A stretch of DNA of 64,000 nt. Origin: Sulfolobales archaeon HS-7. Lineage in GTDB: Archaea > Thermoproteota > Thermoprotei_A > Sulfolobales > Sulfolobaceae. The stretch covers positions 352,001-416,000 of the forward strand of contig AP024596.1 in NCBI GenBank assembly GCA_019704295.1, in the 5' to 3' direction. The position numbers and the translations under genes were made by a program. Under the pieces are notes generated by a model, which was given only the letters and a program-made list of their open reading frames with translations, searched no databases and was not told where the DNA came from. This document shows positions 1-64,000 of the stretch, one piece after another (positions within the stretch are counted from its first letter, which is position 1; every line of letters starts with the position of its first letter).

Positions 1-1801
1 TTTTCTTAGCGACTAAACTGTTGAGCCTAACAAGTAATGACGAAATTGGAATTCTTGCTGGACATACGCCATCACAAAGTCCGCATTTATGACATCCGGA
101 AAGTTCTGCTATAGCCGAGTCTGGTATATCAACTCCACCAGAGAGGTGATAATCCGATATTGCGCCCTTAACGAAGTCGAACATACCTTTTGGGGCATAG
201 GGCATTTGAGGTATTAACCTATATTGTGGACAAACTGTAACACACATTGCGCAGTCGATGCACTTCATTGCGTAATCCGCGAAGATATCCATGTATTTCT
301 TAGCATTTTTGAACCCTTCATCAGGGCCGCCCCTGCTTACAGCTTTTACCAATCCAACTGCAAACTTAAACGTTAATGCCTCCTTTTGCTTTTGAACTAT
401 ATCGTTTACTGCCTTCGCCCTAATCTTTGTGTCGAAAACTTTCCCAGGATTAAATAGCTCCTCTGGATCGTTTTCTTCCTTATATTTTCGGATTTCCTCG
501 TACCTGTCAACACCCTTTTCCTGAAAAGTTTTCCCCATGGCGTTAAGCCTGTTACGTGCGTATTGATGGACGAAAATCCCGACTGAAAGCATGGAACCAC
601 CGGCTTTAATCATTTCCTCCATCATGAAGGTGTTCTTCGCCAACTCGTAGAGGATCTTCTTATCCTCGGGCGGTAACTCCGACTGCACAAAGGCGTTTAC
701 CAATAAAACCTCCCTTCTTTCAAGGTCAATGTCGAGATCAAAGCCGTTGTCTATATCTCCAAGTTTACCAAGATTCTTCTCCATGCTCTGCACGAAATCT
801 CTCAATTTAGTGTAACTTAATAGTCCGTGCTGATGTATCAAAAGCCCTTTACTTCTCAACGCTGCAACTACACCGTGATTAAATGACCACCATCCTGTCC
901 ACTCTCCCTCGAAAATCCTTCCCTCTAGATTATTTGCAATTCTCTTTATCTTCGGCTCTACTAACATTGACCTTTGTGCAGGATACAATATTACCATATT
1001 CCACACGTTCGGTTCTAATGGTGCCTTAAAGTTCCTATATACATAAGATGATATAGACGGTCCTCTAACTTGAACGTGCCACGCTGGAATTGCCTCTCTA
1101 TAAAACTCCATTATTGCATCGTATGCTTTCGTGAAAGAATCAAAGGCTATCGTCATAGCTTCTGTTGCTGAGAAAGGCCTTAATTTTAAACCGATTTCAG
1201 TAATTAAACCAGTTGTACCCTCCGCCCCGCACACTCTTGCCAAACCGTTTCCTGATAAAGTTATGTACTCCCCCTTGGGATTGACCATCTTTACGTAATT
1301 AACGTTATCACAAATGAATCCGTACTCATATGAACCTATTCCGAGGACGTCTCCCGCAACTCCCCCACCTACTGAGGAATCATAGGAGGATGGAAAAGTA
1401 CGCAACTGCATTCCTTTTTGTTGAGCGTAAAGGTCAACTAACTTCCATGTAGCTCCAGGACCTACTACAGCATCCTTTAATTCCGGGTTTACTACTACCT
1501 TGTCCATCTTTGAAAAGTCCACTGTTATTCCTCCGTCGGTGGGAATAGCATTACCATATCTATTCGAACCTCTCCCATAGGGAGTTATTGGGACTTTATA
1601 TTTAGTAGCAATCTTAACCAGATCAATCACGTCCTCCACAGTTTCGGGATAAACGACGTAATCAGGAATTATTTTTATCTTGATCCCACTCCACACTAAC
1701 TGAGGGACGAAGCCTAAATCTGCTGAGTGAGCGTACCTTTCCACTATAGACTCCGAGAAATTGTCCCCAAACCTATCAGAAAGCTCTGTCCTTATAGACA
1801 T
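1..1801 (-). CDS. FAD-binding and 4Fe-4S dicluster oxidoreductase (GlcD/GlcF-like fusion), runs off left edge
   Basis: Not in ORF track because there is no stop in the window. Manual translation from ATG 1801: MSIRTELSDRFGDNFS...PDYVVYPETVEDV...PITPYGRGSNRYG. Ferredoxin motifs CIDCAMCVTVCP (~235-265) and CHKCGLCDGVCP (~60-95). Confidence 0.85.
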   Translation of the reverse strand, partial: MSIRTELSDRFGDNFSESIVERYAHSADLGFVPQLVWSGIKIKIIPDYVVYPETVEDVIDLVKIATKYKVPITPYGRGSNRYGNAIPTDGGITVDFSKMDKVVVNPELKDAVVGPGATWKLVDLYAQQKGMQLRTFPSSYDSSVGGGVAGDVLGIGSYEYGFICDNVNYVKMVNPKGEYITLSGNGLARVCGAEGTTGLITEIGLKLRPFSATEAMTIAFDSFTKAYDAIMEFYREAIPAWHVQVRGPSISSYVYRNFKAPLEPNVWNMVILYPAQRSMLVEPKIKRIANNLEGRIFEGEWTGWWSFNHGVVAALRSKGLLIHQHGLLSYTKLRDFVQSMEKNLGKLGDIDNGFDLDIDLERREVLLVNAFVQSELPPEDKKILYELAKNTFMMEEMIKAGGSMLSVGIFVHQYARNRLNAMGKTFQEKGVDRYEEIRKYKEENDPEELFNPGKVFDTKIRAKAVNDIVQKQKEALTFKFAVGLVKAVSRGGPDEGFKNAKKYMDIFADYAMKCIDCAMCVTVCPQYRLIPQMPYAPKGMFDFVKGAISDYHLSGGVDIPDSAIAELSGCHKCGLCDGVCPARIPISSLLVRLNSLVAKK

Positions 1802-2123
1802 TATAGGTTCCTTATCTATTTTCTCACTTTTATATTTTTATGTATAATGTTCTTAAATAATAACTACGTATGTGATCGTGAGTATTACGTTTACCCAATA
1901 GTTGTAACTAGATGTACTCCTACAACACTTACCAGAGTTTTTCAGGCACTACATCACTAGATGAGAAGCAATAAAAGATTTTCAATTCTGACAAGCTAAT
2001 CCAAAACAGGTGTTAACGCTAGCAAAGGTCAGGGGAGTCCTACCTTTCTATAGAGAATTACATATTCCCGCAAACGGGATCTTTCTCTCCGTTAACTGCT
2101 TAATAGTTAAAGAAGCAGAGAAC

Positions 2124-2921
2124 TTAAATGACTCTCACTTTGAAGCTGAATTCCCTTCTCTCCTCCGGCTTGAGAATAGTTAATCCTATCCCGTTATGGA
2201 ACGCATCAGGTATTCCCGACATGGGTTCTATGGCCACTGCACCATTAACTCCAGTATAAATCTGAACGTAGGGCATCTCCTGTCTTTCTAAGATTACTGT
2301 TAAATGCGAAGACGTAAGTTTGACTTCTCCTTGGATCAAGAAACAGTCGTCAAAGTTTCCATTCCCATCTAGATTCACATCAACTGTTTGTCCCGTAGGT
2401 ATATTATTCTGAGAAAGATATTTTTTCCCCTTTGCAATTACCTTCCAATCTTCATTCACCACAAAGTAAGGATGCGCACCGACAGTAAGGGGGGCGTTTT
2501 TCATTCCTATATTCCTGATCTCGTAAGAAACTTGAACATCAGATGAGGCAAATCTGTACTCAATTTTGGAGAGTAGAAGTGAAGGGTAGCCGGGATTCTC
2601 TAGTACAGTGCGTAATCTTACCGTATTTTCAGTTATCCTTTCAAATTCCCATTTCACGTCCTTCCCAAACCCGTGGATTGCATTTCCCTCCCTATTTTTA
2701 GAAAGTTCATAAACAACCCCCTCGAATTCGTAGCTTCCCCCTTTTATCCTATTAGCAAAGGGTAAAAGGTTAGCCATTCCACCGTGAGTCTGATCGTCTA
2801 CATTCCCTGGAAGTAGAACGTTCTTGTTCTCATATTCAAGTCGTGATAGATATGCGCCTAGTTTATGAATTTCTGCGTACCACTTGCCGTAGTTTAACCT
2901 TAGATCCGGCTCTTTTTGCAC
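2124..2921 (-). CDS. aldose 1-epimerase family protein
   Basis: LLPFANRI, NAIHG, GAHPYF, FDDCF, AIEPMS motifs. Confidence 0.85.
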   Translation of the reverse strand: MQKEPDLRLNYGKWYAEIHKLGAYLSRLEYENKNVLLPGNVDDQTHGGMANLLPFANRIKGGSYEFEGVVYELSKNREGNAIHGFGKDVKWEFERITENTVRLRTVLENPGYPSLLLSKIEYRFASSDVQVSYEIRNIGMKNAPLTVGAHPYFVVNEDWKVIAKGKKYLSQNNIPTGQTVDVNLDGNGNFDDCFLIQGEVKLTSSHLTVILERQEMPYVQIYTGVNGAVAIEPMSGIPDAFHNGIGLTILKPEERREFSFKVRVI

Positions 2922-5119
2922 GACTCAACCACCTTCATTACATACTCAGGAGTAATGGGAACTTCTACGTCCTTTATTACGCAGTCCAAGTAATCCTCCA
3001 GGGCATTTACTATAGCAGCGGGGGGAACTGTCGCTCCTCCTTCAGCAACGCCCTTAGTTCCCAGAGGAGTATAAGGAGATGGGGAGGTTAAGTGTTCAAT
3101 TTCGAAGTTGACGGATTCGACTGCAGACGGGATAGCGTAGTCCCCAAAGTTAGTTGCAAGTGGGATACCGTCGTCATTATACCTTATCATCTCTAACGTA
3201 GCTGCGCCAATACCCATCATTGTCCCCCCCATCAGTTGACCATCCACGATCATGGGGTTAATCATCCTACCAGCATCGCTGACTATTCTGTATCTCTTAA
3301 TCGAAATCCTGTAGTCTTCTAGGAGCTCAATTACGGCTAGATGAGCGTTAACCCCGTAAGTTGTAGAGAAGTTCACCCTCCTTAAATCGTCCACTACGTT
3401 GACGTTCTGGGAGTTTATGGTATGAGAGACCTCAAGGGGAAAGAAGTATCCAGGTCTGTTATAAGCAATGTTTGCAAGTTCCTTTACGCTAATTCTCCTT
3501 TCTCCGTTTACCTTTACCCAGCCATTTTCTAGCGAAAGGGTTTTCCTCTCTACGTTAAGAACCTTTGAGGCAAGATCGAGTAGTTTATCTCTCATTTTCA
3601 GTGATGCTTCATAGACGGCTGAGATCCCGACTACTGCGAACCGGCTCCCATAAAATCCCGTACCTGGAGGTCCGTCTGTATCTCCTAGCTTTATCGTAAT
3701 ATCCTCAACTCCTAAGACACTTGATACCACCTGGTAAATTGAGGTTTCATGTCCAGTGCCCACGGAGTTGGAACTCATGTAGACTACGACGTCCCCTCCA
3801 CTATCTATTTTTATGTAAACCCCCTCATAATATGGCGTACGAGGTTTATCTACAACCAAGGTTTGGAAAGCTAAGGAAGAGCCAGGCTCAAGAGCAAACG
3901 CTATGCCTTTTCCCCTTTCATTTACATTATCGCTCAGCAATTTGAGCGCCCTGCTATAATCTCCGCTGTCGTAAATTGCTCCCGTGATCGTTGTAAAGGG
4001 CAATTCCCTTATGAAGTTCTTCAATCTGATCTCCTCCTGAGAAATTCCCAGAGTTCTCGCGAGAGAACTCACTAGGTTTTCCAAAACCAAAACTGCAGGA
4101 GGAATTCCCAGTCCCCTATAAGGACCTGTAGGTGGTTTATTTGTGAGTACTCCCTTCACCATAAAGGTAAGTCCCTTTACATTATACGCTCCAGTAAGAT
4201 GATATATTTGCCTCAAAATGGGTAGAGGCTGGTAAGTGTGCATGTATGCCCCGAAATCCTCCAGGAGTTCAACCTCCAGACCGGTAATCCTTTGTCCCTC
4301 GTAGTATATTCTGGCCCTGTACTTCCTATCAGGTCCGTGAACAGCGGCACTTATGTGTTCAGTTCTCGTCTCTACGTATTTAACAGGTCTTCTCGTTAAG
4401 AAGGATGCTACGGCAGCCATTGCTAAGGGTCTGAGGTATATTTTTCCCCCGAATCCTCCGCCAGAATCCGGTACTATTATCCTTATTTTGCTCCGCGGAA
4501 TATTCAAAATAATACTTAATGCGGTCCTGAATACCTGAGGCAGCTGTGTGTTTGCGTATAACGTTAGTTTTTCATTATCGTAGTTCGCCAGTACGGCATT
4601 TGGTTCTATTGGTGCAGGAGAGTTCCTGTTATACCTAAAGGTTTTTTCTATGAAATCTCCTTCAGGCTTTTCCCCATATGTGAAAACGTCATTGTAAATT
4701 AGATTTGGAACGCCCTCATGGATTGGTTCAGAGGAGATTGACTTCTCGGGCTCAATCAAGGGAGGTAGTGGATCCCACTCTACATCGACGGATTCGGTGA
4801 TGTCCTCCAAGTCGTACCTGTCTCTTGCAAGGACTAAGGCAACTGGCTCCCCCACGTAATTGGCTACCTCTTTTGGTAAAACGTATTCCCTTGGCGCCCC
4901 TCTGAAAAAGAAGTTCGGGAATGGGAGGAAGTTCTTGACATCGTCGAAAGTCAGAATTCTTCGATCCCCTTTCGTTATCAACTTGAACTTAGCCCTAGGG
5001 AAGGGAGACCTAACCACACCTAGGTAAAGAGTACCAGGAATATGTATATCATCTACAAAATTACCACGACCTGTAAGGAATCTAACATCCTCAACCCTTC
5101 TGATCGGCTTTCCGATCAA
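2900..5119 (-). CDS. xanthine dehydrogenase/CoxL-CutL family molybdopterin-binding large subunit
   Basis: RVEDVRFLTGRGNFVDD, GGGFGGK, YRGLG, GTKGVAEGG; TTG start. Confidence 0.9.
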   Translation of the reverse strand: MIGKPIRRVEDVRFLTGRGNFVDDIHIPGTLYLGVVRSPFPRAKFKLITKGDRRILTFDDVKNFLPFPNFFFRGAPREYVLPKEVANYVGEPVALVLARDRYDLEDITESVDVEWDPLPPLIEPEKSISSEPIHEGVPNLIYNDVFTYGEKPEGDFIEKTFRYNRNSPAPIEPNAVLANYDNEKLTLYANTQLPQVFRTALSIILNIPRSKIRIIVPDSGGGFGGKIYLRPLAMAAVASFLTRRPVKYVETRTEHISAAVHGPDRKYRARIYYEGQRITGLEVELLEDFGAYMHTYQPLPILRQIYHLTGAYNVKGLTFMVKGVLTNKPPTGPYRGLGIPPAVLVLENLVSSLARTLGISQEEIRLKNFIRELPFTTITGAIYDSGDYSRALKLLSDNVNERGKGIAFALEPGSSLAFQTLVVDKPRTPYYEGVYIKIDSGGDVVVYMSSNSVGTGHETSIYQVVSSVLGVEDITIKLGDTDGPPGTGFYGSRFAVVGISAVYEASLKMRDKLLDLASKVLNVERKTLSLENGWVKVNGERRISVKELANIAYNRPGYFFPLEVSHTINSQNVNVVDDLRRVNFSTTYGVNAHLAVIELLEDYRISIKRYRIVSDAGRMINPMIVDGQLMGGTMMGIGAATLEMIRYNDDGIPLATNFGDYAIPSAVESVNFEIEHLTSPSPYTPLGTKGVAEGGATVPPAAIVNALEDYLDCVIKDVEVPITPEYVMKVVESCKKSRI

Positions 5120-6294
5120 ATTCTTAACCCCAATTTCCTGTAAATGGTTCTGGCGACAGTAAGTTTTTGAATATCATTAGTTCCTTCATAAGTCATTAAT
5201 ATCTGAGCGTCCCTGAGATATCTTTCCGCACCTCCTTTCGAAACGCCGTATCCTCCCATTACGTTTTCCGCCCTTTGTGCAACCCTATTAGCGACGTCTG
5301 TAGCAACGTATTTGGCAATGGACGCCGCTGGTATTCCGTCATCCATATTTCCCTTCATTATCAGGTTTGCAGCCCAATAGGTGAGGAGTCTGGCGTAAGC
5401 GACCTCCGCTATGGATTCGGCAACCTTTTCTTGAATGAGCTGAAACTCTGCGATCTTTCTGTCAAACGCTGTTCTCGACATGGAGTAAGTGATCATCTTT
5501 TCCAGAGCTGCCTGAGCTAATCCAACGCCTTGAGCTGCTACAACAACTCTGGAATAATCGAAAGCCTCCAAGGTGTGTTTGAATCCCATTCCCTCCTCCC
5601 CAATCATGTTCTCCTCGGGAACTTCTGCATCCTCAAACGAAAGCTCTGCGGTATTTGATGCCCTTAAACCTACAGTGTCAATCCTGCTGATTATCTTTAC
5701 CTGCTCCTTTTCAACGATAAAGAGTGAAATTCCCTTCCATCTCTTCCCCTCCTCAGGTGGGGAGGTCCTCGCTGAAACCACAATGTAATCCGCTATTCCA
5801 CCATTACTTATGAATATCTTCCTTCCGTTTATTACGTATTCATTACCCACTTTCTTCGCGTAAGTTTTTATTCCGGCCACATCAGAACCCGCTCCAGGCT
5901 CCGTGTTGGCGAACGCGCCTATCTTTTGACCTTTTGCAACAGGAGGGACATATTTTTCCGCTATTCTTCCTGAACCATAGGTCTGAACAGCGTGTATGTA
6001 AAGCCAGTTTATGAATAAATGGGTTGAGAATGATGTCCATACTCTGCTGAGCTCCTCTGAGGCAATCGCTTGGGAGAGGAGGTCACCCCCCTGCCCTCCG
6101 AGTTCTGGTTTTGCGTTAAGACCATAAAGCCCCAATTTCACTACCTTAGCCTTTAGCTCAGCGGGTATTTCCCCCTTTAACTCTCCTTCCTCCACATATT
6201 TCGTAACCTCACTTTCACAAAAGTCCTTTATTGTACTCCTCAGGATCTCATGTTCTTCCGAAATGTCTACTTTAAAATCTCTAAAGGGAATCAT
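5116..6294 (-). CDS. acyl-CoA dehydrogenase
   Basis: FANTEPGAGSD, INGRKIFISNG, YEGTNDIQ. Confidence 0.93.
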   Translation of the reverse strand: MIPFRDFKVDISEEHEILRSTIKDFCESEVTKYVEEGELKGEIPAELKAKVVKLGLYGLNAKPELGGQGGDLLSQAIASEELSRVWTSFSTHLFINWLYIHAVQTYGSGRIAEKYVPPVAKGQKIGAFANTEPGAGSDVAGIKTYAKKVGNEYVINGRKIFISNGGIADYIVVSARTSPPEEGKRWKGISLFIVEKEQVKIISRIDTVGLRASNTAELSFEDAEVPEENMIGEEGMGFKHTLEAFDYSRVVVAAQGVGLAQAALEKMITYSMSRTAFDRKIAEFQLIQEKVAESIAEVAYARLLTYWAANLIMKGNMDDGIPAASIAKYVATDVANRVAQRAENVMGGYGVSKGGAERYLRDAQILMTYEGTNDIQKLTVARTIYRKLGLRI

Positions 6295-6849
6295 AAACTA
6301 GAGTACGTAATAGCAAGTATTAATGCTTAGTTAAGCTCCGTTATCTTAATGGGAACCATTAAGGAAGAACTGTGCAAATAGTCTCCTAGACTTAAATCAT
6401 AATAACTAAGGACATTCTTCAGTCAAAATCAGAGTAAGAGCTAACGAGATAGCCTAGCGGAGCTTTATGTTGCACCCCATTCTCAGATAATATAAACTAT
6501 TATTACCAGTTGTTTTAGTTTCCCTCGGCAATACTTAATTTTCGGCGTTATCAGGAAAGTTTTTAGATTGATATCTCTTTGAGTGAAAAAGCATTGCGAG
6601 TTTCCCTATAATTATTGAAATACTTCTATGAGGTACCATTAATTTTATGAAAATATTTAAGATACGTTAAAGTAGAAAAACTACAGTTATTATAATTATT
6701 TATATGTTATTACAATAATTTATAATTAGTCACATCGTTGACGGTTAAGACAATATGCTTAATTTTCGTAAAATTTAGAATATTGCCGATATTCTTCTTG
6801 TCAAAGCCCTTCACTATATTCTTTAAATCAGGCTGTGATAAGTACAAAT

Positions 6850-8088
6850 ATGGAAGTTTCCATAGAGAGGGAATTCGAAAGGAATTTTCAAGCAAAGTTC
6901 ATAACGCTTCCAGGAGAACTTGAGAAAGCTTCAAGCGCCCCTTACCTCGTATCACCTGTAATATCGAGAATGGGGAAAAAGGCTATAGGGCTAATTAAGG
7001 CTGAATGTGATGAGGACGTCTTGAATGTAATAAGATTATGCAATAGGTATAGAATTCCGCTAGTTGCTAGAGGTAACGGGACATCAACTATAGGACAGGT
7101 GATCCCGTTGAGGGAGTCAATCGTCATAGACGTTAATCAACTTAACAAAGAAATTTCTGCTAATGATACCTCAATTCGGCTATCACCTGGAGTTAGGGTT
7201 AAGGATGCGTTAAATTACCTTAGAAAAAGGGGAAAGGAACTAAGGGTATATCCGAGTAGCTTCTACATTTCTACTATAGGAGGATACGTGGCGGGAGGGG
7301 ATGTGGGAATAGGTTCGTATCAATACGGTTATTACTTCGATAACCACGGAGTACTTCGAGCTACAGTAGCTGGAGTTAACGGTAAGGAAGAACTCTCTGG
7401 AAGTAAAGTATTAGGGATTGCACAGGCTGCCGGGGCGAACGGGATCGTATTAAGCGTTGACCTGCCAATTATTGACGTTGAAGAATGGCGAGATCAGATA
7501 CTAAGTTTTGATTCCCTGCATGATGTCGTCAACTTTCTCAAAAACGCTGAGAACTTCAGGGAGAAAATAAGGAGAATAACAATTGAGGATTTCGCTACTC
7601 TGTCCATTGTATCAGGTGGAAGAGTTAATGAACTTAAAGAGTGGAATGTAATAGTCGCTTCTGTTTTGGACTTTGGAAGGGAAGTTGAACTCAAGTTCCT
7701 GGACGAATTAGCATTTGCCGCAATTTATGTCACCCTAAGTAGACTTACTAAGTTTACCCAATATTTTTACGAGGTTAGACTTTTAAACCTCCCCAGCTTT
7801 CTCTCCGTAGTAAGCCAGGTAAAAAAGGCACTAGGTAATAGCGTCTTAATTCACGGCGACGTCATGACGCTTAGGAAGGAGACAGTAGTTTACACCGTAT
7901 TTGTATCGGAAAGGAACAACTTCCCATTAATTGACGAGATCATGAGGAAGGAGGGGATTCCCTTTGAGATTCACTCAGTCGAGGTTAATGATAGGGTAGA
8001 TGAACCTTGGAGACTTGAGCTGATGAAATCTCTAAAGAAGGAATTAGATCCTCACGACATATTTAATCCAGGGAAGTTGAGAATATGA
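6850..8088 (+). CDS. FAD-binding oxidoreductase (FAD_binding_4/VAO family)
   Basis: ARGNGTSTIGQ, STIGGYVAGG, LDPHDIFNPGK. ATG 6850 preferred over 6835 because TTTAAA lies ~25 bp upstream. Confidence 0.85.
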   Translation: MEVSIEREFERNFQAKFITLPGELEKASSAPYLVSPVISRMGKKAIGLIKAECDEDVLNVIRLCNRYRIPLVARGNGTSTIGQVIPLRESIVIDVNQLNKEISANDTSIRLSPGVRVKDALNYLRKRGKELRVYPSSFYISTIGGYVAGGDVGIGSYQYGYYFDNHGVLRATVAGVNGKEELSGSKVLGIAQAAGANGIVLSVDLPIIDVEEWRDQILSFDSLHDVVNFLKNAENFREKIRRITIEDFATLSIVSGGRVNELKEWNVIVASVLDFGREVELKFLDELAFAAIYVTLSRLTKFTQYFYEVRLLNLPSFLSVVSQVKKALGNSVLIHGDVMTLRKETVVYTVFVSERNNFPLIDEIMRKEGIPFEIHSVEVNDRVDEPWRLELMKSLKKELDPHDIFNPGKLRI

Positions 8089-8966
8089 TCCTTCGTTCCA
8101 TGATGAACGTAATAGAATTGCTAGAGTCCTCCGAACCTATAGACGCTCTGAAAAAGGAGATTCCAGGATTACAGGTAATGGAAAAGGGGGAGGTCTCATT
8201 TATTAAATACAAGTACGGTGATGGTAAGCCCATTGAAATATTGGGTAGACTAGGTGCGGTCCAAATGAAGGGTGAATACGGTTTAGTTTCTGATGCTGAC
8301 GGGGCGATCGTGGCATTAACTGTTCTGCTCGAACTACTTAACCTTAAGAGAAAGGGGATCTCGATACCAGGTTCTGTTGTCATATCTACGAGTATATCAC
8401 TAGATGCCGGACTAATTGAACATAAGCCCTTTAAGTTCATGGTACCAAAAATAGGGTTAGAGGACGCGTTACCTATAGAGGTAGAAAGGGACGCTGAGCT
8501 AGTGATATCAGTCGATTCAACGAAGGGAAACAACCTAGTGAAATTCGACGATTTCGCATTGACTCACGTTGTATTTGGCGGGTATTTGTTAAGACTTAGG
8601 GATGAAGTCATAGAGCTATACAAAAGGGTAACTGGGCACGAAATATATATGCTAGCCCTCACTACTGGGGATCTCACACCAATGGAGTTTAAGGTAAATC
8701 ACGTAAGCACTCTTGTGACACCATGGTTATATACGAACTCACCCCTCATTGGTTTGGCTACAGTATCTAAACAGGTTATTCCAGGTTACGTCACAGGTGT
8801 TCAGGACTTTCTCATGCTGGAAAGGTCGGCTCGCTTCTGTCTAGAAATGATAAAGTATGTGGGAAAAGGAGGTAAGGTATATTATGAGGAGGAATTATCT
8901 GAATTACTCAGCAAGTTAGGGGATAACGAATTGGCGAAACTGAGGAGGGAACGTGGAATACCTTGA
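8085..8966 (+). CDS. DUF1177 family protein
   Basis: GRLGAV...GLVSDADGAIVAL and SVDSTKGN motifs; ATGA overlap with upstream gene. Confidence 0.75.
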   Translation: MILRSMMNVIELLESSEPIDALKKEIPGLQVMEKGEVSFIKYKYGDGKPIEILGRLGAVQMKGEYGLVSDADGAIVALTVLLELLNLKRKGISIPGSVVISTSISLDAGLIEHKPFKFMVPKIGLEDALPIEVERDAELVISVDSTKGNNLVKFDDFALTHVVFGGYLLRLRDEVIELYKRVTGHEIYMLALTTGDLTPMEFKVNHVSTLVTPWLYTNSPLIGLATVSKQVIPGYVTGVQDFLMLERSARFCLEMIKYVGKGGKVYYEEELSELLSKLGDNELAKLRRERGIP

Positions 8967-10119
8967 CATACTTAAGGATCTAATTGAAATACCTACGTAT
9001 AATCCACCTGGAGTTAACTACTGGAAAATCTCAAACTACCTTCTCTCTCGCCTTAAAGAGGCCGGTTTTGACGTAAGTCTAATGGAGATTCCTGAGACAG
9101 AACTCAATTCCAAATACGTCTATTCCCCTCTTCATAAGGGAAATCCTAGGTATGTAGTATTAGCAAGAAGGGGAGAAGGTAAACCTGTTCTACATTTTAA
9201 CGCGCATTACGACACTGTTCCTGCAGGTGATGGGTGGGAACATGACCCATTTTCAGCTACCGTGATTGACGGGAAGTGCTTCGGAAGAGGTACAGCTGAC
9301 GTGAAAGGAGGAATCTCAGCCATCTTAGAGACAGTTAAGACGGAATTTTCAGGCACACTTGAGGTATCATTCGTTCCTGATGAGGAAAGTGGAGGACTCG
9401 GCACTTCCTACTTAATGGAGAAGATACCTCCTCCAGATTTTGCGATTTTAGCAGAGCCCAGCTTTCCCAACCTTTTCATAGGACATAAGGGAATTCTCAG
9501 AGGAACGATAACCGTTCTGGGTCAACAAGCTCACTGTAGTAGACCGTGGTTAGGTCTTAACGCATTTACCGAGGGAAGTAAGTTCGCACTTCTTTTTCTA
9601 CAGAAATATGAGAAAATCCTAAGAACAAAGACTACTGCGTATGAAACTGAGGTGGAAAAGGATAAATATCCTTCAATTAACATTGGAGGCATTACCAGTA
9701 GTTCACCTGGTAACGACGGGGTAGTTCCCTCAAAGTTTGAATTTTCTTTTGTGAGGATGACGCTACCTGAGGAGTCCGAACCTAAGGAGGAAATAGTTAA
9801 AATCGGGGATGAAATTGGGAAGGAATTACACCTAAACTATCGCTTAACTTTCAAGTCTTATTCACCAGGAATGGTCGAAATTTCCCCATTCACGAACCTG
9901 GCTTACGAATGTGCTAAGAAAGTGATTAATGACAATATTAGGGAATTAGTAGCGCCGTTAAGATATGATGGTTACTTCTACAGGGCTAAGGGAACGCATA
10001 CAGTTAACTTTGGTCCAGGAAGACTTGAGAACGCTCATGCAGTTAACGAATATGTTTCGCTGAGGGAGATCGAATTATCAATCCTTGTTTACCAATGCAT
10101 AATGAAGAAGATCTTGTAA
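8953..10119 (+). CDS. M20 family metallopeptidase/deacylase (ArgE/DapE-like)
   Basis: NAHYDTVP, GRGTADVKGG, PDEESGG, AEPS, NAHAVNE. Confidence 0.9.
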   Translation: MEYLDILKDLIEIPTYNPPGVNYWKISNYLLSRLKEAGFDVSLMEIPETELNSKYVYSPLHKGNPRYVVLARRGEGKPVLHFNAHYDTVPAGDGWEHDPFSATVIDGKCFGRGTADVKGGISAILETVKTEFSGTLEVSFVPDEESGGLGTSYLMEKIPPPDFAILAEPSFPNLFIGHKGILRGTITVLGQQAHCSRPWLGLNAFTEGSKFALLFLQKYEKILRTKTTAYETEVEKDKYPSINIGGITSSSPGNDGVVPSKFEFSFVRMTLPEESEPKEEIVKIGDEIGKELHLNYRLTFKSYSPGMVEISPFTNLAYECAKKVINDNIRELVAPLRYDGYFYRAKGTHTVNFGPGRLENAHAVNEYVSLREIELSILVYQCIMKKIL

Positions 10120-10265
10120 CGGGAGACGTTATCTTAATAACCCTCATAGATGAACTTTCTGTCACACCCTCCTAAGAGAGATCTTAGACATAACGATAAT
10201 AGCAATAAAAAGACGTTTTCAGCTCGGTTAACCCTTTATTTTAGTTTGTCCTTAACAATTCATTC

Positions 10266-10652
10266 ATGAATAGGGATATTGGTAAGTCTGCAGAAAGGGA
10301 ACTGGTTCATCTGCTGTCATCAATGGGGTTCAGGGCAGTGCGAATACCCACTTCAAATTCCTCTATGAATCCCCTTCCCGATGTTTTCGCCGTAAGGGGT
10401 GAACTTCTTTTAGCTTTTGAGGTGAAAAGCACATGGGAGAAAAAGCTTAAGATAAGAGAGATTCAAGTGGAAAAGGTCAGGGATTTCCTTTCACTTTTCC
10501 CTATGAGAGGGAGAGGAATAGTAGCAGTTAAATTCAAATCCATACATAAATGGAAGGGAATGCTAGTAGATGATTTAAATGAGGAAATAACTCTGATGAA
10601 TTCAAGAGACCTTATAGAACTCTTATCGGAGGAGGAACTACTCGTTCATTAA
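10266..10652 (+). CDS. hje: Holliday junction resolvase Hje
   Basis: [14 protein letters not shown]...[13 protein letters not shown]...EVKSTWE, which matches the Sulfolobus Hje sequence as remembered. Confidence 0.9.
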
Positions 10653-11954
10653 TTTGTACGCTAATTCAACGTATTTATCTGGATTCATTATATCGTAAGG
10701 ATCTATTACTCTCTTTATTTGCATCATTATCTCTAGGACATCCCTCCCATTATGTTTAAGCACCTGCTCCTTTAGCAGATTAGCCTTCTGATAACCTATC
10801 CCGTGTTCTCCAGAAACCGAACCACCCATGTCAATAGCTATCCTCCCCACCTCTTCGAACAGCTTTTCCGGTTCCTTAACGGTATCAGCTATTATATTGG
10901 GATGTAAATTCCCATCACCTATGTGAGCAATTAAGGGCATTCTTACGTTCTCCCTCCTCTCAATTTCCTTTAATTTGATAATAGCGTCGGTCAATCTAGA
11001 TATTGGAACGACTATGTCCTCAACAATTATATTTGGACTTTCGGCCTTGAGGGCTAGAACAGCCTTGGCTCTAACCGAGTAAAGTTCGTCAGCTTCTTCT
11101 CCCTCCGCTATCTTAAGCTCAAGAGTCCTTCCCTGCAGGATATCTAGCATGTCCTTTACTGCGTCTTTACCCACTACAATTAACAATGCACCACCGTCGC
11201 TCTCCTTTAGATCCGCGTTCAAATGCTTATTTAATAGGCGGATAATGTCTCCGTCAATGTACTCCGCCAAATCAGGTAGGATTTTCCGCCTCCTCATCTC
11301 CGTTATAACAAATGCTGTATCCTCAAAGCTCCTCATGTAAGCTAATATGGTCTCGGTCGGTTCTCTGGGCTTGGGGATAAGTCTTAGCCAGATTTCAGTA
11401 ATAACTCCTAGCGTACCCTCAGAACCTACAAAGAGATGTACTAGATCGTACCCACCTCTATTCTTCCTCAGGGGTTCTCCGACTTTCACTACGTGACCGT
11501 TCGGGAGCACCACCTTAACTGCTAACACCCATTCCCTGAATGACCCATATTTTACCCCCCTCATTCCTCCAGATGAATTAGCTGTTGCTCCCCCCACAGT
11601 ACATAGGAAGAAACTAGCTGGGTCTGGAGGTAGGAAAAAACCCTTCGACTCCACCTCCTTAAATACCTTTTCTAGATTAACACCAGGTTGTACCCTCACG
11701 TACCAGTCTATGTCGTTGATCTCAAGGATTTTATTCATGTACTTCATGTCGATTAAAATACAACCGTCACATTTCAAATGACCTGAGAGACTTGTCCCTG
11801 CACCCCATGAAATAACTGGAATTCTTCTCTCCCTTGCGTAATTTACTATCTTAACTACTTCCTCTTCGTTCTTTGGATAATAAATGATAGAAGGTCTTAA
11901 CTTAATTCCTGTGAAGTCCTCTCTCTCCTCGACGTTATGCTCTATCTCATCCAA
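10638..11954 (-). CDS. FAD-linked 2-hydroxyacid dehydrogenase (GlcD/D-lactate/D-2-hydroxyglutarate DH family)
   Basis: [35 protein letters not shown]. Confidence 0.9.
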
Positions 11955-11964
11955 AATATCTATT

Positions 11965-13251
11965 TCACATCGCCTCTAAAAAGACCTGCTTGAGGTCGGC
12001 TTGCTTAATGTCCTTAGGACATAAGGAAAGCAACCTCTGTTGGGCTAAAGTACCGTCAACCAGAGGTTGCAAATCATCGTTTGAGAAGTCCAGTTCCTTG
12101 AGTGTTGTAGGCATACCCAAGTCTTGGAGGAGCTTAACGTAATACTCAAATATGTTGTCTGCAAGCTCCTTAACGTTCCCTGTGTAATTAAGCTCCAAAA
12201 GATCTGCTACTAACGCAAACTTCTCGTGGGCGTATGGTGTCAGGTACTTTAGGGCATAAGCTCCAGGTATAGCGGTGCTTACGCCATGAGGAACTATCGG
12301 ATAGCCGAACTCGTAGTCCTGAGGATACCACTTCCTTATCATCCCCGCTATGGGATATGCCATGGCGTGAGGTAGATGTACTCCAGCATGACCGAAACCC
12401 AGTCCAGCTATGGACGCACCGAGCATCATGTAATACCTGGCCTCAACGTCACTCGGATTAGCATAAGCCCTTCTTAAGTACTTATGAACCCACTGAATTG
12501 CGGCCGAAGCGAAGAGATCTCCTACAGGAGTAGAACCCGCATATACGGGTCTTTCCCCTGGATTCTTGTAAGCTGGTCTGGAGGTATAAGGCTTAGCAGT
12601 CAAGGACTCTATGGCGTGATTTAGAACGTCTAGTCCTGTTGAAGCTGTAACGCCAGGGGGAAGAGTTAAGGTAGTAAGGGGATCTACTAGGGCAACTGAG
12701 GGCTTCAAATATGGATTGCTAATCCCTGTCTTCACCCTCTTTGACTTAACGTCTAGTACGGCTACATTCGTCGCCTCACTTCCGGTACCAGCAGTGGTTG
12801 GTATTGCAATCAGCGGTCTTAAAGGTCCTGGAGGGTAACTTCCTTTTCCGATAGGCTTGTTTATGTACTCAAATATGTCCGCGGGGTAAGTATATAGCAA
12901 GTTGAGTATTTTTGCCGTATCTATAGTCGAGCCTCCTCCTAACGCAACGAATCCGTCAAATTGCTTATCCTTTATCTGCTTGTATGCTTTCACGATCTCC
13001 TCGTCATCTGGTTCGACGTGAACCTCATCAAGAAGTGTTACCTTTATTCCTTCGGCCTCAACGCTACTTACAACATCCTGAGTAAGTTTGGTTTCCTTAA
13101 GGGTTTTTCCAACTACTAGAAGGACGCTTTTCATCCCGAGGCGTTTTGCCTCGAATCCTACCTCGCCGCTAACACCTAGCCCGAATTTTATTTGTGGTAT
13201 GTTAATAGAAAAAACCGCGTCATTTAGAGGAGTTTTCACTAGATAGCTCAT
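11965..13251 (-). CDS. hydroxyacid-oxoacid transhydrogenase (ADHFE1/HOT-like Fe-ADH)
   Basis: [10 protein letters not shown] and PTTAGTGSE, plus the HOT-type segments [12 protein letters not shown] and [17 protein letters not shown]. Confidence 0.85.
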
Positions 13252-14063
13252 TAATCTATCGCCTTTCCCTTCGGATACTTATCCCAAAGCTTTGGATCGT
13301 GAGATATGACGAGTTTGGCCTTCCTTGACTTTTCAATTAACTTCAACTTCCTTATATAGGAGTGCCACTCATCGGCATCTCCCAAGAGCCAACCTTTTGC
13401 CTCAATCTCATGTTCCTCCGGTAAGTGGATGTAATCTCCAGTGAAGACGTATGTGCTCCCTGAATTGGTCTCCGCTATCATTACCTGGTGGCCTGGTGTA
13501 TGCCCTCCAGTAAACTCAAGCGTTATGCCGTCCATAAGTTCGAATTTCTTATCATCGATCGGGTGCCACGAGGCTCCCATTAGGGGAACGAGATCCGCCT
13601 GATCATAAGCTCCTCCCTTGCCCTGCCAAATCATAGAAAGGGCATACTCGAGTTCCCTCTTCTGTACTACAATTGGAACTTTATAATCCTTGAAAATTGC
13701 AGCCTGCCCTATATGGTCTAAATGAAGGTGAGAAATTACAATGAAGCTAATGTCTCCAGGGACTAGTCCAATATTAGCTAACTGCCTCTCAATGAAGTTG
13801 TCATCGTTGAATTTGGTTATCGGAAAGGCCTCCATTAATCCTGGGGCGTGGGTCTTCATGGCTAAAGGTGAGATCCCTGTATCAAATAAAACAACGCCGT
13901 CCTTATGCATCACTACAGCGGCAGTTACGGGAATTTCAACCCACGTTCTCTTAACATTCTTATTGGAGTTCGTTAGAGCACCTCCAGCAGCTCCCGGTAA
14001 GAACCAACCTAGATCTCCGCCCAACCACCCCAAATCCAATAGGTAGATTTTTTCCGCTTTCAT
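13251..14063 (-). CDS. metallo-beta-lactamase-fold lactonase (AttM/BlcC/AiiB N-acyl homoserine lactonase family)
   Basis: SHLHLDH, GGHTPGHQ, TGDY, ISHD; TAATG overlap with the HOT gene. Confidence 0.85.
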   Translation of the reverse strand: MKAEKIYLLDLGWLGGDLGWFLPGAAGGALTNSNKNVKRTWVEIPVTAAVVMHKDGVVLFDTGISPLAMKTHAPGLMEAFPITKFNDDNFIERQLANIGLVPGDISFIVISHLHLDHIGQAAIFKDYKVPIVVQKRELEYALSMIWQGKGGAYDQADLVPLMGASWHPIDDKKFELMDGITLEFTGGHTPGHQVMIAETNSGSTYVFTGDYIHLPEEHEIEAKGWLLGDADEWHSYIRKLKLIEKSRKAKLVISHDPKLWDKYPKGKAID

Positions 14064-14332
14064 TTGGGATAAAGTATTGTATTTTTATATAAAACTTTTT
14101 TCAACCTTTTTTCCGTGGTTAAATATTGTGATGAGACTGTATTGAGACCTCCTGTAGGTCCTTTGAATTTTTAGACTTACGAATAGTAACTACTGCATAG
14201 AGAACCTTTATCCCCTAATTAATCGGCAGATATAAAAATCTCCTTAATAATATCCCACTACCTCTATAAATCCTTAAAATGTAATCCTCAACTCAGTTCA
14301 AACTCTTATTCCTAAAATGCGTGTACTGTCCA

Positions 14333-16282
14333 ATGAGATTTCCAAAAGGGAATGGAATTCCGATAGGGGCATTAGGAACTGGTAAGATCGACTTCTTCGA
14401 AGACCTTACAGCAGGAAACATTACTATCGTTAACAACTGGTCGTCACCAATAAGGCAGTTAAGGGGATTTCACATTTACGATATGTCAACAGGCAAGTTC
14501 CTACAACTCGATCCCTATAGATATTCCGAACATAAAAGAGAAGTAAGAACAGCTAAATTAGTTAATGTAGATGCGGTGTTTCCAGAGGTAAAATATAAGT
14601 TCACTGAACCTGAACTCACTGTAAGGATTTTTTCCCCTCTGATACAAGGAGACTTGAAGAACTCCTCAATACCTGGAGTGGTTTTCGAGTTCTCGGGGAA
14701 GGGGGAGATTGCCCTATCCTTTCCAAACATCGTGGGAAGCAGGAGATGGGGAAGAAGGAACACATTGATATCAGGGAAATTAAGCGGTGTGTTTTTCGAG
14801 AACGAGAGGTCGGTGAATTCAGATCCCGCCTACGGGAACGCCTTCTTGGGATGTAACGGATGTAGAGGGTTCACGGGATACAGAAACTGGATCCCATCAG
14901 AAATGGAGGGAATGATTGAGGACCTTTCAGTATTTGACAAGACAAGGGATCTGACGTCACCGGAAATTTACAGAATAGAGAAGTACGCTAGAGAGGAAAT
15001 CTCCGGTATCGTATGGAAGAAAATTAACGGTACCGAGAGGTTTTACCTTACCTGGTTCTTCAATGGTAGACCCCATAATTACCCTTACGGTCACTATTAC
15101 GAGAACTTCTTCTCTAACTCACTAGAAGTAGCGGAGTACCTGGACGAAAACCACCTTGACGTAAGGCTTCCTAGTGTTGAAGGTTGGCTAAACGACGCTT
15201 ACAGGAACTCCTCTTATGTACTAACCTACAGCTGGCTTACAAAGGACGGAAGGTTCGCGGTATATGAGGATCCAGAGATTTCGCTTTTGATGAACACTAT
15301 AGGTTCTATGACGTGGGATTCCCTTTCATTTCTGCTTCTGGACCTTTACCCGGAACTCGTTGAAAAGATGGATGAGTACATGGTTAACTTCACGAGGCAT
15401 GGGGAAGCACCTCACGACCTCGGGGAAGAGAGCATAGAGGATCCTATTTACGGGGCGTCATTCCCTTACTCATGGAATGATCTAGGTCCAACCTTAATTC
15501 TCATGCTTTATAGAGACTACCTTCACACCAAGAGAAAGGATTTCCTGAAGAGGGTATACCCTAAGATGAGGGAGATCCTAGACTGGTTGATCGCTAAGGA
15601 TCGGGATGGCGACGGAGTTCCTGACTCAAACGGAGGCTTTGATAACTCATATGATGGGACTTACATGTATGGCGCGTCTTCTTACATCGCCTCTTTGTTC
15701 GGATGCGCGCTAAAGGCAACCATTTCCGCAAGTAACGAGATGGGAGACGATAGCTCCAAATATGAGGAATTTCTGGAAAGGACAAGAAATACCTTAAATA
15801 CACTTTGGAACGGAAAGTACTTTGTCGCTTGGAGAGATGAGAACGGGGTGCATAATACTAGTCTAAATTCTCAGATCCTTGGGGAGTTCTGGTGTAAAGT
15901 ACTTGGACTAGGTTACGTTACTGATAGAGAGAAAGTTCTGAAAGCCCTCCATTCCATATATGAGTTAAATTACAAGGCTTCGGAATACTGTACTGTGAAT
16001 TCCGTAGCGGAGGATGGAGAAATAGATATGTCAACGGATCAAATGAAGTCCTGCTGGCCTAGAATTAATTTCACTCTTGCCTCTCACATGATCTTTGAGG
16101 GGATGACCGAGGAGGGGCTTAATTTGGCCAAGAGGGAGTGGGAAACTATTTCCACGAGGTATCCGTGGAATCAGCCCTCAAAGATAGACGCCTTTAATGG
16201 GGAGAGGTTCGGACTTCCTTATTATATTGGAAGTAGTGTAGTGTATTTGGTCACAAAAGCGATCTTACAAAGGTTCAAGTAA
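14333..16282 (+). CDS. GH116 family glycoside hydrolase
   Basis: N-terminal GIPIGALGTGKI, APHDLG, WNDLGP, DRDGDGVP, FDNSYD, LWNGKYF. ATG 14333 used; the ORF track starts at 14321. Confidence 0.85.
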   Translation: MRFPKGNGIPIGALGTGKIDFFEDLTAGNITIVNNWSSPIRQLRGFHIYDMSTGKFLQLDPYRYSEHKREVRTAKLVNVDAVFPEVKYKFTEPELTVRIFSPLIQGDLKNSSIPGVVFEFSGKGEIALSFPNIVGSRRWGRRNTLISGKLSGVFFENERSVNSDPAYGNAFLGCNGCRGFTGYRNWIPSEMEGMIEDLSVFDKTRDLTSPEIYRIEKYAREEISGIVWKKINGTERFYLTWFFNGRPHNYPYGHYYENFFSNSLEVAEYLDENHLDVRLPSVEGWLNDAYRNSSYVLTYSWLTKDGRFAVYEDPEISLLMNTIGSMTWDSLSFLLLDLYPELVEKMDEYMVNFTRHGEAPHDLGEESIEDPIYGASFPYSWNDLGPTLILMLYRDYLHTKRKDFLKRVYPKMREILDWLIAKDRDGDGVPDSNGGFDNSYDGTYMYGASSYIASLFGCALKATISASNEMGDDSSKYEEFLERTRNTLNTLWNGKYFVAWRDENGVHNTSLNSQILGEFWCKVLGLGYVTDREKVLKALHSIYELNYKASEYCTVNSVAEDGEIDMSTDQMKSCWPRINFTLASHMIFEGMTEEGLNLAKREWETISTRYPWNQPSKIDAFNGERFGLPYYIGSSVVYLVTKAILQRFK

Positions 16283-16710
16283 ATCAAGCCCCCATTAACT
16301 ATCCTTTCTTATTAAACCTTATTCGTATTTCCTTTATTAGATTTTTTATCTGCTTCAATAATAGTTTTTGCTTCTAATTTTATAACCAAATTATAATTGA
16401 AAATCCTTAATTGCTTTACACTGGGCAATTCAGGTTTCCATTTCGAATTGTAATTATTGCAAACAGTGATTAAATAAAGGAAATTATTAAGTGCGAATCC
16501 CTACTTGGTCTATATGATGGAACTCAATTAAATTCGTTTTATTTTTCTAAATAAACTGAATTCGCGATGAACGAGTGAACGGCCCTTTACACTAAGTATT
16601 GATTAATCTAATCAAATTCATAAAAGTTAGAAAATAATTATCATTGTTATAGTATTATTGCGGTTGTTACGCTCATCATGGTTTATAACTATAGCAGAGA
16701 AAATCTACAT

Positions 16711-17559
16711 ATGGAACTGAGAAGTGACGAATTGAAAGACATAAAGGATGCAATAAGTAAGCTTGCGGAGGCTCAGTTAAAGTCGGAGGAAGAGATCAGG
16801 AAATTAGGAACCAGTATGAGTAAGTTGGAGGAAACTGTGGTCAAGCTTGCGGAGGCGCAGAGGAGGACAGAGGAGAGGCTTAACGAACTTGCTGAGGTGC
16901 AGAAGCGTAGTGAGGAGAGACTTACTAAGTTGGAGGAAACTGTGGTCAAGCTTGCGGAGGCGCAGAGGAGGACAGAGGAGAGGCTTAACGAACTTGCTGA
17001 GGTGCAGAAGCGTAGTGAGGAGAGACTTACTAAGTTGGAGGAAACTGTGGTCAAGCTTGCGGAGGCGCAGAGGAGGACAGAGGAGAGCTTGGATGAATTA
17101 GCCCGTGTAGTAGCAAACCTATCAACTAAGGTGGAAAGTCTTAACAAAACCGTTAGTAGCATAGGGCAAAGATGGGGCGTAGATTACGAGGAACTCATTA
17201 GAGCCTTCTTTCAGGACTTCGCTAAAAGAGAGGGGCTAGATTTCACATACTTAGATAAGTTCACTTACAAGGATGAAGAGGGTAAATACGGTAAAAAGGG
17301 TAAAGTATATGAAATGGATATACTCGCCAAAAATGACAAGCTCTACCTTATCGAGATTAAATCGTTCGTAGAGGAAGACGACATTGAATGGTTCGATACA
17401 AAAAGCGACATTATAATAAAAGTCCTTAATGCAAGAAATCCCGTAAAGTTAATTCTGGGAGTAAATGTCACTGATGATGCAGTTAAAGCCGCTGAGGGCT
17501 TAGGCATAAAGTTAGTTTATGGGAACGTAATAGAGGTAAAAAGAAAGGAGAAGAAATAG
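16711..17559 (+). CDS. coiled-coil heptad-repeat protein with C-terminal PD-(D/E)XK nuclease-like domain (DUF3782-like architecture)
   Basis: Heptad repeats, then GQRWG.DYE...EMDIL...IEIKS. TTTATA at 16682-16687 favours ATG 16711. Confidence 0.8.
   Translation: MELRSDELKDIKDAISKLAEAQLKSEEEIRKLGTSMSKLEETVVKLAEAQRRTEERLNELAEVQKRSEERLTKLEETVVKLAEAQRRTEERLNELAEVQKRSEERLTKLEETVVKLAEAQRRTEESLDELARVVANLSTKVESLNKTVSSIGQRWGVDYEELIRAFFQDFAKREGLDFTYLDKFTYKDEEGKYGKKGKVYEMDILAKNDKLYLIEIKSFVEEDDIEWFDTKSDIIIKVLNARNPVKLILGVNVTDDAVKAAEGLGIKLVYGNVIEVKRKEKK
16821..17087 (+). repeat. exact 105-bp tandem repeat, ~2.5 copies (35 aa, 5 heptads)
   Basis: Unit begins taagttggaggaaactgtgg at 16821, 16926 and 17031; copies are identical. 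Confidence 0.97.
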
Positions 17560-18159
17560 GTAGAAGAATACTTCTAGGATCTATGGAAGGCCTCATTAGA
17601 TTTTTATGAAACTGTCTTTGGGGTAGGAAGACCTTAGTGTATCAATATTAAACAAGTAAGAGTTCTAATATACTAAATATACTAAATATGGTATAGAATC
17701 CTTAAATGGGTGATAATTCCTGAATTGGTTACGAAACTACTCTTCTCAACGATTTTGAGAGAGACTTTGAGATAAACTCCTTATTTTTTGGGGGTACTCC
17801 TTATACTTTCGGTTTTACGAAGTCTCTTTTCAGGGCTGCTAAGGGGTCGCTGAAATTAAAGGCACCATCGCTTTTTACTGTGAACACAAAGTCCCTTACA
17901 AATGGCGAAATACTGTGAACGGGAGTCGAAGTTAACATCTCTAGCATTTTACCTGATATTACGGACAATTATTGACTGTTGAGATGTTCCGCATTACGTT
18001 ACAACTAACAATCATTGTTAGGCTTAACAGTTCAGTGAAATTCCTTTTCTCATTTAGAGCACTAACCTGGTCCTAAACTTGAATGGGATATTTTATTGGG
18101 ATCATTCCTTAACTAAATCAATATAAATAAGGATTAATACTACTGCACTAAATAGGTAC

Positions 18160-18480
18160 ATGATGAGTAAAGAAAAAATAGTTAAGATACTAATGGTAGC
18201 GGAAGAAGAGGACATTACGGTAACGCTTCCCACGTTAAGGAGACTTATGAGACTTATGAAAATAGAGGAGAATGTTTTAGACGAACTAATTGATGAGGGG
18301 AAAGTGAGGTTTGAAGAAATTCCTGCGATCGGAGAGAATGAAGCTAGGTTCGGTAAACTTCCAGTAGTTAGACTCGTCGGGAAAGTTAACCAGGAGATCT
18401 CTGAGGATGAAAGGAGTGCCATAGAGCTCGTTTTAAGGACAAAGACAAAAGATGCCGAGAAATACCTGGGAATATTATAA
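18160..18480 (+). CDS. hypothetical protein, possibly winged-helix
   Basis: 106-aa ORF with ATG and plausible composition. Confidence 0.6.
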   Translation: MMSKEKIVKILMVAEEEDITVTLPTLRRLMRLMKIEENVLDELIDEGKVRFEEIPAIGENEARFGKLPVVRLVGKVNQEISEDERSAIELVLRTKTKDAEKYLGIL

Positions 18481-18569
18481 TCGTCCTTTCCAGAGTCTGA
18501 TGCTAATAGAGTTTTCGAATAGTTTTGTTAAAAAAGCAGACTTAATTTTCCTCAAAGAGATTTAGAATT

Positions 18570-19616
18570 ATGGGAAAATTGGAAACATTACGAAAACTCA
18601 TGGCAGAGAAGTCGATAGATTACCTTATACTGGCTCCAGGAAGCAATTCGTTTTACTTAACGGGCTTTAAAGAGGAACAAATGGAGAGACCTCTCCTCCT
18701 CATCGTCTCCCATGACGATATCTCCTTCCTTGCCCCGAAAATTTATAAAGAACAGATAGAGGCTTTAGGGTACTCAGGAAAGTTTTTCTCAGACGGAGAG
18801 GACCCTTATCGTGAATTAAACCTTAAGGGTAGGGTAGCAATAGATGACGAACTTAGAACGTCCTTTACTCTGGACGTACTAAAGAGGTATGACGTTAAGC
18901 CGGAAAAAGCCTCAGAAATCATGCTTGAGATAAGGAAGGTAAAGAATGAAGAAGAGATAAGGGTGATGGAAGAAGGGGTGAGGATAGCAGAGAAATCCTT
19001 TGAGGAGCTAATAAACTACATCAAGGAGGGTGTTACGGAGAGAGAATTATCAAGAAGGCTACAGGACATTGTGATAGATAATGGAGCTGAGGGGACGTCG
19101 TTTGAGCCCATCATAACTTTTGGTTCAAGGACTTCAATGCCCCATCTTAGATCTGGGGATAAGATGCTTCGAAAAGGAGAGAACTTGGTTATCGATTACG
19201 GAGTTAAGTATAAAGGCTACTCTACCGACACAACTCGAACTCTGTTCTTTGGGAAGTCTTCAGAGGAATTCAGAAAGGTTTATGAAGCTGTTCTAGAGGC
19301 TCAAACAGAAGGAGAAAAAGTGGAACAGGGGGTTAAGGCGTCTGACGTTGATGCTCGAACGAGAAAAGTAATAGAGAAAAAAGGATATGGTGAATTTTTC
19401 ATACATAGAACAGGTCACGGAATAGGAATAGACGTTCACGAAGGGCCTTACATATCACCCGACAGCCAGGAGATCTTAGTTAACGGCGAGTGCTTTACCA
19501 TCGAACCGGGAATATACCTTCCGGGAAAGTTCGGTGTGAGGATAGAGGACATGGTTCACCTCAGCGGTAGGGCTATTGTTTTTAATTTGCTTGACAAAGA
19601 ATTGTGGGAGATATAG
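18570..19616 (+). CDS. pepQ: Xaa-Pro peptidase (M24B)
   Basis: IDYG...YSTDTTRT, HRTGHGIGIDVHE, TIEPG, GVRIED. Confidence 0.92.
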   Translation: MGKLETLRKLMAEKSIDYLILAPGSNSFYLTGFKEEQMERPLLLIVSHDDISFLAPKIYKEQIEALGYSGKFFSDGEDPYRELNLKGRVAIDDELRTSFTLDVLKRYDVKPEKASEIMLEIRKVKNEEEIRVMEEGVRIAEKSFEELINYIKEGVTERELSRRLQDIVIDNGAEGTSFEPIITFGSRTSMPHLRSGDKMLRKGENLVIDYGVKYKGYSTDTTRTLFFGKSSEEFRKVYEAVLEAQTEGEKVEQGVKASDVDARTRKVIEKKGYGEFFIHRTGHGIGIDVHEGPYISPDSQEILVNGECFTIEPGIYLPGKFGVRIEDMVHLSGRAIVFNLLDKELWEI

Positions 19617-20927
19617 ATGTATTCCGTTATGATTAATTCCCAATCACCTCCAGTGAGGTTTCGCTTGACTTATCAGGAATTACTTGAGAAGTACGGCGAA
19701 CTTTCAATTCCAGTGAGGATTTCAGAACTAGAACCTGAAGATTATCAAGTAGCTGTAGGAGGAGTTCCGAGAATGATGTTACAACTCATAAGTAAACCAG
19801 TTTTCAGTAAAACCAGATGGGTTGCCTTAGGGCCCGGGTACCCCTCCGAAATAGATATGACGGACTTCATGTTTTACCCTGTTTCACCAGAACCGCATAC
19901 CTTGAAGCTCTACACTAGGTTTAAGGAGGGACTGTATAACGAGAGTCACGGGATATCAAGTTACGTGATTTCTGCCGAGGATTACCTGGCTTACATGAAT
20001 TACAATTTCCTTTCTGCGAACACTATGCTGAGGTTCAGGGACGATACTGACATTTACTTTGTTAACGACTTTCAACAACTCCTTATAGGAAATATAATTG
20101 GACCTGCAGCACCAGTAGTTCTCTGGTACCACATTCCCATAGTCCCTGAAAAACTTGACCAGAAGATGAGAGAGTTCCTTCTCAGATCCCTAGAGGGATT
20201 CGATCAGGTTATTGTTAGTACAAAAAGGGATCTGGAGGGACTAGTGAGAACGGGAAGGAAAATAAACGTAACGCAGATTTATCCCTACATAGATCCATCA
20301 TCTTTAGTTAGGCCTACCAAATCCGAGTTGCAGGAGACTAACGATAAATACGGAATAAAGGACGATGACAAAGTCGTCGTAGTTGTTGGAAGAATGGATC
20401 CAATAAAGAGTCAGGATGTTGCAATAAAGGCAATAAATAACGTCGACGCAAAACTCGTTGTCGTCGGTAACGGAAGTTTCACTAGTAGCTCCCTCGGACA
20501 TGATAAGGCGAGTGTTTGGGCAAACCACTTAAAAGGACTAGTGAAGGAACTTCACCTAGAGAATAAGGTCATTTTTACAGGATATGCAAGCGAATCCAGA
20601 CTTTCCGCCCTTTATCAGCGAGCAGATGTTGTTGTACTTCCATCAAATTTGGAGGGCTTTGGACTAGTCGTCTGCGAGGGATGGAGTTTCGAGAAACCTG
20701 TAGTAGTGAGCAGAGGAGCTGGTGCATCAGAGTTGGTCATTGAAGGGGGTAATGGGTACACTTTTACTCCGGGAGATTGGAAAGAGCTAGCGGAAAAAAT
20801 TAAGCTAGCCCTCACCAACGAAAAAACCGGAGTCTTAGGAAAGGAAACCGCGAAACAGTGCTACGTTGATACTGCTCTTAACTCTTTAAAAAAGGTGTTC
20901 GATAACGCGATATCAATGTATATTTAA
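19617..20927 (+). CDS. GT4 glycosyltransferase with trehalose-(phosphate) synthase-like motifs
   Basis: [38 protein letters not shown]. Confidence 0.8.
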
Positions 20928-21110
20928 AAGAGATAATTCTAGAACTCAAAAATTTTTACGGGGTTACGTAAACATAGGAACTCGTTATCATAAAGCTCTT
21001 TCAAAATTAATGAAAATTTTTCGTTCAAAAATCTCGTCTCTTGAAGATATATCTTGATAAAAACCACAATTTCAAAATGTTTTTTAACTTATAACTCCTG
21101 ATTCTTATAA

Positions 21111-22025
21111 ATGTCAATTGTTTCGGATAGGCAGGCATTACAAGACCTTAAGACCCTATTTTTATATTTCATCATAATGGGAATTATATCTATTGTATCA
21201 GCATTTCTTGGTATTGCCTCAATAGTGAATTTCATAATAGTATTTTTTGTGATCAGGAACACATACCTTAGGACCTTCCAGTCGTTTGCGCAACTCGGAA
21301 GGAATACACAATATGTGAATTACGGTTACTATGGACTTCTGGGAGGATATGGTTTGGGATTTATTGGAGGGATATTTTCGCTTATTGCAGCTGCATTAGT
21401 TTTTGTTAGTCCGTTTGCAGTATATGCTGTAGGTCTTGTGGGCACAATATTTAGTACTTTAGGAATACTTGGTGTGATCGTAGGATTTATACTAGTAGGA
21501 ATAACAATATATTACTGTACACAGCCATATGGAGAGGATCTGTTGAAATTCTCAGGTATAATAATCGCCATTCCTTTTCTGTGGTTTATCGGTTCAATAA
21601 TTGGGTATATCTCCGTTGACGGAGTTATTAACAGATTAGGTCAATACGGGGGTTACCAGCAATTTCCTCCACAGATGGGACAGGTCCCTCCTCCGACCCC
21701 TCAATATCCTCAACAGCCAGTGATTCAGCCTTCATCGCTAAACGCTGTGTATCAAACTGGACAGGGAAGGATCGACTCAGCGGGTAATGCGTATTTTTCA
21801 CTATATTCCACCGTAGGGAACATATCAATTACTAACGTCATCATTGATGAAACAGGAACTAGCGTAATTCCAAATACGATTTATCCAATGACGTTAGGTG
21901 TAGGACCTAACAACGTTACTGCAAAATTCGGAAACATACCTAATTATCAAATGGGGAAAAGTTATCAGTGTACGGTTTCATTGAGTAACGGTATGCAGAT
22001 AAAAGTAATCCTCATAAGTAGCTAA
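21111..22025 (+). CDS. DUF973-like membrane protein with P/Q-rich linker and C-terminal beta domain
   Basis: Several hydrophobic segments, then QQFPPQ...PQQP, then a VYQTGQGRI domain. Confidence 0.7.
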   Translation: MSIVSDRQALQDLKTLFLYFIIMGIISIVSAFLGIASIVNFIIVFFVIRNTYLRTFQSFAQLGRNTQYVNYGYYGLLGGYGLGFIGGIFSLIAAALVFVSPFAVYAVGLVGTIFSTLGILGVIVGFILVGITIYYCTQPYGEDLLKFSGIIIAIPFLWFIGSIIGYISVDGVINRLGQYGGYQQFPPQMGQVPPPTPQYPQQPVIQPSSLNAVYQTGQGRIDSAGNAYFSLYSTVGNISITNVIIDETGTSVIPNTIYPMTLGVGPNNVTAKFGNIPNYQMGKSYQCTVSLSNGMQIKVILISS

Positions 22026-22034
22026 AAGCCTTTA

Positions 22035-23510
22035 TTAACTTTTTATTAAATTTGAACAAAGATTTTCTATTGAATTAGATGAAGGTCTAAGTTCGGCAAC
22101 TGGATTGATTAGGGAAGAAATTACTTCCCAGATTATTCCCTTTTCTCTACTAATTGTCCAATACGTCTCGTTCACGAGCCTTTGGGCCTCATCTATCAAA
22201 TGTTGTGGATCGTCTTGTTTGCTCAAGATCTTTTCATAGATTTCGCTCAATTGCTCGTTGAGTAACTTTCCCGTAAGTAATGTATAACCTGTTGCACCAA
22301 GGGAATACATATCCGCAGATGCAGCTATTCCTTTCTTTTCTAAAGTCGCTTTCACCTGTTCTAACGATACATAAGCTGGGGTGAAGAAGTCTATAGTTTC
22401 TCCGATTTTCCTTATTGAAGTCCAGTCCCCTAGTGCTACATCAGTCTTTCTCAAGTTTGTAAGTACTTCCTCTACTGTGTCCCCTAGGTAGGTTGAGAAT
22501 AGAATATTTTGAGGTTTTACATCGCCGTGAACGTAGCCGGCTGAATGGAGCTTAGTTAATTCCGAAGCAGTTCTGCAAATTATCATAAGAACGCCCTCTT
22601 CCCATTCCTTACTCTCGTAAAACCTCTTTTCTATAAACTGATATGCATCACCCCCCTCCATGTAATATGCGATCAGTACTCTATCTATACCGTAATTTTT
22701 AAGGACCTTGTCCCTTATCTTCCCTACGTAAACTAGAGGAATTGTCCCTGGAGTTCTTGCCTTCGAAACCTTCTCTACTTCGCTTTTCGCTGAATAAGTT
22801 ATAGGGATTTTCAAGAAATATTTCTTACCTTTTTTCTCCGCCACGTATGAGTAAAAATCCTTCCCCTGTTGAATAAGCGAGATTACAGTATAGTCCATTA
22901 TTCGCTTGCCAAGAAGCGAATCAGGAGTAAGAGCCATTGTTTCATTATAACCGCGTTGTATATTTACTAAGCTTTGACCTGAGACTGATGAATAGAATGC
23001 TGACGATAGAGTAGAGGAAAGCGCACCCACCGTTACAATGTAAGGCAAAATACCGTCATTAAGGTTAAGCTCAAACGTGATCGCCGAAAGGGAAAGGAGA
23101 CCCAACCCCACTACAGCTAAGAACATTGAGAGAATTTCATTCCCGGGAAGGGGAAAATTATAATTTAATGTGTAAAAAGTGGTAAATACAAGTATTGCGA
23201 TCAGAACTCCCTCAAAGATAATGGATACAAACGGAATGTCTTCCCTGAGTTGCGAGAAAATAAATAATCCAACGTCCGAGTAAAGAATGACATAACCCGC
23301 GATTAGAAGATTTCTAAAAGTAGGTCTTGTCACAGTCGTAAGGAAAATACCAACGATAGCGTAAATGAAAAAAGAGAAAAAAACTAAATCAATATCAGCT
23401 TGCTGAATTCCGTCAACTATATTGAGGGGGGAAGTATAGAATACGAATAAGAATAAAATTACACAGGAGACGAGATTAGTTATCCTTACCCAGGAATACA
23501 AGAAATACAC
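22035..23510 (-). CDS. membrane-anchored Hanks-type Ser/Thr protein kinase (5' end probably frameshifted)
   Basis: N-terminal TM helices; YFLKIP, HGDVKPQNILF, FTPAY, DMYSLG. Confidence 0.85.
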   Translation of the reverse strand: MYFLYSWVRITNLVSCVILFLFVFYTSPLNIVDGIQQADIDLVFFSFFIYAIVGIFLTTVTRPTFRNLLIAGYVILYSDVGLFIFSQLREDIPFVSIIFEGVLIAILVFTTFYTLNYNFPLPGNEILSMFLAVVGLGLLSLSAITFELNLNDGILPYIVTVGALSSTLSSAFYSSVSGQSLVNIQRGYNETMALTPDSLLGKRIMDYTVISLIQQGKDFYSYVAEKKGKKYFLKIPITYSAKSEVEKVSKARTPGTIPLVYVGKIRDKVLKNYGIDRVLIAYYMEGGDAYQFIEKRFYESKEWEEGVLMIICRTASELTKLHSAGYVHGDVKPQNILFSTYLGDTVEEVLTNLRKTDVALGDWTSIRKIGETIDFFTPAYVSLEQVKATLEKKGIAASADMYSLGATGYTLLTGKLLNEQLSEIYEKILSKQDDPQHLIDEAQRLVNETYWTISREKGIIWEVISSLINPVAELRPSSNSIENLCSNLIKS

Positions 23511-23512
23511 AC

Positions 23513-23683
23513 CTATGCAGATAGGAAGAGGAGTAGTACCAGGATCAGAAACGATACGAATAGCGTTATTGGTATGAAGGTGGCGAATTCTAATCTATTA
23601 GCCGCCCTTAACCCAAGTCCTGCACCAACTAAGATTATAAGGACAACGGTAAATGGTATAGCCTCACTGGGAATCGGTATCAT
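23513..23683 (-). CDS. 56-aa hydrophobic ORF, probably the true N-terminus of the kinase in a shifted frame
   Basis: ATG 23683 is 4 bp after the vWA stop and has GGAG upstream. Translation: MIPIPSEAIPFTVVLIILVGAGLGLRAANRLEFATFIPITLFVSFLILVLLLFLSA*. Confidence 0.55.
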   Translation of the reverse strand: MIPIPSEAIPFTVVLIILVGAGLGLRAANRLEFATFIPITLFVSFLILVLLLFLSA

Positions 23684-23687
23684 CTTC

Positions 23688-24743
23688 CTACTCCTTTCTC
23701 ATCGTCTGAGTAATTTGGGAAAGGTCCGTTTTAGGATCTCCGGTAAGCCTCTGAGTCGTCTGTATTAGATCATACCGCATCGTCATTTGAGCTGTCGCCT
23801 TTAACTGTTCCAGCGTCTGTGACGATGCTTTACCCTGTTCCAATTCTCTTGAATACTTTCTAAGTAAATCGTAAAACTGGATCTCTGCTGCCAATTGTTG
23901 ATTTACAACCGGAATGTCCCCCCTCCCTATATTATAGGGAAGATTGATAACACCATGAGCGTTATTTACTGCTGGATCCTCAAAGACTAGCTGAAAGAGG
24001 CCACGAGCTTCTTGAGTTCCAGGCGGTACTTTTAGAAATCCTATTATCTGAATGAAGTCGCTTACAATGGGGAACTTTATCGGTAAATCGACATTAATTG
24101 GTATGAACTCCTTTGGTGAAATAACTTCTAAATTAATCGCGTAAGCTTGGGACGATTGAGATGCAAAGAGTCGTGGAAGCTCCTGTGGATTCTCCACATG
24201 ATGAAATATTCCCTTCGTTGAATCAGCTATTCTCTTTAATATTACCTCATTGTAATCCCTTCCTATTCCGATCGTTATCGCCTGAATATTAGGAGGTAAA
24301 AGCGAATCATAGTTATCTGGATATTTCTTATCGGTCGGCTGCCCATCTGTTAACACGATCAATTTAGTTGGGTAATTTCCAACTTCTCTGCTTACGACCT
24401 TTAGAGCGGTATGAAGTTTTGTCTCGGGTTCGGGAGCAAGTGGAGGCAGTTGTACGGGAACCCCTGACGGTCCCTCATAAAGCTTTACGACTTTTCCCGC
24501 GAACTTGTATACTGCAACGACATTTCCAGGGGGGAGCTGTGATATTATTGAGGAGGCAGTCATAAGAGCCGTTTGGAGCTTGTAACCAGCCATCGAGTTA
24601 CTAACGTCGATCAGTATTATGACCTTAGTGTTTTTGATCACCTCTCCTCTTTCTGGAACTATTGCAATTCTAACTCCTACGGGAGTTTCGACTTTCTTAA
24701 CAACCACTGTGTGCGTTAAGTCCAATCTCCCCAATATTGTCAT
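23688..24743 (-). CDS. vWA domain protein, ArnB/vWA2-like
   Basis: MIDAS DVSNS, LTDGQPTD, GIGRDYNE, Thr-rich helical tail LIQTTQRLTGDPKTDLSQITQTMR. Confidence 0.88.
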   Translation of the reverse strand: MTILGRLDLTHTVVVKKVETPVGVRIAIVPERGEVIKNTKVIILIDVSNSMAGYKLQTALMTASSIISQLPPGNVVAVYKFAGKVVKLYEGPSGVPVQLPPLAPEPETKLHTALKVVSREVGNYPTKLIVLTDGQPTDKKYPDNYDSLLPPNIQAITIGIGRDYNEVILKRIADSTKGIFHHVENPQELPRLFASQSSQAYAINLEVISPKEFIPINVDLPIKFPIVSDFIQIIGFLKVPPGTQEARGLFQLVFEDPAVNNAHGVINLPYNIGRGDIPVVNQQLAAEIQFYDLLRKYSRELEQGKASSQTLEQLKATAQMTMRYDLIQTTQRLTGDPKTDLSQITQTMRKE

Positions 24744-24953
24744 TGAATATTCACTGTGGTTTAATTGTTATTGATCAACAAAAAGCTTTTTCCCAGTGAA
24801 ATTTTTTCCTGTAAACCAGAGTAGTATATATTACGACACTTTCCCAAATTTTAGGAATTCTCTAGCGTTTTTAGTAAAGCAATTGAGACTTCCAACTCCA
24901 GATAGGACGTTTTAAAAGGGATTTACGTTATTTGCGAAAATTCAGGAAAGCAG

Positions 24954-25217
24954 TTAGAAGCCCTCCTTAAGACAGTATTCCGTTCTCTCTATTAAGGTGA
25001 GGAGTTCTTCAGTGGGAAGTGTTGGTAGAAAGATATCCCAGACTTCATCAGGCAACGCAGGTTGCGTAATAATTGCCCTTATAATTTGCTTGCACATCCC
25101 GTCAAAATCGTCTACAGTTAATTGGTTTTCATCCATGTAGTTACTTACATAACCCTTAAGCATAGTCATGGCCAGAAGGGGCTTTCCTATTCTAGCTGCG
25201 TTATATATTTCCTCCAT
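24954..25217 (-). CDS. small hypothetical protein
   Basis: ATG 25217 (MEEIYNAARIGKPLLAM...). The ORF-track extension to 25256 is probably promoter sequence. Confidence 0.65.
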   Translation of the reverse strand: MEEIYNAARIGKPLLAMTMLKGYVSNYMDENQLTVDDFDGMCKQIIRAIITQPALPDEVWDIFLPTLPTEELLTLIERTEYCLKEGF

Positions 25218-25254
25218 AAGAGATAATCGGGAGTGTAAGGAAAAGAATTTTTCC

Positions 25255-25430
25255 AAAAAGTGTCCGTTGCCCTCATGGATCGGCTTTCAGTGTCTTTACT
25301 ATGCCAGATAGCCTCACAGGTACTAAGGTTGTTCCCTCGAGCATGTGAGACATTATCCTTATGCCATTAGATGAGGTAATGGCGTACAACGTAGCTTAGA
25401 AGTGGGTAAGACGCTTTCCCTTTATTAGGT
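25255..25430 (-). ncRNA. candidate structured ncRNA
   Basis: GC-richer intergenic segment with several nested stems whose wobble pairs mostly work on the minus strand. TTTATC upstream (25455-25460) and a T-run at the 3' end (25255-25259). Confidence 0.5.
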
Positions 25431-25540
25431 ATCGTTAACATATTACTTCAGACTGATAAACAAATATGGGGGGCATCCGTAAACATTAGAATTTCTTATC
25501 GCGTTAACAATTCTTAAGATAAATCACGCGATAAAGAGGA

Positions 25541-26434
25541 TTATGCCAATGTATGATTCCGATTAAAGACTCTGATCAGTAGTCTCTGAAACATTGGTAC
25601 TTCTTCTCTTGATATTACTTTCCCTTTCCCTACAGAGAGTTTTGCGACTTCCTTAGGATCTACGTTAAATAACTTCGTCACCCCTATTCCATCTATGTAA
25701 AAGGCGTAGGGAGGTTCTATTTTATTAATTAACTCTATGACGAAATCTACATCTTTGCATAAGAGGTAGGTCGACTCAGCGTCACTCTCCTCAATGAAGG
25801 TTACTCCATCATCAAATACATAATGTTTGATTTCTTTTGCCTCATCAAACGTGACGTGTACTGTAAACACCTTTTCGTAAGATAATATTAACGATAGCGG
25901 TCCAAGTTTTCTCAGTTTGGCAATTTCCCCACTTACGTCTTCTTTCTTCAATATTCTCTCGCCAGTGAAAGTTCGTTCAGGTTTTTTGTAAAGCCTCATG
26001 ATTACTTTAGTGATCACGCCGATACGTCCCTTACTTCCAGCAATATATCTGGAGAGAAGAAGTTTACCGTTGGGGAGAACGCTTCTCGCGCTGATCAGGT
26101 TCTGAAAAGGCGTTCCATACTTAGTTGATAGAGTTGAAGGTTCATTAAGGGCTACTAGCCCCCCTATCGTACCAGAGTAAAGAGCTGGGAGTAGAAGGTT
26201 TTTCTCCGAGGCCGACTTTCTTATGTCATCTACTAACGTTCCTGAAAAGGCCTCAACCCTGTCTTCAAATATTTCGAACTTGCTTAACTTCGTAGTGTAT
26301 ATTTCGACGTCAACGTCCTTGAATTTCGAGTGTCTACCTGTGCCTAGAATAGCTACCTTCTCCCCTTTCTCCCCAGCCTCCACTAGCACCTTTGCTATCT
26401 CTTTCTCATCAGTAACAGCTATCTTTGATACCAC
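25541..26434 (-). CDS. FAD-binding oxidoreductase subunit (GlcE-like)
   Basis: GTIGGLVALN, GSKGRIGVIT; truncated FAD_binding_4 protein. Confidence 0.75.
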   Translation of the reverse strand: MVSKIAVTDEKEIAKVLVEAGEKGEKVAILGTGRHSKFKDVDVEIYTTKLSKFEIFEDRVEAFSGTLVDDIRKSASEKNLLLPALYSGTIGGLVALNEPSTLSTKYGTPFQNLISARSVLPNGKLLLSRYIAGSKGRIGVITKVIMRLYKKPERTFTGERILKKEDVSGEIAKLRKLGPLSLILSYEKVFTVHVTFDEAKEIKHYVFDDGVTFIEESDAESTYLLCKDVDFVIELINKIEPPYAFYIDGIGVTKLFNVDPKEVAKLSVGKGKVISREEVPMFQRLLIRVFNRNHTLA

Positions 26435-26702
26435 ACTTTATTTTTAGTTCAAAATTACTTATAAACAAGAACTCTTTATAGAGAAGACAGTTCATTGATT
26501 TTATCACTCTCCTCTCTAGTTTATACGCGAATGCCCAATTAATATTTGAAGGATTATATAATTTAAATATTAGTTAATATGTATAAAAACTCTAAATATT
26601 TCGTAATATAATCCTTACATTCAAATACGCTTACCTAGTTGATTAGAGAAGATATTATGAAATGAGGATAGTAATTAGATTAATCAATCATTAAGAAGCA
26701 TA

Positions 26703-27665
26703 CTATATCTGAACTTTACTATCTACGAAGAGGTACTTGCGTAGTCTCGTCTCTGGTATCCTCGTTAAATATTCTCTCATTTGCGATATGAGATCATCTC
26801 TCATTCCCTCATCCACCATTTCTCCTCCGTAGACTATACCCCCTATAACTGCATAGTAACCGAAAAACATCTTCAAATTAAGGCCTTCTAATAATTTTCT
26901 TGTAATCTGTGACCTCATGACACCCCCGACAATTGACACTCTATCAACTGTCCTCCTTAATCGCAAAATAACTGCTTTTATATATTCCGCGTTTTCATAA
27001 ATTACCTTCAGCGCTATCCTATCGCCATTTTGTGCTAGTTTATCAATAACTGGGGCAAAGCTTGCTATTTTCCTCTTGTCCTTTTCCTTCGTCAGGAAGG
27101 TCACTGCTTCCCTGAAAGGTAAACCCGAAAACCTCTCCAGCGCGTAAGGAATTTCACTGTCCTCCTCTAATCCATCAATTACGCGGGTGGCGTAAATGAT
27201 AGCCCTCTTTGAAATATTTATTGCCGAGCCTTCATCACCGAAAATCCATCCCCATCCCCCTATCCTTTTTAAATTTCCGTTAAGTTGAATAAACCCCACG
27301 CTTCCCGTTCCAGGGGCGAAAACTCCACCGTCGTAATTCAGATTGCTCATCCTATAACATCCTACACCGTCGTTCACTACCAAGGAGTTAGTTATAATTC
27401 CCTTTGCTAATTCCGTTCCAATTCTGGTAAATTCCTCTGAATCCCCTATTCCAGCTAATGCGAAAACCCCCCTTTCGATATCTGAAATTTTTGCTGAACT
27501 CCATGATAGGGCCTCGTTTATAGCCTCCATTACGTTACTTCTAGCGTTACTAATACCGACTTCGGTAAAGTTTCCAGAGCCTCCTAATCCCACCCCTAGG
27601 ATCTCTCCACTACGATAAATTACGGCTACGGTTTTAGTAGCTCCACCATCAACTGCAAGTAACAT
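26703..27665 (-). CDS. BadF/BadG/BcrA/BcrD family sugar kinase (GlcNAc kinase-like)
   Basis: VDGGATKT, VVND, PGTGS, GGWGWIFGDEGS. Confidence 0.88.
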   Translation of the reverse strand: MLLAVDGGATKTVAVIYRSGEILGVGLGGSGNFTEVGISNARSNVMEAINEALSWSSAKISDIERGVFALAGIGDSEEFTRIGTELAKGIITNSLVVNDGVGCYRMSNLNYDGGVFAPGTGSVGFIQLNGNLKRIGGWGWIFGDEGSAINISKRAIIYATRVIDGLEEDSEIPYALERFSGLPFREAVTFLTKEKDKRKIASFAPVIDKLAQNGDRIALKVIYENAEYIKAVILRLRRTVDRVSIVGGVMRSQITRKLLEGLNLKMFFGYYAVIGGIVYGGEMVDEGMRDDLISQMREYLTRIPETRLRKYLFVDSKVQI

Positions 27666-27721
27666 AAGGCTGTTATCCTCCAGAAGAAAATATTATTTTT
27701 CTATCGTCAAGGATATGGGTA

Positions 27722-28618
27722 ATGATAGAGAAAATAGTAACAACCGAACCAGCATCAACGGAAATAGTAATTTACCTTGACGGCAAGGAGAGATTAAAAG
27801 GTATTCCTGACAAATGTCACTTCCCTGGATTAGAAAGCATACCTAAAGTTGTGAAGAATTCCATAGATATTCCTCAAAACCTCCCATCAAGAGAGATTGA
27901 TATGATAGTAACAAATGCTGTGAAAAGAGGGATATCTCCATACGTAGTGGATTTTTCGTTGATAGCCCAAATCGACCCTGATCTTATCGTAGGTCAGTCG
28001 CTATGTTCGGCCTGTGCCCACTCTCTTGACTCTCCTCTAAAAGGAGTAGAAATATTCATGCCAGGAAAATTAAAGGTCTCGCTAGTATATTCACATTCCC
28101 CCACTACATATTTCGGAGTAGCAAAGAGTATTTTCAAGTTATCGAAAATTTTAGGGAGAGAGGAGAAAGGGGAAATCATTCAAGAGGAATTTAGTAAAAT
28201 GTTGGGAGAGATAAAGGGATTGGGAAAAGGATTGAAAATCGCTTTTATAGAGTGGCTTGACCCGATTTATTTTGCAGGACTATGGGTATCCGATCTAATT
28301 TTAAGGAGTGGTGCAAGGCCAATTATTGACGGCTTCGGAAGGATTGGAAAGTATGATGAATTGCTAGAATTTAATCCAGATATTTTGGTAATAGCGCCAT
28401 GCGCATTCAGTGTAGAGCGGACAATGAGGGAGATCAAGGTTTTGACTCAAAGGAACAAATGGGGTGAAATTCGCGCCGTCAGTAAAGGCGAGGTATATGT
28501 ATTCGACGGAACAATATCTTCCAACCCCACTCACGATTTAATAAAGTTGGGCAAATTTTTGTTAAACGTACTCAGCGGACAAAAGGTTGATAATAGCGTA
28601 GCTCAGATACTGGAGTAG
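27722..28618 (+). CDS. BtuF/TroA-fold substrate-binding-like protein without signal peptide
   Basis: IVTTEPASTEI, DPDLIV.QSLCSAC, EWLDP, NPDILVIAPC. Confidence 0.75.
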   Translation: MIEKIVTTEPASTEIVIYLDGKERLKGIPDKCHFPGLESIPKVVKNSIDIPQNLPSREIDMIVTNAVKRGISPYVVDFSLIAQIDPDLIVGQSLCSACAHSLDSPLKGVEIFMPGKLKVSLVYSHSPTTYFGVAKSIFKLSKILGREEKGEIIQEEFSKMLGEIKGLGKGLKIAFIEWLDPIYFAGLWVSDLILRSGARPIIDGFGRIGKYDELLEFNPDILVIAPCAFSVERTMREIKVLTQRNKWGEIRAVSKGEVYVFDGTISSNPTHDLIKLGKFLLNVLSGQKVDNSVAQILE

Positions 28619-28712
28619 AGCTAGCGAACCTGCTTTGGGTAAATACAGTTTCTTTACGAAGAAACCTGCAAATCTTATAAAGTTTATATTTCAGCGAGTA
28701 TTCTTTACATAG

Positions 28713-29120
28713 ATGCACTCAAGTGTCAGTCTGCTAACATCATTCCTGATATTATTATTGTCATTCGTAATCGTGTTAATAATAATATCGATGCCAGTGT
28801 ACTTTGCCTCTAAGATGATCTCCAAGAGAAGTTCGTTAACAAGGGCAATAATAGCAAGTATTGGAGGATTGACAATTTATTTCATATTAAGGGTGATAAC
28901 TTCACCTCTACCTTTCGTATTCAGCTTCGTTTTGGCCTTCCTCGGATTACTCTTCATATTCAAGATTACTTTTGAGACTTCTTGGATAGGCGCACTTGGA
29001 ATAGCTTTCTTATCACTTGTATTCGTTATAATTGTTACGACCGCTGTTATTTTCATATTAATTTCCTTGGGTCTCATCGCGCCTCACTTAGCACGATTAA
29101 TTCCATTTTTCCCTCTTTAG
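28713..29120 (+). CDS. small four-TM membrane protein
   Basis: Hydrophobic 135-aa ORF; TTTATA upstream. Confidence 0.7.
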   Translation: MHSSVSLLTSFLILLLSFVIVLIIISMPVYFASKMISKRSSLTRAIIASIGGLTIYFILRVITSPLPFVFSFVLAFLGLLFIFKITFETSWIGALGIAFLSLVFVIIVTTAVIFILISLGLIAPHLARLIPFFPL

Positions 29121-29325
29121 TAATTAATGTTAGGCAGTGCTAATCCTTTATCTCTCTCACGGATTAAACTGGTTACTTAAGGTAAGCTCTGGTATTTAAT
29201 TATATAACCTGTAACCCCTCTTATCATTCTGTATAATTTGTATAAACTGTATATTCTCAGGCTTCTTGATATGGATTCGATAAAAGAAAAAAGATATAAG
29301 TAAAAATCTCTCCATTAGAAAGTGT

Positions 29326-30219
29326 ATGATAATTGTAGGCGTTGATGCGGGAGGAACTAAAACTATAGCAGGAGCTTATACATGCGAAGGTGAGAAAATT
29401 GGCGAGGGTCTAGCGGGACCAGGGAACTATCACAACGTAGGAATTGAAAAAGCAATAGGAAACGTGAGGACGGCGGTCATGGCTTCAACGGGAGGAAAAA
29501 TCCCCGATTTCCTAGGAATAGGGATGGCAGGATTAGACACTAAAAAGGACTTTGACTTAGTCAGACCTTTGGTAAAGACCCTAGCAAAAAACGTAATCAT
29601 CGAACACGACGGATTTGCGGATCTGTTCGGAGAAACGGGAGGGAAAGCGGGGGTACTAACTATAGCAGGTACGGGAAGCGTTGTTGTTGGTCTAGACAAC
29701 CAGGGAAATAAATTTAGGATAAGTGATTGGGGGTGGTTACTAGGTGATGAAGGCTCGGCCTATTATATAGGAAGGGAAGCCTTAAGGGAAACAGCAGCTA
29801 TGCTCGATGGGAGAAAGTCCAGATCTATTCTCGCCGACTACGTACTTGAAAAGACAGGTGCAGGGGATATAGAAGAACTTGTAAGTTGGGCCTACACCGG
29901 GCCACCGAGTATTGACGAGATTGCATCCCTTAGTGCTGCTGTTGACAGAGCTGCAAACGAGGGCGATGAAGACGCAATAGGTATATTAAACCAGGCGGCA
30001 AGCAGTTTAGCTAGCTCTGCGGTAAATCTAGCTAAGAGGTTGCAGGTTAGGGAAATATTTGTGAAAGGAGGTGTATTCTCTTCAACTGTATATATGAGGT
30101 TCTTTTCATCCTACGTTGAAGCTAGGGGAATTTCAATAAGAAGGACATCTAAGGTAATGTATAAAGGAGGACTCATCATGGCTTCTATGAAAGCTGGTTG
30201 TAACATTAGTTTAGAGTGA
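29326..30219 (+). CDS. broad-specificity hexokinase (S. tokodaii StHK-like, BadF/BadG family)
   Basis: MIIVGVDAGGTKT...GPGNYHNVG...AGTGSVV...VDRAANEGD, closely resembling StHK as remembered. Confidence 0.85.
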   Translation: MIIVGVDAGGTKTIAGAYTCEGEKIGEGLAGPGNYHNVGIEKAIGNVRTAVMASTGGKIPDFLGIGMAGLDTKKDFDLVRPLVKTLAKNVIIEHDGFADLFGETGGKAGVLTIAGTGSVVVGLDNQGNKFRISDWGWLLGDEGSAYYIGREALRETAAMLDGRKSRSILADYVLEKTGAGDIEELVSWAYTGPPSIDEIASLSAAVDRAANEGDEDAIGILNQAASSLASSAVNLAKRLQVREIFVKGGVFSSTVYMRFFSSYVEARGISIRRTSKVMYKGGLIMASMKAGCNISLE

Positions 30220-31629
30220 AAGGGCTATTCCCTCAGACCTCGAGTCCGCAACACTAATGTATACATTATCTTTCCTTTTCATCGCTTGAACCACACCTAC
30301 GGCTCCGGAAAAGTACTCAACCTGAGTTGCTGGTATATTCAACCTTTTTTCCGCTACTACCTTACCGTTATAATAGACGAACCTGGGAGCATTAACAGCC
30401 TCATCAATCTCCATAGAGTAATCAACATAATACTCTAATACCTGAGAGTGAACTTGAGGACGCAAGTGTCCAGCTGCACAACCTATAACTAATTCCTCTT
30501 TTCCATTTTCCGCATACATGATCGAGAGGGTGTGCAGAGGTCGCTTTCTAGGCTCTAACTTGTTTTTCCCTGAAGTGAATCCAGCTCCCCTATTTTGGAA
30601 TATTATATCATTTACCATAATGCCACTACCGAAGGGTTCGAACAAGCTTTGAATAAAACCTATGTTATTCTCACCATCGCCAACGGCAAAGAACGTAGTA
30701 TCCTTTCCCTTCTCGTTATAAATTCCCTCTCTCTCTACATTTTTCCTTAAGTAGTCTTCAGAGAGTAGAAACGCGGGGAATTCAGAAAATCTGAGATCAG
30801 CAACGTAAGAATCCCTATCTGAATATGCGGATATCGCAATTTTGACGTGGTTATTAATTCTGTTTAGGTCGTTATAGGGAAGTTTATTTATGCCTGTCAT
30901 CTCTATCATTTTCAGCATTTCCAGCGTCGTTATTCCCTGCGAATTGGGTGGAAGTTCATATACTTCCCAGTCCTTATACTGTGAAGTTATTGGTTTGACA
31001 ATCTCACCCGTGTATTCGGAAAAGTCACTTAGTTCAAATGATCCGCCAAGCCTGTTTAACTCCTCTACTAAATTCTGGGCGATTTCACCCTCATAAAAGT
31101 CTCGAGGGTCTTTAGCTATTCTTTTTAGCATTAGTCCCAGTGATGGAAGTCTAACCACGTCACCAAATCTCTTCTTCCCGAACTTTCTCTTTAATTCCTC
31201 AGATACGTCCCTTGCGTTAATTATCGCACTGTTTAGTGTTCTTGAAACGGGAAAACCGTTAACTGCAAGCGATATCGCGGGCTTAAGTATCTGTTCTAAC
31301 GATAGGGTACAGTAGTTGTCATAAATGTAACTCCACATATCCACTAACCCTGGAATAGTTATCGAATTAACTCCCTTTTCCGTAACCTCCCTAGCGGCCT
31401 TTGGAGACCATCCAGATCCGTTGTACGCTATGAAATCTCCACCTGACTTAGCTAGCATGAAACCATCTCCCCCAATACCACTGGTCGATGGCAAAACAAC
31501 ACCTAGAACTGCGCTAACTGCTATAGCCGCATCGAAGGCGTTACCCCCCATTTCCAGTATCTTTATTCCAGCAAGTGTAGCTAGAGGACTTTGCGACGTC
31601 ACTGTTTTTTTACCTATTGAAACCGGCAT
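30211..31629 (-). CDS. ggt: gamma-glutamyltransferase family protein
   Basis: GGNAFDAAIA, SGIGGDGF, PPNSQG, nucleophile DTT, RPLHTL. Confidence 0.9.
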   Translation of the reverse strand: MPVSIGKKTVTSQSPLATLAGIKILEMGGNAFDAAIAVSAVLGVVLPSTSGIGGDGFMLAKSGGDFIAYNGSGWSPKAAREVTEKGVNSITIPGLVDMWSYIYDNYCTLSLEQILKPAISLAVNGFPVSRTLNSAIINARDVSEELKRKFGKKRFGDVVRLPSLGLMLKRIAKDPRDFYEGEIAQNLVEELNRLGGSFELSDFSEYTGEIVKPITSQYKDWEVYELPPNSQGITTLEMLKMIEMTGINKLPYNDLNRINNHVKIAISAYSDRDSYVADLRFSEFPAFLLSEDYLRKNVEREGIYNEKGKDTTFFAVGDGENNIGFIQSLFEPFGSGIMVNDIIFQNRGAGFTSGKNKLEPRKRPLHTLSIMYAENGKEELVIGCAAGHLRPQVHSQVLEYYVDYSMEIDEAVNAPRFVYYNGKVVAEKRLNIPATQVEYFSGAVGVVQAMKRKDNVYISVADSRSEGIALSL

Positions 31630-31691
31630 GGTTAACCTTACATCTGCCCTTTAATTAATATATCTTCGGAATCCACTAAATTTTGTAAAAA

Positions 31692-33092
31692 TTAAGTAAA
31701 TCTCCACGTCGTTCTCTCCTTACCATCAAGGATGGCTATCCCTATATTGTTCAATATTTTCCTTATTTCGTCTGACAATTCGTATTCCTTTCTCTTACGC
31801 AATAAATTACGTATTTCCACGATAGAATCGATCAACTTGATCATGTCTTCATTCCCCCCCTTCAGATCAGCGTCAAGAACACCAAAGACATCGTTGAATT
31901 TAGATAGAATGTTATAGGCTAGAAGAGCTGAGGAAAAGTCCTCAGTCTTTTTAATACTAGAGAATATCACGGACACTACCTCATGTATGTATGAAACGGC
32001 GAGAGGGGTATCAAAATCGTCATCAAGAGCATCGTCTATTTTTCTCGACAGTGATAAAAGAGTCCTGTTAGCGTTTAGTGCGTCTTCGGAGGAGGAGAAT
32101 TTCGGCCCTTCCTTGATTATCCCCCTCAGAAGAGAGATGGCATCTCTTACTCTAGTTAAGGCATTAGACGCGGTGGTTAGGTTTTCCTCTGAGAAATCAA
32201 CCGTACTCCTATAGTGGGAGGACAGGAACCAATACCTCAATGTAGATGCCCCGTATTTTTCTAAGGCATACCTTAGCGGTATTATATTCCCCAAACTCTT
32301 GGACATTTTATCTTTATTTATCGTTAAAAATGAAACGTGTAACCAGTAGTTGACCCATTTATGGGAGAAGAAAGACTCGCTCTGAGCTATCTCGTTTTCG
32401 TGGTGTGGGAATATTAAGTCCATTCCCCCTCCGTGAATGTCAAACCGCTCTCCGAGGTACTTAGTTGACATAACGGAACACTCTATATGCCATCCCGGTC
32501 TTCCCCTACCCCATGGTGACTCCCAATAGGGTTCTCCAGGCTTAGAGGATTTCCATAGTGCGAAATCATATGGGTGTTTCTTTTCCGTTAAGACCTCGGA
32601 TTCCTGTTCCCACTTCTCTTTCTGGGTGTTAGACAATTTCCCGTATTCCGGAAAGGTATCTACGTCAAAGTAGACGCTTCCTGATTTCGCTACATACGCG
32701 TGTCCCTTATTTATTAGACCTGTTATGAAATCTATTATTTCATTAATGTGATATGTTACACGAGGATGTGCGTGTACTTCTATCCCCAACCTCGATATGT
32801 CCTCCAAGTACTCCCTAGTATAGCGATCGGCTACACTTTCCCAACTTGACCCTTCCTTATTTGCTTTGTTGATTATTTTGTCATCTATGTCCGTAATATT
32901 CTGAACCTTAAAAACGGTGTATCCACGGCTTATGAAGTACCTAGCAAGAGCATCGAAGAAAGTAAAAGTTCTCCCATGTCCTATATGGATCGAGTCCTGA
33001 ACTGTAGGACCACATACGTACATTTTCACTAAGCCGTCGGTAATTGGGACAAACTGTTGTTTTTCCCTTCCTAACGTATTGTAAAGTCTCAA
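31692..33092 (-). CDS. cysS: cysteine--tRNA ligase
   Basis: [30 protein letters not shown]. Confidence 0.97.
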
Positions 33093-33997
33093 CTTAGTTC
33101 CTCCGTCATCTGTCTGGCTTTCGGGATGACGTGGAGAGCATAGGGATCTTCCTTAAGTTCATTAGCTAGGTGTATTGACGTAAGATCTCCAAAGTAAACG
33201 AGAAAACCTGCGTTTTTTAGCCTTCCTGAAAATCTTTCCCTCACTATATATGAGTTGATCAGCTTATTCGTCACCTCCGATATTTCGTCATGCCCTAGTA
33301 TTATTGGAAATAGAGATTCAAAGTGCCTGAAACCCTCAATTTCATTATGATGGATTTCAGGAATCCTATTAAAAAATGCAGGGTATTTTGCGTTTTCGTT
33401 AATTTCCTGCTTCATCCTTTCAGCGACCGGAAAGTATTTTGAACTGTATATTACAGGTACTTTTCCAAGTATCTTCTCGGAGAGCTCTTTTGGTCCTGCG
33501 GAAATTATGTCCTTAGAATCCCTAATCCCATCTGCCATGTCCGTTATTCTCAAGCCCAACCTGTAACTAAAGTTTATTACATTTAATAGAGGAATGACGA
33601 GATAGGGAAACATAACTCGTGGTTGTTCCCCCCCTGGAACCTTTATGCAATCGAGATCTTTCTCCTCACATATCTTCCACATCTTTCCCCCAGACGTTAT
33701 TCCTATCACATGCGCTCCTCTTTCTAGAGATGATAAAACGATCCTTAAAGTTTCGACAGTATTTCCAGAGTAGGTAACTGCTATTAGGTTTGAAAGTCGA
33801 TCCACGGCCCTTGGAAGAGATACGGTTCTTAACGTTTGGAATGAAAAGGGGGGATCTAAAAGTTCAACCACGTCACCAGTAATCCCGCTTCCTCCAAGAC
33901 CCGCTATGAAGACCTTGTCCCTTACAGGTATTATCGGAACCTCTAAATCTAAAGCCTTATAGAATAGTTCATCCCATCGAGAGTAAACATCAAGCAC
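33089..33997 (-). CDS. bifunctional phosphoglucose/phosphomannose isomerase
   Basis: [34 protein letters not shown] 33997 preferred over 34018. Confidence 0.88.
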
Positions 33998-34427
33998 CTT
34001 TAAACACCATAGATACATTTACCGTTAGCATGGTCTGATTAACGGTAAATGTTATGGAATCTAGACCCATATCCTTCATATTCGACTTAACGATAGCAAC
34101 TATCTCCCCGATCAATCCGGTACAAAAGTCGAGAAGGGAATCCATTAATTCGAAAATCTCCTCCGACTTTATGGTAGATGTTAATGTGGGCTGAAATGCG
34201 GAAATAGTAAGCATGTTGGCCTTAGTAACAATTAGAGAGACACTGGAGATCACATCGTTCCACGCTTTTTCCCTAACCTTATCATCAAAGGAATCGATGA
34301 TTTCAGAAAAGCGCTTTAACTCCCTACTTAGGTACTTTAAAATCTCCCCCTCTTGAACGGATAAGGGCCTCTTTTCTAGGTCGTTAATATTTTGGAGTAA
34401 TACCGATAGTTTGGCTTTGCTATTCAT
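33990..34427 (-). CDS. hypothetical protein
   Basis: 145-aa ORF heading the apparent pgi/pmi-cysS operon. Confidence 0.65.
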   Translation of the reverse strand: MNSKAKLSVLLQNINDLEKRPLSVQEGEILKYLSRELKRFSEIIDSFDDKVREKAWNDVISSVSLIVTKANMLTISAFQPTLTSTIKSEEIFELMDSLLDFCTGLIGEIVAIVKSNMKDMGLDSITFTVNQTMLTVNVSMVFKGA

Positions 34428-34479
34428 AGTTTAAGCTTACTAACTAGAAATAATAAGTTAAACTAAATATTAGCTCCAT

Positions 34480-35766
34480 ATGGATAGAGTTATTGTTATA
34501 GGTGGTGGGGCTGCGGGGATGAGTGCAGCCTCTAGGATAAGAAGATTGAACGAACACGTGAGAATAACAGTGTTTGAGAGAACTCCTCTCGTAAGTCATG
34601 CACCTTGTGGAATCCCTTACTATATTGAGGGGTTGTTCGATGATTACTCTCTTTTCATGACCTATACTCCTCAATTCTTCATGGAAAAGCGAAATATAGA
34701 GGTTAAAACAGGAGTAACGGTTGAGGAAATCGAAACTAAAGACAGGAAGATATATGTTAATTCAAACGATAAGAAAGAGGTTGAAGAGTACGATTACTTG
34801 GTGTACGCAACAGGGGCAAAACCAGCCATGCCAAAATTTCCAGTAAACGGGGAGGTCTTTCTAATACATCATCCTGCTGACGCTGAGGAAATTAGGGAGA
34901 AACTTTGGAGTACACGTAAAGTAATTATCGTTGGGGGAGGAATAGTCGGAGTAGAAATGGCTGAGGCCTTAACGAAGAAGGGTAAAGAAGTCGCGTTGCT
35001 TCACAGGGGTAAATGGATTCTCAATAAAGTTATTGATCAGGATATGGCTGAGGAAGTTCAAGAGGAAATGAAGAGGGTTGGAGTAGACCTTCACCTTGGG
35101 GAGGAGGTCATTGAGGTAAATGCGGAAAAGGTTTTAACGAAAAGTGGAGAGTATAAGGCAGATGCAGTTATTTTAGGCGTAGGCGTTAAGCCTAATGTCC
35201 AACTTTTAAGGGATTCCGTAAGAATAGGTGAAACAGGAGCGGTGTGGACTGATCAGACCATGAGGACGTCTGACGAATACATATATGCTGTGGGAGATGC
35301 CGCCGAATCTATTAACATAGTTACTGGGAAAAGGGACTGGGAACCGTTCGCTCCAGTAGCTAACAAGATGGGATATGTTGCAGGCTCGAACATCGCGGGA
35401 TACCCAATGAAGTTTCCAGGTGTAGTAGGAACAATCATAACTAAATTTAACGAGACATTCATAGGCAAAACAGGCGCATTTATAGGAACAGGGGTAAAAA
35501 TAAAAGGGAGAACTAGGGCCAGATATTATCCGGGAGGGACAGACATTTACGTCAAACTATATGTTGATGAAGGTAGTAAAAGAATAACAGGAGGCCAGAT
35601 CGTCGGAAAAGAGGAAGTGCTAGGCAGAGTAAACACTATTGCCTCCCTAATACTTAAAGGTGGTACAGTTGAGGACCTCTTCTTTTCCGAGTTAGGTTAC
35701 TTGCCAGCTATTTCCCAAGTTTGGGACCCCTTAATAGTAGCGGCAAGGCAATTCCTTCGAGGCTGA
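34480..35766 (+). CDS. CoA-disulfide reductase/NADH oxidase family flavoprotein
   Basis: GGGAAG, SHAPCGIP redox Cys, GGGIVG, YAVGD, YYPGG. Confidence 0.9.
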   Translation: MDRVIVIGGGAAGMSAASRIRRLNEHVRITVFERTPLVSHAPCGIPYYIEGLFDDYSLFMTYTPQFFMEKRNIEVKTGVTVEEIETKDRKIYVNSNDKKEVEEYDYLVYATGAKPAMPKFPVNGEVFLIHHPADAEEIREKLWSTRKVIIVGGGIVGVEMAEALTKKGKEVALLHRGKWILNKVIDQDMAEEVQEEMKRVGVDLHLGEEVIEVNAEKVLTKSGEYKADAVILGVGVKPNVQLLRDSVRIGETGAVWTDQTMRTSDEYIYAVGDAAESINIVTGKRDWEPFAPVANKMGYVAGSNIAGYPMKFPGVVGTIITKFNETFIGKTGAFIGTGVKIKGRTRARYYPGGTDIYVKLYVDEGSKRITGGQIVGKEEVLGRVNTIASLILKGGTVEDLFFSELGYLPAISQVWDPLIVAARQFLRG

Positions 35767-35779
35767 TTAATTTTTCAAA

Positions 35780-36118
35780 TTAGATTACTGCCTGAAACTT
35801 CTTACTACAATTACTTAGACCGCTTCTCACTACAGAGAGTATATCTTCCTTGAGGACGTAATTGTATTTTGGTCTACCAACCTTTCTGTCTTCAACCTTA
35901 TGTCTTTCAACGAGTCCAACTTCTATCAGCTTCTTGAGACTGCTTTCCACAGTAGTTTTGCTCAGATTCATGTTCTTAGCTAACTCTTCTGAAGTAGCTT
36001 TTCCTCCGATTTGAATCAACCTTAAGAAACAGTCCACATCTGTATCGGTTATTTGAAAACAACACCTTATAGCATCCCTACTCTCCCTTAATCTCTGAAT
36101 ATCTATAGTTTGCTCCAT
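35780..36118 (-). CDS. winged-helix transcriptional regulator (TrmB-like HTH)
   Basis: EELAKNMNLSKTTVESSLKKL...VGRPKY; CC motif near the N-terminus. Confidence 0.85.
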   Translation of the reverse strand: MEQTIDIQRLRESRDAIRCCFQITDTDVDCFLRLIQIGGKATSEELAKNMNLSKTTVESSLKKLIEVGLVERHKVEDRKVGRPKYNYVLKEDILSVVRSGLSNCSKKFQAVI

Positions 36119-36270
36119 ATTTTAATTAGTTATGTATTACCCTATAAAAGTTTTTTCCTCCGTATCTAACTTTTTAATTTTTTTATTTCGAAATCAATTA
36201 TCTCATAAAGAAATAGTTATCTTTTTGAACTATATATAGGGAATTATTCCCGACGATATCGACCTCACAA

Positions 36271-36286
36271 GGTATTAGGTAATACC
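36271..36286. promoter_or_regulatory. palindrome GGTATTA-GG-TAATACC, possible operator
   Basis: Perfect 7-bp inverted repeat ~150 bp upstream of the HTH gene. Confidence 0.3.
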
Positions 36287-36668
36287 AAAACTTCATGAAC
36301 AGGGTTAATGTGTTATTTCAGCTCATCTAATTAAACACGTTCGGTAGCGGGAAGAGGTAAGCTGTTAAATAACTATTTATTAGATTGAACCGAAAAAGTT
36401 TCGAAGAGAGAAAGAAAAAGATGTTTGCATAAACCTTATACGGAAAAATAATATCGTGGGATTAACTTGAGGAGGTCTAAGAGAGAATCTTACTTTTAAT
36501 TTACCTGACGTTAAAATCTTATTAATCACAACCTCTGCTATAAACTGAATTCGTGGAAGAGTAAATGGCAATGACGAGGTTTAACTATATTCAAACGTTT
36601 CTACTTTAACGAAAACTCATGTTATCACGATTTACTATTTTTAAGCTATGTAAGAGGAATTTCTTAGT

Positions 36669-36965
36669 ATGCAACCATTTTACTTTAAGTCATACGATAG
36701 AATTGTTAGTGAAGTACACGATGTGAATGAATTAAAGGAAAAATTAGAAGAAATCGGTAAGTCCGACCCTGCATGCGTAAACTGGCATTTATCACAGGGA
36801 CACATATCGGCTTGGCTCCATTACATAGGTGAGCATGGATTGGCAGAAGTGTTAAGGAACGTTAATGACTATAGGGAGGCTGTATCGAGAATCAACGAGT
36901 TTGAGACTATAGGGAAGAAGATCCGGCAAAAACAGAGTAGTAGAAGAAGTAAATCTAAAAGATGA
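36669..36965 (+). CDS. small hypothetical protein (DUF5752-like)
   Basis: PFYFKS...WHLSQGHISAWL pattern; TTTTAAG promoter upstream. Confidence 0.7.
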   Translation: MQPFYFKSYDRIVSEVHDVNELKEKLEEIGKSDPACVNWHLSQGHISAWLHYIGEHGLAEVLRNVNDYREAVSRINEFETIGKKIRQKQSSRRSKSKR

Positions 36966-37196
36966 TGGTAATACCTTTGATCTTACGAATGAGAAATTTT
37001 CAGATGCTTCATTCAAAAATTTCAGCTTACGATGACGTTATTATGTAATACCCTTACGAAACTGGTCTGAGATTTTGGGTTCTTTGATAAGTAAGTTGTG
37101 AGTTTATGAATTAAGCATTAAAAAAATAAATATCAGGAGACAGCCGTAACATTTTCACCATTCCCTCACCTTAATAAAACACGTCCGGATCATTGT

Positions 37197-37457
<261 letters not shown>

Positions 37458-37726
37458 CATCATGAGAAATAAATAATTATCCCCCAGAAAGATATTTGTT
37501 TCTGCTTTAGTTCCGAGACACAAGTTTTGAAAGCTGAGTTTACAGGATCTCCAATACTTCATCGGTTTTACATTAAGTTTCTAACGTTTAACTTATCATA
37601 TTTTCTTATATATATTAAAAATTCTTAGAATTTCGATTCCACCAATAGTCACTAACTTTAAGCCAGGAGATGTTCATCAAAAAAGTCTTTTTCCTTTTCA
37701 GGATATAGTTATAAAATTTCATCACT

Positions 37727-38191
37727 TCACTCGAGTTTTTTAATAAATTCATAGTGTATCTCTCTAAAGTCCCTCTTTTTGTAGAAGGAAACTGCTATTA
37801 GGTTCTTTGCAGGAAATCTTGCTGTTATCGACCTTACGTTTTTCTTTTTAAGTTCTTGGCTAACGTAGTTGAGAAGCATGTCGCCTACTCCTTCTCTCCT
37901 GTAAGCTGGCATCACGTATATTTCTTCGATTAACGCAACTGCCTCTGGTACATAGTATCTCCTCTTGTTTATTCTTACCCTAGCTGCTCCAATTACCTTT
38001 CCTTCATCCTCTGCAACCACAACTACGCTGTTTTCGCTCCTTAAATCCTCTATGATGCTTTTCCTTAATCTCTCATCAATGTCATCAGGTATTTCCAAAA
38101 GGGGATCGAATTCAGAATTCAGAGAATACATTCTTGAAAACATGTCAACTATAAATTCTACGTCTTTTTCCTCAGCTCTCCTAATCTGCAT
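37727..38191 (-). CDS. GNAT family N-acetyltransferase
   Basis: [22 protein letters not shown]. Confidence 0.9.
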
Positions 38192-39452
38192 TCTTTTCCA
38201 CCTCGCTAATGATCTTGCGAGAGTATATTATTCTTTGCTTGGCTTGGTTTACGAATTCCTCTTTCGACATTTTAACCCTAGCATATCCCCTCTCCACCGC
38301 CTTTTCTGCTACAGCTCCAGCCACCTCGTAATATACGTCCCATTGGTCCATCCTAGGAATTATGTAATCTTTCTTTAATCCTACTCTTTTTGCATAGCTA
38401 GCTAGGGTCTCTGACGCTGCTATTACCATATCGTCATCGACTTTCGACGCCCTACTGTCCAGAACACCCCTGAAAACAGCAGGAAAAACTAATGAATTAT
38501 TGACTTGATTTGGGAAATCACTCCTTCCTGTTGCTACGATTTCTGCGCCTGCTTCTACTGCCTCATCCGGAAATATCTCCGGTACTGGGTTAGCTAGTGC
38601 GAAAACTATTGGCCTTTTCATAAGGGATATCCACCTTTTGGAGATCACTCCAGGTCCTGGAGATGAGGCAGCTATTAGTATGTCCGCGTCCTTAAACGCG
38701 TCATCAACATCCTTTATATTATATCCGTTGGTTTTTATTGCTATTTCGTATTTCCACTTATGACTAAACATCATTGCATCTAAATCCTTTCTCTCGGAAT
38801 GAAGTACACCCTCCCTGTCAATTAAGATCATATGCTTTGGATTAAATCCGTAGCTAGTAAGTAACCTGACAGTCGCTATGTTTGCAGCACCTGCGCCAAA
38901 TAAAACTATTTTACTATCCTTGTCTTTCCCTGCAAGCTCCATGGCATTGATGAGGGCAGCAAGAGTGGCACCAGCTGTTCCCTGCTGATCATCGTGCCAT
39001 ACAGGAATGTTCATACTCTGCTGAAGCTTATCTAAAATGTAAAAACACTTTGGACTCTCTATGTCCTCTAGGTTTATTCCACCAAAAGACGGTTCCAAGG
39101 CCTTACTTACCTTTATGAATTCCTCCGGATCCTTAGCTTTAAGAGGAATTGGAACGGCGTCAACTCCTCCCAAATACTTGAACAGCAAGGCTTTCCCTTC
39201 CATAACTGGCATTGCGGCTTCGGGGCCGACATCTCCGAGCCCTAGTACCCTTGTACCGTCTGTAAGGATCGCTATCATGTTCCATCTACTTGTTAGTATA
39301 AAGCTCTTATCCCTGTCGCTAGCTATCTCCCTTACTACATCAGCAACGCCAGGAGTATATATCAAGGAGAAATCGTCATAGCTCTTTATTGGAACTTTTG
39401 GTATCATCTGGATTTTGCCCTGATATTTCATTGACAATTCTATTGATCTCAT
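38181..39452 (-). CDS. NAD(P)-dependent malic enzyme
   Basis: [42 protein letters not shown]. Confidence 0.95.
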
Positions 39453-40347
39453 TGAAGTATAGGCTTTTTTCTTGTTTATAAATTATAGTTATTTCCACTA
39501 AACCCGTTCATCCTTCAGAAGTAATGAACCCCCTTCTTGGCCGATAGAACCAAAATATTTTTTCTTATAATATTTAAATAACTATTATTATTACACAAGA
39601 AAAATGACCTGCTCCGAGAAGCACACATTTCTTCACTTGCGATTCAACTTCCATGGAGAAAACGTATACCACTAGCAATGTAGATAAAACGCGTATCACG
39701 TCTATTAAGCATAAAAGGCGACAAGGGGGAAACATAGTAAGCTCAGTGATTAAGGGAAAACCCGTAGTTGAGGCTTGGCTATTACGCACCTAGAACGGTC
39801 TAACAAGAGGGGAATAGACTCCTCCGATGTTCTAACCAGTTTCTCTAGGGACTAACGGTAGCTAGTATTATGAAACGAAAGGTGGAGTATTACGCCGACT
39901 AAGGAGATATATCACGAGATAGCATCCAATATGTAACAAATATAATATATTTTATTAGCTAAGTTTTAATATATAGGAATAATCCTCCTAATGCATAATC
40001 AGGACAATAATACAAGGAAATTACGAGAAATTAAACTCCTTTGCTGACTATCTAAGCTCAAAAATATCCAGTTTTATCCTCTGCTAACTTATGGTTCATT
40101 AGGCTAAAAAGCCCTTTTCAGCTTTTATGGTTAAGAAATATACGGTTACTTATGTCTATTATTAATAAGCTTATTCATATTACTTTTTTACTCGTAATTA
40201 AACTAATTTAGCTATGGAGAAACGTATTTTATAACTTTTTAGTTTATTTGGCTATTCAATTAATTACCTGTTAGATACCATCATAAGTCTTACAGCCCTT
40301 GCCTACAATGAATGTGAATTAAAGAAAAAGAAAATAATTGTATGCAC

Positions 40348-40575
40348 TTACTCCCTTTTCTCCTGTGGAGATCCCTGATTTACGGTTGTATTAGATGTGT
40401 CATAACCGCTTTTTAACTCCCTGTCCAACTCCTTCTGGATTTCTAACTGACCTCTCTTAAATTCTCCGACGGCTCTTCCAAGATTTCTGAATAATTCAGG
40501 TATCTTCGATGCTCCACCGAAGAGTATAACAGCGACAACTATCACTATTATCCAATCATTAATACTTCCAAACAT
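40348..40575 (-). CDS. tatA: twin-arginine translocase TatA
   Basis: ILFGGASKIPELFRNLGRAVGEFKRG. Confidence 0.93.
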   Translation of the reverse strand: MFGSINDWIIVIVVAVILFGGASKIPELFRNLGRAVGEFKRGQLEIQKELDRELKSGYDTSNTTVNQGSPQEKRE

Positions 40576-40682
40576 TGTTCTCAAACAACTTTTTCCATCT
40601 TCTCATTAATAAACGTTGTGAGTAAATTCGTGTATTTTTGGTCACTCAAGTTATTAATGAATTTTTTTCCAAAGAGTTATTA

Positions 40683-41060
40683 TTACTCTATTCCTGAAAT
40701 AATAGCTCTCCAAGCCTTAGGATTATCGTCCGGTCCCTCAATATCGTCATAATATCTTCTCGCAAGGAGTAATTTCACTTTTATTTTTGTTCTCGAGGAA
40801 ATAGTAATCGGGATGCTAATCGATAGGGATTCATAAAGGTCTGAATCGACTTTTGGCGATTCCACTTTCGCGTCTATATTTAATTCCGATAGTATTGAGG
40901 CTATCGTGACTTTAGCTTGAGCCACAATTTCCTTTACTGTAGTTCCAGAAAACTCTTCCAGGAGAAGTTTCTCCTCCAGCACCTGTTTGATTTTAGTGGA
41001 TTTCGACTTATTCCGGGGTAACCTCCTAGTTGTCGTCTTACTCCTTCTCAAAAAGCCCAC
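40683..41060 (-). CDS. hypothetical protein
   Basis: 125-aa ORF, GTG start, TTATA upstream. Confidence 0.6.
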   Translation of the reverse strand: MGFLRRSKTTTRRLPRNKSKSTKIKQVLEEKLLLEEFSGTTVKEIVAQAKVTIASILSELNIDAKVESPKVDSDLYESLSISIPITISSRTKIKVKLLLARRYYDDIEGPDDNPKAWRAIISGIE

Positions 41061-41199
41061 AACATAATTTTTACCTTATAATAACATTATAACCTTTTCT
41101 GCTAACAGTGAAAGGGATTTTCCAGTTTAATTACCGTTTGATTTGATTTTAGCGAAGACCAAGTGTTATGCGGATATTAGGTTAGTAACTCTAGGTCAT

Positions 41200-41690
41200 T
41201 TCTGTTAACTTCGTGGGGTTCCTCTCCTTTGTCCTGCTCCTTCTTTCTCTCCCTCACGCCTAACACCATCCAACCGCTTTGGGGTAAACAATGAGACCGC
41301 TCATGCGTCTCCTTAGGGGCATGGCTGGCCCGTGGAAGACCCTCCGGTTAGCTTCACAAAAACGGTCCACTATGTCCTTTCAACTTGAGGATAAAGTTCT
41401 TAACATTTCTCATCCTGGCTCCTTGGATTATAGCGTGTTTCCTTAACGGGTTTTGGTTCAAACCTTTCTCTCTTTAAAAGTAATGTATACCCGCTACAGG
41501 GTATATTTGTCTCATACGCTAACCTCAGCTGGAACTTTGACGTCCTTAACGTTCGTTGACATAAGTCCTGAACCTAAATCTCACATCAGGCATCGGAAGA
41601 AATTACGTTAAGGTTGTTTATACTTTACTACATATTGAATATCCATCACCCCCTTGAAAGGCTAAGTTTTTCGCCCCCTTCAAACCTCAT
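41200..41690 (-). mobile_element. tnpB: IS200/IS605 relic: left end plus decayed 5' part of tnpB
   Basis: From ATG 41593: MPDVRFRFRTYVNE..., later ELYPQV and LIVYP...GW...VRE, broken by stops and frameshifts. Resembles the Sulfolobus TnpB N-terminus MPDVGFRFRAY. Left-end-like motif at 41641-41690 is similar to 58392-58436. Confidence 0.75.
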
Positions 41691-41934
41691 TTCATAATGT
41701 GGTAGGAGTCATGTCCAAGACGTCGGAAGGTTTGCTCAAGTGAAATCATGAATACGGTATATTTATTCTCTATCTAGTTATAATGTAATACCGGGCGTTA
41801 TATGAAACGTCGGAAAATTTATGATTAACCGGAAAAGCAGGGTTTTAAGATCCTTACAATATTCTTGATGAAAAGTTGGAAAAATACGCAAATTTTCAAA
41901 AAAGATAAAATCTATGTCTAATAGATTGAAGTGA

Positions 41935-42777
41935 ATGAGTTACCAACGACATCAGGAGAACAGAAACTACATCTTAGAGTACATAAGGGAACTTTCCGGA
42001 AGAGCTAGAAGAATAATCATAGCTATCATAATTTCCTTCGTAATTTACATGTTATTTGGCATTCAAACGGTAACGGTCTTCAATCATACAATTCCCATTA
42101 TTTTCCCCTCGTTTTATCACAGTATTTCAGTTGAACTAGTGAGGTTTTTTATACAACACAACGTCCCTAAGGGAATGCAGGTAATCAACATAAACCCCTT
42201 TGATCCCCTATTTAGCTCTATGGAAATAGCGCTGCTATTAAGTGTATTTACCGTAATGCCCGTAATACTGAGAGAGGTTTGGGGGTTCATATCTCCAGCC
42301 CTTTATGAGCATGAAAAGAGAACCCTCAGGCTTACCGTAATCCCGTCAATGATCCTCTTCGCATCTGGAGCAGCGTTTGCTTACTTCTTGATAATTCCTT
42401 TCCTTCTTCTGTTCGTAAAATACTACGCATTAAGCTTGGGTGTTCAACCCACATTAAGCGTCAGGGCTTTCATAAATATTATAGTGTCGTTTATTTTCGC
42501 TTTCGGACTTGCGTTTCAATTACCAATTGTCATGAGTGTCCTCACAAAGTTCGGATTCGTCTCATCGAGCACGTGGATGAGAAATTGGAGGTGGGGGATT
42601 CTCGTATCATTCGGCATTGCACTAATAATATCTCCTGGAACAACGGGCGGAATCATGGAGACAATAATAGGATTAGTTCTCTCCTCGCTATACGTCGTAG
42701 GAGCGCTAATCTCTCGCAGACTTGACGCAAATAGGAGATACATTGTTGGGGAAGAGAAAACCAAGATTGCCGAATAG
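41935..42777 (+). CDS. tatC: twin-arginine translocase TatC
   Basis: WGFISPALYEHE, FGLAFQLP, ISPG. Confidence 0.93.
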   Translation: MSYQRHQENRNYILEYIRELSGRARRIIIAIIISFVIYMLFGIQTVTVFNHTIPIIFPSFYHSISVELVRFFIQHNVPKGMQVININPFDPLFSSMEIALLLSVFTVMPVILREVWGFISPALYEHEKRTLRLTVIPSMILFASGAAFAYFLIIPFLLLFVKYYALSLGVQPTLSVRAFINIIVSFIFAFGLAFQLPIVMSVLTKFGFVSSSTWMRNWRWGILVSFGIALIISPGTTGGIMETIIGLVLSSLYVVGALISRRLDANRRYIVGEEKTKIAE

Positions 42778-42819
42778 CGTGCTCTTTTTTTATTCTAAAG
42801 TGTGAAATACTTATGAAAC

Positions 42820-43968
42820 ATGCTAATCCAATTAAACAGAGCCTATGAGATGTTAGCTGACGTCAGATTAAACTTGAATGTAAAGGAAGTTCCAACTTCT
42901 AATTCATCGGGAATGATCTGCTGTGAGGATTTAACATCTCCTCAAGACATACCTTGGATTAGCAAATCCGCTATGGACGGATATGCAGTAAACTCGCTTG
43001 GCTTAAAGAAATATAAGAAATTGAAAATAATAGGCAGAGCGTATCCTTGGTCCCCTCCCAGCTCTATAAGGGATTTCGAAACGGTTTACGTGAGCACGGG
43101 TTCTTCACTGCCGGAGGGAGCCGACGCTGTGTTAAGAAAGGAATACGCGAAAGTAGATGGTGAATACGTAATTTCGACCGAGGAGGTGGAATCTGGAAAG
43201 GACGTCATTCAAAAAGCCGACGATTTTCACGCAGGTGAATCCGTAGTAACAAAAGGGGAAATAATTAGACCTTACCATTTGGGGGCATTATACGCTATTG
43301 GAGCGGAGAGAGTTCGTGTGTGTGATATAAAAATGGGATTTGTAGCCATCGGGACGGAGTTAGTCCCATTTTATGAATCTGTAGGGGTTAGGGATTCCAT
43401 ATCCCCAATATTGATATCCTTAGTTTCTAGCTTTACCTCATCTAAATATTATGGTACTCTACCGGACTCAATGGAGGAAATACAGGATACAATGATTAAG
43501 GGTACTGAGGAAAACGACATTCTAATAACCATAGGTGGAACCTCCGTCGGAGAGAGGGACTTTACGAAAAGAGCCGCCGAAAAGGTAGGGAAAATATTGT
43601 TCGAAGGAGTCACAGTTAACATGATAAAACATACGTCGGTGGCGATAGTAAATGATAAACCCGTGGTAATGCTCCCTGGGCAGCCAGTTGCTGCCGTATT
43701 AGCCTTTCACGTGTTTGTTCTGGAAATTCTATCGAATGCCCTGAAGAGGAAACTGTATCGTGAGGAGACAGCTAGACTTGCCAACGACTTAGAAGTTCAA
43801 CATAAGATGGATTCCATATATCCAGCCCTTACCAAGGGAGAGGAAGTAACCCCTCTCCGATGGGGAACAGCTTTATACAGTCAACTGATAAAGGCAAATT
43901 CCTATGTAATCCTTTCCCGAGGTTCCCATAAAAGAGGAGAAGAGGTCGTTGTCAGATATTTCCTTTGA
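42820..43968 (+). CDS. moeA: molybdopterin molybdotransferase
   Basis: SAMDGYAV, TGSSLPEGADAV, GGTSVGERD, LPGQP. Confidence 0.92.
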   Translation: MLIQLNRAYEMLADVRLNLNVKEVPTSNSSGMICCEDLTSPQDIPWISKSAMDGYAVNSLGLKKYKKLKIIGRAYPWSPPSSIRDFETVYVSTGSSLPEGADAVLRKEYAKVDGEYVISTEEVESGKDVIQKADDFHAGESVVTKGEIIRPYHLGALYAIGAERVRVCDIKMGFVAIGTELVPFYESVGVRDSISPILISLVSSFTSSKYYGTLPDSMEEIQDTMIKGTEENDILITIGGTSVGERDFTKRAAEKVGKILFEGVTVNMIKHTSVAIVNDKPVVMLPGQPVAAVLAFHVFVLEILSNALKRKLYREETARLANDLEVQHKMDSIYPALTKGEEVTPLRWGTALYSQLIKANSYVILSRGSHKRGEEVVVRYFL

Positions 43969-44575
43969 CGTAATAGTTTTGGCGGGAGGGGAATCCAGGA
44001 GATTCGGCATTCAGAAGTGCCTCTATGAAATAAGCGGAGTTCCGATGTTAGTAAGGATTTGTAGAGAATTAAATGAAGCTATAGTGGTTGGTAATGTTGA
44101 GGTAAAAGGGTACAAATGCCTTGAGGACGACTACAGTTCAGCAAAGTGCCCAATGAACGGCATAAGGACAGGGATTAAAGAGGTAAGAAAGGATAAGGTG
44201 TTCGTAACAGGATGCGATTTCCCCTACATAAAAAGGAAAGTAGCGGAGAAATTATGTGCTAAAGAAGCTGAGGCGTCATTGGTGTATTACAACGGGATTT
44301 TACAGCCGTTAATAGGATGTTATAACAGAGATGTAATATTGCGTATAAACAATTCTGAGTGTTCGCCATTATCGATTATAAGGGAAGCCAGAACAGTCTA
44401 CTTGATGGGAATAAATGAACTTCGACTCTATGATGGGCAACTTATGAGTTTAATTAACGTCAATACGTGGGACGACCTTAAGCCTGGCAATACTGAAAAC
44501 TACTGGAGCATTAGTCGATATTATGATAATGGGGAGTTAGTTAATCTACTTCCCATAAGCTTTAGAAATTATTAA
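43949..44575 (+). CDS. mobA: molybdenum cofactor guanylyltransferase
   Basis: LAGGESRRFG, GCDFP, QPL, NVNT. Confidence 0.85.
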   Translation: MSDISFDVIVLAGGESRRFGIQKCLYEISGVPMLVRICRELNEAIVVGNVEVKGYKCLEDDYSSAKCPMNGIRTGIKEVRKDKVFVTGCDFPYIKRKVAEKLCAKEAEASLVYYNGILQPLIGCYNRDVILRINNSECSPLSIIREARTVYLMGINELRLYDGQLMSLINVNTWDDLKPGNTENYWSISRYYDNGELVNLLPISFRNY

Positions 44576-44994
44576 TGGTATCATTTCATGTAATTAAATA
44601 GTTGTAGAGTCGGTTTATTTCGCAGCTAACGGTTAATTTTTTGTTATATTATCACTGAGTGAAAAATTCTTGAAATACGTTCCAATTACACCTGCTTTGA
44701 TAGAGAGACAGCCGTTCACGCGCCTCTTGCGAATTGTACTAGGTAATTCACGTCTTCTTCGCTTATTTAGTTTATTTTAAAAGTCGTAACAAATTCGATA
44801 CCGGCAAAATGGGCAGCAGTTTACGCCAAGCAATTTTCTTTATTTAATCTATCAATCTCTTAAATTACAATTCGCAAAAGAACCCTGAATAACCCTCGAA
44901 TTGCACCACGGAAAGTATTTTTCAACCTTAATCGAGTAAAGTTAAAATCAGAAAAAGTCAATCTTTAATTTCGTTAGAGAGAATAATAATACCT

Positions 44995-45531
44995 ATGAAG
45001 AAGTGGGTAAGAACTTTACTATTCTCCGCCATATTTTCTGTCGCAGCCTTTGCGGTCGATGCAGGGTTTACCGTGGGGTTATCAAGTTACGCTATAAGTC
45101 CGATATTAGATCCCTTTCTCGAATTCACTATTCCTCTTATGATAATAGTTATCGGCTTTAATGTAATAAATTCCCGACCAGCCGCATTAGAAATTGCTCT
45201 AATCTCAGCCCTAGTCTATGCTGCCTCATCCCTCCTTTTCCTAGTTCCAGGTATTATAATATCCGGTGTAATAATAGAGGGTTTTTGTTTCCTTATAGGT
45301 TATAGGGGATTAAAAGCCTCATTAGCCCAAGGGGGAACGTTCGCAGTGATTAACGGTATTCTTAGCTTCGTATTTGGCGCGCTCTTCCTCGGCGCACACT
45401 CTATAATAAGGGTAACGCCGACACTAATCCTCATATTAACTCCAGCCTTTTTAGTAGAAGGAATAGTAATCGGCAGTATTTCTTGGAAAATATTTAACTA
45501 TATGATGAAATCGGGGATAATTAAATCATGA
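44995..45531 (+). CDS. membrane protein, probable ECF transporter S component
   Basis: 178 aa with 5-6 TM segments; first gene of a three-gene overlapping operon with an ATPase. Confidence 0.6.
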   Translation: MKKWVRTLLFSAIFSVAAFAVDAGFTVGLSSYAISPILDPFLEFTIPLMIIVIGFNVINSRPAALEIALISALVYAASSLLFLVPGIIISGVIIEGFCFLIGYRGLKASLAQGGTFAVINGILSFVFGALFLGAHSIIRVTPTLILILTPAFLVEGIVIGSISWKIFNYMMKSGIIKS

Positions 45532-46094
45532 GAGTGAATTTCGTCACAGGTATTTTTTTCGTTTCCGCCTTGACGGCAGCGGGAATATTGACAACTGCCG
45601 TGATCCCATTTCTGGCAACTATTCCACTTATAAGGAGAAAAATTATTATTATAGTTGAAATCGCCATAATATCAATAAGTCTGCTCATACTGTATTATAC
45701 CTCGAGATTCTATTTTTATCCGTATTCCTTTAGAGGACTTCTATACGTTAATCTCTATTTCATTGCATCAGAATACATTGATAAGGCCTCGATAGTTGAC
45801 GTGTTGGGGGAAGCGGGAGTACCTATCGCAGTTGCGTTATCGTATTATCCCTACTTGACGTCAATAGTCAGGGATGTTGTTTTTTACTCTAGAGCAAGAA
45901 AAAAGAATGTGTTCAGAGTTACACTACCAATTATAGTACAACTTGTTAAATCCGTTCAGGATATATGGATTACTTATAATCTTAAGCTATTTGGTAATTT
46001 TAGGAAGGATAAAATTAAAATCACTTCCTCTGAAATCGTTTTATTGCTATACGGGTTTGCTACATTATGCTTGTCATTTCTCCTAAAGGTTTAA
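45528..46094 (+). CDS. membrane protein, probable ECF transporter T component
   Basis: SRAR motif, LSYYP, LPIIVQLV; ATGA overlap. Confidence 0.6.
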   Translation: MRVNFVTGIFFVSALTAAGILTTAVIPFLATIPLIRRKIIIIVEIAIISISLLILYYTSRFYFYPYSFRGLLYVNLYFIASEYIDKASIVDVLGEAGVPIAVALSYYPYLTSIVRDVVFYSRARKKNVFRVTLPIIVQLVKSVQDIWITYNLKLFGNFRKDKIKITSSEIVLLLYGFATLCLSFLLKV

Positions 46095-47179
46095 CAGGAA
46101 AGATAGAACTAGGGGAAAATGAGAGAGTCGCCCTTGTAGGGAGGTCAGGATCTGGTAAAACCCTTTCAATAAAGACCGCTCTTTGCCTGAATTCTGGGCT
46201 TTCGATGATCGATGACAAGTCGTTTTGTGAGACGCAAGACTTCTCAATTGTAAACGCAGTTTTTCAGGAACCTAACACCCAGATACTGTCAACGAGCCTT
46301 GAGGAGGAGTTAAAGCTTATCTCTAGATATCATCCCGTTGATTTGGAATTAGCTAAGCAGTTAATGGGTAAATACTTTACTAGGGATTTCTTCAAGCTGT
46401 CCGATGGATATAAGAGAAGATACGTAATCTCATCCGTTCTTTCATTTGAGCCAAAATACGTCTTGTTAGACGAACCCTTTGCTAATGTAGATCGGGAGGG
46501 AACATCGCTTATCGCTGGAATTATTCCCAGAGGTTCCCTGATCGCAGAACACAGGATTCCAGTAATCAGGGAGATCGTAGATAGAGCGTATGTAATTGAA
46601 GATGGGAGGATAGAGGAAATAAAGAAGGACAAACTCTTCGATGAGGATTTTTTGAGGAAAAATGGCTTGAGAGGATTCAAAGTGGACAAAATTGACACCG
46701 ATAAAGGTAAGGAGTTACTTAACGTGAACGTTAGGGGGATAAACTTACGGGTTAGAGAGGGAGAAATTGTATGCCTGGTTGGCAGGAACGGCTCTGGAAA
46801 AACTACTTTGATAAAATCCCTGGCAGGAAAGATATATGCAATTTTTCAAAATCCCGATCTTCAATTCTTTTACGAGACAGTCGAGAGGGAGGTTGGAGAC
46901 GATGAAACGATGAGGAAACTTGGTCTTTACAAGCTAAGGGAAAGGAGTCCATACGCTTTAAGTTACGGGGAGAAGATGAGAGTTCTCATAGCCTCTGCAC
47001 TTGCATCTAAATATAAGGTCGTAGCACTCGATGAGCCTACGGCAGGACTAGATGGTGTTAACTTAATATCCTTTGTGGAGTTGTTAGGTAGTGTGTTAAA
47101 CAGTAAACGGGGAGTAATTATCGCGACCCATGATGAAGAAATTATAAACATATGTGATAAAATAATTAACTTATCTTAA
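46067..47179 (+). CDS. ABC ATPase with duplicated NBDs (ECF A-A' type)
   Basis: GRSGSGKT/LSDGY/LLDEP and GRNGSGKTT/FQNP/LSYGE/LDEP. Confidence 0.88.
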   Translation: MLVISPKGLTGKIELGENERVALVGRSGSGKTLSIKTALCLNSGLSMIDDKSFCETQDFSIVNAVFQEPNTQILSTSLEEELKLISRYHPVDLELAKQLMGKYFTRDFFKLSDGYKRRYVISSVLSFEPKYVLLDEPFANVDREGTSLIAGIIPRGSLIAEHRIPVIREIVDRAYVIEDGRIEEIKKDKLFDEDFLRKNGLRGFKVDKIDTDKGKELLNVNVRGINLRVREGEIVCLVGRNGSGKTTLIKSLAGKIYAIFQNPDLQFFYETVEREVGDDETMRKLGLYKLRERSPYALSYGEKMRVLIASALASKYKVVALDEPTAGLDGVNLISFVELLGSVLNSKRGVIIATHDEEIINICDKIINLS

Positions 47180-47353
47180 TTTATCCAGCCCACTTACCTA
47201 TTCATTGCGAAATTAGTTTATGTAGAAAAATAAAATGAATTTAGTTGATGCGATCGTATGGACTAGGTAGAGATTCGCATTTAACAATTCCCTTTATCTA
47301 ATACCTAATTTACCATAATTACAATTAGCAATGGAAACCTGAAATCACCGAAT

Positions 47354-47584
47354 TTATCCCCACACGTAACCACTGGACGACGAACTGGAAGTTGTCGTGG
47401 TTGATGAACTTGACGTTGTTGATGAAGTGGAAGTTGTCTGGGTAGAAGTAACGGTCTGAGGACTTACGTGGGATGCGGACATCTTCATTGCAGCCATACC
47501 CATGAATACACCGCCTATCACTATTATTAAAACACTTAAGGCGAGTAACCCGATTTTTAATTTTCCCATTTTCTTTGATGCCAT
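47354..47584 (-). CDS. small membrane-anchored Ser/Thr-rich protein
   Basis: Basic N-terminus, one TM helix, S/T stalk, C-terminal GYVWG; own AT-rich promoter at ~47605-47620. Confidence 0.75.
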   Translation of the reverse strand: MASKKMGKLKIGLLALSVLIIVIGGVFMGMAAMKMSASHVSPQTVTSTQTTSTSSTTSSSSTTTTSSSSSSGYVWG

Positions 47585-47628
47585 AAATTGCGCTATTATA
47601 CTGCTTTAATAATCTTTTTCCCAAATCC

Positions 47629-48366
47629 TCATACCTCACCCCGACTTATCTCATCGGGATCGGGTTTCCTACTGATCAGCCTCCCCCCATCTATAATTAT
47701 CTCCGTTCCTGTGATGAAGGTATTCATGTCTGAGGAGAGAAATACAAGCAAATTCGCGACTTCCTCAGGTCTTCCCATTCTGCCTAAAAGGGTGGCGGAA
47801 CGCAGATCCAGGTTTTCAGGTACATCATCCCCTTTTGTGTATATAGGTCCAGGTAATACCGTAATGACCTGAATGCCGTATTGACCTAAGTCGACGGCCA
47901 TGCTTCTTGCCATTGAGATCAGTCCACCTTTCGTTACGGCGTAAGGAAGGGAACTCCTCAGAGGGGAAAAAGCCTGTATTGCTGATACGTTAATTATCTT
48001 TCCTCTGTTCCCATTCCTAATCATTGCCTCAGCTGCCGCTTTCGACAAAAACATAGGAGCCGTTAGATTTAACTCTATCATAGAGTTCCATTCCTCCTCA
48101 GAAACTTCCAATACTGAATACCTGGAGTTACGCGACGCGTTATTGATAAGGGCATCTATATTCATCTCCCTTAATTGTAAATACACTCTTCTGATTTCCT
48201 CCCTTTTAGACAAGTCTGCTACAATGTAGTCTACGCTTATCTGAGGTACGGAACGGCCTATAACTGTTACGTTAGCTCCCTCTTCTAGGGCTCTTTTAGC
48301 GAAAGCAAGACCTATTCCGTGAGTTCCGCCGGTTATTACAATATGCTTATTTCTCAGGAGGTTCAT
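47629..48366 (-). CDS. SDR family oxidoreductase
   Basis: [19 protein letters not shown]. Confidence 0.92.
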
Positions 48367-49507
48367 CTTTGATATCCCCGAAGTACCTGTAATCCTTGCT
48401 GAAGTACTCCAGATGAAGCTTTCTATATGGATACTTATTTAGTGCGTCTTCATTAACGTCAAATCCGATACCCGGTTTCTTAGGTGGATATATGTAGCCG
48501 TTCCTCAGTTCAAAGTACTCCGTGAGCAGATCTTTTCTCACGCTGGGTGCATCTAACCAAAACTCCATTATTAACCCGTTAGGCATAGTAAGCATAGCAT
48601 TAAGCGTGTGAGCGGTAGCTATAGGACCGTTTGGATTATGTGGGGCAACAGATAGATATTTCGCAGAAGCCAGAGAAGCTATTTTGGAAAGAGTTCCCAA
48701 GCCTCCAACATGACAAACGTCAGGTTGAATTACATCTGCTGCTCCTGAGTTTATGAGTTCAACGAACCTATTTAACGTGACCAATCTCTCACCGGTAGCT
48801 ATAGTAATTATGGATTTTGACCTTACTACCTTCAACGAGTCTATGTCTTCCTCAGGTACAGGCTCCTCTAGCCAAAAAACGTTATATTTCCTCAACATTT
48901 CTGCAACTCGAATTGATGAAGCTATGTTAAATCTGCCATGAGCATCTACTAATATGTCGAAGTTGTCCCCTACCGCATCCCTAACTGCGGAGACCCTATC
49001 TTCAGCCCTTTTAAGTTCCTCGTCCGTAATCGTTGGCCCACTTCCTCCAAACGGATCGAATTTAGCGGCTTTAAATCCAAGTTCCTTAACTTTTTTAAAT
49101 GCCTTAACAAACTCGTCTACTTCCCTATCGCCTGATATGAAACCGTTAGCGTAGACCTTTATCCTATTACTGACCTCTCCACCTAGCATCTGGTATAAGG
49201 GGACTTGAAGTTCCTTAGCTTTTGCGTCCCATAGAGCCTGCTCCACTGCGCTTACGGCCGTCATAAGTATCGGTCCTCCTCTCCAGAAGAAGTTCTTCGT
49301 TAAGAAGTTATATGCCCAATTAGGGTTGACTTCTTTGCTGAGAAGGTGGGGCTTGAAGTCGAGAATGGCAGCCTCTACTGTGGATTCGAAATCACCCATA
49401 GTTCCCTCCCCGTACCCCTTAATACCGTTGTCCGTTGTGACTTCCACTACTACGAAGTTCCTCCAGACTGCATAGATCTTGTATACTTTTATGTCAGCGA
49501 TCTTCAT
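48347..49507 (-). CDS. enolase-superfamily sugar-acid dehydratase (DgoD/mandelate racemase subgroup)
   Basis: KFDP, DAHGR, WLEEP, TGER, APHNP; GGTGAGG Shine-Dalgarno before ATG 49507. Confidence 0.9.
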
Positions 49508-49511
49508 GTCC

Positions 49512-50591
49512 TCACCTTGACGTACTAAAAGATTCATAAATTGGTTGTAAAACTACGGGAGGCAATTCGTCCTTAATACGAAAAGTCCCCCCAGTTCTCT
49601 CTGCCAAATGCTCTAAAAGAAAACTATCCTCTTCTAGGATTTCCCCTATTACGTTGAACCTACCATCAGCATTTACGTCTTTCTTGAAAATCCAGACTTG
49701 AATGTAATGAGGATTGTCATTGACTACACATACCGAACCAGAATACCTTCTCACGACGTTTCTGGGAGTTATGTTGTTTTCCCCCGCTGTAGTTAATCCT
49801 ACGGAGTTTTCCTTTATTCTAACGTCCCGAAATTCCCTTCCGAAAACCTTCTTCTCTTCCTCTGTTACGTTTGGATACACCCTTACTCGTAATCTTGTAT
49901 ACATTAAAGATGACGATACGTCCTCTAGTTCTGTTTTTGTGGGTTCTGGTTCTCCTATCCAGATCCTGTCTATTACTTTGGTGTTAATTAGGACATTCGC
50001 CGATGTTCCTATATCTAGTTCCCTTAAAGTTTCAATAGTGCTCCTTGCTCCTCCTTTTCTAACTATAAAAGCTGCTACCGAGATTCCCCTGCTGTGAAAT
50101 TCCTTCGATTTAGCTACGGCGTCCTCAAGCGATAGCCCTGTTTCCATCCAAGGGTAAAAATCATGAGATGCCATGACCAGTTCTGGATCCCTTACCTTCC
50201 TAAGAAACTCGTCAATGTGATCTACGGGAAATACACTAGCATTAAGTTCCGTTTTCAGACCTAGTTCGTTATTAGCTATTTCTACCATCTCGTCTAGGGA
50301 GAAACCCCAGTCTAGCCTCAAACCTCCCACTCCTATATCCTTAAAGACCCTTAGATTTCTTGGAGACGCGCCTAGCTGGTTGAAAACGTCAGGGCTAACG
50401 TCTACAACGTAATAAAAGCCGAGGTTATTCAACAGTTCTGCGATCTCTTTTGCCTTACCAACAGTTTCCCTTGCTATCCCTGACCAAACCTCAGTGTACC
50501 CTAGTTCTCTTGCCAATGGTAGGAGTTCCTTTTGTTTTTTTAGATAGTCGTCATTCCATAGGGTTAGTAACATACCTAACTTTTTCGTCAT
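49512..50591 (-). CDS. MupG/DUF871-like TIM-barrel glycoside hydrolase
   Basis: DVSP, LRLDWGF, ELNAS, SHDFYP..ETGLS, TIE; C-terminal FNVIGEI..ED..LL segment. Confidence 0.75.
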   Translation of the reverse strand: MTKKLGMLLTLWNDDYLKKQKELLPLARELGYTEVWSGIARETVGKAKEIAELLNNLGFYYVVDVSPDVFNQLGASPRNLRVFKDIGVGGLRLDWGFSLDEMVEIANNELGLKTELNASVFPVDHIDEFLRKVRDPELVMASHDFYPWMETGLSLEDAVAKSKEFHSRGISVAAFIVRKGGARSTIETLRELDIGTSANVLINTKVIDRIWIGEPEPTKTELEDVSSSLMYTRLRVRVYPNVTEEEKKVFGREFRDVRIKENSVGLTTAGENNITPRNVVRRYSGSVCVVNDNPHYIQVWIFKKDVNADGRFNVIGEILEEDSFLLEHLAERTGGTFRIKDELPPVVLQPIYESFSTSR

Positions 50592-50696
50592 TGAGATAAT
50601 AGTTAAGACCACGTTTAAAAGTGTAGTACGAATTCCAAAGGGAATACAATTGTGTATGCGTTAGATATTTAACTTTCATTTATAATATAATGCACT

Positions 50697-50987
50697 ATGG
50701 GAAAAGGTCTCATTCACTCTAAAGACGACGACGTCTGCGTTGTTGTTGCAGACGTAAAACAGGGGGAAGAGGTTGTATGTTCTTCTATAGAAGATCCGAG
50801 GTATACTGTGGTTATAAAGGCCATTAACGATATACCTCTTGGTCATAAAATAGCTCTAAGGAAAATCGGAGAGGGTAACGACGTTAAGAAATACGGAAGA
50901 AGTATAGGTGTAGCAACAAAGGAGATTTCATTAGGCGAACACGTGCATGTCCATAACATTAAGTCGAAGAGGTGGGGAAAACGATAG
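50697..50987 (+). CDS. suyA: SAF-domain small subunit of UxaA family (SuyA-like)
   Basis: DDVCVV, DIPLGHKIAL, KYG, GEHVHVHNIKSKRW. Confidence 0.75.
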   Translation: MGKGLIHSKDDDVCVVVADVKQGEEVVCSSIEDPRYTVVIKAINDIPLGHKIALRKIGEGNDVKKYGRSIGVATKEISLGEHVHVHNIKSKRWGKR

Positions 50988-52141
50988 AAATAAAGGGTTA
51001 TGTAAGGGAAGACGGTTCCGTCGGAATAAGGAATCACGTTGCTATAATCCCGCTGGATGATCTTTCAAACACTGCCGTAATGGGAGTTGCTAAACTAGTA
51101 AGGGGCACCGTACCCCTTCCTCATCATTACGGCAGACTTCAATTCGGTAAAGACCTAGATCTAATGTTCCACATTCTCGGGGGCAGTGGTGCAAATGCCA
51201 ACGTAGCAGGAGCAATAGTTATAGGAATTGAGGAGAACTGGGCAAATAAGGTAGCGGACTTAATCGCGAAAACGGGTAAACCCGTTGAGGTCTATCCCAT
51301 TGAGGGGTACGGCGACTTAAGGACAATTGAGAGAGCGTCAAGAAAGGCTAAGGAAATGGTTCAGGAGGCATCAGAAAAACAACGTACTACTGTGGATCTC
51401 TCCTCAATTGTAATGAGCATAAAGTGCGGGGAGTCAGATACAACCTCGGGTTTAGCTTCAAATCCTGCCACCGGAATAGCCGTAGATAAAGTGATAGATA
51501 ACGGAGGGACAGTCATGTTTGGAGAAACGTCGGAATTAACTGGAGCGGAGGACATAGTTGCCGAGAAGATAAGGGATGAGGAGTTGAGGAAAAAATTCAT
51601 GAAAATATATGACGAATACATCACTGAGGTAGAAAGCAAGGGGGCAGACCTCCTGGGTTCGCAGCCTACGCAGGGCAACATCAAGGGAGGACTAAGCACT
51701 ATAGAGGAAAAAGCTCTAGGTAACATTCAGAAACTTGGTCGTCGAGAGGTTAATTGCGTTCTTGATTACCTTGACGAATTACCTAGTAATAGACACGGTA
51801 CACTATGCTTTGTTAATACGTCTTCTGCAGCCGCTGAGGCGGTAACTCTATTCGCATCCAAGGGATCTGTAATTCACTTATTTACAACAGGCCAAGGTAA
51901 CATAGTAGGCCATCCATTAATACCAGTTGTCAAAATAACGGCGAATCCAAAAACGGCAAAACTAATGTCGGAGCACATTGACGTTGATCTCTCTGAGCTA
52001 CTGGAGATGAGGATATCCCTGGAAGAAGCAGGGGAGAGAGTGTTCCAGTATTCTTTAAAAACAATCAACGGTAGACTAACCGCTTCTGAAGTATTACAGC
52101 ACGATGAGTTCGTTCCAATAAAACTATACATTAGTGCATGA
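50972..52141 (+). CDS. suyB: UxaA-family large subunit, sulfolactate sulfo-lyase SuyB-like
   Basis: GIRNHVAIIPLDDLSN, YGRLQFG, KCGESDTT, SQPTQGN, SSAAAEAVTL, C-terminal KLYISA. Confidence 0.75.
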   Translation: MGKTIEIKGYVREDGSVGIRNHVAIIPLDDLSNTAVMGVAKLVRGTVPLPHHYGRLQFGKDLDLMFHILGGSGANANVAGAIVIGIEENWANKVADLIAKTGKPVEVYPIEGYGDLRTIERASRKAKEMVQEASEKQRTTVDLSSIVMSIKCGESDTTSGLASNPATGIAVDKVIDNGGTVMFGETSELTGAEDIVAEKIRDEELRKKFMKIYDEYITEVESKGADLLGSQPTQGNIKGGLSTIEEKALGNIQKLGRREVNCVLDYLDELPSNRHGTLCFVNTSSAAAEAVTLFASKGSVIHLFTTGQGNIVGHPLIPVVKITANPKTAKLMSEHIDVDLSELLEMRISLEEAGERVFQYSLKTINGRLTASEVLQHDEFVPIKLYISA

Positions 52142-53491
52142 TCACTTTAACATTAGGTTCTCATACTGCTTTACGTATTGTAAGCTTCTTTTTACGTCTG
52201 CGAAGTATTTATACGCTTCCTGAACATCTGAGGCAGTTACTGTATCCCTTCCATTCCTTTCAGCTATTATGTTACTAGGTTCAAGTATCTCAACGCTATA
52301 TCTAAGACTTTCCTCTGTTCCCACTTTGGTTAGCTCAGCTACTGCATCATCCTGAAGCTTTATACCTAGTTCCGATGCCCTTATTTTCACTATTTCCCTT
52401 ATTTCATCAGCTGTGTAAGGCCGTGTAGGTATTATCAGCATTCGATCGAGGACGTCGAGAGGAATTCCATGTGGAGATTCAATATCCGTTCCCCTTATTT
52501 TTGCCATACCTCTATTTGTAGCTAATATAATTATAGGGGAGAGTTCGGCCTCTAAGGCCTTCGTTAAGAACGAAAAGGTCTCTATGTCAAGCATATGTGC
52601 GTCGTCTATGAAAAGTATTCCTGGTATCAATTCCCCGTTACCCTTATTTACCGCTTCCTTAACTAGTCTATCGACCTCTTTCCTAACATCTTGATTTATC
52701 TCTCTCTCGGTAAAAAGAGAGAATATTGAGGTAAAGGAGATACTCTGAGCGGCAACGTTAAGATCAAGGTCGTGCAATGTAAAGGTGTTAACGATCTCCT
52801 TTTCCTTCTTTACAGGTCCGACGGGCATTTCTACAACCCTAGGTCCTCCCACCTCATATTTGGACTCAGCACTCCTCCCTATTCTAAATACGTTTCCGGT
52901 GTCTGCATCTATCCATATAACGTCGCCCTTCCTTATCCCTAATCTGACTATCTGTTCTGCAACGCCCTCTCCAGCGGTTAATCGAGATTGATCATCCTTC
53001 GTTTTTAGCACTATTTCCGCCTCACGCGGCATTTGAGCATAGGGATTCATTCTACTTCTTGCCACCTTTACCTTAACTTCATCTACAACCCCTTCGTAAA
53101 CCATCCTCTTTTGCTTAAGCCTAACACCAATTGATTTTCTAATAGCCTGTGTTAATATCTCCGTCTTCTTAAGCTCCACAGAGTAGAGTTCGGTGGCATT
53201 TATCGTGTTGAATGGTGTGTCCTCTCCAAGTTCCTTGGCAATGGCTACGGCAATCGCTGTTTTACCTGTCCCAGGTGGACCAACAAACAGAACACCCTTG
53301 CCAGCCATTTTACCCTTTCGCACTAATTCAACTACAAGTCCAGCTGCTTCCCTTGCCTCCACCTGTCCTACAAGACCGTCTGCCTTGAACTCGGCCTTTC
53401 CATTTAGTTTTAAACCCAATCCCGTTATGTGACTGTGTATGCTTGCCTTTTCCACCTCGGATGGCCTTTTAACTTCCTTGATCTCGGCCAT
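52142..53491 (-). CDS. TIP49/RuvB-like AAA+ helicase
   Basis: [32 protein letters not shown]; ATG 53491 preferred. Confidence 0.93.
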
Positions 53492-53767
53492 CTTGGCTCC
53501 AATTAAATTTAATGACTGAGCTTTTGAGATTATCTTAACTTCAGCATTCCCTGAATCTCTTAACAAAGGAGTTTTTACCGAGACGTCTAAAGGCGAAACG
53601 TAGCAATGCTTTTTCAGGCTTAAGAGACTATGACGTTTCAAGGAACTATAAATTAATTTATATTATATTTAAAATATTAAAAAGAAAATTGTATATCTAG
53701 TAAATAATTACAGGAAAATCTGAAAGATTTTTTTAACAACGAGAGTTAACCTTACCTTAAAGATACT

Positions 53768-55105
53768 ATGGCATCATCGAAGGACGTTAACGAAGGTCAG
53801 TCCAAATCTCAGTTAAAGAGGGAGATTAGTTTTTTTGACATATTTTTCATGTCAATGGGAGGTCAGGCGCCGTTCCTATCTTTACTGTCATATGGTACGG
53901 CAGTCTTTACTGTAACTTTACTTTTCTCCCCGATCACAGTTATTATTGGGACTATCGTAGTCCTGTTTAATGGTATTGCAATATATTACCTCTCATCAAA
54001 GTTTACAATGGAAGGAGGGTATTACACCTACGCATTTTACGGTTTAAGTAAGAGATTAGGTCTAGAAACGGGGTGGATGTATCTCTTCTACTCAATCCTT
54101 TACGGAATGGGTTACATAGCAGGGGGTACCTTCGTCCTCAAATACGCCTTAGGCTTGCCTCCTTTTGAGGCCCTCTTCATAATACTTATCCCTGCGCTAA
54201 TTCTTCTCGTTTTAGGAATAAGACCTTCCACTAAATACGCTATTGCCGCAGCCTCACTCGAGGTCGCCATTCTTGTAGCGATATCGTTATTTTTCCTAAA
54301 TCTGGCAAAGTTTTCATTTTACGATCCTTTCGTCAAAATACCTCCAGCAAGTAATATAGTCGCAGGTGTCTTATTCGCTATAGGTCTACCCACGGGGTAC
54401 GGTTCAATAACCCCGATCAGTGGTGAGGTAAAGGACGCGAAAAAAGCCATAGGAAGGACCACATTAGCCGTAATTATAACTGGGGGTCTGCTAATAGCGC
54501 TGGTGGTCTACTCACTTCTCGATGCCGCCGTTCATGTAAACTTTGGAATTCTCTCCCAATACGAACCAATAATTGATTTAGTGAGAAACTACTTGGGATT
54601 AGGAGGGGAAGTCTTCTTGTTATTCGCGGCGATAAATGACGGAATACTGGCATCTCTTGCGTTTATGACAGCCGCCTCAAGAACCTTATTTACCATGGCA
54701 AGTCACGGATTTATCCCAGGAAATCTCGATAAGATCAGCGATAATAAGCCCCTCAGGGCGGTGCTGACTACAGCAGGAATTTTCGCATTACTGTCAACCC
54801 CTCTCCTAGTGGAAAACCCTTACCTGATTTTCCTTTCGTTAGGAACCCTTGCAGGACTAGGAAACCTTTTCGTTCACGCTTCGGCGGACTTCTCGCTGAT
54901 AAAGATATCCCTAAAGAGACTCATCAAAAGATTGAGACAATTCACCGTAGGAATTGTCGCGACCATCATATCGGTTTCCGTGTTAGTTTACTCCATAGTA
55001 ACTGGAGCCCCTGACATCGCGTACATATTCTTCGGTTGGATCATTGCAGGCTTTCTCTATTCCGAGATTCTAAACATGACTAAAGAGGAAGAGGAAGAGG
55101 AGTAG
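53768..55105 (+). CDS. APC family amino acid permease
   Basis: LKREIS, GGYYTY, TGYGSITPISGEVK, SRTLF; ~12 TM segments. Confidence 0.88.
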   Translation: MASSKDVNEGQSKSQLKREISFFDIFFMSMGGQAPFLSLLSYGTAVFTVTLLFSPITVIIGTIVVLFNGIAIYYLSSKFTMEGGYYTYAFYGLSKRLGLETGWMYLFYSILYGMGYIAGGTFVLKYALGLPPFEALFIILIPALILLVLGIRPSTKYAIAAASLEVAILVAISLFFLNLAKFSFYDPFVKIPPASNIVAGVLFAIGLPTGYGSITPISGEVKDAKKAIGRTTLAVIITGGLLIALVVYSLLDAAVHVNFGILSQYEPIIDLVRNYLGLGGEVFLLFAAINDGILASLAFMTAASRTLFTMASHGFIPGNLDKISDNKPLRAVLTTAGIFALLSTPLLVENPYLIFLSLGTLAGLGNLFVHASADFSLIKISLKRLIKRLRQFTVGIVATIISVSVLVYSIVTGAPDIAYIFFGWIIAGFLYSEILNMTKEEEEEE

Positions 55106-55135
55106 GTTTTTATTTGGCCAAGTAAATATACTTCA

Positions 55136-55882
55136 GTGAAAGCACTCTTCGTATCACATGGTTCGCCGATGATACTTGTAGAGAAGAATTCATGGAAGGA
55201 ATTACTTTCTGAAATAGGTAAAGAATTCGCTGATTTTGACAGAGTTGTTATAGTTAGTCCCCACTTCGCTACATGGGATAAACATTACGTAGAGGTTCAG
55301 GAAAGATTGGAGTGTATTCAAGACTATTACGGTTTTCCAGAGGAGCTTTACAAGTTCTGCTATTCTGCCCCTAATGATGTAGAGTTCGCTGAGGCCATAG
55401 TTAGAGGATTAGAACGTGAAGGAATCCCAGTAAAAGCTGACACTTCGTGGGGACTTGATCATGGCGCGTGGATTCCCCTCATGTATATGTTTCCGTTTCC
55501 TAAGAAGGTCGTAACGGTGTCAATTACCCCTAACGGTCCTGAAGAACATGTAAGAATAGGTGAGGTAATTGGATCTCTAGCTGACGATAAAACGCTCGTA
55601 ATAGGTACAGGTTCTCCAACCCATAGGTTGGATTTAATGTATATGAAAGTGGGAAAATGGAACTCAAAATTCGACGCCATGCTAATGGAATTAATAAACC
55701 AAGGTGACGTTATTGGACTACTCAATCTCCCGAGTAAAAAGGAATGGATTGAAGCTCAGCCAGAAGGAGATTTAGCGCCATTTTACGTGGCTTTAGGTTC
55801 GTCAAGTGGTAAGAAGGGAAGAGTTCTCAGTTACACCTCTCCAGAATACGGAGTAAGCATGTTGGCTGTAGAGTTCGATTAA
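55136..55882 (+). CDS. class III extradiol dioxygenase (LigB/DODA-like)
   Basis: SHGSP, SPH, DYYGFPEELY, GLDHGAWIPL. Confidence 0.88.
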   Translation: MKALFVSHGSPMILVEKNSWKELLSEIGKEFADFDRVVIVSPHFATWDKHYVEVQERLECIQDYYGFPEELYKFCYSAPNDVEFAEAIVRGLEREGIPVKADTSWGLDHGAWIPLMYMFPFPKKVVTVSITPNGPEEHVRIGEVIGSLADDKTLVIGTGSPTHRLDLMYMKVGKWNSKFDAMLMELINQGDVIGLLNLPSKKEWIEAQPEGDLAPFYVALGSSSGKKGRVLSYTSPEYGVSMLAVEFD

Positions 55883-56100
55883 TATTACTTTGGTATCAAC
55901 CTACATGGTGAATCACCCTACCCCAAAAATCCAAAATAATTCGCCTTATAATATTTAATAATGATATAACATTAAAAGTAGCCAACCTATAATGTAGTGA
56001 AACACCTGTTAAAGAATATATGGGATCAGTTTAGCGGTATTAAGTCCTTACTACTCTCGAATGCGTAAAAAATTTTTGCCTTTAATTACGTGTTTTCCTA

Positions 56101-57165
56101 ATGATAATTAAAGCAGAGAAGATAGTCCTGAATACGACGATCATCTCAGGGTCTATAGAATTTGACGACAATGGAATAATTACAGCGGTTAACAAGGGTT
56201 CTACGAACAACGGGCTTATTCTGGTACCAGGCTTCGTAGATACCCACACTCACGGAATAGCGGGAAGGGACTTCTCCATTTCAGCAGAGGATGTAATCGA
56301 GGATTACGTCAAACATGGAGTAACGACTTACATCCCAACTGCAGTGTCTTTGAGCAGAGAAGGACTTAGAAAATTCTGTAGTCAAATGGCCTCTTCGAAA
56401 TCGAATGTATTCAACTTAGAGGGTCCTTACATAAGTGCGAGTAAGAGAGGTGCACATGCACTCTCTAATTTAAGAAAGCCTGATATAAGAGAGGTTGTTG
56501 AATGCATGAAGCTTTCCAAAAACAAACTTGCTGTAATAACCGTAGCACCAGAAATTGCAATGGAAGTAATTCCAGAGCTGATAAAAATGGGAATTATTGT
56601 GTCGATTGGACATACCGATGCAGATTTCCCCGTTTCCGAACTTGCTTACTTAAGTGGGGCAACTAGAACTACTCATATATTTAACGCAATGAGGACGTTC
56701 CATCACAGGGACCCCGGAGTAATTATCGCTTCTCTCCTTTACTCTAACTTCATTGAGGTGATTCCAGATTTTTTCCATGTTGATCAGCAAATTATCAAAT
56801 ACTTAATTCAGAACCACTGGAGAAGGTTGGTCGCCATAACAGACTCAATATCCGCTACAGACCTAGGTGATGGAGAGTATTCTCTAGGAGACGAAAAGGT
56901 ATTCGTAAAGGGAGGAAAAGCTAAACTCAAGGATGGAACCATTGCGGGTAGCACACTAACGATGGATAAGGCTTTTAGAAACGTTCTCGAGTTAACAGAT
57001 CTTCTTACGACATCTTCGATCGTAAGCTATAATCCGGCTAAATCTATTAATCTCAACGATAGGGGGGAACTGGGTATAGGGAAGAGAGCCGACTTAGTTG
57101 TCCTAGATTCGCATTATACTTTGAAGGAGGTTTACGCAGAAGGCAAGCTACTATTTCAGCATTAA
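56101..57165 (+). CDS. nagA: N-acetylglucosamine-6-phosphate deacetylase
   Basis: PGFVDTHTHG, LEGPY, GAH, TVAPE, GHT, THIFNAM, ITD, IAGS. Confidence 0.92.
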   Translation: MIIKAEKIVLNTTIISGSIEFDDNGIITAVNKGSTNNGLILVPGFVDTHTHGIAGRDFSISAEDVIEDYVKHGVTTYIPTAVSLSREGLRKFCSQMASSKSNVFNLEGPYISASKRGAHALSNLRKPDIREVVECMKLSKNKLAVITVAPEIAMEVIPELIKMGIIVSIGHTDADFPVSELAYLSGATRTTHIFNAMRTFHHRDPGVIIASLLYSNFIEVIPDFFHVDQQIIKYLIQNHWRRLVAITDSISATDLGDGEYSLGDEKVFVKGGKAKLKDGTIAGSTLTMDKAFRNVLELTDLLTTSSIVSYNPAKSINLNDRGELGIGKRADLVVLDSHYTLKEVYAEGKLLFQH

Positions 57166-57166
57166 G

Positions 57167-57260
57167 TGCGGGGACGGGGATTCGAACCCCGGATGGCCTA
57201 CGCCAGCGGATCTCTTAACGGGTCTTGAGTCCGCCCCCTTGACCGCTCGGGCACCCCCGC
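57167..57260 (-). tRNA. tRNA-Leu(CAA) with 12-nt intron (57212-57223) at position 37/38
   Basis: Acceptor GCGGGGG/TCCCCGC, anticodon stem GCGGA/TCCGC, long variable arm, TTCGAAT T-loop. Confidence 0.95.
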
Positions 57261-57327
57261 ACGCTAATATCTCCTGTTTTACTCCTTTTATTCTTGTCGC
57301 TGGTTAAAAGTATAGTTGATTTTTTAA

Positions 57328-58436
57328 TCATTTCCTCACTAACCCAAAGACGATGGTTCTCCTCGCGGATCCGAGTTCATATCCCTTATCTGAGGGGTAG
57401 TGGAGAGAGCAATATACACCTCCCATTTAAGTTCGTGATCGCGATAATGTCCGGGTTGTTTTCATAATCACACGGACATAAGAACAACGATGTGAGACTT
57501 CAACCGTCTTCTTACCGCACTTATGACAAGTCATGAACGAATAACTGGGGTTAACGTACTCAACCGTAATCTCACGCTTCGCAGCCTACCATTGGATCTA
57601 TTACTGAATACTGCAGTACAGGATGAGATGGAGCTTATTCCTGAACTCGGGAGCTAAGTTATTTACCTGGTGTCATATTCCTCAAGCTCTCCATTTTAAT
57701 GACGTTTACATAAAAGTCCTGCGGTACCACAACGACTTACTTTCTTAGCGAAGTCCAACATAACGTGTTTAGCCGTCACGTGAGAGTGGGGGGATCCTTG
57801 CCATAACATGTTTACTTCTTTGTCTCCTGGTATACTTACTCTGAAAGGACTCAGCTAAGAGTCTAAAGCATTTAACCTCTTCTAATCGTGCAGTAATGCT
57901 AAGTTAGTCAGAATCGTCCTTTCCTGCAACGACTTCACACAAGTTAATGTCCATAACGAGGCTTCCCTAGGCTTACCTTTCAGTGACTCTCTTAAACATC
58001 ATCTTAAGGGAAGCCTTATCGTCCTTGATTAGGAACCTTACCTCCTTCATATTTCATGTTCAAAGAAATGAAGGGTCCTCGGATAACCCAGAGTAAGTAT
58101 CTCTATCCCTGCTATCCTCACGGTCACCCCTCGAAGACCACGAGGTAACTAGTCATGGACATAAGTTATATCGTAAGGTTGTAGACACTGAGGAACCTAC
58201 TCTTCTTGGGATTATTCAACCATTTCCTTTAACCAGAATAACGCATACCTTAATGCCTTAAGATAACGATTTAAGAGGATTAGGAGGGAATCATTCTTCC
58301 AATCTTGATGGAAATCATTCCTCTCATTGTGTTCTTTCTACTCCTTCCAGACATTAAATAGCCAAAGGATAAGTACTTACATACAAGAGGATTATCCCAA
58401 CCTCACAGAGGCAGAACTTTCCGCTTCCTTAACTCA
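57328..58436 (-). mobile_element. tnpB: decayed tnpB-only IS200/IS605 element (ISC1316-like) with both ends
   Basis: Fragments from ATG 58354, broken by stops and frameshifts: [92 protein letters not shown]. Confidence 0.88.
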
Positions 58437-58482
58437 TATTTTTGTAAAAAACTTATTTATTCTCTGCGAGTACTTTGAAATT

Positions 58483-58677
58483 ATGAATGAATGGCAGAAA
58501 TGGATGTTAGTACTTTTACCACTAGGAATAGTACTCTCTATATCTGTACTATCGGTTTTCATATTAATGAGAATACCACAATATTATGAGGCGATTCCAA
58601 TAATAGTAGGGTTCTCAGTGGTCATGGGATTAATAGCCGTTTTCGTAAGGGTTTTCCTAGGTAAATGGGCTTTATGA
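58483..58677 (+). CDS. small two-TM membrane protein
   Basis: ATG 58483 (MNEWQKWMLVLL...) with AAAAAACTTATTTA upstream. The ORF-track 5' extension lies inside the IS end. Confidence 0.65.
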   Translation: MNEWQKWMLVLLPLGIVLSISVLSVFILMRIPQYYEAIPIIVGFSVVMGLIAVFVRVFLGKWAL

Positions 58678-59183
58678 GAGATAATGATAAGATTCGGAAC
58701 TCCATCGACGCATCTTACAGGAAATTAAGTCGCTCCTGATACGAGTCTAACTATGTGGAACTTCCGCTAATTCACCTTCTTGTTGCCCACGTTAATCTAC
58801 GTCATTGTGCACCACAGAATGAGAAGTTCAGACATTCCTGAAATTCATGGATGGTTATATCTGGGTTTTTTGCTAATTCAGTTTGTTTAGAAAAACAAAA
58901 CGAATTTAATTAAACTATTCCGTATCAACTAGCTGAAGATCCGTAGTTTATAGTTTCCTTTATTTGACCTGTCTTAGCCACAATTACAATTAACTATTGA
59001 CATCTGAATTGTCCTCATATAGAAACTTGCGAGTAATGTAGTCGATTAGGAAATAGGTTCGCAGTCGTTATTTACACTAACATATTAATAATAGTGAGAT
59101 TTTGAATTTGCATTTAGGGCAGTCAACGGACTGGAAATGTATAGATAGGAAAAAAATATTTACTTCCCTGGAAATAAAAGATT

Positions 59184-59627
59184 ATGGATAGCAATAATAT
59201 TCTTGAGATATTAAGGAGTTATCATGTAATAGCAACTGTGGGATTTTCAAAAGATCCCAGCAAACCCTCTCATCAAGTACCGAAGTTCCTCATTGCTAGA
59301 GGATATAAGGTGATACCAGTAAATCCTACTGTCGATCAGATATTAGGCTTAAAATCTTATAAAACAGTTACGGAAATTCCAGAACCAATTGAGATTGTCC
59401 AGGTATTCAGACCATCCAAGGATATACCTCAAGTCGTTAACGACGTTTTAGAAAGAGTAGAAAAGAAGGAAGACGTCAAGGTGTTATGGCTTCAAGAGGG
59501 TATAAGAAATGATGAGGCTGTAAAGCCCTTGTTAGGAAAGCTAAAGGTGGTTCAGGACAGGTGCATGTATAAAGAGTATATGAAGCTGATAGAGGGAAAT
59601 CAGAATCCAGAACCGTTAACGAAGTAA
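59184..59627 (+). CDS. CoA-binding protein (YccU-like)
   Basis: VGFSKDPSKPS, IPVNP, VFRP, WLQEG, DRC. Confidence 0.9.
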   Translation: MDSNNILEILRSYHVIATVGFSKDPSKPSHQVPKFLIARGYKVIPVNPTVDQILGLKSYKTVTEIPEPIEIVQVFRPSKDIPQVVNDVLERVEKKEDVKVLWLQEGIRNDEAVKPLLGKLKVVQDRCMYKEYMKLIEGNQNPEPLTK

Positions 59628-59848
59628 GACCCCTGCTCTAACTGGTAAGATTCAAAATTTATCTTGTTAATTATACATACAAGATGTTCAAAATCCACAA
59701 TGTATTGGAAACTGTTAGTTATGACTTTCTTTTTATTTTAATTTATAAAATCTAATTGGATAATCTGGATGTATTTCTCCTATCTTAAATTCCGCACGAT
59801 TAATCCCCCATCAAAGTTAAATCTTCTTACTATCGATCTAGGGAATAT

Positions 59849-61501
59849 ATGTTCAACTCTTACGCAATCATTACGATATTTGTCATCTCGACAGCTTTAT
59901 TGATCACGAGGAAAGTAAGGTATGACATCATAGGTGCACTCGTATTTATCGCCTTACTCCTAGTAGGGGCAGTCCCAATAAAAATCGGATTAGAGGATCT
60001 CAGCAGTCCTGCGGTAATAGTCCTGATTTCTGTACTATTACTTAGTAAAAGCATAGAGTCATCAGGATTTCTAGAAAACTTCGGAGAGTTCCTATCGGTG
60101 AAATTAAGGAGAAGTACTGCGGTTACTTTTACACTACTCCTTCTAGTGGGTTTCGCCTCTGGTTTCGTAAGCGACGTAGCTTTAACTGCAATAATGATTC
60201 CGGTGTTCTCCTATGTCAGTGAGAAGTTCAATGAAAGCAAGTCCAAGTACCTCATCCCTCTTTCCTATGCTGCAATACTCGGAGGGAGATATACAATCAT
60301 AGGAACTACTCCGAATATTGTTATAGATCAGCTTTGGTATGAAAAAACCGGTAACTTCCTTCCGTTCTTCCAGTTCTTGAAGGTGGGCCTTATAATGATG
60401 TCTTTCGGATTTATTGGGCTTTTCGTAATATCCAAGTTACTACCATCTATAAGCAAACCACTGAACTCGATAGAGGACTTCAAAACTAAGAATTACGTAG
60501 TAGAAGCTAAATTAGAAGACGGAGAACTTATAGGGAAGCCGATTAGTTACTTAGAAGGAATTGGGGTAAAAGTATTAGATGTCTTTCCTAGAAGAATGTC
60601 CTTCGGTCAACGCGTTCTCATGAAAGGAGATACGATTCTAATGGAGATCTCGCCAGATAAGTTGCCTAACATTACTTCCATTGATGGGCTTAAACTCGCA
60701 CCTTCGTCTTCAACAGTGGAAGGGGGCGACGTAAGGGAACTTCTCGTCACTTCAAGCTCCTTAGCAGTAGGAAAGACTATAGCTGATATCGAACCTGATT
60801 TCGTGTATAGCGTGAAGGTTTTGGGAATTTCTGGAAGGCTTATTCAAGGCAATGTAAGTAAAATAAATATAGCTCCAGGAGACATCCTCCTAGTCCAAGG
60901 TAAAGACGAGAATATAACGAAAATGATGAATTCTCTGGGGCTAGTTCCCCTTTATGAAAGGAAGATAAAGGTGTTTAATCCCAAGAAGGGGATAGTAGCT
61001 ATTGCTTCCCTGACAACAGCCGTAATCTTGTCGAGTTTAGGAGTTAACACAGCCGAATCTTTTCTAATAGGGATTCTACCTACGGCTATTATTGAATACA
61101 AAAATATATATAGGTATATAGATTGGCCTCTAGTAATCTTCGTAGCTACTTATATTCCAATGGGTTATGCTCTGCAATCAACGGGATTTTTGCTAAAGAT
61201 TCCCTATCTGAACAACCTACTGGTGCTTTTCCTTTTTACAGTCCTTATAGCCAACTTGGTCAACAATATATCGGCTTCCGTAATAATGGGACCAGTTGCG
61301 CTAACCTTACCACATCCCCTTCTCTCTTTAACAGTAGTAGCCATGGGGAGTTCATCTACTTTCCTAACACCATTTAGTCATCAGGCTAATCTCTTAGTTA
61401 ATGATGCGGGAGGATATTCGGTAAAACATTACTTAATATCCGGCACGATAATTTTGTCACTTGTATTTATAGGCCTTCTAATTTTCTTGTTCGTTCACTG
61501 A
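59849..61501 (+). CDS. SLC13/DASS family permease with TrkA-C domains
   Basis: LIPLSYAAILGG..TIIGTTPN, NN, FLTPFSHQANL. Confidence 0.88.
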   Translation: MFNSYAIITIFVISTALLITRKVRYDIIGALVFIALLLVGAVPIKIGLEDLSSPAVIVLISVLLLSKSIESSGFLENFGEFLSVKLRRSTAVTFTLLLLVGFASGFVSDVALTAIMIPVFSYVSEKFNESKSKYLIPLSYAAILGGRYTIIGTTPNIVIDQLWYEKTGNFLPFFQFLKVGLIMMSFGFIGLFVISKLLPSISKPLNSIEDFKTKNYVVEAKLEDGELIGKPISYLEGIGVKVLDVFPRRMSFGQRVLMKGDTILMEISPDKLPNITSIDGLKLAPSSSTVEGGDVRELLVTSSSLAVGKTIADIEPDFVYSVKVLGISGRLIQGNVSKINIAPGDILLVQGKDENITKMMNSLGLVPLYERKIKVFNPKKGIVAIASLTTAVILSSLGVNTAESFLIGILPTAIIEYKNIYRYIDWPLVIFVATYIPMGYALQSTGFLLKIPYLNNLLVLFLFTVLIANLVNNISASVIMGPVALTLPHPLLSLTVVAMGSSSTFLTPFSHQANLLVNDAGGYSVKHYLISGTIILSLVFIGLLIFLFVH

Positions 61502-61866
61502 GAAGCTATTACGGATATTTCAACTTTGCTACCTCGTGGGAGTTCTTTTACTCCCACCGTAACTCTCGCAGGCGGATTTGAGGTAAAGTACTTTGAGTAC
61601 TCTTCATTAAACTCCTGAAAATCCCTCATGTCTGATAAGAACACAAAGGACATAACCACGTTCTTCACATCGAGTGAAGATGCCTTCAATATAGCCCTTA
61701 TGTTCTCTAATACTTGCCTTGTTTGTTCCCTAATCCCAGGGGGGATTTCTCCAGTTTTCGGATTAATGGGAATTTGTCCCGAGATGAAGAGTAAGTTTCC
61801 CGCTTTAACGCCCTGGGAATAAGGACCAATGGGCTTAGGTGCCTCCTCTGTGAATACTGTTTCCAT
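61495..61866 (-). CDS. ridA: RidA/YjgF family enamine deaminase
   Basis: APKPIGPYSQG, SGQIP, PPAR, LPRG.KVEI. Confidence 0.92.
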   Translation of the reverse strand: METVFTEEAPKPIGPYSQGVKAGNLLFISGQIPINPKTGEIPPGIREQTRQVLENIRAILKASSLDVKNVVMSFVFLSDMRDFQEFNEEYSKYFTSNPPARVTVGVKELPRGSKVEISVIASQ

Positions 61867-61914
61867 GTGTGTTAGTTTCATTTCGGGTATAAAAGATAGG
61901 AGTTTCTCCGTATA

Positions 61915-62025
61915 GTGAAACTTACTATGTTGTAAAGGGAGAAGTTTCCTATTTCACGGCTCCGCCCTGCCAGTACTGGTAGAAGGCGTAACTTGACTAG
62001 AACTAAGGATTACATCGACCCCTAA
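61915..62025 (-). mobile_element. IS200/IS605 relic: tnpB 3' end and right end (omega-RNA region)
   Basis: Minus frame GSM*SLVLVKLRLLPV resembles the Sulfolobus TnpB C-terminus GSERPLVPVELRPLPV; ends in TTCAC at 61915. Confidence 0.6.
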
Positions 62026-62285
62026 GTGAACTTGGTTTTGGTGTCCCACACGGAACTGATTGAAGCGTAATGCATTAACCACCAATTTAATCGAGACGTC
62101 TAGGTGAAGCCTACTTCTTCGGCAACTGTCATTAATATTATGTTTTTTCTGCATTTAAACTACAAAGGGGACTATTCACTTCTATCTAAAAAGAAGGAGT
62201 TTTCGTCCCTTTGAGCACATAACTTTATAAATAGTGTGTTTAAGAGGATTAACATTTTTAGGGAAACCCCTGAATTCAGGGCAAG

Positions 62286-62597
62286 TTACTCTTCTAAGAG
62301 CTCGTCCAAGAGTTTCTCTCCGTAATCCTGTTCACCAGTAACTATAAGATCATCCTTACCATCTTCGTAGTATTTGAGTACTTCCTTTTTCACTCCTTCA
62401 ATACTAGACGGAATAATGTCAACGACTTCTCCTCCTCTATATTTATCGTCCTCATAAATAACGAATGTAGTATTAGCGTAATACACTATTCTATATGTAG
62501 CTATTACCTTCCCGTCTTCTACTTTCTTATAAACGTTAACTGTTAGAAGTGGTTCTGTCATTCCGTGTCTTATCCACTCATAATACTTTACCTTCAT
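62286..62597 (-). CDS. hypothetical protein
   Basis: 103 aa; ATGA overlap with the xdhC-like gene. Confidence 0.7.
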   Translation of the reverse strand: MKVKYYEWIRHGMTEPLLTVNVYKKVEDGKVIATYRIVYYANTTFVIYEDDKYRGGEVVDIIPSSIEGVKKEVLKYYEDGKDDLIVTGEQDYGEKLLDELLEE

Positions 62598-63169
62598 AGA
62601 GAATCTACCAGCTGAGGGGTGTTCTTGATTTCGCTTAATGGTCTACCTGTTCCTCCTCTATCATATGCGATTATTTCAGCGATTATACTTAACGCTATTT
62701 CCTCCTCGTTCTCAGCCTTTATGTCTAGTCCGGCAGGAAGCCTCAAAGCCTTGAGTTTGTCCTTGGATAAGCCGTTGTCGACTAATCTTTTTAAGACGAC
62801 TTTAGCCCTTTTTGGACTCATAACTACCCATACAGCCTTTGCTCCAGCACCAAGGGATTTGGTTATAGCCCAGCTATCGTAAACGTGCTTGGTAGCAACT
62901 ACTGAGTAAGCCCCCTTAATTTCGTCGTCTGGAACTGAGAAGTTAACGTCACCTATAATTTTATCTGCCTCATAATGGGTCTCATCTGCAAAAGGGTCAA
63001 CAACGACGACCTGATTTTTCAGATACTTAGCAAAATGAGCTAAATGTGGTGCAATACTTATTGATTTTCCAGTACACTTACTAGCATCAACTTTTACGGA
63101 ATCCCTATCACAAAATACAGGTTCTTCGAACTCAGTTTCCCTACTGGAGGTAAAAATCACTATCTTCAT
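62594..63169 (-). CDS. XdhC family Mo-enzyme maturation factor (C-terminal domain only)
   Basis: ATKHVYD, LPAGLDIKAENEEEIALSIIAEI. Confidence 0.85.
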   Translation of the reverse strand: MKIVIFTSSRETEFEEPVFCDRDSVKVDASKCTGKSISIAPHLAHFAKYLKNQVVVVDPFADETHYEADKIIGDVNFSVPDDEIKGAYSVVATKHVYDSWAITKSLGAGAKAVWVVMSPKRAKVVLKRLVDNGLSKDKLKALRLPAGLDIKAENEEEIALSIIAEIIAYDRGGTGRPLSEIKNTPQLVDSL

Positions 63170-63370
63170 AAGGTTAAAATAAGCATAACCAATTATATAC
63201 TTTCCCTGGATCCCTTACGACTTCCCTAACCACAAATCGAAAATTCAGTAATTGACTACTTATGCAGGTATTGAAGTTAAGACAAATTCTAATCTACCTT
63301 ACAGTAGAGAGTAAGCGGTTAACTCAAAAACAACCGTTCTTCTAACCTGTTCGTTTCGTCAGATTTCACG

Positions 63371-64000
63371 TCACATCTTCTCTATCTGATTAACTAGTTC
63401 GTTAGCATAATCCTTAGTACCTAATGGCTGAACATTCATAAATCTTGCCAGATCTTGTGTTACCTTCCTCTCCCTGATACTATTGAGTATGGCCCTTTCT
63501 ATCATATCAGCGGCCTCGACCCAGCCCATGAACCTAAGCATTAGTTCAGCTCCTTTAATTATTCCAGTAGGGTTTGCGACGTTCTTCCCTGCGTATTTTG
63601 GAGCCGTACCGTGAACGGCCTCGAACATTCCCCCGCTATCTCCTACATTCGCTCCTCCTAGCATACCTATGTTACCTATTAGGGCTCCCGCAGCGTCTGA
63701 TATCAGATCACCATTAACGTTTGGCGCCAAAATCACGTCGTATTCTTCTGGCCTAATTATTATTTGTTGGAACATGTTGTCGGCTATTCTATCATTAAGT
63801 ATCACCTTTCCTTGAGGGGAGATCCCCTGATTGACCTCCTCTTCCGTTATTACTCTTTCAAAAAATTCCTCCTTCGCTAATTCGTAAATCCACTCCCTGA
63901 ACGCTCCCTCAGTGTACTTCATTACGTTACCCTTATGCATTATTGTCACCTTTTTCCGTCCGTTGGCTATAGCGTAATTTATGGCCATTCTTCCTATTCT
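63371..64000 (-). CDS. icd: NADP-dependent isocitrate dehydrogenase, 5'-partial
   Basis: HKGNVMKYTEG, DRIADNMFQQ, NVNGDLISD, EAVHGTAPKYAG; frame is open to the window edge. Confidence 0.95.
   Translation of the reverse strand, partial: RIGRMAINYAIANGRKKVTIMHKGNVMKYTEGAFREWIYELAKEEFFERVITEEEVNQGISPQGKVILNDRIADNMFQQIIIRPEEYDVILAPNVNGDLISDAAGALIGNIGMLGGANVGDSGGMFEAVHGTAPKYAGKNVANPTGIIKGAELMLRFMGWVEAADMIERAILNSIRERKVTQDLARFMNVQPLGTKDYANELVNQIEKM

Follow-up and report, generated by a model that had tools for sequence, protein, structure and literature searches.

Five genes occupy positions 47629-52141 of the window (the 64,000-nucleotide stretch of Sulfolobales archaeon HS-7 DNA that was analyzed), and their coordinates and spacings are those given beforehand; Table 1 lists the open reading frames with their Pfam domains. 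On the minus strand, the TGA stop codon of the MupG-like gene (49514-49512) is followed by four bases (GGAC) and then by the MR2 ATG at 49507, which is preceded by a Shine-Dalgarno-like GGTGAGG motif; the MR2 and SDR genes share 20 bp (48347-48366), while suyA and suyB overlap by 16 bp on the plus strand. The minus operon, 4-bp gap, 20-bp overlap and ~105-bp divergent promoter of the original prediction are thus all borne out by the sequence. Each start codon of the divergent region has an A/T-rich, TATA-like element ~25-30 nt upstream, and the region contains two 5-bp inverted repeats (ATTCC-N4-GGAAT and ATACA-N4-TGTAT); no operator common to this region and other loci of the same genome was found. 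A NagA-like gene lies 4 kb downstream within the window.

Table 1. Features of the divergent locus (window coordinates).
Feature	Coordinates	Strand	Size	Basis
SDR	47629..48366	-	245 aa	adh_short_C2 144 bits, adh_short (Pfam)
MR2, enolase-superfamily acid-sugar dehydratase	48347..49507	-	386 aa	MR_MLE_C 208 bits, MR_MLE_N
MupG-like (DUF871/GH170) TIM-barrel protein	49512..50591	-	359 aa	MupG_N 161 bits, MupG_C 44 bits
Divergent promoter region, common to both units	50592..50696		105 bp	Read directly
Predicted SuyA, small SAF-domain subunit	50697..50987	+	96 aa	Pfam SAF
Predicted SuyB, large catalytic subunit	50972..52141	+	389 aa	GD_AH_second, GD_AH_C 272 bits

Phylogeny, clade-signature residues and cysteine pattern strongly support the assignment of the split UxaA pair to the clade of SuyAB, the sulfolactate sulfo-lyase. 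In a tree that also contained UxaA and GarD, the large subunit nested, as had been proposed, within the SuyB clade (support 100, stem length 0.63), where 18 archaeal sequences formed a single clade (support 99); other split UxaA forms, E. coli UxaA and GarD all fell outside. The large subunit is 51-62% identical to SuyB, versus 33-41% to other split forms, and its best bacterial matches are SuyB proteins encoded in hpsNOP, suyZ or comC clusters (51-58% identity); SuyA shares 39-43% identity with its counterparts in Cupriavidus pinatubonensis, Paracoccus versutus and Rhodococcus, and 47-65% with the archaeal SuyA proteins compared. All five SuyB-type motifs claimed for the large subunit (PLDDLSN, YGRLQFG, KCGESDTT, SSAAAE and KLYISA) were located there. 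The SuyB proteins of C. pinatubonensis, P. versutus and Desulfovibrio match the first four exactly or almost exactly; at the fifth, P. versutus and Desulfovibrio conform to KLYxSA, but C. pinatubonensis has RIHESA. E. coli UxaA and a split UxaA from a fucose cluster deviate from all five. The large subunit also matches 37 of 38 SuyB signature columns. Four cysteines are conserved across the superfamily except in SuyAB (Watanabe et al. 2019), and three of these four UxaA/GarD cysteines are replaced in the large subunit (by L/I, R and a gap), as they are in 25/25 bacterial SuyB proteins. Its only NCBIfam match is galactarate dehydratase, at 143 bits versus a cut-off of 731.

Within the tree, the window SuyB groups with SuyB proteins of hpsNOP-suyAB, suyAB-suyZ and sulfofucose (slcC/comC) clusters. 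The bacterial neighborhoods include hpsN-hpsO-MFS-hpsP-suyA-suyB in C. pinatubonensis, GntR-suyA-suyB-sulfite/sulfate exporter with a sulfite oxidase nearby in P. versutus, and suyAB followed by genes for an aldehyde dehydrogenase, an MFS protein, a hydroxyacid dehydrogenase and an Ldh-family dehydrogenase in Rhodococcus. Across 75 bacterial loci (54-62% identity), SlcC-like and ComC-like genes occur together in 32, a SuyZ-like exporter in 9 and hpsNOP in 4. The pair thus appears to be a true archaeal counterpart of the bacterial sulfolactate-splitting enzyme, in a heat- and acid-loving archaeon.

The two halves of the locus, which the original prediction expected to stay together in other genomes, are linked in several Sulfolobaceae and in two MAGs. 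Of the 44 Sulfolobaceae sampled, 17 have an SDR ortholog (59-66% identity), and suyB is present in 16 of these 17 genomes. Among the 20 Sulfolobaceae suyB loci read, 9 have the SDR ortholog within ~7 kb of suyB; in members of the Saccharolobus/Sulfolobus group it is far from suyAB. Three Acidianus species carry the complete set of SDR, lactonase, enolase-type dehydratase, aldehyde dehydrogenase and suyAB, arranged in A. hospitalis as MFS / suyA-suyB-MR1-GntR / SDR-Aldedh-MR2-SGL / GH116 (with 62% and 60% identity to the window SDR and MR2, respectively) and with the same gene set in A. brierleyi and A. manzaensis. A Thermoplasmatota MAG encodes a 2-hydroxyacid dehydrogenase, a DHDPS-type aldolase, an MBL-type hydrolase, MR2, Aldedh, SDR, SuyA, SuyB, GntR, MR1 and MFS proteins, and a Thermoproteaceae MAG contains SDR-Aldedh / suyA-suyB. 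Judged by protein family, these linked archaeal loci together make up a full Entner-Doudoroff (ED)-type sulfosugar gene set. One aldehyde dehydrogenase ortholog, whose top score is on the lactaldehyde dehydrogenase model, adjoins either module and therefore bridges them: it lies beside MR2 and SGL in Acidianus and Stygiolobus, and beside suyAB in Metallosphaera, where suyAB loci also contain a ComC-like gene (best NCBIfam model L-sulfolactate dehydrogenase, under cut-off). In 19 of 20 other Sulfolobaceae loci, the gene after suyB is the enolase-superfamily gene MR1, which does not adjoin suyAB here.

The SDR and MR2 proteins have family-level matches only. The SDR, for which the best NCBIfam models are glucose-, aldose- and L-rhamnose-1-dehydrogenase (all under cut-off), is a proposed sugar 1-dehydrogenase and a candidate sulfoquinovose dehydrogenase; an SGL-type lactonase gene often adjoins its orthologs. 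MR2 is a proposed 6-deoxy-6-sulfogluconate dehydratase. Its score on the gluconate/galactonate dehydratase model is 308 bits (cut-off 750), which marks it as a paralog and not the housekeeping enzyme; the archaeal arabinonate dehydratase model gives 149 bits (cut-off 650). Together with the A. hospitalis, A. brierleyi, A. manzaensis and Thermoplasmatota MAG genes it forms a clade (SH-aLRT 100) separate from that of the presumed housekeeping gluconate dehydratase paralog, the two being 36% identical, and its orthologs occur in 5 of 44 genomes, all five suyB- and SDR-positive. MR2 shows no closer relationship to the S. mexicanum homolog of SfcF (sulfogalactonate dehydratase) than to ordinary gluconate dehydratases.

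Gene neighborhoods are the basis for proposing that the MupG-like protein, with structural relatives 1x7f and 2p0o in the PDB, may be a cytoplasmic glycosidase that frees the sugar from a glycan fragment, making it a candidate beta-sulfoquinovosidase. Within the class sampled the protein is confined to Sulfolobaceae: 18 of 44 genomes have it, and in 16 of these the SDR ortholog is present too. Seven of 20 loci have family members <=10 kb from suyB, and these fall into at least three arrangements.

The host also encodes a UDP-sulfoquinovose synthase (623 bits versus a cut-off of 575; 330 bits to SQD1), and in Sulfolobales N-glycans sulfoquinovose is beta-linked to GlcNAc. A KD(P)G aldolase homolog at ~484 kb of the genome probably supplies the aldolase step. 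No SGL- or MBL-type lactonase, ComC-like gene or SuyZ-type exporter was detected in the host genome by tblastn, and no ComC/SlcC-type racemase was seen there; the cluster-linked aldehyde dehydrogenase ortholog is also absent from this genome, its best paralog there (46% identity) being located among fatty-acid genes. The breakdown of sulfosugars gives (S)-sulfolactate, but SuyAB is (R)-specific; neither this mismatch nor the missing racemase and lactonase had been considered earlier.

The reading we favor, with a probability of about 0.55, is that SuyAB and the divergent operon form a non-phosphorylative ED-type route for a 6-sulfo sugar, most likely sulfoquinovose, that ends in desulfonation. 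The MupG-like hydrolase would release the sugar from a glycan fragment that is either imported or recycled, and the SDR would oxidize it to sulfogluconolactone, which would open spontaneously at high temperature or through the action of a lactonase. MR2 would convert sulfogluconate to 2-keto-3,6-dideoxy-6-sulfogluconate. An aldolase from another locus (probably the KD(P)G homolog) would cleave this to pyruvate and sulfolactaldehyde, and an aldehyde dehydrogenase, likewise encoded elsewhere, would form (S)-sulfolactate. After inversion to the (R) form by a further enzyme, the two-subunit (2R)-3-sulfolactate sulfo-lyase SuyAB would release sulfite and a second pyruvate. Of the original proposal, the SuyAB identity and the linkage have held up, and sulfoquinovose as the substrate and a glycosidase function for the DUF871/MupG protein keep the status of candidates.

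A serious possibility, if on balance an unlikely one, is that the locus combines two neighboring but separate functions. SuyAB would then serve C3 sulfonates (sulfolactate, DHPS or cysteate-derived sulfopyruvate) that are external or formed otherwise, and the operon would oxidize a salvaged glycan sugar that bears no sulfonate, for example mannose, an amino sugar or a 6-deoxyhexose (rhamnose, fucose, quinovose). Metallosphaera and Vulcanisaeta, which carry suyAB-MR1-GntR and an MFS transporter gene, lack SDR, MR2 and MupG-like orthologs, so the lower module works alone; conversely, one suyB-negative genome keeps SDR, MR paralog, NagA-like, GlmS-like and MupG-like genes together, so the upper module can occur without SuyAB. 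The NagA-like gene in the window points the same way, as do the under-cut-off matches of the SDR to L-rhamnose 1-dehydrogenase and of the linked Aldedh to lactaldehyde dehydrogenase, the latter of which would equally suit an ordinary 6-deoxyhexose. Against separate functions stand the presence of suyB in nearly every SDR-positive and every MR2-positive Sulfolobaceae genome, the physical joining of the genes in several genera and the Thermoplasmatota MAG, and the aldehyde dehydrogenase ortholog that accompanies either module. In addition, the known Sulfolobus L-fucose/D-arabinose enzymes are of other types (MDR-family SSO1300, dehydratase SSO3124), and the MR2 score on the arabinonate dehydratase model is far under cut-off.

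It is improbable that the pathway runs as proposed on another sulfosugar (sulfofucose or another 6-sulfo hexose) or from another source, such as the alpha-linked sulfoquinovosyl glycerol or lipid of acid-spring algae instead of the cell's own beta-linked N-glycan, in which case the MupG-like protein would cleave another glycan bond. An enolase-type dehydratase is a hallmark of the sulfofucose route and not of the Pseudomonas sulfoquinovose route, GH36-family genes adjoin SGL-SDR-suyAB in Sulfurisphaera and Stygiolobus, and the closest MupG-like orthologs elsewhere lie in Opp-type ABC transporter and glycosidase clusters, none of which adjoins suyAB. However, Sulfolobales already process glucose with an enolase-type gluconate dehydratase in their branched ED pathway, which makes the recruitment of a paralog for sulfogluconate the simplest step, and the host itself makes UDP-sulfoquinovose.

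That the split pair is an ordinary UxaA/GarD-type sugar-acid dehydratase rather than a C-S lyase (a heteromeric L-fuconate, altronate or galactarate enzyme, acting as second dehydratase of a uronate or hexarate route) is suggested by its galactarate/altronate dehydratase Pfam domains and sole NCBIfam match, by public annotation of archaeal homologs as altronate or galactarate dehydratase, and by known heteromeric dehydratases in the superfamily, one in a Bacillus fucose cluster, but is highly improbable given its place within the SuyB clade and apart from every dehydratase-type sequence sampled, the three lost cysteines, the SuyB-specific positions and the identities given above.

Among known systems, the heteromeric UxaA-family L-fuconate dehydratase (Paraburkholderia mimosarum, Watanabe et al. 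2019; Bacillus sp. S3 fucose cluster) likewise has split small and large subunits, but is ~40% identical, falls outside the SuyB clade and keeps Cys at two displayed motif positions (PTVVCAN, HGCSQIG), as dehydratases do. SuyAB (EC 4.4.1.24) of Paracoccus pantotrophus NKNCYSA and C. pinatubonensis JMP134 shares the architecture (small SAF subunit of ~95 aa, large subunit of ~390 aa), clade, motifs and loss of the same three cysteines, at 51-54% identity. Here, however, the host is archaeal and lacks a SuyZ/TauE-type exporter, hpsNOP and the SlcC/ComC pair, the archaeal sequences form their own subclade, and the MR1 gene after suyB in other archaea has no bacterial-cluster counterpart.

MupG, the Staphylococcus aureus 6-phospho-N-acetylmuramidase (GH170; Kluj et al. 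2018, PMC6262408), has both Pfam domains and the same fold family, and it cleaves a beta-linked sugar with a C6 anionic group from GlcNAc, the geometry expected for sulfoquinovose-GlcNAc of Sulfolobales N-glycans; archaea, however, lack peptidoglycan, Sulfolobales MupG homologs were already noted as probably different in function, and MupG catalytic residues are not established (PMC6262408). The proposed route shares its chemical logic and dehydratase superfamily with the promiscuous non-phosphorylative/branched ED pathway of Sulfolobus (glucose dehydrogenase, enolase-type gluconate dehydratase and KD(P)G aldolase), but MR2 is a separate paralog, the dehydrogenase is an SDR, and the end product would be sulfolactaldehyde instead of glyceraldehyde.

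The protein families were proven in 2025 in the sulfofucose pathway of Paracoccus wurundjeri (mBio 2025, PMC12421959), which consists of an SDR, SGL lactonase, MR_MLE-type dehydratase and aldolase, then SlcC/ComC and SuyAB; S. mexicanum has a syntenic cluster of this make-up. The archaeal sets use these families (SGL in the archaeal relatives) and would likewise achieve complete mineralization inside one organism, but MR2 is ~37% identical to the S. mexicanum SfcF homolog and lacks specific kinship with it, the aldolase is of DHDPS or HpcH type by lineage, racemization would not be by SlcC/ComC, and the sugar is probably gluco-configured. The sulfo-ED pathway of Pseudomonas putida SQ1 (Felux et al. 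2015; families per PMC12421959) has the same reaction order and SDR, lactonase and aldehyde dehydrogenase families, but its dehydratase is of the IlvD/Edd family (PF00920) and not the enolase superfamily, and it excretes sulfolactate, whereas SuyAB would complete degradation here. No archaeal sulfoquinovose pathway has been characterized so far, according to a 2026 review. SuyAB beside sugar-oxidizing genes, in a host that also makes sulfoquinovose, points to the first archaeal route for its breakdown.

In the host, a Sulfolobaceae member with a complete 2.15-Mb genome, the five genes of the cluster lie where the original prediction had placed them, with open reading frames and domains that agree. 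Reading the sequence also confirmed the predicted spacings, a 4-bp gap and a 20-bp overlap on the minus strand and 105 bp between the divergent units. The suyA and suyB genes, which encode two separate subunits, are in tandem and overlap by 16 bp. An A/T-rich TATA-like element is found ~25-30 nt upstream of both start codons of the divergent pair, a spacing that would fit leaderless archaeal transcripts, and the middle of this promoter contains two 5-bp inverted repeats (ATTCC-N4-GGAAT and ATACA-N4-TGTAT) that, judged by their sequence, might be bound by a regulator. At other loci suyAB has a GntR/FCD gene as a companion; in the window none adjoins it, and the closest homologue lies at ~1.04 Mb in the host genome. 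When the 105-bp promoter was compared with the upstream regions of the GH116-GH36-MR operon, GntR, GH38, MFS and UDP-sulfoquinovose synthase genes, no operator common to this candidate regulon was found, only A/T-rich chance 9-mers, and a scan for sigma-70 promoters and terminators gave background level only. Downstream of the SDR gene, a 104-codon open reading frame is probably not a gene: it matches no family in Pfam or NCBIfam, lacks homologues in the extracted loci and is odd in composition. Directly after suyB, a TIP49/RuvB-like AAA+ ATPase gene on the opposite strand shows no obvious connection with the cluster.

Positions of the cluster, its surroundings and the comparison loci (window coordinates unless prefixed; G000:C1, host contig; L-numbers, extracted loci)
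Feature	Position	Strand	Remarks
SDR	47629-48366	-	SDR family
Enolase-superfamily dehydratase (MR2)	48347-49507	-	MR_MLE type
MupG-like protein	49512-50591	-	MupG_N 161 bits, MupG_C 44 bits, both above cut-offs
Inverted repeats	50632-50657		mid divergent promoter
suyA	50697-50987	+	small SAF-domain protein, 96 aa
suyB	50972-52141	+	large GD_AH protein, 389 aa
Open reading frame, probably not a gene	47325-47639	-	
TIP49/RuvB-like ATPase	52142-53641	-	TIP49 P-loop domain 446 bits
NagA-like amidohydrolase	56101-57165	+	4 kb downstream of suyB
Host MR1-clade gene	G000:C1:123401-124492 (L137:8401-9492)		GH116-GH36-MR operon
UDP-sulfoquinovose synthase	G000:C1:507498-508661 (L164:1495-2658)		
DHDPS-family aldolase homologue	host genome 484028-484873		
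MR1 genes at comparison loci	L002:9185-10315, L001:9176-10318, L003:9873-10985		
Glycosidase/MupG-like cluster	L118:4257-16029		Candidatus Acidianus copahuensis
Glycosidase/MupG-like cluster	L135:1886-11825		metagenome
Split UxaA pair	L130:5693-7140		Variovorax sp. SRS16 plasmid 4
suyB in two pieces	L159:8760-11109		sampled Sulfolobaceae genome G116

Bacterial counterparts of the large subunit were sought by tblastn in plasmid records, where the best SuyB matches (51-58% identity) lie within textbook sulfonate clusters. For example, the Cupriavidus pinatubonensis locus contains hpsN-hpsO-MFS-hpsP and then two UxaA-family genes; that of Paracoccus versutus a GntR gene, a UxaA-family pair and a sulfate-exporter-family gene, with a sulfite oxidase nearby and hpsNOP-like genes upstream; and that of Rhodococcus koreensis a UxaA-family pair with an aldehyde dehydrogenase, an MFS transporter, a hydroxyacid dehydrogenase and an Ldh-family dehydrogenase. 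Sinorhizobium mexicanum, which has been named as a bearer of a tandem sulfofucose pathway (2025 sulfofucose paper, PMC12421959), has the same split pair beside SuyZ-, SlcC- and ComC-like genes and a sugar module. Among 75 further bacterial loci (54-62% identity), SlcC-like and ComC-like genes are both present in 32, a SuyZ-like exporter in nine and hpsNOP in four. Other split UxaA forms, including those of a Bacillus fucose cluster, Haloferax, Escherichia albertii and Selenomonas, are only 33-41% identical to the window SuyB.

The phylogeny of the large subunit, for which a maximum likelihood tree of 50 sequences was built, groups it with SuyB and apart from the UxaA and GarD dehydratases. All 18 archaeal proteins form one clade (SH-aLRT 99), which is nested within a SuyB clade holding all 25 bacterial SuyB proteins (support 100, stem 0.63), and every other form, including E. 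coli UxaA and GarD, falls outside. Four cysteines that were proposed to bind iron are conserved in the UxaA/GarD superfamily, SuyAB excepted (Watanabe et al., 2019). The window SuyB lacks this set: the positions of E. coli UxaA C132, C166 and C199 are L, R and a gap, and only the cysteine of KCGESDTT is retained (one of four), just as the alignment shows L/I, R, gap and C in 43 of 43 SuyB-clade members, the window protein among them. The window protein agrees in 37 of 38 signature columns, chosen as close to invariant among bacterial SuyB but seldom shared by other forms, and the five motifs by which it had originally been recognized are among these shared signatures. The tree, the cysteine pattern and the signature columns thus all place the split pair, on sequence grounds, in the SuyAB family. 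As separate observations, a split UxaA pair of Variovorax sp. SRS16 (~40% identity to SuyB) is sister to the SuyB clade and, with GntR, hydroxyacid dehydrogenase, Ldh-family dehydrogenase and TTT binding protein genes as neighbours, the same kind as around suyB, may act on a related hydroxy acid as a lyase or dehydratase; and in one Sulfolobaceae genome suyB is split in two by a ~1.2-kb insertion with an IS110-family transposase.

Conservation of the layout was also examined, and suyAB and sugar genes occur together in several archaeal lineages. In Acidianus hospitalis the order is MFS / suyA-suyB-MR1-GntR / SDR-aldehyde dehydrogenase-MR2-SGL lactonase / GH116, where MR1 denotes an enolase-superfamily gene, separate from MR2, that lies behind suyB in other archaea; the window SDR and MR2 are 62% and 60% identical to the A. 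hospitalis proteins. A Thermoplasmatota MAG combines 2-hydroxyacid dehydrogenase, DHDPS-type aldolase, MBL-type hydrolase, MR2, aldehyde dehydrogenase, SDR, suyA, suyB, GntR, MR1 and MFS genes. Such juxtapositions are found in at least three lineages, with differing arrangements and paralogues. In a survey based on 301 genomes of the class, in which counts were made for 44 Sulfolobaceae (43 from this sample plus the host), a suyB orthologue is present in 21 of the 44, and in a few other families too; the SDR is found in 17 (suyB also present in 16), MR2 in five (all positive for suyB and SDR) and the MupG-like gene in 18 (SDR also present in 16). Within about 10 kb of suyB at 20 inspected Sulfolobaceae loci are MR1 (19 loci, in each following suyB), the SDR (nine), a ComC-like gene (eight), the MupG-like gene (seven), an aldehyde dehydrogenase, an HpcH aldolase and an SGL lactonase (five each, the lactonase beside the SDR, as in A. 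hospitalis) and MR2 (three); since related genomes are not independent, all these counts describe the sample and are no statistics.

MFS transporters are also among the neighbours of suyB in relatives, and the relatives' ComC-like gene scores highest in NCBIfam on the L-sulfolactate dehydrogenase model (234 bits, short of the cut-off of 500; next model, 137 bits). One aldehyde-dehydrogenase orthologue lies with suyAB and the ComC-like gene in Metallosphaera and with MR2 and SGL genes in Acidianus and Stygiolobus, the pattern expected of an enzyme that joins both modules. A comparative study of Metallosphaera includes malate/L-lactate dehydrogenase, aldehyde dehydrogenase, altronate-related and sulfite oxidase families among the joint losses of M. 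cuprina (PMC7325606), as would be expected if the suyAB module had been lost whole. The main rival to a single pathway is that the two halves are separate, with SuyAB acting on C3 sulfonates, as it appears to do in Metallosphaera, and the upper operon oxidizing an ordinary 6-deoxy, neutral or amino sugar. Retention of the upper module in one suyB-negative genome favours this explanation, and the phyletic and physical coupling of the two halves opposes it.

If the halves do form one pathway, as in the archaeal sulfo-Entner-Doudoroff variant first proposed, the MupG-like protein would cleave a glycoside to free sulfoquinovose, the SDR would oxidize this to sulfogluconolactone, which would open to sulfogluconate, and MR2 would dehydrate sulfogluconate to a keto-deoxy acid. 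An aldolase encoded elsewhere would then split the latter into pyruvate and sulfolactaldehyde, oxidation of which would give sulfolactate for cleavage by SuyAB to pyruvate and sulfite. The non-phosphorylative Entner-Doudoroff pathway of Sulfolobales already relies on a gluconate dehydratase of the enolase type and on a KD(P)G aldolase that is promiscuous, so a paralogue specialized for the 6-sulfo analogue would be a small step. MR2 is an acid-sugar dehydratase of the MR_MLE type in a distinct, well-supported paralogue clade, apart from that of the host's presumed housekeeping gluconate-dehydratase paralogue. No specific kinship was seen between MR2 and SfcF, the sulfogalactonate dehydratase of the sulfofucose route, whose S. 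mexicanum homologue sits on a long unresolved branch. By its family, the SDR is a candidate NAD(P)-dependent sulfosugar 1-dehydrogenase; its NCBIfam matches are generic, as were those of a PDB search. Identity of the SDR and MR2 with the known Sulfolobus L-fucose/D-arabinose genes was considered but discarded, the latter encoding an MDR-family dehydrogenase and the dehydratase SSO3124.

For the remaining steps, candidates for the keto-deoxy-sulfo-aldonate aldolase and the sulfolactaldehyde dehydrogenase both lie outside the window. The host genome encodes a DHDPS-family aldolase homologue and aldehyde-dehydrogenase paralogues elsewhere, and relatives' clusters hold dedicated copies of both enzymes. 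By tblastn, homologues of SGL and MBL-type lactonases are absent from the host genome, and so is any close orthologue of the aldehyde dehydrogenase that is linked to the clusters. As to the source of the sugar, Sulfolobales make sulfoquinovose for N-glycans, and the host makes it itself, since it encodes a UDP-sulfoquinovose synthase (NCBIfam equivalog 623 bits, cut-off 575; plant SQD1 330 bits). Sulfoquinovose is present in Sulfolobus N-glycans (recent review).

Sulfosugar breakdown yields (S)-sulfolactate whereas SuyAB is (R)-specific, a gap that bacteria bridge by SlcC/ComC (PMC12421959). Searches by tblastn found no ComC-like or SuyZ-like gene in the host genome, and genes for sulfolactate supply, racemization or sulfite export were found neither in the window nor, by tblastn, in the host genome. 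MR1, a divergent enolase-superfamily protein without a close characterized relative, also follows suyB in Vulcanisaeta and in MAG loci of Thermoplasmatota and other archaea. The window lacks this arrangement, and the host's only MR1-clade gene lies ~228 kb before the window start. So constant a pairing of MR1 with suyAB, kept even where the locus is reduced to MFS-GntR-suyAB-MR1 as in Vulcanisaeta, suggests a role for MR1 on the other sulfolactate enantiomer, by racemization or direct elimination, and makes it a candidate substitute for SlcC/ComC. Alternatively, MR1 may be a second sugar-acid dehydratase. That the split pair is itself an ordinary UxaA-type dehydratase is nearly excluded, as both the SuyB tree and the cysteine pattern contradict it.

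The MupG family was described for a 6-phospho-N-acetylmuramidase, and its Sulfolobales homologues were noted with function and catalytic residues called unknown (Kluj et al., 2018, PMC6262408). The peptidoglycan-recycling context of the transporter MurP (PTS) and the etherase MurQ is absent from the window, where the neighbours are the dehydratase, the SDR and suyAB. Elsewhere in archaea, MupG-family genes adjoin those for GH38 alpha-mannosidase, GH116, GH36, amidohydrolase, Opp-type ABC transporters, GlmS-like, ROK and NagA-like proteins, and also SDR, MR paralogues and suyAB. The closest orthologues of the window protein (46-55% identity; Stygiolobus, Acidianus, Caldivirga and metagenomes) are not beside suyAB, their contexts being Opp-type ABC transporter clusters, glycosidase clusters or unrelated genes. 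The neighbours of the family in archaea, together with a NagA-like gene in the window, account for every sugar of the Sulfolobales N-glycan, so that, from gene neighbourhoods alone, salvage of this glycan by way of a beta-sulfoquinovosidase is plausible. Compact clusters in Candidatus Acidianus copahuensis and a metagenome hold GH38 alpha-mannosidase, GH116/GH36 and MupG-like genes together with amidohydrolase/GlmS-like, SDR and MR/SGL genes. Their enzymes correspond to the sugars of Sulfolobales N-glycans, and they resemble loci dedicated to glycan salvage. The window also contains a NagA-like gene (GlcNAc-6-phosphate deacetylase model 219 bits, cut-off 226), and NagA-like and GlmS-like genes accompany MupG-like genes in other Sulfolobaceae.

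Taken together, these features allow a tentative joint reading, to which we assign a probability of about 0.3, of a dispersed N-glycan-recycling regulon with full archaeal mineralization of sulfoquinovose and MR1 in place of SlcC/ComC. There would be one enzyme per sugar, with GH38 acting on mannose, GH116 on glucose and the NagA-like and GlmS-like proteins on GlcNAc, and the MupG-like GH170 protein would be the first beta-sulfoquinovosidase, recognizing a C6 sulfonate where bacterial MupG takes a C6 phosphate. The SDR, an enolase-type sulfogluconate dehydratase, KD(P)G aldolase, aldehyde dehydrogenase and SuyAB would mineralize the sulfoquinovose in what would be the first archaeal sulfoglycolytic pathway, and in most archaea MR1 would be a direct sulfolactate racemase or an (S)-sulfolactate sulfo-lyase.

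All known sulfoquinovose degradation pathways are bacterial, with none characterized in archaea or eukaryotes (2026 review). In the literature searched, no paper assigns archaeal suyAB-type loci, and no functional assignment was found for UxaA, altronate or sulfolactate with Sulfolobus or Metallosphaera. Public annotations call the archaeal genes altronate or galactarate dehydratase, or, in some automatic pipelines, sulfolactate sulfo-lyase; the SuyAB assignment corrects the former, widespread label. These loci also provide a concrete, testable gene set in cultivable and partly genetically tractable thermoacidophiles, including thermostable candidates for every step, and two of the candidate activities would be new, namely a GH170 beta-sulfoquinovosidase and an enolase-superfamily enzyme that acts on sulfolactate.

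Among known systems, the sulfo-aldonate dehydratase of Pseudomonas is of the IlvD/Edd type and that of Paracoccus is of the MR_MLE type. The sulfofucose Entner-Doudoroff pathway of Paracoccus wurundjeri, which was reconstituted in vitro, runs through an SDR, an SGL lactonase, this MR_MLE-type dehydratase and an aldolase to SlcC/ComC and lastly SuyAB (PMC12421959), and the archaeal gene families match it step for step.
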